Source: Eledone cirrhosa (lineage: Eukaryota). From it: DNA of 64,000 bases. The position numbers and the translations under genes were made by a program. Numbering within the stretch: the stretch's first letter is position 1; every line of letters begins with the position of its first letter. Positions 1 to 64,000 of the stretch are shown piece by piece. Under the pieces are notes generated by a model. The model had not been told where the DNA came from. It was given only the letters and a program-made list of their open reading frames with translations, and did no database searches. The DNA lies in assembly GCA_964016885.1 (NCBI GenBank), contig OZ024741.1:351974001-352038000 (forward strand). The letters are read 5' to 3'.

Positions 1-204
1 TTTTGCCGTGGCACCTCCACGACCACTTTGCAGTGGAATGATAGGGACCCCAGTCCCTATCATTTCATTTCTACAGCTGAGTAAACTGGAGCAATGTGAA
101 ATAAAGTGTCTTGCTCAAGGAAACAACACATCACCCAGTCTGAGAATTGAACTCACAACCTTTCGATTGCAAGCCCAATGCTCTAACCACTAAGCCATGT
201 GCCT

Positions 205-207
<3 letters not shown>
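1..207 (-). mobile_element. tRNA-derived SINE (family 1), head and core, cut by the window edge
   Basis: Near-identical to 54611-54810. Minus strand has a tRNA-like head (tggcttagtggttagagc...gagttcaattc) and the core ccttgagcaagacactt. Confidence 0.85.
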
Positions 208-244
<37 letters not shown>

Positions 245-886
245 CCATGAGACCGAAAAAATAATTCAGTGTTCTTTGTTTGCTCTGTAGTCTCTCAGAT
301 TTCTGTTTCCACACATTGACTAATAGGTACATATGTGTCTTGTAAATTATTTATTTGTCTATGTGATCACATTCATTGTTACATTTGTGTGTGTTTGTGT
401 GTGTGTGTGTGTTTGTGTGAGTATGTGTAGGTGTGTGCAACTATTGTCATATATGTCTGTGTCTGTGAAGGCAAGCGTTTGTAATGACTTCTCATAATGG
501 TGGACTAAACTTTTATCTACTAATTAATAATATGAGTATAAGCTTTTTTTAGTTCATGGTATTTGGTGGGAATTATTTTATGCAAACGAGCAAGTGTTTA
601 AAAGTACTTAAATCAAAACATTTTTACTGTAGAATGAACTATAAACATACACACACACATGCACACCCACACATATATATTAAGTATTTGAGAAACACCG
701 TCTATAAACTAGGTGATGTTTAAGAGAATACAAGTATGGGAGAGAAATAAAAAGGAAATTATATCTAATCGCCATTAGATGGAAATTCTCTTTCAAATTC
801 AGCAGAATTATCTGTGGAATTTCAGTCTGCTTTTCTACAAGATTATTATTATTATTTTTTCATGTCTACATTTATCTCTATATTCT

Positions 887-1802
887 CTCTATATATATAA
901 AACAGAAGATGTCTGTCTGTGTGTGTGTATGATTTTTATGCATTTCCACATTTCTCTACCGATATTGATGATTTTTTTCCAATGTGCTCCAAATTTACCA
1001 ACGATGGTCAACGTGTAATAAATTTTGCCAAAAATGTTCTGCTTCTATGAAAAAAATCGATAAAACTAAATACATGCTGTAACCCTCTCTCTTACACGCT
1101 TAATCCCTCTCTCTACTACCCCCCAAAATCGATAAAACTACATACATGTTGCAACTCTCTTTAAAAGGTTCATCCCTCCCTCTACTCCCCTCTCAATCTC
1201 CTCTGCAACTCTAACAGCGACAAAACTTCGTTCAGGAACGCAACATAAACTTTGAAAACTAAGCAACATTTATACAACAAACATAGTCATAATGACGCTC
1301 ACCATTACATTTTACATCAAATAACAAATAGTCAAAAGCAACAGATGAATTTATAGAACAACAAACGTAGTCATAACGACGCTTAAGCATTTATTTACTT
1401 GAATCTCAACAGACATATTTTATTGTTGTCCTTTTTGTAATTTTATTTCTTTGTTTTTAGCAATATGAAACAAAAAAATAATGAGAAAACTTTTTTCAAG
1501 AACGTCCGATTTTGATGATTTTTTTCCAGTGTGCTCCAAATTATCGCCCCTATTTACGCTCTTTTGTGCTATAACTCAGACGAGCTTGGCTTACAGGTTT
1601 GACCTACTATTTGACGTGCATTCTTCATACAACTTACTTAGTACTCACTTTCCACTTATTCACTGCTCAATTGAAATTTTTCGCCCCCCCCTCCTTGCTT
1701 ACCCATATTTACTTTCTTTGCCTCAATAATCATAATTGAGTGGAATCATTAAAAGTACTTTAAAGCAATTAAAATGCGAGCAACGCCAGGCACTTCTGCT
1801 AG
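887..1802 (+). mobile_element. Non-autonomous Helitron-like element
   Basis: 5' TC-tatatataaaacagaagatgt; 3' gcgagcaacgccaggcacttctgCTAG|T. Same terminal motifs at 17700-18082 and 31755-31782. Confidence 0.65.
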
Positions 1803-1927
1803 TTATATATATATATATGTGTGTATATATCCATACACATACATCTGTGTGTGTATGTGTGTGTGTATATATATATATATCCATGCCAGTGTGGAAAATT
1901 AAACGGTGATAATGATATATATATATG

Positions 1928-1971
<44 letters not shown>

Positions 1972-1974
<3 letters not shown>

Positions 1975-2829
1975 TCATCACCGTTTAACATTCATTTTGC
2001 TACGCTGGCATGGGTTAGAGAAGTTATCCTGTTGTGAGCAATGCCAGATCAGGTGACCATATTTTGCTCATACAGAACTGATTTGGGCTTGGTTTCTACA
2101 GCTGGATGCCCTTCCTAGCGCTAACCTCATTTACAGTGAGTGCTGGTTACTTTTTGACATGACACCAACACAACCAATTTACAGTATGGAATGGGTGCTT
2201 TTTGGTCGTGTCGCCATCACGATCACTTTACAATGTGGGCTGGAGGCTTCACTGGATGTATGCTTCGGCCTGTTCTCATAGTAGATGTATGGGAAGGGTG
2301 GGGTGATGCATACTAGTTATATGCTTCAGTATCGGCCTGTGTCCGTGGGGATTCTAGTCTTCTGTAATACTGTGTAATGCCAGAGATCTCGGTTCTGCGT
2401 CATTGCCTTTGTGAAGTGCAATTGAGCAAGGTCAGCTTTTATCACCTCATCATAAGTCTTCCTGGGTCTACCCACTCCACTGCTTCCATTGACTCTGAGC
2501 ATTCTACACCTTTTTTTACAGCTGCCATCCTTCATATGCATCACATGTCAATAATAATGCAATCTCCTCTCCTGCACACTGCATCTGATTCCTCTTATGC
2601 CTAGTTTCTCTCTCAGTGTCTTTATGCTCTGCCAATCATGTATATTATTACTATTACACATCCATTGAAGCATGCAAGCCTCATTTCTTTCCAATCTATG
2701 CAAGTCTTCTGCACACAGTGCCCAGGTCTCACTACCATGCAACATTGCTGTTTGAATATACACATTATACAGTCTCCCTTTCATTTTGAGAGAAAAGCCT
2801 ATTGTAGCTAGCAGTGATAGTAGCTCCAT
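1972..2829 (-). mobile_element. RTE-clade LINE 3' fragment (decayed)
   Basis: ORF pieces MLHGSETWALCAEDLHRLERNE and GVGRPRKTYDEVI; 3' UTR ending in (gat)n next to (TA)n. Confidence 0.9.
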
Positions 2830-3840
2830 GCCCTATCCATAAAGGGGGAAGCAGAGCAGAGGCTAAAAATTACAGGCCAGTCTCCCAGTAAGGTCATGGA
2901 ACGAATCATCAGATAGAAACTGATCATGCTCTCAAGGAAAATGATCGCCTAACTAACACTCAGCATCACTTTTGCCCAAGAAGAAGCTGTCTTGCACAGC
3001 TTTTACAACACTACGACTGAGTACTGAAACAAGTGCTGGGCAGCTCACATATGGACGTGATAGTCCTTCAAAACGGTCGACCATGGAATGATATGTCAAA
3101 AACTACACAAACTTTGCATAACTGGAAAAGTATGTGAGTGGCTGCATGACTTCTTAAAAGACAGAAGCCAGATTGTTGCAGCTAACGGGGCCCTCTCAAA
3201 AGAAATGTAAATAACAAGCGGTGTGCCCCAGGGCACAGTCTTGGGACCTTGACTGTTTTTGGTGGCTCTTTCAGACATGCCCTCTGTAGTACATACATCT
3301 CTCACTAGCTATCCTGGTGACACAAAGGTACCACAAGCAATCAAGAACCCGGCTGATGCTACTCTTTTGCAACAAGATCTGGATGCCATATACAAATGGG
3401 CTGAGGGCAATTTAATGCTGGAAAATTTCAAGCCCTACAATATCAACCTGCTAACACAACCTGGGTACAGACATGAGCAATGATGCATTGTTTTTTTCAC
3501 ACATCATGAGAGTGGTGAAAATGTGCAGACGATTTGCTGGCTGGAGCTTGAGGACTTTCAGGACAAGAGACTGAGAGACCATATTGGTACTATGAAGGAC
3601 ATTTGTTCTGAGCCGACTGGACTATTGCTCCCAACTGTGGTCACCCCAGAGTGTCAAACTAACCATGGAGCTTGAAGCAATCCAACGAAGCTACACCAAC
3701 AGAACTGCCACGATGAAGGCAATGAGCTACTGGAAGAGGCTAAAAGAACTAAAACTCTACTCCTTGGAATGAAGGCAGGAAAGATATGCAGTGATATACA
3801 TATGGAAGATCCTGGAGAGACTAGCACCAAACTTTGATGT
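2830..3840 (+). mobile_element. CR1/Jockey-group LINE reverse-transcriptase fragment (decayed)
   Basis: Frameshifted motifs NYRPVS, SGVPQGTVLGP and LQQDLDAIYKWAE. Confidence 0.8.
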
Positions 3841-4138
3841 ATTCCACCAGAGGCGCCCCAAAAATCTTTAACTTATCTTGACAAGACAAAATAATCAATG
3901 AAGAAGTCTATGGTAGAACCAATCAAAACCCATTAAGCATCACAGTGAAAGATCATCAACTGAGATTTCTTGGACATGTCTTTAAAATGTTATCTCCTTT
4001 AACTGGAAGCTAGAAGGTGGAAAAAGGAAACATGAGTGCCCATTAACAAAATGCAGAGGTCAGTCCTGAAGGATTTAGATGCAGATCTTTTGTTGCTGCC
4101 CAATGTTCCACATGGAATGTGAGGATCTAACTAACACT

Positions 4139-4667
<529 letters not shown>

Positions 4668-4679
4668 ATATATATAGCG

Positions 4680-5160
4680 TGTAGCATAGGAGAAAAGATA
4701 AGTGAACACTGGCGAGAACTCCAGGATAGGAAAAACTCATCAGTACTCCGCCAACATACCAAAATAGAACATAGGGGCACATTAGAGAACATAGAGATAA
4801 ACATTATATCCACACAACAAATATAAATGAACTCCACCCATAATTAAACAGAAAACATGAGTGGAATAGCAACATCACAACTAGTAATTAAGGACAAAAT
4901 GAAGACACACACACAGACACACACAAAAACCAAACTAACAAAACAAATCAGACACACACACAGATAGAACAAGTAAATATAAACACAAACACACACACCC
5001 GGATGTAATGCATGCGCAAACTAAGCACAACACACAAAAACAAGATGGTGTAGGACCGAACAAAGGAGAGACACACAAAATAAAAACCTAGTCACTGAGG
5101 AGGTCACAGAATGTGTGATGAAAGAGCTTTGACAATATATAAACAATCTTCAGGGTTATT
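4680..5160 (+). mobile_element. Penelope-like element 3' remnant (GIY-YIG C-terminal part plus hammerhead region)
   Basis: IGEKISEHWRELQDRKNSSVLRQHTKIEH resembles the PLE GIY-YIG R..EH...S....H...H motif; followed by a hammerhead at 5091-5133. Confidence 0.7.
5091..5133 (+). ncRNA. Minimal type I hammerhead ribozyme motif
   Basis: gtca-CTGAGGA-ggtcacagaatgtgtgat-GAAA-gagc-TT-tgac; stem I gtca/tgac. Confidence 0.75.
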
Positions 5161-6310
5161 GGTTATCAAACCAACCAACCAACCAACCCGAAACTTATAA
5201 TAAATTGAAGACACACACACACACATATAGCATTAGGAAAGGAATCCACGCCTATAGAAACTGGACCAAAAATAAAAGTATGAGCAAAAGTTGGTCCTGT
5301 AACCTCTCTATCTTGAACTGTGATGACCTGCCCACCCATGGCATGAGAAGTGAATGCAAAATCATAAAGATGGTGATATATGCAGATACACATACATTCC
5401 TACAGACACACATTCCTGTATTTCTTGTACTTGTTTCAATCATATATATATATATATACATACATTCATTCATTCATTCATTTTATTAAGGCTAAATAGT
5501 GAGTCTTATTACTCTGGAGTTTCATCTATTTATTACAGGGTCATCTCAATAGTAGACAGTATAAATAAAGGGATGGAATGAGAGGGGGGTAACTGAGGAG
5601 GGGTAATGAAGATAGGGGGGTAGTGGCAGTTGGGGGGGGGGGATAGAGCTTTCTACTGGGCAAGGCAATGATAATGGGCATTGCCATAAAATGGTTTTAA
5701 TTGGTCATTGGCAGCAGGTGATGAATGTGAAGGTGGATGTGTTAGTGAAAAGGAGGAAAATTTTGGTGGAATTGGCAGAATAAAGTGGTAGAGGGAATAT
5801 CTATACAAACATACATATCGATACAATTACACATGTAGCATAGATACATAATATATCAATATACATATAAATATATACTAAATATACTTTCAGAGATGCT
5901 TACATATATATAAACAAGAATACATATAGATATAAAAAACATACAAAAAGTATACAAAGTACATATATGCACATGTAAACACACACATATATATATATAA
6001 AGAGAGAGAGAAGAGGAGGGAGGGAGGGAGAGAGGGGGAAAGAGAAAGAGTTAGTTCCACAACAAATTAGCAAACCACATTACAAGACAAGTGTGTTCTA
6101 CCAACTTAAGATATACCCCCCTGCGGGGGAGGGGGGTTAATGCTATATATATGTATATGTGTATGTATATGAATGTATGTGTATATATGTATATAACCAA
6201 ATGAAAAAGGTATATGTATACACAGTATATTGTATATATACCAAATACATATTCCATATATTGTCTTATGTACCATCTTCATTCTATATTTCTCTTAGAA
6301 TGGCGAGACA

Positions 6311-6463
6311 AACCTCTGATGAGTACCCGACTCTCCTGTGGTTTAATTATAATTGATAATTTGTCTTCGATGATCGATTATATTGATTGATTTTTTCGAT
6401 GATCGATTACATAGATTGATTTTGAGCTACGGAGAACTGCAGGTACAGAAATGTGTTCAGTGT
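6311..6463 (+). ncRNA. Hammerhead-like motif with very long stem II
   Basis: CTGATGA-gtacc...~115 nt...ggtac-a-GAAA-tgtgt-TC-ag; inner pairing tctcctgtggttt / gagctacggaga; stem I weak. Confidence 0.45.
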
Positions 6464-6999
6464 GGCCTGCTCAGACACACTGGGTATGACCATCTGCCTG
6501 AAGGTCGAGATGTTGACCTTAACCAGGGCCACCTTGATTGACACCAGAATTGGGGAGACCGAGGGCAAGTAGAGCAAAATAAAACAATCGCTCCCAATCA
6601 CTGCGTCCAAGGCTTTGCAGATTGAGGCTGCAAGGGTACCAGCCACAGGCTCCCGGGCTGTTTTCTGGATCGTAAGGAGGCTCTTGCGAAGTTGTCTGAG
6701 CCAAGTGATATTGACTAGTGAGGGTTGGGCATCGGACAGGCATGTTGAAATATAATGTATGACATATAAGAGTGGTGAAATATATGAAACAGATTGTTTT
6801 GATAATGGATTACTCGTAGACAATGAGGCATAAGAGGTGACAGTGGTTGCCGAGATATAGAGTCTAGATGGGGTGGGGGGTGTCTTCCGGCATTTGTACA
6901 ATTTGGTGCACATCGTTATCTGATAGGTATTCTGTGAAGCAGTATCCAGGGTACTGTCCAGTGAGTAGATACGTTTGAAGTGACACAAGCTGAAGTTTT

Positions 7000-7340
7000 T
7001 TGTGGGTAAGCAGGAGGACAGTGTTTCCTCCCAAGAGATCAAGATGTTAGTTAATAAGGCTAAGATATTTAGTTTTTCAGTGTTACATAAATGGCACCTT
7101 GTGCCTTGTCCATTGTAGGCATTCGCCACAATACTCCATTTGATGGTAAGGTTTGTCATCCTGTTTTATATATAAAGCAGAAGTACAGGGAAAATTTTAC
7201 ATTAGAGTGACTGAAAATACATTTAAATCCCACTTCTCTCAACATCTGCATATGTTGAATAACAGACGATTGCAGAATTCAACATCTGTCAAAATATATT
7301 TGCAAATTGAAAGACAGTGGGATATGTAACAAGATTCACT
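7000..7340. mobile_element. Penelope-like GIY-YIG remnants in opposite orientations
   Basis: Plus strand from ~7165: YKAEVQGKFYIRVTENTFKSHFSQH. Minus strand below 7159: IKWSIVANAYNGQGTRCHLCNTEKLNIL (CxLC.EK motif). Confidence 0.7.
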
Positions 7341-7481
7341 ATTTAGCCATAATAAAATGAATATTTAACTCTACTTTGGTATTCAGTACTCTTTTCTCTC
7401 AGCCATCAACCGCGCGTGCGTGCGCGTGTGTGTTTAAAAGAGTCGAAGACAATGTTGCAGCATATGTACAAACTTTATTTG

Positions 7482-7568
7482 CATATGACAATTATTTCGA
7501 TATCAATCAACTCAGGGTACAATCAAGGTGATGGGGCCCAACTCTTTATTGAGATCGCATCAGATATA
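7482..7568 (-). ncRNA. Degenerate type I hammerhead motif
   Basis: Minus strand: atat-CTGATGc-gatctcaat...attgatatc-GAAA-taattg-TC-atat; one core substitution. Confidence 0.5.
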
Positions 7569-7789
7569 TGAGCAAAGATGCATCTAAACTAAATATAACT
7601 GTTGTTACACACCTGACACAAACACATATATATATATCATCATCATCGCCTAATGTCTATTTTCCAGGCTAAATGATGATGATGAAACCCATATTGTTAT
7701 ACACACACACACCCACATACATACATATAACTTGTATTATGGTTGGTGATAGGAAGAGCTTCCACCCATGAAGAGCTGTCTAAGCAAAC

Positions 7790-8142
7790 AAACAAAGGGT
7801 CAAGAGGACCCTTCAGTTGTATCATAGACATCACAACCTCCGTAGTGTTGGTGATCCACATAATAAATGCACCCAGTACACACAGTAAAGTGGTTAGTGA
7901 TAGGAAGGGCATCCAACCATAGAAAACTTGCCAAACAAAAAGTCAGGAGGACCCTCCAGTAGTGTCAAAGGCATGACAACCTCTGAGCACTATATGGAGT
8001 GCGAGACCATTCATAAGTGCACAGGTCCTTGACCTGCCTGGGAGATCAGTAGCTCTGCTCTATTACTGCCTTTGTGTATACGGACCCGCCCAACCCTTGC
8101 TAGCAGGGAAAGCAGACACTACAATGACAATGTTGATGATGA
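7790..8142 (+). mobile_element. RTE 3' UTR / SINE-tail fragment
   Basis: aggaagggcatccaaccatagaaa and cccttgctagcagggaaag...gatgatga next to (TA)n. Confidence 0.6.
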
Positions 8143-9224
8143 TATATATATATCTTAATTTTATTATAGACTAGAACTGTTTCTTTCATAAAAATATATA
8201 TCTACATACATTATTTTACATGCACACACACGCACACACATATACATATATATACACACATTTTTTCTTAGCAATTCATTATCACATCATTGTCATTATC
8301 ATAATCATTAAGAAAACTTTTTCTAATTCCATTGTGCGCTGTTTATCAACTTGTGTCTTATATAACATTATCATTATCAGGCTAATTAATTATCAATTAG
8401 AAATGGTAAGTGCACTAAACTAAATATTATCAATATGATTTTACATTTACTTTACATATTAGCATGGGTTGGATGGGTTGTCACAATCTGTGACTAGACA
8501 GGTCAAAGAAACCTAATCTTGTTCATATGTTCCATATTTTTCTATGGCTGGACACGTCTTCCTAACGCCAGCCATCTTACAGAGTGCCACTAGTTGCATT
8601 TTATTGGGGCATCAGCATTTTTATCACCCTTCCTATCACCAACCACTTTACAGAGTGTACTGGGTAGCACTATATTTCCTTTTTGCCCTTAGTCCTTATG
8701 TTCTGCATAGAAGAGGGCAATTTTATCTTCTTTTCCTCTGTTATTACATTTCACACCTATGTAGGTTTAGCTGGCCTCTTATGAGGTTGCATCTCGCAGG
8801 TCTTTTGGGTTATTTAATGATAGACATTCACACAATCATGTTTCTTTACCCTTGGTGTCAATAAATTCCTTTCATTTTTTTTTAAATTGGAAATACTGGT
8901 GCCATGATAAAATGCATCCAGTATACTCTGTAAAGTGGTAGTACTGTTGTGATGATAACTACACCCAGTACACTTTTTAAAGTGGTAATGCTAGTGTCGG
9001 ATAAATACACCTATATCACCATTATCAACACCACTATCAACATTACCCCCACCACCATCAACATTAGCAGCATTAACATCACTAATCTTAATGCCTGAAT
9101 ATCTTCCATCACACAAACCAGTGTAAAGACCACCCTCTCTCCAAAACAGATGCCCCCTAAGTTGAAATCATTCATGCATAACTTGAGAAAAGGAGGGGGT
9201 CCAACCCAGCTAGAAAGCTGTGAA

Positions 9225-9415
9225 CAATAATTGTTTCTACTTTTGGCACAAGGCCAGCAATTACCCAGTGCATTACTGGTACTTTATTTTATCGACCCCG
9301 TAAGGATGAAAGGCAAAGCTAACCTCGGTGGGATTTGAACTCAGAATGGCATGGGCCGTAACTCTATGCGTCAAAGCATGGCGTCCAACCCTCTACCGAT
9401 ACTGCCAATCCACGA
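9225..9415 (-). mobile_element. tRNA-derived SINE (family 2, Nin-domain-like core)
   Basis: Core gcctttcatccttacggggtcgataaaataaagtaccag; related copies at 29163-29330, 52430-52560 and 53915-54060. Confidence 0.75.
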
Positions 9416-10029
9416 ACAATAATGATAACATGAGGGTGAGGGAATTTTTGATAGCTTTTGCAGGATGGAGTTGTATAGCCACAGAACAGCTCTGCTTGAA
9501 TAGAGACCTATGATTAATGACATTCCAGCCATGGCCATCTTCTGTTATTTTCAGGCAGAGTATGTATAACTCCAAGACAACCTTGCTTGAATAGGGACTT
9601 TTGATCAGACATTTCAGACATGCCCATCTAGTCATGTATTCAGACAGAGTATCTATAGGTTCATGGCAGCACTGGTTGAAGAGAGACTGAGTGGTGCATT
9701 ATGTCCTTGAGCAAGACACTTCATTTCATGTTACTTCAGTTCATTCAGCTGAAAATGAGTTGCAGCAGCAACTGTAGCTGTGGGTTAATATTACAATGGT
9801 ATTTGGCTGCTATTTCTAGCAGGTGGATGAGCCATGTCATGTAGCAGTTTCTCTGTTGGTTTTACAGGAAAGTTACTCTCTGTATATCATGTAGCAGTTT
9901 TTCTGTTGGTCTTACAGTATAAGTATTCTGTTGATTTGCTGCTGCTGACTCAGGTTGTTGTCATTTGTCTGATCGAGATCAGAGATCAGTGGTAAGTTTT
10001 CAAGGCCCACCATGAGGAGGTCAACAAAT

Positions 10030-10470
10030 GTCATAAAGAGTATCACACACAGAGGTTGGTAACCAAGGCCTCAGTAGACCAGTCATCCACTCCATGACAT
10101 GACTGAGAATTCTCAGCTACTGGGCCAACATCACTTGATGTCGTGTCACCCTTTCTCTCATCATGCAGCAAAACTGCGAGACTCAGATTTCAATATGCTT
10201 CAAACATGGAGAGCTAGCTGGCAATAAACATCTTGATCTGCCCAACTGAATGCCAACCTAATTTGGCCCTTCCCTTTAGGAGAGAGTGGGTGTCACTGAA
10301 TCAGCTATGCACAGGTGTCAAATGAGTCAATGCAACCATGCATCACTTGGGGTTGTGTCCATCAGCAGCTTGCCAGTGAGGATTGCTAAAACAGACTGCT
10401 GAACATATATTCAGTATGCTGAGTACTGTCCACCTGAGAATATGGACTTCACACACCCTAATTTTATGAC
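10030..10470 (+). mobile_element. Vingi/Ingi-like LINE C-terminal fragment
   Basis: Translates to RREWVSLNQLCTGV..NATMHHLGLCPSAAC...QTAEHI, like the W.TLNRLRTG / C.CG..EQT.EHI terminus of this group. Confidence 0.6.
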
Positions 10471-10544
10471 CATGTCTGGTTACAACACATGGGGGACATC
10501 ATATAATAGCAGTTGTCTGATATGGGAGGAGGAGGAGAAGAAGA

Positions 10545-10628
10545 AGAACCATCATCACCACCATCATCATCATTACCACCATTATCTTCATCACTATCAC
10601 CATCAGCATCACCACCACCATTATCACA
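10545..10628. repeat. (CAT/CAC)n trinucleotide repeat
   Basis: catcatcaccaccatcat... run. Confidence 0.9.
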
Positions 10629-11929
10629 AATATCCCCATGAAACCATAAGCATTGATTGTTACATGATTTTCCTTGCAGGCATGAGTTGGATTGTAGTTT
10701 TTGAGGCAGTATTTTTAAGACTGGATGCCCTTCATGACACTGACCTCTTTCAGTCACCTCTAACAGCAACACACAAGGATATGATTGGACCTATTTTGAA
10801 AACCAGTAAACTCTGCAAAGTAGTAGTGTTGGTGCCATGATGAATATACCCAGTACACTGTATGTTATGATGGCATGACACACCTGTTTTGTATATCTGT
10901 ACAAAACGAGGGTAGCACCCAAGGTATTCACCAGGCGTAATTCTGAACTACCAACAAGAGACTACAACGAGACTCCATACACAGTTTCCCTGACAATTCA
11001 CTTCAGTTTTTATTCATAGTTTCGCCTAGTCCACTTTTAGTTACACAGGCGCATTCAGGGTTTTTAACCTACAATACTGTAAAATATAAGTCATTGGTAC
11101 ATAATTGAAAATGTGTGTATAAATGAAAATTATATTGACATCTCATACATATGCAAGTTTAACTGGCTTCTTACAAGGTTGTATCGGAAAAGGAGGTTTC
11201 TTGGATGTTTTAATAAGGGATCCTGTCATGAAAAAGTATGTGAAATGAAGTGTTTTGCTAAAGAACACAATGCACCACCCAGTCACAGAATTGAAGCAAT
11301 GACTTATAATTGTAAATGGAATGCACTAACCATTAAGCCATGCTTTTGTATATGTCTTCATGTTAACATAGATACCATTTGTTTATGTTCTGCAAATTAG
11401 CAATTAGACAGGTGAAGATCAATGGAATATGTATCACACTCAAAAGATAAGTAAAGTTTGGCATCAGGAAGGGCATTTGCCTTTATATGTAAACCACTGC
11501 CTCAAGATAAGTACCACCCGACCCATGTCGAGCATGGAAAAACAGCTATGACAATGATGATGATGTGTTTTAAGTCATGAAACCGAGCACTTTTTACAAA
11601 GAATTATACTTGTAAGCTCTACACTCCACTGTTTATCTATGCCAAAAATATAATATACAAATATATAAATAAAACATTTATTGGTGGTTATTTGAAATGA
11701 GAAGTGAAGTTTTATGGTCTAGTAAAAGTGTTAGACTCACTGTCATAATGTTATGAATCTGATTTCTGAATCATGTCAACCATTGTATCCTTTAGCAATG
11801 TGCTTCATTTCACAATGCTCCAGTCTACTCAACTGAAAAAAGAAAGAGAGGACAAGCAGCAGCATCTGTGGGTGGTGTTAACTCTTGCAATGGGTCTTTA
11901 CATGATATGCCTTTGGTTCCTACCATTAA

Positions 11930-12149
11930 CTCTTTAGCATTTAAACCAGCCAAATCCAGTCAGAATTCTCTCACTTCTTTCTGTCCAAACCGGCCATAAC
12001 TGGCTGCTCATACTTATGTTACAGTATTTTTCTCAAAATAATTATATCAAAATCTCGTAGATTTGATATTATGTGAGATAATTATGTGAAATAGTGTTTA
12101 CAGTGAAAATACAATTATAAATATATAGTGTAATGTAAGTTGCAAAGGG
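11930..12149 (+). mobile_element. piggyBac-type MITE (family 1)
   Basis: TTAA|ctctttagcatt...aaaggg|TTAA; homologous to 18264-18469. Confidence 0.75.
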
Positions 12150-12435
12150 TTAAAACACCTGAGAAACCTCATATGAGATACAATCTCATGGGAGGCCAGC
12201 TAAGCCTATATAGATGTGAGCTGTAACATGATAAGACTAGGGCCCCTATCATTAAAACACCGGAGAAACCTCCTGTGAGATACAACCTTGTGGGAGGCCA
12301 GTTAAACCTACATAGGAGAGAGCCCCTATCATTAAAACACATGAAAAGCCACCTATGAGTTGTGTGAAAAATAAAGAAATTATGGTGAAGAGATAGAAGA
12401 GGAGAGAGGCTTTTTTTTCTGCATTGTCTGTTTAA

Positions 12436-12656
12436 CTCTTTAACATTTAAACCGGCTGTATCCACCCAGAATTCTCTCACTTTTTTCTGTTCAAACCGGC
12501 AATAACCAGCTGCTCATACTGGTGTTAATGTATTGTTCTCAAAACAAATAACATCAAAATCTCATAGAATTGATATTATGTGAGATAATTATGTAAGATA
12601 AAGCCTTTACCACAAAAATACAATAGTAAATATAGAGTAATGTAAATGCTAAAGGG
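12436..12656 (+). mobile_element. piggyBac-type MITE (family 1)
   Basis: TTAA|ctctttaacatt...aatgctaaaggg|ttga. Confidence 0.72.
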
Positions 12657-13289
12657 TTGATGTAGAATGGATAATCAGATAGATAAGAGAGATTGATGGA
12701 ATAAAATGTAGGGTATATTCAAAAATATAATGGCTTGTGTGTGTGTGTGTTTAAATTTATTAAATTTCACTCACAAGGCAATGGGCAGTGGGGTTGCAGG
12801 GGAGGGCATGGAAGTAGAGAGATAGGATAAAGAGAAGGTTTATATATATATATATTGAAAGGAAGAGGAGAGGTAAAGCGATAGAGGAGAGGTAAAGCAA
12901 TAGAGGAAGAGACAGAGAGACATAGAGAATGGAGATACAGAGAAAGAGAAAAAGGTAGAGACATGCAGGGAGAGAAATATAGAGGGATAGAGTGGCGATA
13001 TGGAGATAAGGCCATTGCTATCATCTAAGCAGCAGTCTAGGGCACAGATCTCAAAGCAGTACAGTACTAAGCCTTAAAAGATCAGTTTTATACAAATTTG
13101 GATAATTAAATATATATTTGAAAATAATATTCTTTATATGAGTCTTGCTACTCTGAAGTTCCACTTCACAGGATTATCAGACAAAACAAACTAGGAAATA
13201 TAAGTTCTTTAACGAATATATAATCATTAATCACTATGTTCCTGCAACTGGTGCAGCCAGTCATTAGGATGCTACTCTAGACGCTTTTG

Positions 13290-13620
13290 CAATCAGCCGT
13301 CACCATTAATCTCTATTCTCAATCATGCATAGAAGAGTCTCAGTGTTGTGACCAGTACAGTCTTTGATGTTGTCAGACCAAGATTTTCTTTGTCTGCCTC
13401 TTCTTTGCTCTCCCTTGATTGTGCCTTGAAGGATGGTTTTGGACAAGGAGATGTTGCAGGATATATGACCATACCAGGCAAGCTTCCATCTTTTCACTAT
13501 CACAAGGAGTGGTTCCTGTCCACCAGCATATTTATTAATTTGCTGTCTGACAAAGCTATTTTTTTTTTTCCACTTGTGCTCAAATGACTGCTGTCCAACT
13601 CTCACACTCATACAAAAGGA
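13290..13620 (-). mobile_element. RTE/BovB-like LINE 3' fragment
   Basis: KLAWYGHISC...SKTILQGTIKGEQRRGRQRKSWSDNIKD. Confidence 0.8.
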
Positions 13621-14865
13621 TCAAAGACTTGTTTAGATAAATATAAACACTTTAAAATAGTATGATAGAACCAGGGGCAGTGCCAGGTAGTTTGGTATCA
13701 AAAGGGTTTAATCTCCAAGCCTCAGAACTGTGCCCTATTTCCAGCACACTATGTTGCAATCCAGACTAGAACTACAGAAACAGTAATGAGGTCTCTCTAT
13801 TTTCACCAAGCTAGCTAGCTAAAGGAAGCAGTTAGTTGTTTGTCATGTGGACATACAATACATAAAGCTCCCTCCTCCCTCTATTAATCCTTTTGTCAGG
13901 CTGCATGGAAACCCACTATATTAACCTTTTGTGTATATTTCAATGTAGACTTCCTGCCCACTCCCTCCTCCTTCCATATAAAATGAACAATGCCCCCCCC
14001 CCCCCCTACATTGTTGTTGTCCCTGCTACTAAGCTAAACTTTCTTAGCTTTCTCCAACTAAATTATTAACAGTCAATATTTGTGTCTCAAACTTAATTTT
14101 CTAGGGTTGCTCATGGGATTATGGCATGATTATTCTTTTACTACAGCACAGACGAGTCATTTCATCCATCTAAAACACAAAAACTGTTAACTTCACTAAT
14201 AGTACTAGGAAAATTAGTTTAAAAACAGCCTCAGATCAAATCACTTACTTCCTAGACAAGTAGAACTCACAAGTACTCTTATTTTTTAATTGTGTCAGCC
14301 ATTAAAATGAAACAATGTTGGTGCACTACCTTGAAAGGATTAAATTGATATTGACCCCAGTATATATTTTTTAAGTCTAATATTTATTTTATCTATCTGC
14401 TTTTGTTGAACCACTAAGTTAAAGGATACAAACATAAACGCACACATATGACTGGCTTCAGCACTTTCCATCTACCAAATTCCACTTATAAGGTGTTGGT
14501 CAATTTGAGGTTATAGTAGAAGACACTTGCAGTTTGATAGCAAAAAAAGTTAACATTGTTAGATACAGCATCATATCAACCCTAATACTTATTTTAGTCT
14601 CATACTATTTTTATAATATTTTGCACAAGTTAAAATATGAAGGACAATATCAGATAATGTTGTTTGGTTGATATTGGAGAAAATGTTACTAAAGATGGTC
14701 AGTAGTTCATGTGTATGTGTAAGTATATGGGTACAAAATGATGAACCTGAGGAAGTGGATGAAGAAAATGACAATAGTGAAAGTTCAGATACAATTGAAA
14801 ATCTCAATACAATTTATCTAGAGTATTGAAGTATTTAAGACTATTCACCAGAATTCGTAATATAA

Positions 14866-15240
14866 TCAGCTTGTCTCCCCGGTAGACAGAATAGAGAAGG
14901 CGTTTCCCTGGAGGACAGCAAGGGAGACGCGCTGCAAGAGCGACTCCAACTCACGGGGCTCACACCTGCAGCTGGCCAGTTCAGCGCCTATGGTGGTGAG
15001 TAGGGAGGTAGCCCTAGGGCTGAGGACACCAGACGAGGGGTTTGCCACCACGGAACGGGAAGATGGTCATGCCATCTGGCTTTTTGCCGTCCCCTCAGTC
15101 CAGCCCCACCGGCTTGAGCTGGGAAGAGAAGCCTGCAGCGTCCAAGCCATACTTTATCACCTCGTTGAGGGCAGCATGGCGTGGAAGGCGGCTGGCACTG
15201 TGGCAACAGGAAAGCGGGTGGAGGCCGCTAAGATCTGTTT
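14866..15240 (-). mobile_element. CRE-clade non-LTR retrotransposon, restriction-like endonuclease fragment
   Basis: GC-rich island reading DGKKPDGMTIFPFRGGKPLVW and LLQRVSLAVLQGNAFSILST. Confidence 0.7.
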
Positions 15241-17699
15241 TTGATAAAGGCATGAAATTTGACATGCCAGTTTAAGCCAATAAACAAACACAAATAAGTG
15301 TATACACACACTGGGTTTCTGTATTGTTTCTCTCTAACCAAATTCTTCTCATAAGACATCAGTTAATCGAAAGTAGAAGACATACTTAAGGTTATGCTGT
15401 AGTAGTTGATAACCAGAACCCCCAGTGAAATCAAAATATGGAGACTTACACATAATAACTATGAGAAACAGGACCTTCAGCTTAGTTGTTCAATGTGTTA
15501 GAAATAATAGTCAAATCCTTCTTAAATCACATCATGATGATAATGGTTACAAAGCCATTGAATTTATGTATATTCAATAGCTCAGGCTTAACCTAGAGTT
15601 AAATGATATCACAATACATTAACCCTTTTGATACCATCTCACCCAAAATTAGTTCTGGTTCTACAAAACAAACCAACCATTTTAAATGGCTCCTATTTAA
15701 ATTGAAATATTTTGACTAATTTGTTAATGAACCTTTTGTTATGTTATAAATAAAACCTGACTAGCGAGGAAAGTATTTAAAACAAAGGATTAAAATTACA
15801 GAAACAGAGAAAAGGAGGGAAAATGGAGATGGAGAAAAAAATTAAATAATTTTAAAAAGGGTGAGGGGAGGGGAAAACTTTACACTCTTGGTTGGGCAGT
15901 ACAATTAAATAATTAATAATTTTAGTAAACACCTCTAAATTCTCCATTAATTCAAATAGTTTATTTCATTGAAAATATGGCAATTAACAAGTTAACGCTT
16001 TCATTACCATAGTTCCAATGAAATATTTTCAAATAATTTTGAAAACTAATTTTGAAGCTGGTGTTCAGAACATAAGATTCTTACATAAAATTATGATGGA
16101 GGGTCTTAAAATAATTCTAGAACTAGGGTCAGGTGTCAAAATCATTAAATTACAGAACCATTTAAACTTATACCAACCAGAAGTGAAATGAAACAGGCAC
16201 TCAGTAGTTTTAGGAAGTAGGTCATGCTTTGAAGTCCTCATCACTACTACTATGATAGCACTGCCAATACAAATTAATAAGGTTTGTTCCTCTCCCTGCC
16301 TCTGGTTGGAAGAGATTAGGGAAATTCCTGCTATCTATTTAAGTGTGTTTAAATAAAGTGTTGTTGTTGTAGTGGTGATGGTAGTAATAAGGCAAGAGCT
16401 ACTGAATTACTGAATCCTCTGTCCCTATCATTGAACAGGCAAAGGAGAAAGAAGGGAGTTTGTGATAGGAGTGGTGGTAGCCATCAGATCATATTTTATA
16501 GATAACCAGGGAAAACAAGCTGTGTAATGTGAATGAATTCAATATTCATAATTGAAAAGAAAAGTGTCCACCATCAGATGGGACCAAAGGAACAATGTTT
16601 CCATTGGTCTTTCCATTGCTGATACAATCAGCCGGTCACAACTCCTGGCTGAAAGATTTGAACTCAGAATGGACATAGTCAGATCAGATCACACAAAACA
16701 TCCCATCCCACTCATAAACAATTCAGTCAATCTGGTATTCCATTTATCAGTTAGTCTGTTTTAAAAGTGAAAAAGCATTTTTTTTTCTTGTAAAAGTGAA
16801 AAAATATTTTTTCTTTAATCCGACAGAATTAATATTTTTAGAATTGTTACATTAAATGGATTGAAATTTTGTCAAATATGACAGCACTGTTTTAAGATTT
16901 GTTAATCAGTGACACTCACTCAACCAGTACTGGAATGGAAATAGACTGGAGTCTATATAGAATTTTTCATGATGACAATTTGCTGGCAATGCTCATTTAC
17001 ATATAGCATATAGAAAACATTGGCTGGAAATGCTCATTTGCATATAATGTGAACTTGGCTGGTTATATTTATTGGGCAGTAGTACTAAGATCTGTTTAAG
17101 CATAACTAGGGCCAAACTAGGGTTCCTCCGAAGGGTCTTTGGAGTAATGTTATTTGATGGAGTGTGTGGCTCAGAGATCAAAGAGTCACTCCAGGTAGTT
17201 GCATTGAAAGTGTTATAGACAGAGTGAAAACATAGTGGAAGAAGTTCAGAGAGCTGTTACAACTGCTGGCAGCAAAGGACCTTGTGGAGTTTCCATCCTC
17301 CATCCAAATCTACAGTATCAGAGTCATGGAACTTTGTTGAGGAAACATCGACTATATTTAGCCAGTAGCATCTACTAATTCCTGCTCCTTACCTGTAAGG
17401 GTTGTGATATTCCAGGTTTCAACTGTTACGGTTTGCTCGCTTCTGGACCCTCTTTGGGGGTCACAGGATACGCAAATATATATATAAATTCAAAACAGGA
17501 CAAAGACATTGGAAAAAAACAACGAAAAGATGGACAGTTTCATCTCCTCAGTCAACCTCTGGAAATCACTATATATATATATATTACACACACACAAATA
17601 TATACACACAAAAATACATATGCAAACACATATATATACAAACGTACACACACATTGAACTTGTAACTTTTCTTTTTTGCTTATTTCTTTATATATTTA

Positions 17700-18082
17700 C
17701 TAGCAGATTTACCCGGCATTGCCCGGGGTTTGAAATGCAACAAAGAATAAACAAGAAACAAACGATAATATTAGTGATTTATCTTCAAATGAATCTGATG
17801 TTTATATTTCTGTCAATAAAGTTGGTTATCTCTCTTTTTTATAAGGATTATCGATAAACTTGGTTATCTCCCTTACATCAATTTTGCTACCGATAATTTT
17901 GATATCGATTTTTTATTGCTCAACGTGGGTCGATTTGAAAAATGTTTGTGATGTGACAATCTTAGCGACCTGTGCAACGTGCACAGAAAATTTGGTCAAA
18001 TTCAGTTGGTAATTGTAAAAGCCTTAAGTATGCAAAGTTGTACACAGACACACACACATCCTCGCTTTTATATATATAAAGA
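17700..18082 (-). mobile_element. Non-autonomous Helitron-like element
   Basis: Minus strand A|TC-tttatatatataaaagcgaggatgt ... ccccgggcaatgccgggtaaatctgCTAG|T, with a 3' hairpin and an A|T target. Confidence 0.75.
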
Positions 18083-18263
18083 TTTCCATGGTAACTGGTT
18101 GACTTATGTTTAATTAGGTTTTTTCTTTCACAGCATTTCCTGTCTGAAACATCAACACAGAGTTGAAGGAAAGGGAAAAAAGCAACAGATATCAAGTCAA
18201 CAACAGATCTTCTACAGAGTCATTTGACTAACTAGCTAGAAATATTAGCCAAATCTCCTTTAA

Positions 18264-18469
18264 CCCTTTAGCATTTAAACTGGCCATATCTGGCCAGAAT
18301 TCTCTCATCTCTTTCTGTTCAAACCGGACATAACTGGCTGCTCATACCAACATTAAGGTATTGTTCTCAAAATCTCATAGATTCGATATTATGTAAGATA
18401 ATTATGTGAGATAAAGCCTTTTCTGTGAAAATAAAATAGTATATACAGAATAATGTGAATGCTAAAGGG
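18264..18469 (+). mobile_element. piggyBac-type MITE (family 1)
   Basis: TTAA|ccctttagcatt...aatgctaaaggg|TTAA; TIRs plus TTAA TSD. Confidence 0.85.
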
Positions 18470-19071
18470 TTAAACCACACACTCTACTGGGATATTTTTC
18501 TTTTTAAAGGACACATTCAACGGTTAATGTAGAGCAGTGTTTTTCTCAAAGCTAGAGGCTCATTAACTAAAAGCTTATTTTGGTTATATTGGCATTAAGC
18601 CTCTGGTTAGAGTACAAAACTACACCCCCAAAACTCACTGAACAGGACAGCAGTCTATCACAGAATTAACCCTCAACAGATGTTGTTACTTATTACAAGC
18701 TGCTTTTCTTGCTAGCAAGGGTTGGACAGGTCATTACAAGCCAAGTCAGTACTTAGAGATACTGCCTAGACAGGTGTGGGAGGGCAGAGCATCTTACCTA
18801 CATATGCCCATCCCCCACATTCTACAGGGTGCATTTTATTGTGGCCTCAATACTAAGGTTGTCATGTCTTTGACACAACTGAAGAGTCTGGATCCTTTGG
18901 CAAGTTTTCTATGACTGGATGCCCTACCTATCACCAAACAAAAAGAGGCATCCAGCATGAAATTAAATATTTTGCTCAAGAATGCATGTTGCAAGGTCCT
19001 GGTTGATTGAAAACACATTAGCAGTGAAGATCCTTACAATCTTCAGTTCGTTTAGGAATGTTGAACTCATA

Positions 19072-19380
19072 AATGAGATGACACAGGACTGACTAATATG
19101 CTATAATACAAAAGACCCATCCACCAGTACAAGTATTGCAACAGAGATGACACAGGACTGAACTGCCTAGTGATATGCCATAACACAAAAGACCCATCCA
19201 ATAGCACAAGTACTATAACAGAGATGACACAGGACTGAGCTAAATGGTAATATGCCATAATACAAAAGACCCATCCACCAATAAAAGCACTGCAACAGAG
19301 ATGACACATGGCTGAGCTGACTGGTGATATGCCATAATACAAAAGACCCCTCTACCAGTGCAAGCACTGTGACACTAAAA
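19072..19380 (+). repeat. Tandem repeat, about four units of 68-78 bp
   Basis: Repeated gagatgacacaggactga...atgccataatacaaaagacccatcca. Confidence 0.85.
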
Positions 19381-20099
19381 GTCAACGTGGTGAGACAGAA
19401 TTGTTTTTCTAATCAATAATTTTTCCAGTGTCTGTTGCAGTGATTGAGGGTAAAGAATATTTTTTAGTTTTTTTGTCTGGAGTTAAAAAAAGAAGACATT
19501 TTAGAAAAAAGTAACAAAGTCGCATAACCTATATATTTTTTGAAAATGGCTTGGGTTACATAACACATTTTTTATGGAGAATTCTATGGCTGGGTGCCCT
19601 TCCTGATTTCAACTTTCAAAGAGTAAAGTACAGGTCTTTGAATATTAGACTGGTGAACCACATGACAACTGTTCATGCACAACATAAACAAATATCACTG
19701 CCCATGTTAGCAATATCAGATGCAAAGAAAATACAAATAACACACATTGAACAGTGGCTATGCTAGGGTTCTGTCTTGAAGAGCTTAGTTAATCATATTG
19801 TCCACAGAACTTATTTCTAATCTCTTTGATACCAAATCACATGAAACTGCTCTTGTTACTCATCAGGGAAATGGCCTTACTCAAAATGTAGAAAAGGAGT
19901 AGGCATAAACTTTATAGTGTACACAATGCAAATCTTTGGTACTCAAGAAGTGTAGTGGAATAACAGGCAAACTAACAGGAAGGGTAAACTTGTATGTAGT
20001 AGATGTTCAGCGTCAATTGATTATAAGAGTGCCAATAATAAAATAAATAATAAACCTTTTCCAAACTCAATAAGAATCCATAGAAGAGATTGATAATTT

Positions 20100-20425
20100 C
20101 TGCTAAGAACAAAAGGTTTCTCTCTGTAAATGAAAGGTTGGCTGTATGATGCCTGTGTGCAAAGTGTCAAGACATGGGCAGTGAAAACAGAGGACCCATG
20201 GAGACTGGAGGGAAATGAGGCAAGCATGCTTTGATAATCCCAGTGGAAGGAAGCTGCAGTAGAAGAAGACCAAGGAAGACCTGGATAGAAGTCATGAGAG
20301 CTGATCTCAGATCACTAAAGCTCACAGAGGAGATGACAAAGGAACGTAACAAGTGGAGAGATGCTGTACTGAGAAGGATCTGTCCAACCTATGCACATAT
20401 GGAACAACAGACTGGTGATGATAGC
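20100..20425 (+). mobile_element. RTE LINE 3' fragment, internally deleted
   Basis: KGFSL..KGWLYDA and RRRPRKTWIEVMRADL. Confidence 0.8.
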
Positions 20426-21168
20426 ATTCAATACTTGTGATAGAATGTGCACATACAACTATATGCATGTGTAAGCGTGTATGCATATATGTTTGTAAAT
20501 TAAAATTCCTACACCTGCAACTAGGTCAAGCTTGAGACATTCACTGACTGGTAGCATGCCATTTTTTAATTTTCAATTTTTTTATTTTTTATTTATTTTT
20601 TTTTTATTATTTTTTTTTATTTATTTATTTATTTATTTATTTATTTTTTTTATTAATGTTTGTATATTCTCTGTCTCTTCCACCTTCACTTCCTCACTTT
20701 ACTCTCTGCCTATAGTTTGTTTTCTCTTCCTTTTCTTTTTTTCAATTACTCTCTCTCTCTCTGCTCCTGCCATGTGCTGTCTAGATCCAAATATTAAATA
20801 AACATTTCTTTTATTTATTAATGTTTGTATATTCTCTGTCTCTTCCACCTTCTCTTTCTCACTTTGCCTTCTGTGCATACTTTCTCTTCTTGGCTAATAT
20901 GTTGCAACACATTGGTTTGTAGTAAATTTTATGTTATTTGTAAGTCCTGTCTTATGTCCATTTGTTACTGGAACTAGTGTTATTGACCTTAAAGCACTGA
21001 AACAATGAGGACCTACAGCGGCTGACTGGTGAAAAGGGACTGTTGAATGTTTTTATCATTTTTCCATTGTTTTTGCCCACCTTTTAAATTCATTTTGTAT
21101 GTTCTTAGCTGCACAGGATACTTTTTCAAATTTATATATATATGAAAAAGTGTCCTGTGCAGCTAAGA

Positions 21169-21214
<46 letters not shown>

Positions 21215-21279
21215 GTATAAACAACACAACACCCAGTCGATCACACATACATATATATATATATATATGTATGTGTGAT

Positions 21280-21627
21280 CGACCAGGTGATGTGTTGTTT
21301 CCTGACCGGGTGATGTGTTGTTTCCTTGAGCAAGACACTTTATTTCACATTGCTCCAGTTTACTCAGCTGAAGAAATGAGATGATAGGGACCTGGGTCCC
21401 TATCATTCCACTGCAAAATGGTCGTGGAGGTGCCACGGCAAAAAAGCACCCAGCCCACACTGTAAAGTGGATGTGTAGGCGTCACGGAAAAAAGCACCCA
21501 GCACTCACTGTAAATGAGGTTGGTGTTAGGAAGGGCATCCAGCTGTAGAAATCAAGCCAGAATCAGTTCCCGTCCCACCCCTGCAAGCAGGGAAAAGCGA
21601 ACGTAAAATGATGATGATGATGATGAT
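21280..21627 (+). mobile_element. SINE family 1, 5'-truncated
   Basis: Matches 4395-4667 and ends in (gat)n. Confidence 0.85.
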
Positions 21628-22039
21628 ATATATATCATCATCGTTTTATATTCATATATTCATATACACACACACATATATTCATTTATTACGGCTAAGC
21701 AGCAAGCCTTATTATTCTGGAGTTTCACCTGTGAGTGCACAGGAGAAATTCCAGAGTAGCATGCTGGTTTGTGAACTATATACCCACACGCACATTTGAA
21801 AAAGTGTCCTGTGCAGCTAACAACATTATATATATATATATACATATATATCATCATCGTTTAACGTCTATCTTCCACGCTAGCATGGGTTATAAATATA
21901 TATTCATTTATTATGGCAAAGCAGCGAGCCTTATTACTCTGGAGTTTCTCCTGTGCACTCACAGATGAAACTTCAGAGTAGTTTGCTGGTTTGTGAATTA
22001 CATATACACACACACACATATATACATATATATATATGT

Positions 22040-22622
22040 GTGAAGTCGAATTTTGGCTTTTGAAGTGCTGAGAATATATGTATGTAAGTACAAAGGATTT
22101 GCTCAAGTGCAGAAACGCTATAAAGATGGCTTATAAAATAGAGTGACGATGCTTAAAAGACAGAAAAAGAAGTTGCCATCGGCCGCTATGAGGAATTGAA
22201 CCCCATATCTTCCAGATACCGGCTAGATTCTTTAACCTAAGGAGCCATGACAAATCCCTTCCCATCATTTTAATTAAATAACTGGACAACAGCTTTCAGA
22301 TATCAGCAGGCAGGCAGAGACAGACAGACAATATGTAAACAAACAATGTATGAAGCCAAATTTTTCCGCTTTTGAAGTGATGAGAATATATATATATATA
22401 TATATATAAGTATAAAAGAATTGCTCAAGCACAGAAATGCTATAAATATAGCTTATGAAATAGGGAAAAGAGGAATTGAACCTCATCTCTTCCAGATACC
22501 ACTAGAGGCTGGAAGATATATGGTTCAATTCCTCATAGCAGCCGATGGCAACTTCTTTTTCCGTCTTCTAAGGGCTCTTTTATAGTATTTCCGCACTTGA
22601 GCAATTCCTTTATACTTATATA
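22040..22622. mobile_element. Unclassified repeat with tRNA-like boxes in partial-tandem plus inverted arrangement
   Basis: 22040-22350 is partly repeated at 22350-22500, then inverted at 22510-22622. Minus strand has tggctccttaggtta...ggttcaattcc. Confidence 0.6.
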
Positions 22623-22712
22623 AATAAAATTCAAAAACAAAAAAACATAACAATATTATACATTAATACCTGTCACATCAAATTATTATCATGCAACCAC
22701 TTTGATGTCTTC

Positions 22713-22784
22713 AAAATGTGCATAACAGGATTACATAATAAACAGATGTTGTATAAGTAAAACTGTCACTCTTCTTTTTATATT

Positions 22785-22840
<56 letters not shown>

Positions 22841-22959
22841 TTTCCTTCAAATGAAACAGTTGTGTATATATATATATATACAGGTAAAATGTGCATAACA
22901 GGATTACATCATAAACAGATGTTGTATAAGTAAAACTGTCACTCTTCTTTTTTATATTT

Positions 22960-23003
<44 letters not shown>

Positions 23004-23050
23004 ATTTCCTTCAAATGAAACAGTTGTGTATATATATATACAGGTAAAAT
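22713..23050. repeat. Local tandem duplication (~170 bp)
   Basis: aaaatgtgcataacaggattacat...tcaaatgaaacagttgtgtatatatatatacaggtaaaat occurs twice. Confidence 0.9.
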
Positions 23051-23160
23051 TAGATTATAACGAATACCACTATAAAAAATTTTCAATCCCCGGCCACGTG
23101 CTCGATGTGTTAGGTCGATCTCATTATAAAGAATTATTTTTTATACCACGTGAATTTCAT

Positions 23161-23204
<44 letters not shown>

Positions 23205-23884
23205 CAATGGGGACCCTCCGTTCTAATGTACGGCATTATCGTTCAATATGTGGATAGTGTAACTGTGACATTGGAACCCCTCATAGAACTTCTTACTGAA
23301 ACATCTCTCTCCATATTATTTACTCACTTCAATCTATATGTTCTTTTACTCACCTTAATCTGGATTCTCACTTGAAAAATTTTTTAATTTCTAATTGTTA
23401 ATTTTTTAATTGTTTAATTTATAATTTTTGATTTAGGATTTTAATTTTTATTTCCAACTCTCACTCATAACTTCCAATGTAAAACCATGATACCTAGAAT
23501 TAAGTATATTTTCTCTTGGGAGTTGATGGTCAGTCGTACTGTCCATGCTTGGTGAGAGGTACTATTGTGAACTGTAAAAACTAACACTCTCCCATCCCCT
23601 CTGGCTTTCGGCTGACTGCCACAGACAGGACAGGTAGCAGTAAACTATGGTACAGGCCTAGATGGGTCATTGTTTGGCTGAGAGGGTGAACTGACTAAGC
23701 AAATTTCGTTGATATCTGCAGTAGCTAATGGTCAACTTTCTTCGGACATGCGCCTGCGCAGACCGGTGGGGGTGAATTGGTACTCACAGGGGAACGGATG
23801 AAGAACCCAAAAGCACACACTTTGTCCGTTCGCATTTCGATTCAACTTGGATTGCCTCGGAAACATAACCTTATTATGTAACAA

Positions 23885-23958
23885 GCTGTCTGATGATGTC
23901 ACGACACTCGCACACAGAACAGTGTGGCCAGTGTTGTCATTGAAATATATATCACAGC
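23885..23958 (+). ncRNA. Type I hammerhead ribozyme motif with extended stem II
   Basis: gctgt-CTGATGA-(acgacac...cacac agaaca gtgtg...gtgttgt)-GAAA-tatata-TC-acagc; 5-bp stem I and palindromic stem III ATATATAT. Confidence 0.72.
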
Positions 23959-24019
23959 ATTATTATTAAAGCACTTGAACATCTGAAACTACTTCGCTTT
24001 TACTTATTCTATATATATA

Positions 24020-24500
24020 TAGATATATATAAGTAAGTATACGTACATATATGTATACAGACGTACAGTAGTATGTATATATACATACATGCACACATAT
24101 ATATACATACATGCATATATATACATACATGCACACACATATATATGTACGTATGGATTCACCAAATATTTATTATAATACTTGGTGTGTTTGTAAACAA
24201 ACATCGCGAATTAAGCCGCACAGTGTCTAACAACTGTCGTTGCTCATTTGTTCAACACTGACAAAGGAACGCTGTACTAGTTTCAAGCTTATTAGCTATC
24301 GTCAGCAACGTATACCTTCCTGCCAGATGATTGAACGTCTGAAAGTATATACTTTCCTTATGCATATTAACGGCTGAGCAGCCGAAAACGATAAACGGAA
24401 AAAAAATGAAACGAAACGAAACGATGAAACGAAACATATATAAATGAAACAAAACATATATAAACGAAACGAAACATATATAAACGAAACGAAACATATA
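24020..24500 (-). mobile_element. Hammerhead-containing ~440-bp monomer (retrozyme-like), inverted copy
   Basis: Reverse complement of 28230-28790; intact hammerhead core on the minus strand at 24270-24310. Confidence 0.75.
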
Positions 24501-24522
24501 TATATATGTGTGCATGCATGTA

Positions 24523-26052
24523 TATCATCATCATCGTTTAACGTCAATATTCCACGCTTGCATGGGTCTGGACGGGAGTTTTCCCACTTGAGGCAAGAGT
24601 GGTTGTCTTGCTCGCATAGGACTGTCTGGCGGGTTTTCTACGGCTGGATGCCCTTCCTAACACCAACCACATTTACAGTGTGGAACTGGGAGGTTTTTAC
24701 CGTGTTACCTACACGGCCACATTACAGCGTGGACTGTGCGTTTTTTTTGTCGTGACACCTACACGACCTCATTTGTTTCGGGCTGGATGTTGTGACACCA
24801 ACATAACTTTACATTGAAAGGGGTGGTGTGGATGGGGTGTGGGTAGTGGGACGGGGGTGTATTGTGTTAGAGGTGCCTACTGACTGTAGTAGGGTTCACT
24901 TTGTACTTAGGTAAGGCGAGTCTTCTCTATTACTGTGTAGCGCCAAATACCTCGGTCCAGTGACATTGTCTTGGAAAGGTGTAAGTGTGTGAGGTCGGAA
25001 TTTATCAAGTCGTCCCAGGTTTTTCTGGGTCTGCCTACTCCGTGGCTACTGTCTATTTTTATTGCCCTGCACTTTTTTATACAGCTGTCCTCTTTCATAC
25101 GCATCACGTGACCATACCAACGTAGTCTTCTCTCGAGTAAACAACATCTGATCCCTCTTATTTCTAATTTCTCCCTTAGTACGTTTATGCTTTGCCGTTC
25201 ACGTATATTACTATTACACATCCAGCGGAGCATGCAAGCTTCATTTCTCTCCAGTCTGCGTATATCCTCTGCACACAATGCCCAGGTCTCACTGCCATGT
25301 AACATTGATGTTCGTATGCAGGCATCATACAGCCTGCCTTTCATTTTTAGAGAGAACTCTTTAGCGGCCAATAGTGGTATAAGCTCTCTGAACTTTTTCC
25401 ATCCAGTTCTGACTCTAGCTACTGTACTTTCAGAGCACCCTCCCCCACTGCTGATTTTATCACCCAGGTAACAGAAGCTGTCCACTATTTCTATAGAACC
25501 ATCTGCGCAATTGAAAGAGCTAGTATTTTGTTGGCACTTGCTGCTACTTATTGCACCAGAGCACCGGCCACATGTAAAAATCTATGTTCTTAGTTAGCTT
25601 ACCTGTGATCCCACTACATCTTTTATGTACCCATACTTTGCATTTGGGACATAAAATGGAGTTTCTACCTACTCCTTTCCTACACACTGAGCATGGCCAT
25701 TTCCCAGATGGGACCGGTGCCCTATTTTCCTTCCTACAAACTAGAACTTTAGTCTTAGACAAGTTAACTTTAAGGCCTTTTGATTCTAGGCCATGCTTCC
25801 ATGTTTGGAATTTCTTCTCTAGTTCAGCCATTGATTCAGCTATGAGCGTTAGATCATCTCCATATAGGAGTTCCCATGGGCAGCTGGTCTTGAACTCCTC
25901 TGTTATAGCCTGAAGGGCAATAATAAATAGTAGGGGGCTAAGGACGGAGCCTTGATGAACACCAACATTTACGCTAAACTCTTCACTATATTCGTTGCTA
26001 ATTCTAACCTTGCTGACTGTTTCTTTATACATGGCTTCTATAGCTCTCACAA
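24523..26052 (-). mobile_element. RTE LINE, 5'-truncated
   Basis: GVHQGSVLSPLLF, YGDD, PHD-like CSVC..C..C..WVHKRC, YLG, GRPRKTW; (gat)n tail. Confidence 0.95.
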
Positions 26053-26497
26053 TATACATACTACTGTACGTCTGTATACATATATGTATGTACGTATACT
26101 TACTTATATTTAAGTAACAGCCGTACTAAGAGTGAGAAATGAAATTTTGTTTCGTTTCATCATTTTGTTTCGTTTCATTTTTTTTCCGTTTATCGTTTTC
26201 GGCACGCCGGCCGTGTAACTCACTCGATATGCAAATTAGGCTGCTCAGCCGTTAATATGCATAAGGAAAGTATATACTTTCAGACGTTCCATCATCTGGC
26301 AGGAAGGTATACGTTGATGACGATAGCTAATAAGCTTGAAACTAGTACAGCGTTCCTTTGTCAGTGTTGAACAAATGAGAAACATGGTTGCTAGACACTG
26401 TGCGGCTTAATTCGGGATGTTTGTTTACAAACACACCGAGCATTATAATAAATGTTCGGTGAATCTATACATACATATATATATGTGTGCATGTATG
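26053..26497 (+). mobile_element. Retrozyme-like monomer with mutated hammerhead core
   Basis: Same unit as 28230-28670; core reads aTGACGA at 26317-26323. Confidence 0.75.
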
Positions 26498-28226
26498 TCA
26501 TCATCATCATCATCGTTTAACGTCCATCTTCCACGCTTGCATGGGTTTGGACGGGAGTTTTCACACTTGAGGCTAAAGTGGTTGTCTTGCTCGCATAGGA
26601 CTGTCTGGCGGGTTTTCTACGGCTGGATACCCTTCCTAACACCAACCACGTTTACAGTGTAGACTGGGAGGTTTTTACCGTGTTACCTACATGGCCACAT
26701 TACAGCGTGGACAGTGTGTTTTTTTGTCGTGACACCTACACAACCTCATTTGTTTCGGACTGGTACCAACATAACTTTACATTGAAAAAGGTGGTGTGGA
26801 TGGGGTGGGGGTAGTGAGACGGGGGTGTATTTTTGTTATAGGTGCCTACTGACTGTAGTAGGTTTTACATTGTACTTAGGTAAGGCGGGTCTTCTGTATT
26901 ACTGTGTAGCGCCAAATATCTCGGTCCAGTGACATTGTCTTGGAGAGGTGTAAGTGTGTGAGGTCGGAATTTATCAAGTCGTCCCAGGTTTTTCTGGGTC
27001 TGCCTACTCCGTGGCTATTGTCTATTTTTTATTGCCCTGCACTTTTTTATACAGCTGTCGTTTTTCATGCGCATCACGTGTCCATACCAACGTAGTCTTC
27101 TCTCAAGTAAACAACATCCGATCCCGCTTATTTCTAATTTTTCCCTTAGTTCGTTTATGCCTTGCCGTTTACGTATATTACAATTACACATCCAGCGGAG
27201 CATGCAAGCTTCGTTCCTCTCCAGTCTGTGTATATCCTCTGCACACAATGCCCAGGTCTCACTGCCATGTAACATTGTTGTTCGTATGCAGGCATCATAC
27301 AGCCTGCCTTTCATTTTTAGAGAGAACCCTTTAGCGGCTAAAAGTGGTATAAGCTCTCTGAACTTTTTCCATCCAGTTCTGACTCTAGCTACTGTACTTT
27401 CAGAGCACCCTCCACCACTGCTGATTTTGTCACCCAAGTAACGGAAGCTGTCCACTATTTCTATAGAACCATCTGTGCAATGGAATGAGCTAGTATTCTG
27501 TGGTCACTTGCTGCTACTTATTGCACCAGAGCACCGGCCACATATAAAATCTATATTCTTAGTTAGCTTACCTGTGATCCCACTACATCTTTTATGCACC
27601 CATACTTTGCATTTGGGACATAAAATGGAGTTTCTGCCTACTCCTTTCCTACACACTGAGCATAGTCATTTCTCAGATGGGACCGGTGCCCTATTTTCCT
27701 TCCTACAAACTAGAACTTTAGTCTTAGACAGGTTAATTTTAAGGCCTTTTGATTCTAGGCCATGCTTCCATGTTTGGAATTTCTTCTCTAGTTCAGCCAT
27801 TGATTCAGCTATCAGTGTTAGATCATCTGCGTATAGGAGTTCCCATGGGCAGCCGGTCTTGAACTCCTCTGTTATAGCCTGAAGGGCAATAATAAATAGT
27901 AGGGGGCTAAGAACGGAGCCCTGATGAACACCAACTTTTACGCTAAACTCGTCACTATATTCGTTAATTCTAACCTTGCTGACTGTTTCTTTATACATGG
28001 CTTGTATAGCTCTCACAAGCCATTCATAACATCTAGTTTTCTAAGAGCCCACCAGATAATGGAGCGGGGGACTCTGTCAAAGGCTTTCTCCAAGTCAACA
28101 AAAGCTAAGTATAGGGGTTTACTTTTAGCTAGGTACTTCTCCTGTAGTTGTCATACAATGAAAAGAGCGTCTGTGGTACTTTTACCTGACACAAACCCGA
28201 ACTGCATTTCATCTAGATCAATTCGC
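26498..28226 (-). mobile_element. RTE LINE, 5'-truncated (longer copy)
   Basis: FVDLEKAFDRVP, GVHQGSVLSP, YADD; similar to 24523-26052 but with different lesions. Confidence 0.95.
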
Positions 28227-28790
28227 TATACATACTACTGTACGTCTGTATACATATATGTATGTACGTATACTTACTTATATTTAAGTAACAGCCGTAC
28301 TAAGAGTGAGAAATGAAATTTTGTTTCATTTCGTTTCATTTTTTTTCCGTTTATCTTTCTCGGCACGCCCGGCCGAGTAACTCACTCGATATGCAAATTA
28401 GGCTGCTCAGCCGTTAATATGCATAAGGAAAGTATATACTTTCAGACGTTCAATCATCTGGCAGGAAGCTATACGTTGCTGACGATAGCTAATAAGCTTG
28501 AAACTAGTACAGCGTTCCTTTGTCAGTGTTGAACAAATGAGCAACGATGGTTGCTAGACACTGTGCGGCTTAATTCAGGATGTTTGTTTACAAACACACC
28601 GAGCATTATAATAAATGTTTGGTGAATCCATACGTACATATATATATGTGTGCATGTATGTATATATATATACATACTACTGTACGTCTGTATACATATA
28701 TGTATGTACGTATACTTACTTATATTTAAGTAACAGCCGTACTAAGAGTGAGAAATGAAATTTCGTTTCGTTTCATTTTTTTTCCGTTTA
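28227..28790 (+). mobile_element. Retrozyme-like unit of about 1.3 monomers with terminal direct repeat
   Basis: ~120-bp direct repeat (28230-28350 and 28672-28790) flanks an intact hammerhead core. Confidence 0.8.
28474..28514 (+). ncRNA. Minimal type I hammerhead ribozyme
   Basis: cgttg-CTGACGA-tagctaataagctt-GAAA-ctag-TA-cagcg; palindromic stem III ACTAGT; predicted cut after GUA (28509); stem II closed by U-U instead of G-C. Confidence 0.8.
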
Positions 28791-29162
28791 TATATATATA
28801 TATACGCACACACATCTAGTCTAAAGTCTGTCTCAAGCCAGGAGACTTGTCAGGCCCACGCTTATCCTTTTTTTGTGGGTTGAAGTAACTGAGAATATAA
28901 GACTTCCCCCTGGACAGGATGCCAGTCCATTAAGGGTAAACTCCAAGCTATTGCTGGTACTTATTTTCAGCTGAGTGTACTGGATCAATGTGACATGAAG
29001 TGTTTTGCTCAAGAACATAATGCACAACTCAGCCCAGGAATCAAACCCAAGACATTATTGTAAGTTCAACACCCTTACTGCTAGGCTCAGTCCCTCTATA
29101 CTAATAAAATTACTAATACTTAAGTCTCACCACCTTTTTTTTTTTTATTATTTAATATAACT

Positions 29163-29330
29163 AGGGCGGTGGATTGGCAGTATTGGTGGAGGGTCGGACG
29201 CCATGCTTTCCAGCTGAGTTCAAATCCTGCCGAGGTTCACTTTGCCTTTCATCCTTACGGGGTCGATAAAATAAAGTACCAGTAATGCACTGGGTATGTG
29301 CTGGCCTTGTGCCTAAAGTAGAAACAATTA
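29163..29330 (+). mobile_element. SINE family 2 (Nin-domain-like)
   Basis: B-box gagttcaaatcc and core gcctttcatccttacggggtcgataaaataaagtacc. Confidence 0.78.
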
Positions 29331-29867
29331 TTTAATATAACTTTCTTTTCCTCTTCTTCCTGTTGGTTATTTCAAACCTTTTTATAAATACTTTCATTAA
29401 TAATAAATTTATATATTAATAAAAATAAGGGGTGGGGGATGATACGACTAGTAAGGATGGGTGTGACATAGAGAGAGTGAGTGTATGTGTGTGTGAAAAA
29501 AAGAGAATGTGTGATTGAGACAGAGAGTGACTGAGGAAGTGAGAAAGAGATGAGAAATCACTGACATACAACAACAAATGCATCTTGACCTTCCATTGAA
29601 CTCTTCTAAAACATCTCACTGTTGACAGGCTTCATCACACACACTAACACACACACATGGACATACATACACCCATTATACATATATGTAAAAACTTGGT
29701 GTACCAAACTAGTGGACACTGACACACATTACAACTTCATAACCTCACATTACACTACTAACCTTAAAGAATATATACATATACAACCTTCAAAAATCGA
29801 TTGCGAATCTACTATTCGCAGCTGCAACTTTGGTTATACTCATTATTTTATATATATATATATATAT

Positions 29868-30472
29868 ATATTGTTATATTTGGGGAGGGTCATATTTGCG
29901 TAATATTGCCAGAATTAATAACAGAACACACTCACTGTTTGGTTGGTTTTCGCTTCTCGCTGTCTTTTATATATATATATCTGCGATCTAACTTACTCGG
30001 TCCTCAATGTTGCCATTGACTGACCGGCGGTCAAAAATAATACAGATACAATATAGACAAACACATATATATATAGTTTACATAATTTACATAAATCTTT
30101 CGTTGCACATCTGCAACATCGTCAGTGGTGTTATATTCATTGTTCCTCCTGTTGTGTTGTATGTCTACGCCATTTTTTTTGTTCCCAACAGGAGGAACAA
30201 TGAATATAACACCACTGACGATGTTGCAGATGTGCAACGAAAGATTTATGTAAATTATGTAAACTATATATATATGTGTTTGTCTATATTGTATCTGTAT
30301 TATTTTTGACCGCCGGTCAGTCAATGGCAACATTGAGGACCGAGTAAGTTAGATCGCAGATATATATATATAAAAGACAGCGAGAAGCGAAAACCAACCA
30401 AACAGTGAGTGTGTTCTGTTATTAATTCTGGCAATATTACGCAAATATGACCCTCCCCAAATATAACAATAT
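29868..30472. repeat. Long inverted repeat (287-bp arms, 31-bp spacer) with a hammerhead motif in each arm
   Basis: 29868-30154 is the reverse complement of 30186-30472, with no mismatch seen by eye. Hammerhead ca-CTGACGA-t-gttgca gatg tgcaac-GAAA-gatt-TA-tg at 30211-30251 (+), mirrored at 30089-30129 (-). Confidence 0.93.
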
Positions 30473-30526
30473 CTGTTTCGACACACGATTTCATATAAAA
30501 AACCTCGCAAAACTAATTCATCGCCG

Positions 30527-30579
<53 letters not shown>

Positions 30580-31142
30580 GAAAATCTGCTTCGTAGAATC
30601 AAGACGTATCTGAGGCCCTTGCGATTTTCAGAGTCAGGTTCGATCATCACATCGATCGTGCCTCGAGCTGGTCGCCAGAGAAACGATTGTAATATGTCCA
30701 ATAAATTCCATTCGTCGCAACACTGATTCTCTTTTTTCTGTGATATCTACTATATAAATTGGAAGTGGTCGGACGTTGTATATTTAAGTAAGTAAGTGTA
30801 GTCGGATAAACGTCGAAACGGCTTCGTGGAATGCAGCGAAAATTTAAACAGTTATGCAGAATTTTAGGGTACAAACTTCCATGGTTACGGAGAAAATCGA
30901 TGAAACAGGAATTTCCCATTCAGATTGAACTGAGAGTAATCTGTGAATGCAGAAGTAAATATTTCGAGAAACGTTCCAACTGAACGAAAACAGGAAGACG
31001 ATATTTTGGTTCATGAAGACGTTCCCTGGCAATGAATGGAAAAGAAAGCGAGGATAATACGTCGTTATGTGGACCGAGAAGAACAATTTCATGCAAAGAT
31101 AAGACCAAGGTTATGGTATAAATGGAGTCGTTAGACTAATAT

Positions 31143-31782
31143 TCTATTTAACATAACAGAATGATTTCCAGCGCGGGAGTTTAAGAATGATGTAAATAAA
31201 ATTTAAAATGAAAATGACAGAGGTTATTAAAATAGTAAATAGTGAAGATTTAGGCCAGTACATACGTATGCCCCGACGGACATACACATACATACGCACA
31301 CACAAATACATACCCCCCCCCCCCCACACACAAACGAGCGCGCGCGTGTATAAACCTTATGCATTTCTACAGTATTTTCACCAAACTTAAGACATAGGTT
31401 ACTTATGTACTCCGGATGGTCATGGGCACTTTCATTTTTCCAGATATTGATTATAGGGCCTCCCGGCAGATAACCCCCTTTAACCACTTTCTTGGAGTCC
31501 ACTGAAGCACTGCAGTGCAATGCAACAAAACGTCATAACTTCTGGAGTTCGCAACCGATTTTCACAAAACTTGACACATGGGCTACGTTTGTCCTACAGA
31601 TGAATGTGAACTCTCAGAATTGGCACATATTGAGTAGGGGACCCCTGGGGGCAGGAACCCTCTTTTGGGAAAACCCGATGATTTTGTAAAAGTATAGTTT
31701 TCAAAGTAGCACTGAAGTATTGACATAAATGGTATACACAACTGCTATTTAATACCCGAGCAACGCCGGGTACCTCTGCTAG
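31143..31782 (+). mobile_element. Non-autonomous Helitron-like element
   Basis: 3' hairpin acccgagcaacgccgggt then acctctgCTAG|T; 5' boundary approximate. Confidence 0.65.
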
Positions 31783-32496
31783 TATATATATATATATATA
31801 CATACAGGGGCTAGCCTTCGAAGAAACAGCACCATGTGTTCAGCCAACGTATAATGAAAAAAAATCTTTTTTGGGGAAATTATTGGATTTTTCCAAATTT
31901 AAAGGTTTATTAGGAACTTTCAATGTTTATCTTAGGTTTTGCCGTCTGAAGGGCTCAGGCTATCATAACTGATATTCCTCAGGAAAATATGTATAACATT
32001 TTTTTTAATCAGCTTAATATGGCCTCCGATCTTTTAATATATATATATATCATCATGGTTTAATGTCCATTTTTCCATGCTAGCATAGGTTAGACGGGTT
32101 GACCCATTTGAGGCAAGTTGGGTTAGGTGACCGTGTCCTGCTGATACAGAACTGTTTCTGGCTTGATTTCTATGGTTGAATGCCCTTCCTAATGCCAACC
32201 ACATTTACAGTGTGTAAATTATATATATATATATATACGCACATACATAATAAGAAAAACCTGATAAAGTTCTGTTTACATGTAGATGGTTGGCTCAAGG
32301 TCACTTATGGAAACTATGGACCCAACTACAACATTGATTTGCTCCTCAGACTCGTGAATCTACAAAACAAAGTGTTTGCAGGTGATGGTAAAATGTTAGG
32401 TATATATAAACATTTGCCCTATTTTTTTTGCATGGGTGTATGCATATGTGTTTGAACGCACAAGTATACCCACTTGTGTGTGTGTATATATATATA

Positions 32497-33150
32497 AATG
32501 GAAAAAATGAAACAAAATTTCATTTCTCACTCTTAGTACGGCTGTTACTTAAATATAAGTATGTATACGTACATACATATATGTATACAGACGTACAGTA
32601 GTTTGTATATATATATACATACATGCACACATATATATATGTACGTATGGATTTACCGAACATTTATTATAATGCTCGGTTTGTTTGTAAACAAACATCC
32701 CGGATTAAGCCGTACAGTGTTTAGCAACCATCGTTGCCCTTTTGTTCAACGCTGACAAAGGAACGATGTACTAGTTTCAAGCTTATTAGCTATCGTCAGC
32801 ACCGTATACCTTCCTGCCAGATGATTGAATGTCTGAAAGTATATACTTTCCTTATGCATATTAACAGCTGAGCAGCCTAATTTGCATATCGAGTGAGTTA
32901 ATCGGCCAGGCGCACCGAAAACGATAAATGGAAAAAATGAAATGAAATTTCATTTCTCACTCTTAGTACGGCTGTTACTTAAATATAAGTATGTATAAGT
33001 ATGTATACGTACATACATATATTGTTTACAAACAAACCGAGCATTATAAGAAACGTTCGGTAAATCCATACGTACATATATATATGTGTGCATGTATGTA
33101 TATATATACATATTACTGTACGTGTATATACATATATGTATGTACATATA
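32497..33150 (-). mobile_element. Retrozyme-like unit: partial tandem plus inverted tail
   Basis: Monomer restarts at ~32927 and inverts at ~33020; intact hammerhead core at 32764-32804 on the minus strand. Confidence 0.8.
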
Positions 33151-33170
33151 CATACTTTATATATATACAT

Positions 33171-33265
<95 letters not shown>

Positions 33266-36200
33266 CAAATCCAAAGCATAATAATTGCTGTTGTTTAAAC
33301 CTAGGTCAAACCTAACAAAATAGGTGTGATCAAAGAAAGTCTTTCAATATTCGACTACTCTGTAATCTCATGAATCAGCCCGTAATTTCTGGGTAGAAGA
33401 GGACCAAATCCCCAAAGGTGATAACAGAGACAAAAAGAATTCCAGCTGGATTTGGTTGATGAGGAACAGAAGTAGTCTCCCTTCTCATCTCACCTATTCA
33501 AGTTTAGCTGACATTCTATGAGGTTGCATCTCATAGGAATCTTCTCAGGTGTTTTGATGATAGTGTCCCCAGTCCTATTATGAAAAGCAATGTGAAACAA
33601 AGCATCTTGCTCAAGAATATGACATGCCAGCCAGTCCAGGAACCAAACATACAATCTTATGAATAAATGAATCCAACACCCTAACCACTAGGCCACATAC
33701 CTAACTGACCTGCACACAAGTCTCCCATGCCCACAAAGTTATAAGGTGTCAGCAAAAGGTCACTCAAAAACCATGACCTGAATATGGTTTGGCTCTCTTA
33801 CAGTGTAAGGAGTTGAGGGCTGAAACTGAAGCTTTTCTGATGATCTACTATGCAGCTCTCCCTAGAGTTTCTTTCTACTTAATAATGTATCCTTCCTTTT
33901 TAAAAAAAAGAACTATTTGTAAGGTGTAATTTGAAAGAGATTAGACTGCTATTTCTAGTAGGTCTAACAAACATTCAGAAAATATTATAGGGAATACTAT
34001 AGAGAGCATTGTTGTTTGTTTCTTAAAAAAAATTGTAAGAGGATGATTTGGTCACAGTGTATAGTGGGTTTAGCAAACATAGACAGATCCTCATGCAAGA
34101 AATTATTGTTGTTGTTGCCATCTAGCCCAAGGTCAGGACTAACCAAGCAGGATATGATCAGAGATATTTTAGCCTTGACTATTTGATATATTTTTCCTTC
34201 AAACAATTAGTCTTGTACTTAATTTATCAACCTCGATTAATCAAACAAATAGTAAATGCAAACACAATTATATACATTATATGGCAGGCTGCAGCAAATT
34301 ATTTTTCTATCTACCAAATTTTACTCACAAAGTATTGGTCAGCACAAGTTTATAATAAAAGACATTTGCCCATATGGTTGCAAAGTGAGCTCCTCAACCA
34401 CAGAACTTGAAATTTATACACCACCACCAATACACTATTATCAGCTTCTCTACTACCACTAACACATCACCACTCCTATCCACCACCATAATTATGAGCC
34501 TGTGGATGAGCCTCTATTGATCTGTTCACTCAGAAAGAGAAAGTCAGTGTTCTTGATCCTTTTTAGGGCCTCTGAGATTGTTGGTAGAAGGGCAGGAGAG
34601 AGGAAGGTGTCACTAAATCAGAGATCTGGCTTGAATGCTTATAGCAGTGTGGATTCGCCAAAGGTATCCAGCTATAAGGTGGTCGTGTTAAACTGGGTGA
34701 TGGAGTAAGTATACCAACCAAAGTCACTGAAATCACAACCCACTATAAAGGATACGTGGAATGTCTTGTTTTCCCTGTGCAGAAGAAAAAAAGGTGATGA
34801 TGGTCATGTTTGGAATGCCTTTGATCAAAAGGTCTGCCCAATCAGGGCTGACCAAGGGCTACACAACTAAGATTACAATTGGTGGTCACTACCACTGCCA
34901 CAGAAAATATAATAATAAATACTAAACAAAATAAATGCTAATGCTGAGAGGAAAAATCATATTGTGAAGTTAAAAAAAAAGACAATAATAAACAAACAAA
35001 TCTTTTCAAAAACATATTGAAGTAAGATCAATAAACAGAAATCTATTTCAAAATTGGGAATTGTGATTAAATTGCCAAAGATTTTTCAATAAAAATTGTA
35101 AATTAATTAAAGTAAAATATACACATAAATAGCTGCAGACAGCTGTATAATTCAGATATTTGCTTTCCAACCACTTGGTTTTGTCTCCAGTTGCACTGCA
35201 CAACAACTTGGTTGACCAATGCCTTGTGAGTAGAATTAGGTAAATGGAAACTGAAGGAGAGAGAGAGAGGGGGGGGAGTGTGTGTGTGTGTGTGTCCATC
35301 CTTGTCTCTGTTAACGTCTGTGTTTGACAAAGAAGAAACTGATGAAATAAATACCAGATTTGAAAATTAGGTATTGGTGTTAATATGATTGGCTAATTCA
35401 AGGTGGTGCTCCACCATGGCCACAATCTAATGAATGAAACCAGTAAAAGAATAAAAGCATAAATCTCAATAAAAATTGTGAAATTTTCAATAGAAATTTG
35501 CAAACCAGTTTAAAAATCAGAAAAAATAAAAATAAAATAAGCCACAACAATAAAATCTTAACAAATTTCCTAAATATTTTGAGGTAATAATGTGGAGGGT
35601 GATGTGATAATACTGTTATTGTTAATTTATTGTTATCATTTTTATTTGTAGTAGTAGTTGTTGTAATGGTGGTAGTAATGACAGTAGTTGTAGTAGATTA
35701 GAGGAAGCAATGGAATGAAGGTCAAAGTGAGATGATGAATTTCACCTTGACAAAAAAAAATTAAATATAGAAAAAAATAAAATAAAAATTTAACAAAAAC
35801 CTCAGCTAAAGATGAAGTGGTGGTGGCAGTATTTATTGGAGGATAGTAGCAGTGTATATGTGTGCGTGTATATAAATACACACATACATATATATATATT
35901 ATATATATATATATACTAGACAGTTACCTGGTGTTGCCCAGGAAAAAAAAAGAGAAAACACTTCACCTATTCAACTTCTTCAATCCCTCTTTCTCCATTT
36001 AATCCTGAACACTAACTGTAAACCATTTGGATTAAACACTAATCTTAAGCCCAAACCATAATATCAATGTGCTATGGAATAAACTGCAGAATACCTTATC
36101 AAGTGTATCGTTTCATACAAGTCTCTTGTTTTAACTTTCAGTATTCTTTTGGGGTTGACTACTACTGGCAGTAAATCATTGCTCCAAAAAGGACTCCATT

Positions 36201-36564
36201 AATGAGCATGAGGTCAGTAACAAGGTTTGCAAGATTAACTTCTGCCTTAGCAATGAAAATGCTTCAAAAGGCTTGTAGTATTATTATTTATATAAAATAA
36301 TAAAATAATTCATCGTCACTGTCACTACCACCATCATCATCATCAAGGAGGTGGATCAGCTTTTTCCCACCTCTTCTCACATCATTCCTACACCTCAAAA
36401 TTACTGGATGCACAGATTAAGTGTGCCAAATTTACTGCACAAGGTGTGTCAACCTGGGACAGATATAAAGATACTTGCTAAATGTGCATGACTATGTGGT
36501 TGAACAGGGAACTATGAGTTGCAAAGAGAACTTATTAACCATACAGCCATGCCACACCTAAGAT

Positions 36565-36815
36565 AGATTGCACTGGTATTGACACATGATGTGTATGGAT
36601 GGTGATCATTGGGCGAAAAATGCCAAAAAATCTGAGTGGAAGTAAGCTACAGCAAAATAGTGAAGATCTGGGTGGGAGTGGTGAGAGCTGATCTCAAAAT
36701 GATGAACCTCACAGTGAAGATGATGAAGGAACATGAGTGGAAGCAGGCTGTGCTGGAAAAGATTTGTCAAGTTCGTGCAAAACATGGATGTAAAGAAAAG
36801 GATGATAATAATGAT
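36565..36815 (+). mobile_element. Old RTE 3' fragment
   Basis: LHWY*HMMCM...KIWVGVVRADLKMMNLTVKM. Confidence 0.6.
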
Positions 36816-39800
36816 AATTCCTCCTGTACAAATAAATATACACAGAAGATGTCCTTGACAAGTCTACTATTAGAAATAATATATAAGAAACGCAAATATA
36901 GTCTCTCATTTCTTGAGGCAACAACTTCGTTTTCCAAGAATAACAAACTTCAGGTACAAAATATGACATCATAGTGTATAGCTAAAGGGAGATAATTCTT
37001 TGAAGAGATTTTTTTTTGTGTGTAGGTTTAATGAGTTAAATTAATTCTTAATATAAAAGAACTAAAAAACAATATTGAACTTTTTTCTCCTTAACTGATA
37101 TCTTTCAATAGAAATGGCAGAAAGGGAGATAAAATTAAGCAGACTAAATACAAATAATAATAATACTGATATTTAATTTAGGTACAAGTTCAACCTTTTG
37201 AGGGAAGGGGAAAGTCAATTATATCAGTCCCAGTACTTAACTGGTACTTTATTTTATCGACCCCAGAAGGATGAAAGGCAAATTTGTCCTTTGTGTGATT
37301 TTATTAAATCCCTCCAAACCGTTGATTATTTTCAAAATAATTTGAAAATCATAGGCAGAAGAGGAGAAAAAGGTGAAATTAAACCCTTTTGATATCAACT
37401 GACTTGAGACTGACCCAGATTCGATAATACAAACCAGTCCATTTTAAAGTATGAAATTTTAGGTAAGAAACTTACTCTTGTTCCAAACAGCAGCTTCATA
37501 ATTGGGAAATTAATTATTTTACAATATCCTTCAAATTCTTCTTGGGAGGGTCATGGGGCAGAGTCCTGTATAACACTTTGAGTATGTGATGTCTACCACA
37601 ACTTCAGAGTGACCAATGCTTTGTCACTGGAATTTGGTTGATAAAAACTGCAGTGGTCTGTTGTATACATATATGTGTGTGTATGAGAGAGAGAGGGAGA
37701 GAGGGGGGAGGGAGAGAGAGAGAATGTCTGTGTCTAACTTTATATCTGTGTTGGATCAATAAAAAGATGTCCTTAACATAAGTACCAGACTGGGGCCAAT
37801 ATGGTTGATTAAATCAAGGCAGTACCCTAGCATGGCCATAGTCTACTGACTGAAAGTAATAAGAGAGTGAAACAGAGTGTATGTCACCAATATAGTTGAA
37901 TACTGTCAAAAAAAAAAAAAAAGAAAACGTAAAAAAAAAAGCAAAGGACCAGATGGAACCAAGGAAATTATAATTCCATCAGTAGTCATATCTGCTAGTC
38001 ATAACTCCTTGCAGAAGATCCATGAAGAAAAAAAAAAATGAAGATGAAGGAGGAGAAAAAGCAAGGGCTTTAATACAACAAAGAACTTCTGGATTTAATT
38101 CTTTGAAGAAAAGTTTTCACACATGAAACATAAGACTAGTTATATGTATTTCTTTTCATCAGGGGAATGGGTGATGATGGGAGAGAGAAGAAATAAATCA
38201 ACAACAAAAACAGTATGTCAACTACCCAACTACCTTAAAAAAGGTAGTTGTGTTGATTGAGAAATTTGATAATTACTTTCAATTAAAAACTCACATGTAA
38301 TAAATAAATAAATAAATAGATAAAGAGAATTTTTTTTATTATTTATTAAAAAATAAAAAAAATAAACACTACAATAATGTTGCCATTCATCCTTTTGAGG
38401 TGGATAAAGTACCATTCTAGTATTAGGGTTCATTCAACCTTCCTTTCTCACTTTCTCTGAAAGTAACCAGTTGTATTCTGACCAGGAAACAAATGAAGCC
38501 CCTACCAGAAGTTCAGGGCCAGATAGACTCAACAATAAACAAACACATATTACACACCATGGAATAGAAATACCACCACCACCACAACGGGATAAAAATG
38601 CCATCACCACAACAATACAAACCAAACACCCTATCAAGAAAAGCAACATAAAATTAAGTGTCTTACTCAAAAACACAAGATGCTACAAGATCTAAAAATT
38701 GAACCTACAATACAATCCTATGATCATATGTCCTAACACCCTAACCACTAGGCCACACCACCACTACCACAAAGACCAAACGTACACACCATGTATTGAC
38801 ACAGCCACCATATTGTATATCATATACCATGCTACCAGGGAAAATGTACATTAAACAATGATAATGATGATTCTATTGTGAAGAATTCTTTTATATCATT
38901 ATTGGATTTCTGAACTATTGGTTCCTGACCTAGTTTTGGGTTTGTTTATAAATCCTGCAGGTGAGAGAGGGAGCAGCAGTAGAGAGGGTGATTGAGAGGG
39001 AGGAGAGAAAAATAAAAAAATAGAAAGAGGTATATGTGAGAGAGAGGGAGGACTGCGAGAGGGAAGACTGAGAGAAAAGGAGAGGAGGGTGAGAAGTAAA
39101 TGTTGCTTTGCTTTTTCTTACTTTACTCTAGTTTTCACTCATGTATTTCTTACTTATAGTGTACAGACTTTCCTAAAATAATACTAACCACATATCTCAA
39201 AATGCTTCACACAAACTAAACTGCTCCATGTGCACACACACATACACACACACACACACATTATCATCATCCTTTTAGTTAGATGGTTGTTACATTCTGC
39301 GACTAGACATGTCCTGCTGATACATTCCATTCTGGCATGGTTTCTATGCATGGAATCCATTCCTAATACCAACCATTTTACAGCATGTACTAGGTGTAGT
39401 TTATTGTGGCACCAACCTCACCACGTTGCAGGGTGAACTGGGTATTTTTCTTGTGGCACCAGCACTACCATTTTACAGAGTGGGATGTGGGCTGAGTGCT
39501 TTTCATCAAGGCACCAACAGTACCACTTAACAACACTGGGATGTTCATTGTGTCCTCAGTTAGACTCGGAAAGGCAGTGAATTTACAATAAATTTGTTTT
39601 TTTTTCAATGCTGTACAGAATATATCTATAGATTATAGGTAGCACTGTATGTAACAGCACCTTCAGCCTCATCACCATACATCCACTTTCCACACTAGCA
39701 TGGATTGTATGGGTTGTCATAGTCCAAGATTAGATGGATCAGAGCAACCAATCGTGCTTGTTATATTCTGTTTGTTATGGCTCATATGGCTGGATGCCCT

Positions 39801-40406
39801 TCCTAACTCCAACCACCTTACAGCTTGTATTTTGTGACACCAGCACTACCACACATAGATGTAAACACATTCTCTTGTACATGTGCACACACACATGATT
39901 GTATATGTATATATATATATAAATATATACACACACACACAGTTCACCCACCATCATTTAACCCCACCTATTCTCAAGGAATGAAAACAGCTAGATTATA
40001 ACCTACTTAGTGTAAAATGCGAAGTGTCAAGTGTAGAGGGCATCAAGATTGAAACTCCAACCCAACTCCTCATCAACCCTCTCTTCTACAGAGAGTATTC
40101 ATCTAACCCAAACTCACTATCTCCTCCACCCTCAGACAGTGCACTAAATATATAGGCAGTTATAATTATCTATCTATCTAACCCTGACTAGCCCCCAACC
40201 AATCTCGCCATTCCAACACATACAGGCAATGCAGTAAATATATAGACAGACCTCTCTCTCTCTCACACACACACACATATTTGACTGTCTCAGATTTCCT
40301 TTCACTTCCTGCAGATGAGACACGAAAATATTTATTATATTTACTTTTATTCTCCCCCTCTTTTTCACATTTCTAACCTTATCATATACATATACACATA
40401 TATGTA

Positions 40407-40880
40407 TATTGTTATAATTTGGGAGGGTCATGCTGCCAATATGCACCTGTTGAATTTCACTTCAATTTATTATAAACACCCAATCGCTTAGTTTAATAAC
40501 TGGATGGTTGTTTAGTTGTTGATTGTCAAAGCTCTTTTGTCACACATTCTATGACATCATCAGTGACTACCTTTGTTGTTATTTTGTGTCACTCCTTTGT
40601 TCCTTTGTTCTGTTTTACATCTTATTTTTGTGAGCTATGTACTTCAGCTGTATTTTGTGTACACACCTCACAAAAACAAGATAGTGAATGACAGAACAAA
40701 GGAGAGACACAAAATAACAACAAAAGTAGTCACTGAGGATGTCACAGAATGTGTGACAAAAGAGCTTCGACAATCAACAACTAAACAACCATCTGATTGA
40801 ATAGAAATCTAACAGGTCTGTGTGTGTGTTTATTGACCCTCCCAAAGTATAACAACATCTGTTTCAACACATGTTTTCAG
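40407..40880. mobile_element. Degenerate foldback element with a hammerhead remnant in each arm
   Basis: Termini tattgttataatttgggagggtca / tgaccctcccaaagtataacaa. Inner arms 40502-40615 and 40690-40796. Hammerhead remnants at 40525-40567 (-) and 40729-40771 (+), both with GAAA changed to AAAA. Confidence 0.8.
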
Positions 40881-40884
40881 ATAA

Positions 40885-41266
40885 GAAAATTTGAAAAACG
40901 CCCAGGAAAACTGACGAAAGTGGTCTTGTTTCATGAAGACAATGCTCCAGCACACAAGTCCTTGGTTTCAATGGCTGCTGTGTGTGACTGTGGCTTTGAA
41001 CTGGTTGATCACCCTCCCTATTCTCCTGATTTGGCCCCATCTGTTCCCCAACATGAAAAAACACTTGGCAAGGAACCTGTATCACAGTGATGATGACATC
41101 ATATCTGCTGTTCATGACTTTTTGACTAACAGGGATCCAAACACTACAACAGCAATGAAAGAAGTGTCTGAATTGTAAGGGGAACTATGTTGAAAAATAA
41201 ACCTCATTTGGTCACATTTCATGAGAGTATCTTGGTCAGCCTAAGAAATTTTCAGCCAACCCTTGT
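40885..41266 (+). mobile_element. Mariner transposase pseudogene fragment with 3' TIR
   Basis: VLFHEDNAPAH and HPPYSPDLAPS motifs; end ...ttcagccaacccttgTA. Confidence 0.92.
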
Positions 41267-41724
41267 ATATATATATATATACACACACACACATACATAC
41301 ATATATATATATATATATATTAAAATCTTAGTTTACCTACTTTTTCTCTATTTCATTATGCTTCTTAAAGTCATCATCAGTGTCATTTGTATCATTATCT
41401 TTTTCATAACTAGTATATAACCCATTGTTTTATGGAATAAGTAATATTCAATTTCTTCACCAAGCATAGATTAGATGAGTTGTTACATTCTGAGGCCTGT
41501 CAGGTCAGGTAAACATGTCCTGCTCATACTTTCCATTTTTGGCTTGATTTCCTAACAGCAATCGCTTTACAGAGAGTGGGAGCATTTTTTGCAGCACCAG
41601 CATTACCACCTTACACGTACATATATTATAATGATGATGATGATCATCATCATTGTTTAACATCTGTTTTTCATGCTATGTTATCCTTGCTAGCAGGAAA
41701 AATGCATATTAAATGATGATGATG

Positions 41725-42390
41725 ATATATTGCATGGGGCAGATGTTGGGCTTTGTAAGCTATTGAGGCAGCAGATCATCTACGATGGAAGAAAATCCAA
41801 TTATAAATTACCTCCCTGTGCAGACGTGGACATCATAACTGAAAGGAAGGCAGCTAATCTAGGACAGTGACTCTGATTAAAAATGACTGCATCGGACAGA
41901 CTTAGGGTTTCGTAAGCCATAGTGAAGGTAACCTGTCTAAGAGATTAAACACTCCAAATAAAAACTGATACAGGGTGGAGAGAACTCTTCAGTCCAGTAA
42001 GACAACCTCTCAAGTACTGGTGGCACAAGTAATGCATACAGTTCATGCTGTAAAATGGTTGTTGATAGGAAAGGAATCCAAACAGAAAAAAAACTGCCAA
42101 AATTATGAAATGCATGGTAGTGAGATGGCTAGAGAAGCCATGTGCACAAACTCCTCGACCATCATCAAGCAATCGCACAGCCTTTTTTCCATTCAGGTAC
42201 ATAGAACTTCTACCCAAGGAAGTAACAACTGTCAAGATACAAATCTCATGACTGTTACCCTCACTGTTGGCACCCTGAAAGGTAAACCAGGTGAAATTGT
42301 GAAGCTATTAGAGAGGAGGGAAGTGGATGTATGCTGTGTACAAGAGGTGAGATGGAAGAGTGCCTCAGTGTGTCTACTCAAAGGCGACAA
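41725..42390 (+). mobile_element. RTE LINE 5' end (5' UTR plus start of the APE endonuclease)
   Basis: TLTVGTLKGKPGEIVKLLERREVDVCCVQEVRWK. Confidence 0.8.
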
Positions 42391-42417
42391 CTTAGATAGA
42401 AACTCTGATTATATATC

Positions 42418-43985
42418 AGCATCATCATCACTGTTTAACATCCATTTTTCCATGCTAGCATGGGTTAGACGAGTTGTCCTGTTGTGAACACTGCCAGGTC
42501 AGATGACCATGTCTTGCTCATACAGAACTGACTCTGGCTTGGTTTCTACAGCTGGATGCCCTTCCTAACACCAACCTCATTTACAGTGAGTACTGGGTGT
42601 TCTTTGTCATGACACATATACGACCACGTTTGAGAGTTGACTAGGTGCTTTGTGTCGTGACACCTACACAACAACTTTACAGTGAGGGCTGGATGTTTTT
42701 TGTTGTGACACATACATGACCACTTTACAGTGTGGGCTGGGTGCTTTTTGCCGTGTTGCCATCACAATCACTTTACAGTGTGGGTTGGAGGCTTCACTCT
42801 CTTGAACACTGCATCTATTTCCTCTTATGCCTAATTTCTCTCTCAGTTCGTTTATGCTTTGCTGTTCACGTATATTACTATTACACATCCATCAGAACAT
42901 GCAAGCCTCATTTCTTTCCAATCTATGCAAGTCTTCTGCACTCAGCGTCCAGATCTCACTACCATGCAACATTGCTGTTCATATGCTTGCATCATACAGT
43001 CTGCCTTTCATTTTGAAGAAAAAGCCTTTTGTAGCTAGCATTGGTGGTAGCGCCCTGAACTTCTTCCATCCCATTCTCACTCTGACTACTATACCTTCAG
43101 AACACCCACCTCTGCTGCTAATTTGGTCACCCAGGTAGCAGAAGTTGTCTACCTCTGCTACCGAGCTTTCCCAGAATTTGATAGCACTTGTTTCCTGTGG
43201 TCATTTGCTGCTTACTGCCCTGGTGCAACGACTACATGTAAAGCTTACAGTTTTAGCTAAACTTCCTGAGATTCCACTATATCTCTTGAGTACCCATAGT
43301 TTGCATTTGGGGCAGAGGATGGAATTTCTACCTATACCTTTCCTACATACTGAGTAAGGCCATTTCCCTGAGTGGATCAGGTTCTCTTCTACTTACTAGT
43401 ACCTTAGTCTTCAGGTTGACTTTAAGTCCACTTGTTTCTAGGCCCTGCGTCCATGTTTGGAATTTCTCCTCTAGTTCCACCATAGATTCCGCTGAGTGTA
43501 AGATCATCCACGTACGAGTTCCCATTGGTAGCTGGTCTGAAACTCCTCTGTTATAGTCTGCAGTATGATAATAAACAGGCAAGGGCTAAGAACAGAGCCC
43601 TGGTAGACACCAACTTGTACGTTAGATTCCTCACTATAGCCATTGTTAATCCTAACTTTGCTGACTACTTCCCTATACGTGGCTTGTACAACCTTCACAA
43701 GCCACTCATCTACTCCAAGTTTTTTAAGAGCCCACCAGATTATGGCATGGGGCACTCTGTCAAAAGCTTTCTCCAGATCAACAAATGCCAGCTTACTTTT
43801 AGCTAGGTACTTTTCCTGTAGTTGCTTCACCAGGAAAAGAACATCTGTGGTAAAATTCGAACTCCATCTCATCCATATTCACCTGGTCCCTAATCAGCTG
43901 TGCTATAACTCTTTCTGTTACTTTCATGACCTGGTCCATCAACTTGATGCCTCTGTAGCTTCCTCTATCTCATGCATCTCCTTTA
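42418..43985 (-). mobile_element. RTE LINE fragment (decayed)
   Basis: FVDLEKAFDRVPH and GVYQGSVLSP; RTE 3' UTR with (gat)n. Confidence 0.92.
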
Positions 43986-44810
43986 AGAATTTTTAATATT
44001 TCATATTAGTTCTTTAACAAAACTATTCACATTAAAGGGTTTTGATTTACCATATATACTCATATCAGTTTATATTCATTCTTGCTGATTTTCACCAACT
44101 TCAAACTCTACATTAACAAGATGCTAAAATATCTGAAGTGATTATTTTTATTTTCACAATGGAACAGTTTTTTTCTACATTTTCGATATTATTATTAGTG
44201 TTATTAATGTATTCCCTTAACAAAGTTTTATAATTTGAACTTTTTAATACATAAATATCCCATGTATACACACGCACACACATACATATATACACATGCA
44301 CGCTGACTGTTTTTCTGAATTAATACTTTTTTTTCAATCTTATGTAAAATTGAAATCTTACTTCTGACATGTTTTTTTATTGATCTCACTTTATCCCTCT
44401 CTCACTTGCTGTCTTTCCCTCACTCTTTTACTCTATGAATCCCTATACAAAGATCAACTACTCCTCACATGTGAGTAGCTAGAAGTAAATAAAAATTCGA
44501 GAAACTTCTGGAAAGTTTATAAAATAGATGAAATGGTAAAAAAGCATTACATAATGGAGTTGTGAAACAAAAACTATATTCTAAATGGCACTTAAAACAT
44601 TTAACCATCAAAATATCAAAATTTCATAAATATATTCTAAACCACACCATCTAAACAAAATTGTTGATTAGCTGCCTTGGCTTATAAACGGGGTTTGGAT
44701 TTTTGCCCATTTCTCAGAAATAAAATAGAAGGGGCGGGTCAGCTTATATTCGACTTTATATGGTAAATTAAAATCTTCCAAGATAATTTTATATAAGAAC
44801 TATAAGTTAA

Positions 44811-45014
44811 CCCTTTAGCATTTACATTACACTACTATTATATTTTCATGGTAAAGGCTTATCTCACATAATATCAAATCTATGAGATTTTGATGATGAT
44901 ATTTATTTTAAGAACAATACCTTAATGTCAGTAAGAGCGACTGGTTATGGCCGCTTTGAACAGAAAGAGGCGAGAGAATTCTGGCTGGATGTGGCCGGTT
45001 TAAATACTAAAGGG
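44811..45014 (-). mobile_element. piggyBac-type MITE (family 1), reverse orientation
   Basis: TTAA|ccctttagcatt...tactaaaggg|TTAA. Confidence 0.82.
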
Positions 45015-45975
45015 TTAAGTTGCTATCTGAGTAATGAAATCATTCAAATTAGTCAATAGCATATATTTGGATAATCAAATTAAAGGGTTACTATGTACTG
45101 AATGTTATATTATATATAAATATATAAAAAGAATTATTACTAATAAATTGAAACTTTCCTCATAGTTGAAGAAGGAAAAAAAACCCAGTTAGCAACTCTC
45201 TAAGAATATGGGAGATAATTTAAAGAAATGAATTAATCTTTCAAAGTTAATTTACATGCTCGGGGAAGGAAGTTGGAAGGACAACTCTTGATATGAGAGA
45301 GGAGGAAGGAGAGCTACAGTTATTATTGAGCTATTATTAAAGAGTCGGGACATAGTTCTACAAACCGATAGAATACTGAAGCACTCATTCAATATTTTCA
45401 TGTTATCCACAGTGGATGAGTTGCTATCTGGATATTCAGTGCTTTTGGCTAACCTTACAATATGTGCCTGGGTATTTAGCACAATAGGCTAATCTTACAA
45501 TGAGTGCGTGGGTATTTAGTGCCCTTACAATATGTGCCTGGGTATTTAGTGCCTAATGCTAGCCCTAGAGTACGTGTCCTTTTCCATTCTCCCAAATATA
45601 ATAATTTCATCTTGCATTTTGGTAAGCTGACAAACCTAGGTTTTGACTTTTTTTGCACTGACTGTATTAAGAAAATTACCAAGCCTACATTTTCCACTAC
45701 ACTGTCCACACTCACCCACACTAAATTATGCGACAGATCAACACACCATGCGACCTTCTCTACTGCTTTGGATATTTACATAAGGCCGCTACATAGCAAT
45801 GATGTTTAGTGATTTATTTATGGATCACAGGAAATTATTAAATATCTTATTTAATTATTTAAATTTGTATCAAACTGTGATCCCTTAACTCAATACAATA
45901 AATCTATTGAAAGATGCTGCTTATGGTTTATAGATTATTTAAAAAATAATAATGAATTTGGAGGGATTTAGTAAT

Positions 45976-48297
45976 CTATCTATCTAGGGCGGGTAAAATT
46001 CCTGAGATCCATGGACGAGGTCTCTCCAGCGGTCTCTGTCCCTCATTATCGCTGCCATGTCCTGCGTCTCCAACAGACCAGTGTCTGTCCTTAGGGCATC
46101 AACATACATTAACCTTGGTCTTCCTCTTCCAGTTTGTCCATGCAGGGGATCCCACAGGAGCACTGAGTGCAATGTCAACTCTGGATGTCGGTCTCCTCTG
46201 TGTCACTTTTGAGCTGACTTTTGGGAGGCTCCCATACAGCTCTGAGTTTTTCATCCTCAATACTGATTAATGTTCAGAGTCATCCTCAGCATTCTCGTGT
46301 GGCACCCATCCACCATCTGAGTGAGTTTCTTGGTCAGTGTCCAAGTCTCAGACCCGTACAGCAGCACAGACTCCACTACAGCAATAAAGAGGCGGATCTT
46401 CAGGTCTTCACGAAGGTCCGACTTCCACACCGATCGGGGAAGATGTGGACCTACATCTCAGATATGTACCTGTCCAAGTCCCAGATTGATTTCATTTTGG
46501 TGAGGAAAAAGTGGCGGAATAGTGTTCTGAACACAGAACCATACAACTATTTCAGTACACTGAGTAGTGACCACCGGCTTGTTATGAGTGAGGTCCGGAT
46601 GAGCTTAAGAAAGAGCAAGGCTCGGCCCCAGAGAGCAATCTATGACTGGGGAGCTTTCAAGGAAGATGATAAGCTACAGGAGAGGTTCACAGTGGAAGTG
46701 AAGAACAGGTTCAGTGCTCTGTGTGGAGAGACAGAGGAGAGAGAGATTGGATGGACTGAGGAGAGTGTGATGAGGAGGTATGGGTACTTCACCAATGCAG
46801 TGGCGGAAGCAAGTGAGACCCTGGTGCCAAGGAGAAAGAACAAAAGGAACCACGTCAGCTCTGCAGACCCAAAAGTGTGTGCAGCCAGAGAACACCTGAA
46901 AGCTGCCAAGAACCAATTCTATGCTGATCCTACGGAAGAGAGGAAGGAGAATGTGGAAGTGATGAGGAAAGAACTCTGTACTGCTTACACTGAGGCCAGA
47001 GAGGAGGCACTGATAGAGAAGATCAGAAGTGTGGAGAGAGCAGTTGGCAGGTCTGGATGTAAGGAGAGCTGGATGATCATCAACAAGATGACAGGGTGGA
47101 AGAGAAGGTGTTCGAGTCAGATCCAGGGAACAGGGCCCGAGGATAGGAAGGGGAAATGGCTAGATCATTTTAGGACCCTACTAGGAGAGCCGCCCTCCAC
47201 AGCCAAGAACACTGGGGAGATCAGGCGGCTGTTTGAAGAACTGGATATTGAGACAGAGCCCTTCACCAGAGAGGAGCTTCAGAGAGCCAAGAAGAAAATC
47301 AAGGAGGGCAAGGCTCATGGAAAAGATGGAGTAGCATCAGAGGTGATGAAGAGGTGTGATTTTGATGATATCATCCTCAGGTTCTGTAACCAGGCACTGG
47401 AGAAGGGAGTTGCCCCGAATCAGTGGAGGATCAGTAACATCGTCCCAGTGCCAAAGAAGGGAAATCTCTCTAACACCAACAACTACAGGGGGATCTCACT
47501 GACGTCACTTATGGCAAAGACCCTCAACAGGATGATTCTTAACAGGATCCAGCCCGATATGGAGAAGAAGCTCAGGGACAACCAGAACAGCTTCAGAGAG
47601 GGAAGATCAACCACCAGGCACATCCTGATGCTGAGGAGGATATTAGAGGGAGCTAGAGCAAAGTGCCTTTCTGCGGTCATGGTTTTCATTGACTTTAGGA
47701 AGGCCTTGGATTCTGTGGACCGTCACTACCTGAAGAACATCTTACAGGCTTATCGAATCCCCAAGAAGATAGTGGACCTGATATCACTGCTCTACACCAA
47801 CACCAAAGCCCAAGTCATTACACCTGATGAGATGACAGAGTTCTTTGAGATATTGGCTGGAGTGCTCCAGGGAGATACATTGGCTCCCTACCTTTTTATC
47901 ATCGTAGTGGACTATTGTATGCACCTTGCACTGGAGAAACACCAGGACTCTGGCTTTACTGTAACACCGGCTCAGAGCAGAAGAGTTAAGGCGAAAAAGA
48001 TATCGGATGCTGAATTTGCCGACGACATAGTTTTGGTGACAAATACAGTGAAGGAGGCAGAGGATTTGATGCAGGAAGTTGAGACTGTGTCGATGAGTGT
48101 GGGCTGAGAATGAATGAGACTAAGACAAAATGTCTGGTAGAGAATGTTGAGAAGCCAGAGGGGATTACTAATGTAGGCGGGAAGCCGCTGGAATTAGTTG
48201 AGGACTTCCTGTATTTGGGAGCAAAGATTGGGAATACGGAAGATGATGTGGTTGGGAGGAAGAGCAAAGCCTGGGCGGTGTGCCACAGCTTGAGATC
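45976..48297 (-). mobile_element. RTE-group LINE insertion with inverted 5' part and 12-bp TSD
   Basis: Plus part 46436-48297: SQIDFILVRKKWR, SDHRLV, DFRKALDSV, GVLQGDTLAPYLF, FADD. Minus part 45976-46435 carries the C-terminus. TSD ggatttagtaat at 45964-45975 and 48298-48309. Confidence 0.92.
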
Positions 48298-49780
48298 GGA
48301 TTTAGTAATATAACTAGTTTTCTCATTAAGTTAGTGTTTAGAGTATAACTTAACAATGGCTCTTATATAATTATGATGGAAGGTTTTTAGATAAACACTT
48401 TAAAATCAATAGTTTTGTATCATGGAACCAGGGGCAGTTTCAGGCAACATGGTATCAAAAAGGTTAAAGTTCAGTAACACACCTCTCTGAGGTAGGCACC
48501 CTAGGCAGCTATCTAGTTTGCCTTAATCCTTTCATTATCTAATGAAACACATTGCATTTGAATTAATTATTGAAGGACTTTGAGAATTTCCTAAAATTAT
48601 TAAATATTTCATTGTTAAGATGGCATTTGTAACAACACAACAAAAGGTTTTTATATTAAATTATGTTGGGATATTTTTAATTTTTATAGGAACATTGTAA
48701 AATAGCTGCTTTTGATTGAGTTGGTATCAAAAGGGTTAATGGTAGAGCTGGTCTTGTGTACTAGGTTTGATCCCGTAGTGAGGCATGTAGGATACATGGT
48801 TTTACCATAGACATGGGTTGACCCAGATGCATAGTACCTCTATAATTTAAAGGTTCAGCCTTGTCAAATAGTGTTGTCATGCTGATTCAGCTTGGAATTA
48901 CATTAAGGGCAAACATGTCTGAAGAATACTCAACCACATTAAGTGACCAAGAATACAAGATTGCTTGGATTGTATGCCAGTCTGTTGCAAAGTCAATCAC
49001 TCCAGATGCTGCTGGTACTTCTTTTTCAAGCAGGGTGTACTGAAGCAACATGAAATGAAGTGCCTTGCTATCCAGTTTAGAGATTGAACCCAGTTCCCAA
49101 AACCATACCCACTAGGACACACTACCTTCACAAATGAGAATGGGGTTGCTTACAATTGTTTCCATCACCTTTATCTTCTTTGATATAATAACCATTAATA
49201 GAAAGCTGCTTGTTTTAAAGTGTTTATTTAAAACCCTTCCATCATAATTTTAATGAAGAACCTTAATTATGTTCCAGTCACCAGCGTAATAATGAGTAAG
49301 TTAGCTATATTACCAAATCAAAAGTTCTTGATTATTTTCAAAATCATTTTAAAATCAAAGGTAGCATCTTTCATAATATGAAAGAACTAGTGTATCTACA
49401 TTTAGAGCTGTATGCATATGAAAAAGTTTAAGTTGCTGACGTGAGGGTGATAGGCTGGTGGTTTATAAAATGTTTTAAGATAAGCATCCTTGATATGAAT
49501 GTAGACTTTAGTTTATCATTAACTTTAGTTGAATTATTTGTGCATCTAGTTTAGAATAGACACACTGTATCATTGCATATTGTGAGAGGTGACGAAGTGA
49601 GTTAGTGCCAGGAAGGACATCCAACTGTAAAACATTGCCATCAAAAGGACCCTATAAATGTGAGACCTATCATGGGGTTTGTAAGGCTAACTCCTGGAGA
49701 AATGGCCTTAAAATGAATGTTACATTAATATATTGGTGGAACAAGATGAGTTACTAGCTACAAATCAGATTGGGCTATAA

Positions 49781-50016
49781 CCCTTTTGTTACCATATTTC
49801 TAATGAAGGGCACAGTGTAAGTTTTTGAAAATGATTAAGAATTTCCTGGGAATGTAACTAATTTTTGCATTATTAAGCTGATGCTTAGAACCTGACATGG
49901 TTCTTATGCAAAATTATGATGGAAGATCTTTTTAGATAAATATAAAAACAGTTAAAAATAAACAGCTTTGTATAATAGGATAATGGGTGATTTCAGGCAG
50001 TTTGGTATGAAAAGGG
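49781..50016 (+). mobile_element. piggyBac-type MITE (family 2)
   Basis: ccctttt(g)ttacca...tggtatgaaaaggg|TTAA; related ends near 13700, 15622, 37384, 48460 and 48735. Confidence 0.6.
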
Positions 50017-50639
50017 TTAAATCATTAAATATACAGTTTTGGTAAACTTACTAGTGAGAGACAACACTAACAATTGAAAGCTGGTAGGTATGAATGTTGA
50101 CATGACTTCCATTCCAGATGCAATCCATTATATGTTGGAATCAACTGGGATAAGACATAATTGTTCACCTCCTCATAGTTCAAATGTAATTCTACCATGT
50201 AATTAGCTAATTTTTTATATAACATTATATAACATCATCTCATTATGATTTAATTAATGGGCTAATGATGAAGCTTCTACATGGACACTAGACCTGCTAG
50301 AAATAACAACAAAATATCAACTCTTGATTTATCAGAGCATATATAAAATAGGTTTGTTAATTCAAATGTCTACAGTGTCTTTACTATGGACAGATTGTTG
50401 TGAAAGTCTGCTGTAAATTGAAGTAACAATTTTAAAATATTTAATATAATGCAGTGATATTTTGTACATTTTGGACATTATATTTGAAAATGCAATCTAG
50501 GACAAACTGTGAGAAGATGGGATGGTCAGTATTAGAATACCTGTTTGACGAGGGCAGCCCTGAAGCTAAACAACAACTCAAATTAGATTAGCATTTTTGT
50601 TGTTCTTTGAAACCTTTGATTTATTTACACAGAATGTGT

Positions 50640-52411
50640 CACAAATGATCAAAAGAAGGAGGCCTGGAAATGTCACTATGAGAGACTGATGAATGTGGAG
50701 AACGAATGGGAGAGAGAGAAATTACCCCCAGTAGACCCGACAGAGGGACCAGCTATTGAGATTGACAAATATAGGGTACAAGAGGCAATTAAGGAAATGA
50801 AGAATGGTAAGGCTGCTGGACCGTCGGGGATAGTTGCTGAGATGCTGAAGGCACCAGGAGAAGTAGGCACTAAACTGGTTGCATGCATCATCAATCAAGC
50901 TATATATGGTGGTGTCCTACCCAAAGACTGGTGCAGCAGTATTCTCATAAATTACTACAAAGGTAAAGGGGATGCTCTAGAGAGGAGCAATTATAGGGGC
51001 ATAAAGCTGATGGATCAGGTTATGAAAGTGGCAGAGAGAACATTAGTGCAACTGATTAGAGAAAGGGTTAAATTAGATGAGATGCAGTTTGGTTTTGTGC
51101 CTCGGAAAAGTACAACAGATGCCCTCTTCTTAGTGAGGGAACTACAAGAGAAGTTCTTAGAGAAGAATAAGCCACTATACTTAGCTTTTGTTGACCTAGA
51201 GAAGGCCTTTGATAGCGTACCCCAATCTGTCATCTGGTGGTCCCTAAGGAAACTAGGTGTAGAGGAATGGCTTGTGTGGACAGTGCAAGCTATGTACAGG
51301 GGTACTCTCAGTAAAGTCAGGGTAGGTATGGAGTTTAGTGAGGAATTCCAGATACAAGTAGGTGTACATCAGGGTTCGGTCCTCAGCCCGCTCTTGTTCA
51401 TTATAGTCCTCCAAGCCATAACAGAGGAGTTTAAGACTGGATGCCCATGGGAATTTCTCTATGCTGATGATCTGGTTCTTATAGCAGAATCAGTAGAGGA
51501 GCTAGAGAATAAATTCTGGCTATGGAAACAGCAGTTGGAATCAAGGGACTGAGAGTGAACATAGCTAAGACAAAAGTGTTGATAAGTAGAAGAGAGGACA
51601 ATACTCTGATTCCATCAGGGAAATGGCCATGTTCGATATGTAGGAAAGGAACTGGCATAAATTCCATATAATGTACGCAATGCAGATCTTGGGTACACAA
51701 GAGATGTAGTGGGATAGCAGGCAAACTAACAGGTAAGGAAAACTACGCATGCAGTAGATGTACAGGGAAAGTTGGCAGTAGTAATCGCAGTGATAGACAC
51801 ATTTTTCCAATGCAGGTGAGTTCTATAGAAGTGGTTGATAGCTTCTGGTACCGAGGTGATCAGATTAGCATGGGAAGGGGTGTTCCGACCCCACAGTATC
51901 TAGAATAAGGATGGGTTGGAAGAAGTTTAGGGAGCTGCTTCCTCTGTTGACAAAGAAGGGTTTCTCCCTGCGTACGAAAGGACAGTTATATGATGCCTGT
52001 GTGAGATGCGCGATGCTGCATGGTAGTGACATGGGCAGCAACTGCAGAGGATATGAGACGGCTGGAGAGAAATGAAGCAAGTATGCTCCGTTGGATGTGC
52101 AAAATGGGTATAAGAGGGATAAGTTGTGGTGTGCAGGAGAGAAGGCTGAGATGGTATGGACATGTGATGCGCATAGAGGATACCGCTGGGTAAAGAAGTG
52201 CCAAGAAATCCCAGTAGAAGGAAGACGCAGTAGAAGTAGACCATGAAAAACATGGGCGGAGGTGGTGAGAATAGACCTCGGATCGCTGAAACTCACCGAG
52301 GAGATGACGAAGGACCGTGACAAGTGGAGAGATGCTGTGCTGAATAGGACCCGTCCAAACCTTGTAAGCAGGGAAAAGCGTACGTAAAATGATGATGATG
52401 ATGATGATGAT
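50640..52411 (+). mobile_element. RTE LINE, 5'-truncated
   Basis: GKAAGPSG, NYRGIKL, FVDLEKAFD, GVHQGSVLSP, YADD; (gat)n tail at 52389-52411. Confidence 0.95.
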
Positions 52412-53339
52412 TATCTGTATATATAGATGGTGAGATGGCAGAATTGTTAGAACATTGGTAATTGTTGTTTCATTGGGCTCTGAGTTTAAATACTTCCAAG
52501 GTCAAATCTGCCATTTATCCTTCTGGTCTCAATAAAATAAAGTACCAGGGAAGTACTTGGTGCCATTATAGTCAACTTTCTCTCTTCCCTGGATCGCTGG
52601 ACTTAAGGTGGTCATGCTGGTGACATAACAAAAAGCCCCTAGTCCTTTTGGGGTGTGCAGGCCACATTGCAATGCAGTCTACTTGGTGGGCCAACAAGGT
52701 ATGCAGTGTCTCGTCGGTGGGCCATGATATCAAATAAGTAATGAGAACATATGTAAAAACGAATAGAGTAATATGATAAAATACTATGACATTTTTAATA
52801 AACTGTGACAAAACCACGATTCCTGTCGGCGTATTTAGATCAGAGTTGCCATTTGTTCGATGAAAAAATTTATTTGTAGTAATACCAAATACTTTTAACA
52901 TAAAAAAAATAAATACAGTCACTTACAGACGTTTTACTACTAGACAGAAAATTCCAATGAAAAATTTTGAGGATGAAATGAAATAGCTGTATGCCAGACA
53001 CACTGACTTTTTTAGGTAAGCCTGGGTCATTCCACATCTCTCCCATATACATACTATGTATGCATGTATATACACAAATACACGCACACAGTCCCCTTGA
53101 CCTCGATATCTGAGTTTGACTGGTTGTTACTGTCAAATAAAAATTATGTTCAGCTAAGTGAGTCTTGTGGCTAGACGTGTTCTCTAGTTGGTATTCTAAT
53201 TCAAAATAATTCAGAGCACTTTTTCAGGGTGCTTAGTCTAAGATTGAAACCTGTTGGCAGGCCGAACAAAAATCCTTCGCGGGCCACATCCGACCTGCGG
53301 TCCTAGTGTTGCTGACCACTGCCCTAGTCCATCATGTAA

Positions 53340-53905
53340 GGTGCTCCTGTTGGTGCCAAGACAAAAGAGGACCTAGGTCACCCTGCAGAAGATTGTGATG
53401 GTGTAATGACAAATAAGTACCCAGTCCACCCTGTAGGGTGGTCATGTTGGAGACAAGACATGAGGCACCCAGTCTATCCTGCAAAATGGTCATGTAGTGG
53501 CATGGCAGAAGGTGCCCAGTCCGCCCTTAGAGTGGTTGTGGTAACGACATGACAATAAACGCCCAACTCACCCTGCAAAGCAGTCATGCTGATGACACGA
53601 CAAAAGCACCGAACCTAATCTTAGTGACACGTGACAGTGACATGACAAAAATCACCCAGTCCATCCTTGGTGACACAAAAAGCACCAGACATCAATGTAA
53701 AGTGGTCATTCTGGTGACATGACAAAACGCACCCAGTCCAGACTGTAAAGTGGTTGTTTTGGTGCCATGACAAAAAGAGACCAGTCCACACTATAGAGTG
53801 GTTGTGTTGGTGACATGACAAAAAGTGTCCAGACCATACTGTAAAGCAGTCATTTGGTGCCATGATAAAAAGCACCCAGTCTCCACACTGTAAATGTGGT
53901 TGGCT
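53340..53905 (+). repeat. Degenerate tandem array derived from RTE/SINE 3' UTR repeats
   Basis: Repeated gacatgacaaaa..gcacccagtccacactgtaaagtggt units. Confidence 0.7.
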
Positions 53906-54427
53906 TTAGGAAGGGGTTTGAACTCAGACCATAAAGGGACGTAACTATGCTACAGAGCATGGTGTCCAACCCTCTACTGATACTGCCAATCCACCAAATG
54001 CAATAATAATTGTTTCTACTTTAGGCACAAGGCCAGCAATTACCCAGTTCATTACTGGTACCAAATGCAATAATAATGAAACAATTTTATGAAATCAGCT
54101 CCAATTTCTCCACTTAATATAGTGTATTTCATTAGGAGTATGACAATGAAAAGATTAAAAAAGGAATGCTAGTCTTTGGGTTGTAGTTTTGCTGAAGGTA
54201 TTGTATATGTTACATTGCTTTCAGAGGACAAGAACAATCACTGGTGAGTGAAACTTGAGTAACACTCCAGTAAATTTGGCTGTAGAGAGGACACACTGTA
54301 AAGTCGTGTGACCTAGTATATTAAAGTCATGATCATAAGGACATAGATCTGATTTATGGACGAGGTGGTGCATTGAGCGAGACAACTGGGGCTCTTATTA
54401 TTAAGACACATGCACGCAACCTATATC

Positions 54428-64000: not shown

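Follow-up and report, generated by a model that had tools for sequence, protein, structure and literature searches.

The insertion at 29868–30530 of the window, the whole 64,000-nt stretch of Eledone cirrhosa DNA analysed here, is a dead, doubly 5′-truncated, head-to-head copy of an abundant autonomous Penelope-like retrotransposon; its identity as a Penelope-like insertion is close to certain. Its likely origin is coupled two-site target-primed reverse transcription, a reading drawn only from the end products of integration. Dead copies of this kind number in the thousands, and the value of the present one is as an entry to a family survey. A young family with more than 10,000 copies offers a rule that can be counted and, for the origin of inverted arms with a one-sided tail, a direct test in vitro. 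The inverted arms, the one-sided tail and opposite-strand hammerhead pairs have each been published already.

Two inverted arms of 287 nt (29868–30154 and 30186–30472) are 100% complementary and lie 31 nt apart, with (TA)n target tracts on the left (29850–29867) and on the right (30528–30576, 24.5 copies); the perfect inverted repeat with a 31-bp spacer inside (TA)n, reported in a preliminary description of this DNA, is therefore confirmed. A natural 4,147-bp unit from loci L042–L043 served as the ruler for arm coordinates, and on it both arms are 3′ pieces of the element facing outward into (TA)n. The short-ended arm (29868–30184, minus strand) is a 5′-truncated copy of reference 3783–4089, and the tailed arm (30186–30530, plus strand) a 5′-truncated copy of reference 3812–4147. 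The spacer is thus upstream element sequence: 30 of its 31 bases match the element upstream of the arm and were kept by the left arm, and the last, a C at 30185, appears to be a junction base with no template in the reference copy. Only the right arm has a tail (30473–30530, plus strand; reference 4090–4147; alternative, inner end at 30515, corresponding to reference 4132), so that one arm ends at 4089 and the other at 4132 or 4147. The first 28 codons of the element ORF occupy 30447–30530 on the plus strand, the ORF of full-length copies opening with identical sequence, and the tail comprises codons 10–28. The right-only position of the tail had been described correctly; its length is ~58 nt, not the 20 nt quoted.

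The insertion site is a repeat pile-up around (TA)n tracts. The right flank of the insertion point (30577–30738) is the 3′ end of a second Penelope-like family, the segments 29783–29846 and 30743–31240 are the ends of two further repeat families adjoining the insertion, and the whole is enclosed by a 433-nt inverted repeat (28341–28773 and 32505–32937, 94% complementary, 3.7 kb apart). No empty site was found with the flanks as query; the two flanks come from separate repeat families. An assembly or library fold-back artefact would fit the perfection of the arms, and no piece spanning the junction was present among contigs and a 1% Hi-C sample, an uninformative comparison. However, the sequences on either side are unlike, only one end has a tail, and the layout recurs, with arms that have diverged, at dozens of loci in two families; one short-read contig (run X1) with an opposite-strand joint of the main family weakly points the same way, and we consider an artefact extremely improbable.

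The parent element is present at high copy number. Exact matches to a 30-nt hammerhead pattern number 10,074 across the 3.0-Gb genome, against 0 for the reversed control, and those to a 3′ marker of the element number 11,189. Three tandem 4,147-bp units with an inverted truncated copy were found at L042–L043, and tandem or partial-tandem copies forming pseudo-LTRs, again with an inverted 5′-truncated copy, occur at further loci. Read by eye, the unit encodes a reverse transcriptase (RT), then a CX4CxxC linker and C-terminal GIY-YIG-type motifs. Its coding region is split into 559 and 675 aa in the L042–L043 copies, and L047 has an unbroken 1,130-aa frame containing the CX4CxxC linker, two Cys within the GIY-YIG core and two later His. 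The Penelope origin that had been proposed for the arms is upheld. In the available part of PMC8557442, Neptune and Nematis are defined by a CX2-5CxxC linker before GIY-YIG plus a CCHH motif; judged from its sequence, the parent falls within this definition by its linker motif, which does not separate the two clades. A Pfam search of the parent ORF returned RVT_1 at E=1e-4, below the cut-off, and no GIY-YIG; the nearest ESM clusters were RT/GIY-YIG at 0.96–0.97, and NCBIfam and PDB searches gave no useful match. At L047 (2643–6035), a long Asn-rich stretch precedes the RT and is reminiscent of the N-rich inserts found in rotifer Penelope elements.

The window junction sequence occurs once in the 3.0-Gb genome, and the insertion is thus a one-off truncated copy and not a member of an amplified foldback family. 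Of 46 other arms, 8 match the arm of the window insertion at every one of 279 columns, so that perfect arms need no special mechanism, and the youth earlier attributed to the insertion stands. Identical arms also occur in L047 and L054 despite kilobase inner parts. A non-autonomous foldback or MITE-like family moving as a palindromic unit could invoke one near twin of equal size, L053, but the L053 junction differs, L053 is the sole other insertion as compact as that of the window (2 of 53 pairs in all), and spacers across the surveyed pairs reach kilobases. MITE- or retrozyme-type amplification of the window unit, at many loci or in tandem, was not seen, the junction being found once. For this junction the single occurrence refutes such a family, barring copies concealed in unassembled DNA; the family deserves very little credence, and the non-autonomous status given in the preliminary description is not supported, since a 1,130-aa open frame is present among the closest relatives of the insertion.

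The arrangement of ends was surveyed in the main family at the first 100 places listed for three patterns (all on contig C1) together with BLAST-picked loci, so the counts below refer to sampled, pattern-anchored loci, nearly all from contig C1. This gave 79 head-to-head junction records, of which 25 were left out (21 interrupted or with an internal end, 4 cut by the locus edge); the 54 readable junctions bear out the expectation that other copies would be inverted too. With the short site defined as reference 4078–4096 and the tailed site as 4124 or beyond, 53 of the 54, window included, combine one short and one tailed end; a tailed+tailed pair was seen once (L167) and a short+short pair never, an excess of short+tailed pairs over free choice of ends with p=6e-15. 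Tails measure 43–58 nt and have two outer ends (4132 or 4147), and TA-rich flanks are present on both sides in 51 of 54. Of the junctions, 30 overlap by 1–10 nt, 3 are blunt, 13 contain 1–13 added bases and 8 contain a longer addition. Two complete hammerheads are present in 19 of the 53 short+tailed insertions. The exceptional L167 insertion (290–1930), the sole one with a tail on both arms, has a junction that recurs ~9.5 kb off in L058. At L172 (3471–4563), four tandem ~290-bp tail-plus-arm units of the main family have one shared junction.

The second Penelope-like family, whose 3′ end abuts the insertion, has 1,791 candidates at ~98% identity with a 78-nt tail and is also young; at L206 it retains a frame with RT plus a GIY-YIG-type domain. 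In a sample of 27 loci, 8 of them chosen for listed opposite-strand pairs, all 12 readable head-to-head junctions were short+tailed. Three loci (L219, L223 and L224) were unreadable and left out; at L224 both arms bear the tail sequence, but the second continues into non-TA sequence.

Coupled two-site priming would generate these products as follows. A (TA)n tract would be cut on both strands by the element protein, probably a dimer. From one target strand, cDNA synthesis would start at the tailed site; from the other, it would start at the short site, 43–58 nt upstream, with both cDNAs probably templated by one RNA. The tail-primed cDNA would stall near the short site or continue over the same template; both cDNAs would stop early, and their 3′ ends would be joined via an overlap of 0–10 nt or a few added bases. 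In the window, both would have stopped just upstream of the hammerhead, which would leave two ribozyme copies and a 31-nt loop. If this is correct, inverted arms and a one-sided tail are explained in one step, replacing the self-priming and endonuclease-trimming proposals, and there is one fixed start site per target strand, with tail-primed cDNAs stalling at the other priming site.

The preliminary description had favoured snap-back reverse transcription. In a self-priming model of this type, one cDNA or antisense RNA folds back and copies itself, and an endonuclease then trims one end. Self-priming of this kind was proposed, in the part of PMC3846280 (Arkhipova et al. 2013) available, from palindromes at inverted junctions, and endonuclease resolution of the tail was suggested in PMC8557442, likewise available in part. 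Three insertions among the 53 pairs (L053, L104 and L183) are clean hairpins in which both arms begin at the same base, and the arms of one insertion tend to resemble each other, their mutual distance falling below the median for other arms in 28 of 33 pairs; both this resemblance and the junction overlaps are compatible with self-priming and, equally, with two-site priming. However, the window tail cannot derive from the other arm, because the tailed arm is shorter at its 5′ end, and the short-ended arm is the 5′-longer one in 30 of 53 insertions, window included (in 20 the tailed arm is the longer, and in 3 the two are equal). Moreover, 15 of the 53 tailed arms begin at 4061–4091 and have little or no overlap with the other arm (mean start 4079 for those ending at 4132, n=10, and 4078 for those ending at 4147, n=5), and at four further loci tailed arms of 13–17 nt stop at 4131–4134 without overlap with the other arm. 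Such arms cannot be copies of one another, and two-site priming accounts both for them and for the single tail per insertion. Start sites reported in vitro also coincide with both tail ends (PMC11167929, available in part). Self-priming is in our view unlikely.

Two-site priming is itself weakened by several observations: the three clean hairpins look like self-priming products; one tailed+tailed insertion exists; 25 of 79 records are unclassed in a pattern-anchored sample drawn nearly entirely from contig C1; the two arms resemble each other no more than unrelated copies do in 5 of 33 pairs; and the accessible part of PMC11167929 saw no difference in start sites between strands and scored no single insertions. 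The kilobase-long arm overlaps of L047 and L051 would need strand displacement, tandem RNA or two RNAs. In a variant, each subunit of an asymmetric dimer would have an RNA molecule of its own, and the two RNAs would be primed separately, one per target strand. The stops near 4080 and 4132 would then be due to RNA structure or bound protein rather than to collision on one RNA. This variant would explain the kilobase overlaps (L047, L051 and L054) without strand displacement, as well as the five pairs with unlike arms. By itself, however, it leaves the pile-up of tailed arms at the other priming site unexplained, and most arm pairs are close relatives, though one source locus would yield the same; we regard it as quite unlikely. 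We retain coupled priming as the likely origin of the window insertion, and give about even chances to the broader proposition that the one-tail rule holds almost strictly in these two unrelated families, with asymmetric twin priming by a dimer on one RNA as the normal route of integration. A fixed arm start at reference 3812, hinted at by BLAST-picked loci, was rejected: 0 of 216 pattern-sampled arms begin at 3805–3819, and 18 of 216 begin at 3775–3804, where an A-run of varying length blurs the position.

Each arm contains a predicted minimal hammerhead motif (30092–30125, minus strand; 30215–30248, plus strand), and the two cores CUGACGA, at 30125–30119 (minus) and 30215–30221 (plus), both read outward, in agreement with the preliminary description. 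In each arm, CUGACGA is followed by an unpaired U, a 6-bp helix II (GUUGCA/GAUG/UGCAAC, at 30223–30238 in the right arm) and then GAAAGAUUUA (30239–30248 in the right arm), where the predicted cut falls after 30248. The minimal type I core (CUGANGA...GAAA...UH, helix II, G10.1-C11.1) is present. Rfam returned no hammerhead family at the insertion, neither at gathering score nor at E≤10, and the call is for this reason based on the core motif and the published minimal-hammerhead layout, activity being predicted from these. The register described earlier, in which helix I has 2 bp, helix III is palindromic and the cut follows 30248, agrees with the minimal form in the literature and is kept across subfamilies. 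CUGAYGA is retained in 160 and helix II in 164 of 178 sampled copies, figures that are not independent because the sample was chosen by that motif. Helix II hardly varies, and helix III differs between subfamilies with A-U and G-U/G-C pairs retained.

Folding predicts a weak ribozyme. The dimer duplex reaches only −2.0 kcal/mol, and in the subfamily of the window insertion 10 nt are duplicated following the predicted cut, a marker with 2,720 exact matches in the genome; this duplication is predicted to form a competing hairpin over helix III. As RNA, the whole element folds to a 287-bp duplex of −516 kcal/mol in which the hammerhead helices are lost, so that the masking of the ribozyme proposed in the preliminary description is also what folding predicts. 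If such hairpins are transcribed, they would yield long double-stranded RNA. The hammerheads are probably passengers of the pseudo-LTR. A truncation hot spot at the hammerhead cut site was rejected: 7 of 216 arms begin at 3860–3884 with no clear peak near the cut, and L104 is the single clean locus at which both arms begin at the predicted cut. This L104 insertion (8255–8711) is a zero-spacer palindrome that may have been copied from an RNA already cleaved. The fold gave no support to a further candidate hammerhead in the tail, on its minus strand.

The accessible part of PMC4209133 describes minimal hammerheads in the pseudo-LTRs of metazoan Penelope-like elements, with low activity in vitro, and reports dual motifs on opposite strands, 100–700 bp apart, in Schistosoma. 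The window motif shares with these minimal forms the unpaired base after A9, G10.1-C11.1 and the 6-bp helix II, and with the D. virilis motif in the same source the 2-bp helix I and small palindromic helix III; the 10-nt duplication sets the window subfamily apart from the hammerheads described there. Inverted 5′-truncated copies of EN+ Penelope-like elements, with a 30–40-bp tail often at one end only, are described in PMC8557442, and in PMC3846280, which covers Pen2a_Av, the tail is the ORF start, both sources being partly available. To that extent, canonical C-terminal EN+ elements and the Eledone family have in common the inverted pseudo-LTR arms, the one-end tail formed by the ORF start, the pseudo-LTR hammerhead, AT-rich or (TA)n targets and an Asn-rich ORF stretch, whereas the Eledone tail is 43–58 nt with two outer ends rather than 30–40 nt. 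The window insertion further differs from canonical elements in that its arms are too short to leave a coding body and no target duplication is readable in (TA)n.

According to the available part of PMC11167929, a lizard Penelope-like protein, Poseidon from Anolis (PAc), cuts and extends both strands in vitro from two start sites bounding the tail, is a predicted dimer, and does not require hammerhead cleavage in vitro. Poseidon PAc and the Eledone family share two RT start sites within the ORF start and an AT-rich target; unlike PAc, the Eledone family has a CX4CxxC linker of Neptune/Nematis type. The pairing of site and strand within one insertion is not reported in that part of the source. 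The proposed Eledone mechanism resembles LINE-1 twin priming (PMC2837659; 10.1101/2024.12.14.628481) in the head-to-head joining of two target-primed cDNAs made on opposite strands. In the literature covered, neither twin priming applied to Penelope-like elements nor a per-insertion tail count was found; older papers and supplements, such as Fig. S2 of PMC11167929, may hold them.

Among 60 frames of at least 100 aa in the window, no host gene was recognised by eye, the only recognisable pieces being LINE-like RT. L1 twin priming occurs now and then and uses an internal site that varies, whereas in the Eledone family both sites are fixed and the product is common, often duplicating sequence. 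No RNA run is among the public runs listed for 29880–30520; the 16 runs, under 12 organism or metagenome labels, share at least 0.2 of its words, and three of them (X4, X5 and X7) contain near-identical pieces of it. LINE-like RT fragments were recognised by eye at 24907–28040, 46218–48107 and 50620–51552 of the window, and tRNA-like hits, two of them identical, at 136–199, 4336–4393 and 54745–54808 are probably SINE heads.

What the first reader, a model, noticed from the sequence alone, without database searches (positions are those of the whole stretch)
40407..40880. Second, older hammerhead foldback with the same termini links the family to Penelope
Seen: same outer ends as the 29868 palindrome (ttgttata.tt.gggagggtca / tgaccctccc.aa.tataacaa) and the same right-only tail (ctgtttcaacacatgttttca), but different internal sequence. 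Its right arm (40675-40775) matches 5040-5140, which lies downstream of a GIY-YIG remnant. Both arms share the inactivating GAAA>AAAA change, so it predates the fold-back or was copied between arms. Inference: the foldback architecture recurs, which argues against an artefact, and the conserved terminus may be a cis-signal for the Penelope enzyme.
Basis: partly seen in the sequence, partly recalled or inferred. Interest (0 to 1): 0.75.

Follow-up and report, generated by a model that had tools for sequence, protein, structure and literature searches.

The report
Head-to-head Penelope retroelement end fragments
This imperfect DNA palindrome is two front-truncated end pieces of a Penelope-like jumping gene lying head to head, a layout already described for these elements and likely made when both cut DNA strands primed copying of the element's RNA.

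Summary
Window 40406-40895 is an old, imperfect palindrome (arms 82% alike). Its outer ends and one-sided tail match those of the young palindrome at 29868-30527.

It is not a separate fold-back element. Each arm is the last ~240 nt of the 3' UTR (pseudo-LTR) of an abundant Penelope-like element (PLE). [quoted passage not shown]

Each arm carries a minimal type-I hammerhead motif with the published PLE features, although Rfam models do not detect it.

Only the right arm keeps the PLE 'tail'. Of 19 evaluable head-to-head pairs in this genome, 18 have exactly one tail and none has two.

An inverted 5'-truncated copy, a one-sided tail, a hammerhead in the pseudo-LTR and TA-repeat targets are all textbook PLE features (PMC8557442, PMC11167929, PMC4209133). 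This scan has noted the same layout before on other DNA.

The shared GAAA>AAAA change sits on a CpG and is more likely parallel decay in the two arms than an inherited change.

The finding is ordinary. The strict one-tail rule is the only part that adds to what is in print.

The parts
40406..40642 (-). Left arm: an inverted, 5'-truncated 3'-end fragment of the PLE 3' UTR (pseudo-LTR). It ends outward at the family's 'short' 3' end (...TGACCCTCCCAAATTATAACAATA) and has no tail.
   Evidence: aligns to ruler L051 positions 1184-1423 on the minus strand.
40525..40567 (-). Hammerhead-like motif of the left arm: GUCA / CUGAUGA / bulged U / GUCAU...GUGAC / AAAA (G12 replaced by A) / GAGC-UU / UGAC.
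   Evidence: Read. Aligned to family copies. Pair counts.
40643..40657 (.). Central 15 nt that match neither arm (junction filler).
   Evidence: both arms reach the family sequence GTACA..CTCAC.
40658..40858 (+). Right arm: a direct, 5'-truncated 3'-end fragment of the same PLE 3' UTR. It has an internal deletion relative to the left arm at about 40794-40833.
   Evidence: ruler positions 1188-1464 with the tail.
40729..40771 (+). Hammerhead-like motif of the right arm: GUCA / CUGAGGA / bulged U / GUCAC...GUGAC / AAAA / GAGC-UU / CGAC.
40859..40895 (+). The PLE 'tail': the first 37 nt of the family's ~58-nt 3' extension. It is present on this arm only.
   Evidence: Its end is fixed by the start of mariner homology at 40896.
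40896..41260 (+). Flank, not part of the element: a mariner/Tc1-type transposase fragment cut off at the junction. Its upstream part is absent from the left flank.
   Evidence: Pfam DDE_3 at E 1.3e-4, below cut-off. 40 scored genomic copies all start homology at query position 36-57. Junctions compared.
4681..5222 (+). Separate 5'-truncated copy of the same PLE family. It holds the C-terminal half of the GIY-YIG domain (4681-4826), the 3' UTR and a hammerhead motif with intact GAAA (5091-5133). The 3' end is lost in a (CA)n run.
29868..30527 (.). Young head-to-head pair of a second, low-copy PLE family. Arms are 29868-30154 and 30186-30472 (100% complementary), with a tail at 30473-30527 on the right arm only.

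Best explanation
Window 40406-40895 is a head-to-head pair of 5'-truncated 3'-end fragments of an abundant endonuclease-bearing Penelope-like element. Each arm carries a decayed minimal hammerhead motif and only the right arm carries the element's 'tail'. The pair was likely made in one insertion event in which both cut target strands primed reverse transcription of the element's RNA from two different start sites.

Shown:
- Both arms are the last ~240 nt of the element's 3' UTR.
- In other copies the same 3' end follows an RT plus GIY-YIG ORF and, in partial tandems, runs through the tail straight into the next unit's 5' UTR.
- The two arms end at the family's two canonical 3' ends, one short and one with the tail.
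- Such pairs recur with exactly one tail.
- Each arm has about 12-13 private changes and the arms share only 2 (plus the CpG site), so they were near-identical and close to the family majority when formed.

Inferred:
- The endonuclease nicks both strands of an AT-rich target.
- Each 3' OH primes a cDNA on PLE RNA, one at the upstream start site and one at the downstream site (giving the tail).
- Both cDNAs stop early and are joined head to head.
- The locus then decayed neutrally. The two hammerheads lost G12 independently by CpG deamination.
- As DNA it now has no function. If transcribed it would form a long hairpin.
For: Anatomy.

PLE identity:
- L090 holds a 1240-codon open frame with RVT_1 (E 2.5e-4) followed by a C-terminal GIY-YIG (E 2.1e-4).
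- The CIDKKCITC linker and the C..C/H..H motifs are readable.
- An upstream partial copy makes a pseudo-LTR, and the tail continues into the 5' UTR and ATG.
- L051 shows ORF, 3' UTR, hammerhead, terminus, 58-nt tail, then (AT)n.
- A protein search gave 29,289 first-look candidates; all 129 that were scored matched.

Two kinds of 3' end: (18 single copies with the short end, 4 with the tail, of 22).

Pairs: 21 head-to-head pairs were examined and 19 could be evaluated. 18 have exactly one tail, 1 has none and 0 have two. P(>=18 of 19) is 3.8e-5 even at the most favourable chance rate of 0.5.

Arm 5' ends are independent. The tailed arm is the longer one in 7 of 13 one-tail pairs and the shorter one in 6. 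This fits two separate cDNAs.

Arm history: 142 columns are shared with the majority, 13 changes are left-only, 12 right-only and 2 shared derived.

Hammerhead:
- The core is conserved across three PLE families, 94.9% of cells are paired, and 3 pairs show changes on both sides.

Literature: an inverted 5'-truncated copy, a one-sided 30-40 bp tail, HHR in pLTRs and microsatellite bias are described in PMC8557442 (passages). Both strands cleaved and extended, two internal RT start sites that bracket the tail, and a predicted dimer are described in PMC11167929 (passages).
Against: - No Rfam hammerhead model matches, even at E<=10 on short stretches.
- The RVT_1 and GIY-YIG hits are below Pfam's curated cut-offs (21.3 against 29.6 bits; 22.0 against 22.6 bits). 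The whole 1184-residue protein gave no Pfam family.
- No target-site duplication or empty site could be shown. The right flank is a mariner cut at the junction and its upstream part is missing on the left, so a deletion or later rearrangement is involved.
- In this particular copy the two arms stop within a few nucleotides of each other, which a snap-back model explains equally well.
- One pair (L052) has no tail.
- 5 of the 19 evaluable pairs came from a search with the tailed fold-back itself, which may bias them. Without them the count is 12 of 13 (P 0.0017).
- No RNA data were examined.
Confidence: 0.85

Rival explanations
1. Snap-back synthesis. A single cDNA primed at the tail site would fold back on itself. 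The reverse transcriptase would copy it back to the short end, giving both arms from one priming event.
For: In this copy and in L004 the two arms stop within 3-4 nt of each other with a short spacer. Some pairs join at the perfect palindrome GTGAGCTCAC. The arms share two rare variants.
Against: A self-copied arm cannot be longer than its template. Yet the tail-less arm is the longer one in 6 of 13 one-tail pairs, by 82 nt in L053, 120 nt in L021 and 260 nt in L060. A stop exactly at the short end would need a further assumption.
Confidence: 0.08
2. Post-insertion inverted duplication. A single PLE 3' fragment would have been duplicated at the DNA level, by replication template switch or hairpin repair.
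For: The palindromic layout itself. The left flank is not the expected upstream mariner sequence, so the locus has been rearranged.
Against: A DNA copy would carry the same 3' end on both arms. Here one arm ends precisely at the canonical short end and the other carries the tail, as in 18 of 19 pairs. The arms share only 2 derived changes against 12-13 private ones each, so they split when the sequence was still close to the family majority.
Confidence: 0.04
3. A fold-back or MITE-type DNA transposon whose terminal inverted repeats happen to resemble a PLE end.
For: It has inverted termini of 25 nt and is short.
Against: The 'termini' are the 3' end of a retroelement and follow its ORF in L051 and L090. 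The tail is one-sided. Inner ends vary from copy to copy. No target-site duplication is visible. Single arms far outnumber pairs.
Confidence: 0.01
4. An assembly artefact, such as a chimeric fold-back read.
For: Perfect palindromes in TA repeats, such as 29868, are a known hazard of long-read assembly (recalled, not from a call).
Against: The arms here differ by 36 mismatches and 91 gap columns. The differences include arm-specific CpG decay, which an artefact would not produce.
Confidence: 0.01

Closest known systems
Insertion units of endonuclease-bearing Penelope-like elements: pseudo-LTRs, an adjoining inverted 5'-truncated copy, and a 30-40 bp 'tail' at one end (Craig et al. 2021, PMC8557442, Fig. 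2 legend and text passages read; Frangieh et al. 2024, PMC11167929, passages read)
   Same: 5' truncation, a head-to-head inverted copy, a tail on one side only, a hammerhead in the repeated 3'/5' UTR, and AT/TA-repeat targets. The tail is the stretch between two alternative 3' ends.
   Different: The tail of this family is about 58 nt in full (37 nt in this copy) rather than 30-40 nt. Here both arms are very short, pseudo-LTR pieces without ORF. The near-absolute one-tail rule (18 of 19) is stricter than the printed 'often'.
Minimal type-I hammerheads of metazoan PLEs (Cervera and de la Pena 2014, PMC4209133, passages read)
   Same: CUGANGA and GAAA boxes. Helix I of 4 bp. An unpaired nucleotide between A9 and G10.1. 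A G10.1-C11.1 pair. Almost no helix III (one A-U pair closing GAGC, which contains the palindrome AGCU). Missed by standard models.
   Different: Helix II is 5 bp here, against 7-8 bp in Schistosoma and 6 bp in D. virilis. Positions 15.2-16.2 are not fully palindromic. Both arms of this copy carry A at G12. Cleavage is untested.
Neptune/Nematis-type PLEs, which have a Zn-finger-like linker between RT and EN (PMC8557442, introduction and discussion passages read)
   Same: A C-terminal GIY-YIG preceded by C-x4-C-x2-C (CIDKKCITC). An internal C-x4-C ... H-x5-H is readable.
   Different: No phylogeny was made, so the clade assignment is by motif only.
L1 twin priming (recalled from general knowledge; no paper read)
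   Same: Both target strands would prime cDNA synthesis, giving an inverted and a direct segment in one insertion.
   Different: In twin priming the two segments are different parts of one RNA and do not duplicate each other. Here both arms cover the same 3' region and each has its own canonical 3' end.
Metazoan retrozymes
   Same: Short non-coding hammerhead-bearing repeats thought to be moved by PLE enzymes.
   Different: Retrozymes are tandem arrays giving circular RNAs. These arms are inverted, not tandem, and are plain 3' fragments of the autonomous element.

Membership tests
Endonuclease-bearing Penelope-like element (C-terminal EN) | Single ORF with a reverse transcriptase followed by a C-terminal GIY-YIG endonuclease | tested here: met
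   In the L090 1240-codon frame, RVT_1 scores E 2.5e-4 and GIY-YIG scores E 2.1e-4 at the C-terminus, in that order. Both are below Pfam's curated cut-offs, so support is moderate. L039 gives GIY-YIG at E 1.1e-3.
Endonuclease-bearing Penelope-like element (C-terminal EN) | Pseudo-LTRs formed by a partial tandem arrangement | tested here: met
   In L090 an upstream 5'-truncated copy (ORF end, 3' UTR, terminus, tail) runs directly into the 5' UTR and ATG of the full copy. The same 3' UTR is repeated downstream.
Endonuclease-bearing Penelope-like element (C-terminal EN) | Frequent 5' truncation with an adjoining inverted 5'-truncated copy | tested here: met
   Arm start points are scattered over ruler positions 586-1344. 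21 head-to-head pairs were examined.
Endonuclease-bearing Penelope-like element (C-terminal EN) | [quoted passage not shown] | tested here: met
   In the window, the right arm has the tail (40859-40895) and the left arm does not. Across the genome 18 of 19 evaluable pairs have exactly one tail.
Endonuclease-bearing Penelope-like element (C-terminal EN) | Insertion bias for AT-rich or microsatellite DNA | tested here: met
   (TA)n or TA-rich DNA abuts most ends shown. In the window the left flank is TA/CA-rich but the right flank is a mariner fragment.
Endonuclease-bearing Penelope-like element (C-terminal EN) | RT groups with PLE/TERT reverse transcriptases in a phylogeny | not tested
   No reference PLE proteins were fetched and no tree was built.
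Hammerhead ribozyme (minimal type I, PLE kind) | Conserved core CUGANGA ... GAAA, with U16.1-H17 before the cleavage site | tested here: not met
   The family majority and window 5091-5133 have the full core. Exact 24-mers number 1226 with GAAA against 289 with AAAA. Both arms of this finding have A at G12, so these two copies fail the core test.
Hammerhead ribozyme (minimal type I, PLE kind) | Helices I and II supported by pairing and covariation, with G10.1-C11.1 and a bulged nucleotide after A9 | tested here: met
   94.9% of cells are paired, against 14-44% when partners are slid. 3 pairs show changes on both sides between families.
Hammerhead ribozyme (minimal type I, PLE kind) | Match to a curated hammerhead covariance model | tested here: not met
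   No Rfam hammerhead family matches at gathering score or at E<=10. The paper states that the published PLE min-HHRs needed a relaxed descriptor of their own (PMC4209133).
Hammerhead ribozyme (minimal type I, PLE kind) | Self-cleavage | not testable with these tools
   This needs an in vitro transcription and cleavage assay. No arm start listed falls at the predicted cleavage site (ruler position ~1293).
Fold-back / MITE DNA transposon | Equivalent terminal inverted repeats, a target-site duplication, and a constant full-length structure | tested here: not met
   The ends are unequal, with the tail on one side. Inner ends vary between copies. The ends adjoin a retroelement ORF elsewhere.

The most novel reading that the evidence does not exclude
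In living cells the two reverse-transcription start sites of a Penelope-like element are used in a mutually exclusive way by the two strands of one target break. One cDNA starts at the tail site and the other at the short site (18 of 19 pairs, none with two tails). This would mean that a single ribonucleoprotein dimer, perhaps on one RNA molecule, makes both cDNAs. Bulk in vitro assays could not see such per-event coupling, because they found no strand difference.
Probability: 0.35. Interest if true: 0.55.

Novelty: new member of a known kind. Interest (0 to 1): 0.25.

Why it matters
In itself this is a dead, ordinary insertion scar. It matters in three small ways.

1. It shows that short 'hammerhead palindromes' in this genome should be annotated as PLE insertion by-products, not as a new class of fold-back element or microRNA-like hairpin. 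Rfam's microRNA models score it at up to 79 bits.

2. It gives a clean genomic read-out of how PLEs integrate. The two canonical 3' ends and the near-absolute one-tail rule constrain models of a transposition mechanism that is still only partly reconstituted in vitro.

3. It warns that shared 'inactivating' changes at CpG sites in palindrome arms need not be inherited.

Tried and rejected
- Rfam, whole window at gathering score and at E<=10, plus three short stretches: no hammerhead family. Only generic microRNA-hairpin and snoRNA noise appeared.
- Reading the tail as mariner coding sequence. The frame 40797-41090 is open and DDE_3 aligns from residue 12. But mariner copies have a different sequence upstream of 40896, and the tail recurs next to unrelated flanks. 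Rejected.
- Pfam on small ORF pieces (window 4554-4826, 3253-3483, 3596-3772; L050 pieces) gave nothing. The GIY-YIG remnant was confirmed by BLASTP against an intact copy instead.
- A conserved RNA structure in terminus plus tail. RNAalifold gives only a 6-pair stem at -1.09 kcal/mol with no covariation. The block is conserved as primary sequence.
Among the 25 arm-private changes only 1 is A>G and 2 are T>C. No such footprint here.
- Whether AAAA is a subfamily marker: no. 2 of 98 other listed copies of the U-bulge subfamily have it.
- A fuzzy-regex scan for the motif timed out and was replaced by BLAST.
- Pyatkov et al. 2004 (PMC522041) is not held, so its description of the tail is known only through the citing passage in PMC11167929.
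- Supplementary figures of the three papers were not opened.

Full report
**What is there.** The stretch is a real, imperfect palindrome.
- One search finds three nested inverted repeats: 40503-40602/40694-40793 (100 nt, 95%), 40406-40430/40834-40858 (25 nt, 92%) and 40619-40642/40659-40682 (24 nt, 88%).
- As a single strand it folds at -240.6 kcal/mol, against -106.1 +/- 5.9 for shuffles.
- The outer ends carry TGACCCTCCC, as do the ends of the perfect palindrome at 29868-30472.
- Past the right arm comes a stretch with no counterpart on the left. It aligns with the one-sided stretch at 30473-30527.
The one-sided stretch runs to 40895. From 40896 the sequence is a mariner-type transposase fragment: DDE_3 at E 1.3e-4, with 40 scored genomic copies starting homology at query positions 36-57, nearly all at 36-37, that is window 40896.
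- The open frame that runs from the tail into the mariner is a coincidence. Other mariner copies have quite different sequence upstream of that point.

**What the arms are.** A search of the window's own genome (3.0 Gb) with the fold-back gave 6136 first-look candidates. Most match one arm only.

Two kinds of outer end recur next to unrelated flanks:
- a short end, ...TGACCCTCCCAAAGTATAACAATA;
- the same plus about 58 nt, TCTGTTTCAACACACGTTTTCAGATAAGAAATCTTGCAAAACAAATTCAAAAACGAA.

The link to coding sequence:
- The copy at window 4681-5222 matches the right arm over the hammerhead region.
- Upstream, that copy matches the C-terminal half of a GIY-YIG domain, at 69% identity and E 5e-21 to an intact copy.
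- Other genomic copies continue upstream through ...NCKTRNVVYSIRCTEGQCRNKNITYIGETAR....
- Locus L051 shows the whole order in one natural copy: ORF (GIY-YIG, E 1.1e-3), 3' UTR, hammerhead-like block, terminus, 58-nt tail, (AT)n.
- Locus L090 holds a 1240-codon open frame with RVT_1 (E 2.5e-4) followed by a C-terminal GIY-YIG (E 2.1e-4). Both hits are below Pfam's curated cut-offs.
- L090 is preceded by a 5'-truncated copy whose terminus and tail run straight into the 5' UTR and ATG of the full copy. That is a pseudo-LTR arrangement.
- A protein search gave 29,289 first-look candidates, many with long open frames.

The element is therefore a canonical, endonuclease-bearing Penelope-like element (PLE). 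Both arms of the finding are its last ~240 nt.

**The hammerhead.**
- No Rfam hammerhead model matches, even at E<=10 on stretches of 121-491 nt.
- Read by hand, the family majority is GUCA-CUGAGGA-G-GUCAC-AGAAUGU-GUGAC-GAAA-GAGC-UU|UGAC. That gives helix I of 4 bp, an extra nucleotide after A9, a G10.1-C11.1 pair closing a 5-bp helix II, and a one-pair helix III.
- These are the traits that Cervera and de la Pena list for the minimal hammerheads of metazoan PLEs, which needed their own relaxed descriptor (PMC4209133, passages).
- Across three PLE families of this genome the core is invariant. 94.9% of cells pair, against 14-44% with slid partners. Three pairs change on both sides.
- I accept the motif as a PLE-type minimal hammerhead. 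Cleavage is untested.

**The shared GAAA>AAAA.**
- Both arms read AAAA.
- The G lies in a CpG (GTGACGAAA). Genome-wide, exact 24-mers number 1226 with GAAA and 289 with AAAA.
- In a sample not chosen on this site, 21 blocks give CG 13, CA 4, TG 3 and TA 1 (loci L032-L050). This is the pattern of CpG decay on either strand.
- Both arms share a rare U at the bulge position, so both come from one subfamily (183 exact matches). Among the 98 other listed copies of that subfamily, 90 read CG, 6 read TG and only 2 read CA.
- At a second CpG the arms have decayed in opposite ways, CA on the left and TG on the right.
- The source therefore most likely had an intact GAAA, and the two arms lost it independently. 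Inheritance or arm-to-arm conversion is possible but not needed.

**Age and origin of the pair.** Against 57 other copies there are 142 columns where both arms keep the majority base, 13 changes private to the left arm, 12 private to the right and 2 shared. About 0.5 shared changes are expected by chance. Arm-to-arm identity is 82% with 91 gap columns. So the arms were nearly identical and close to the family majority when formed, and have decayed separately since. This excludes an assembly artefact and argues against late duplication of an already old copy.

**Recurrence and the tail rule.** I examined 21 head-to-head pairs.
- Five came from the similarity search (L004, L006, L021, L023, L029), plus the window pair itself.
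- Nine were picked as minus/plus pairs of exact hammerhead 24-mers among the first 100 rows (L052-L060).
- Six are long, young, ORF-bearing pairs picked from the table (L091-L102).
- A tenth stretch fetched (L061) has its two copies in plus/minus order, not head to head, and was dropped before the count.
- Two pairs could not be scored: L054 has both 3' ends missing, and no terminus was found in L095.
- Of the 19 others, 18 have exactly one tail, one (L052) has none, and none has two.
- Even at a chance rate of 0.5 this has P = 3.8e-5. Leaving out the six possibly biased pairs gives 12 of 13, P = 0.0017.
- Single copies carry the short end 18 times and the tail 4 times, of 22.
- The inner (5') ends of the two arms are independent. 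Among the 13 one-tail pairs of this family, the tailed arm is the longer one in 7 and the shorter one in 6, by up to 260 nt.

**Mechanism.** All of this is the published picture of PLE insertions.
- High 5' truncation, partial tandems forming pseudo-LTRs, an inverted 5'-truncated copy next to the unit, a 30-40 bp tail often at one end only, hammerheads in the pseudo-LTRs and a microsatellite bias are described in Craig et al. 2021 (PMC8557442; passages).
- Frangieh et al. 2024 (PMC11167929; passages) show in vitro that a PLE protein cleaves and extends both target strands. They also show that reverse transcription starts at two internal RNA sites that bracket the tail, and that the protein is predicted to dimerise.
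- The best reading is that both 3' OH ends of one AT-rich break primed cDNAs on PLE RNA, one from each start site. Both stopped early, and the two were joined head to head.
- A snap-back of a single cDNA fits this one copy, whose arms stop within a few nucleotides of each other. It does not fit the pairs in which the tail-less arm is much the longer one.
- Not shown here: the break, the priming, the joining, and any target-site duplication. The left flank is not the missing upstream part of the mariner.

**What is and is not new.**
- The layout is known, and earlier notes of this scan describe it on other DNA, including the one-sided tail.
- What goes a little beyond print is the strictness of the one-tail rule in two families of one genome. 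The in vitro work saw no strand difference in start site. Per-event exclusivity would point to one ribonucleoprotein dimer making both cDNAs. A search of the library for papers combining Penelope-like, inverted, truncated, tail and target-primed found 6 and listed 5. Only Craig et al. bears on this.
- The terminus-plus-tail block of about 80 nt is the only part that BLAST finds conserved between the 40407-type and 29868-type families. No conserved RNA fold supports it.

Noticed in passing
window 29868-30527; L063, L064, L067, L065: The young 29868-type fold-back occurs at four loci with different (TA)n flanks but the same palindrome centre. Their arms are nearly identical between loci. So either the whole fold-back was copied as a unit or it was rebuilt identically. 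In L065 the tailed arm is about 435 nt longer and runs into the end of a GIY-YIG ORF, which shows this family is also a PLE 3' end.
   Followed up: partly
window 30186; L065:1504, L068:1804, L069:1811: Four copies of the 29868-type family start at exactly the same base (CC)AACAGGAGG, about 27 nt upstream of the CUGA box, next to unrelated DNA. This may mark the 5' end of a discrete RNA.
   Followed up: no
L003, L007, L014, L022, L023, L028 (about locus positions 1500-1730); window 40630-40639: Many 40407-type arms start at AGCTCACAAAAAC, and some pairs join at the perfect palindrome GTGAGCTCAC. Genome-wide the word AGCTCACAAAAACAAG occurs 136 times. 77 are preceded by AC (read-through) and 10 by GTG (palindromic junction). 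A self-complementary AGCU at an RNA 5' end could help two cDNAs pair head to head. This is only an idea.
   Followed up: partly
L023:1341-1521 (minus strand): Five tandem copies of the 21-24-nt terminus motif (TGACCCTCCCAAAGTATAACAACA and variants) precede the tail in one copy, as if initiation had slipped or restarted.
   Followed up: no
window 40896-41260: A mariner/Tc1 transposase fragment is cut exactly at the PLE junction. Its upstream part is absent from the other side of the fold-back. So the insertion went with a deletion, or the locus was rearranged later.
   Followed up: partly
G000:C26:18267420-18268063 (L044:802-1445): Seven head-to-tail repeats of about 95 nt are made from the piece of the PLE that encodes the GIY-YIG C-terminal half (query positions 17-100). 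They lie just upstream of a normal 3' fragment.
   Followed up: no
window 136-199, 54745-54808, 4336-4393: Three tRNA-like matches at or just above Rfam's gathering score (33, 33 and 29.3 bits). Two of them are identical, so they are probably tRNA-derived SINE heads rather than tRNA genes.
   Followed up: no
L090 (G000:C11:10051500-10059500) and table: The related PLE family has many copies with uninterrupted frames of 1226-1257 codons at about 80% protein identity to L039. It has several head-to-head ORF-bearing pairs in (TA)n. It looks recently active.
   Followed up: partly
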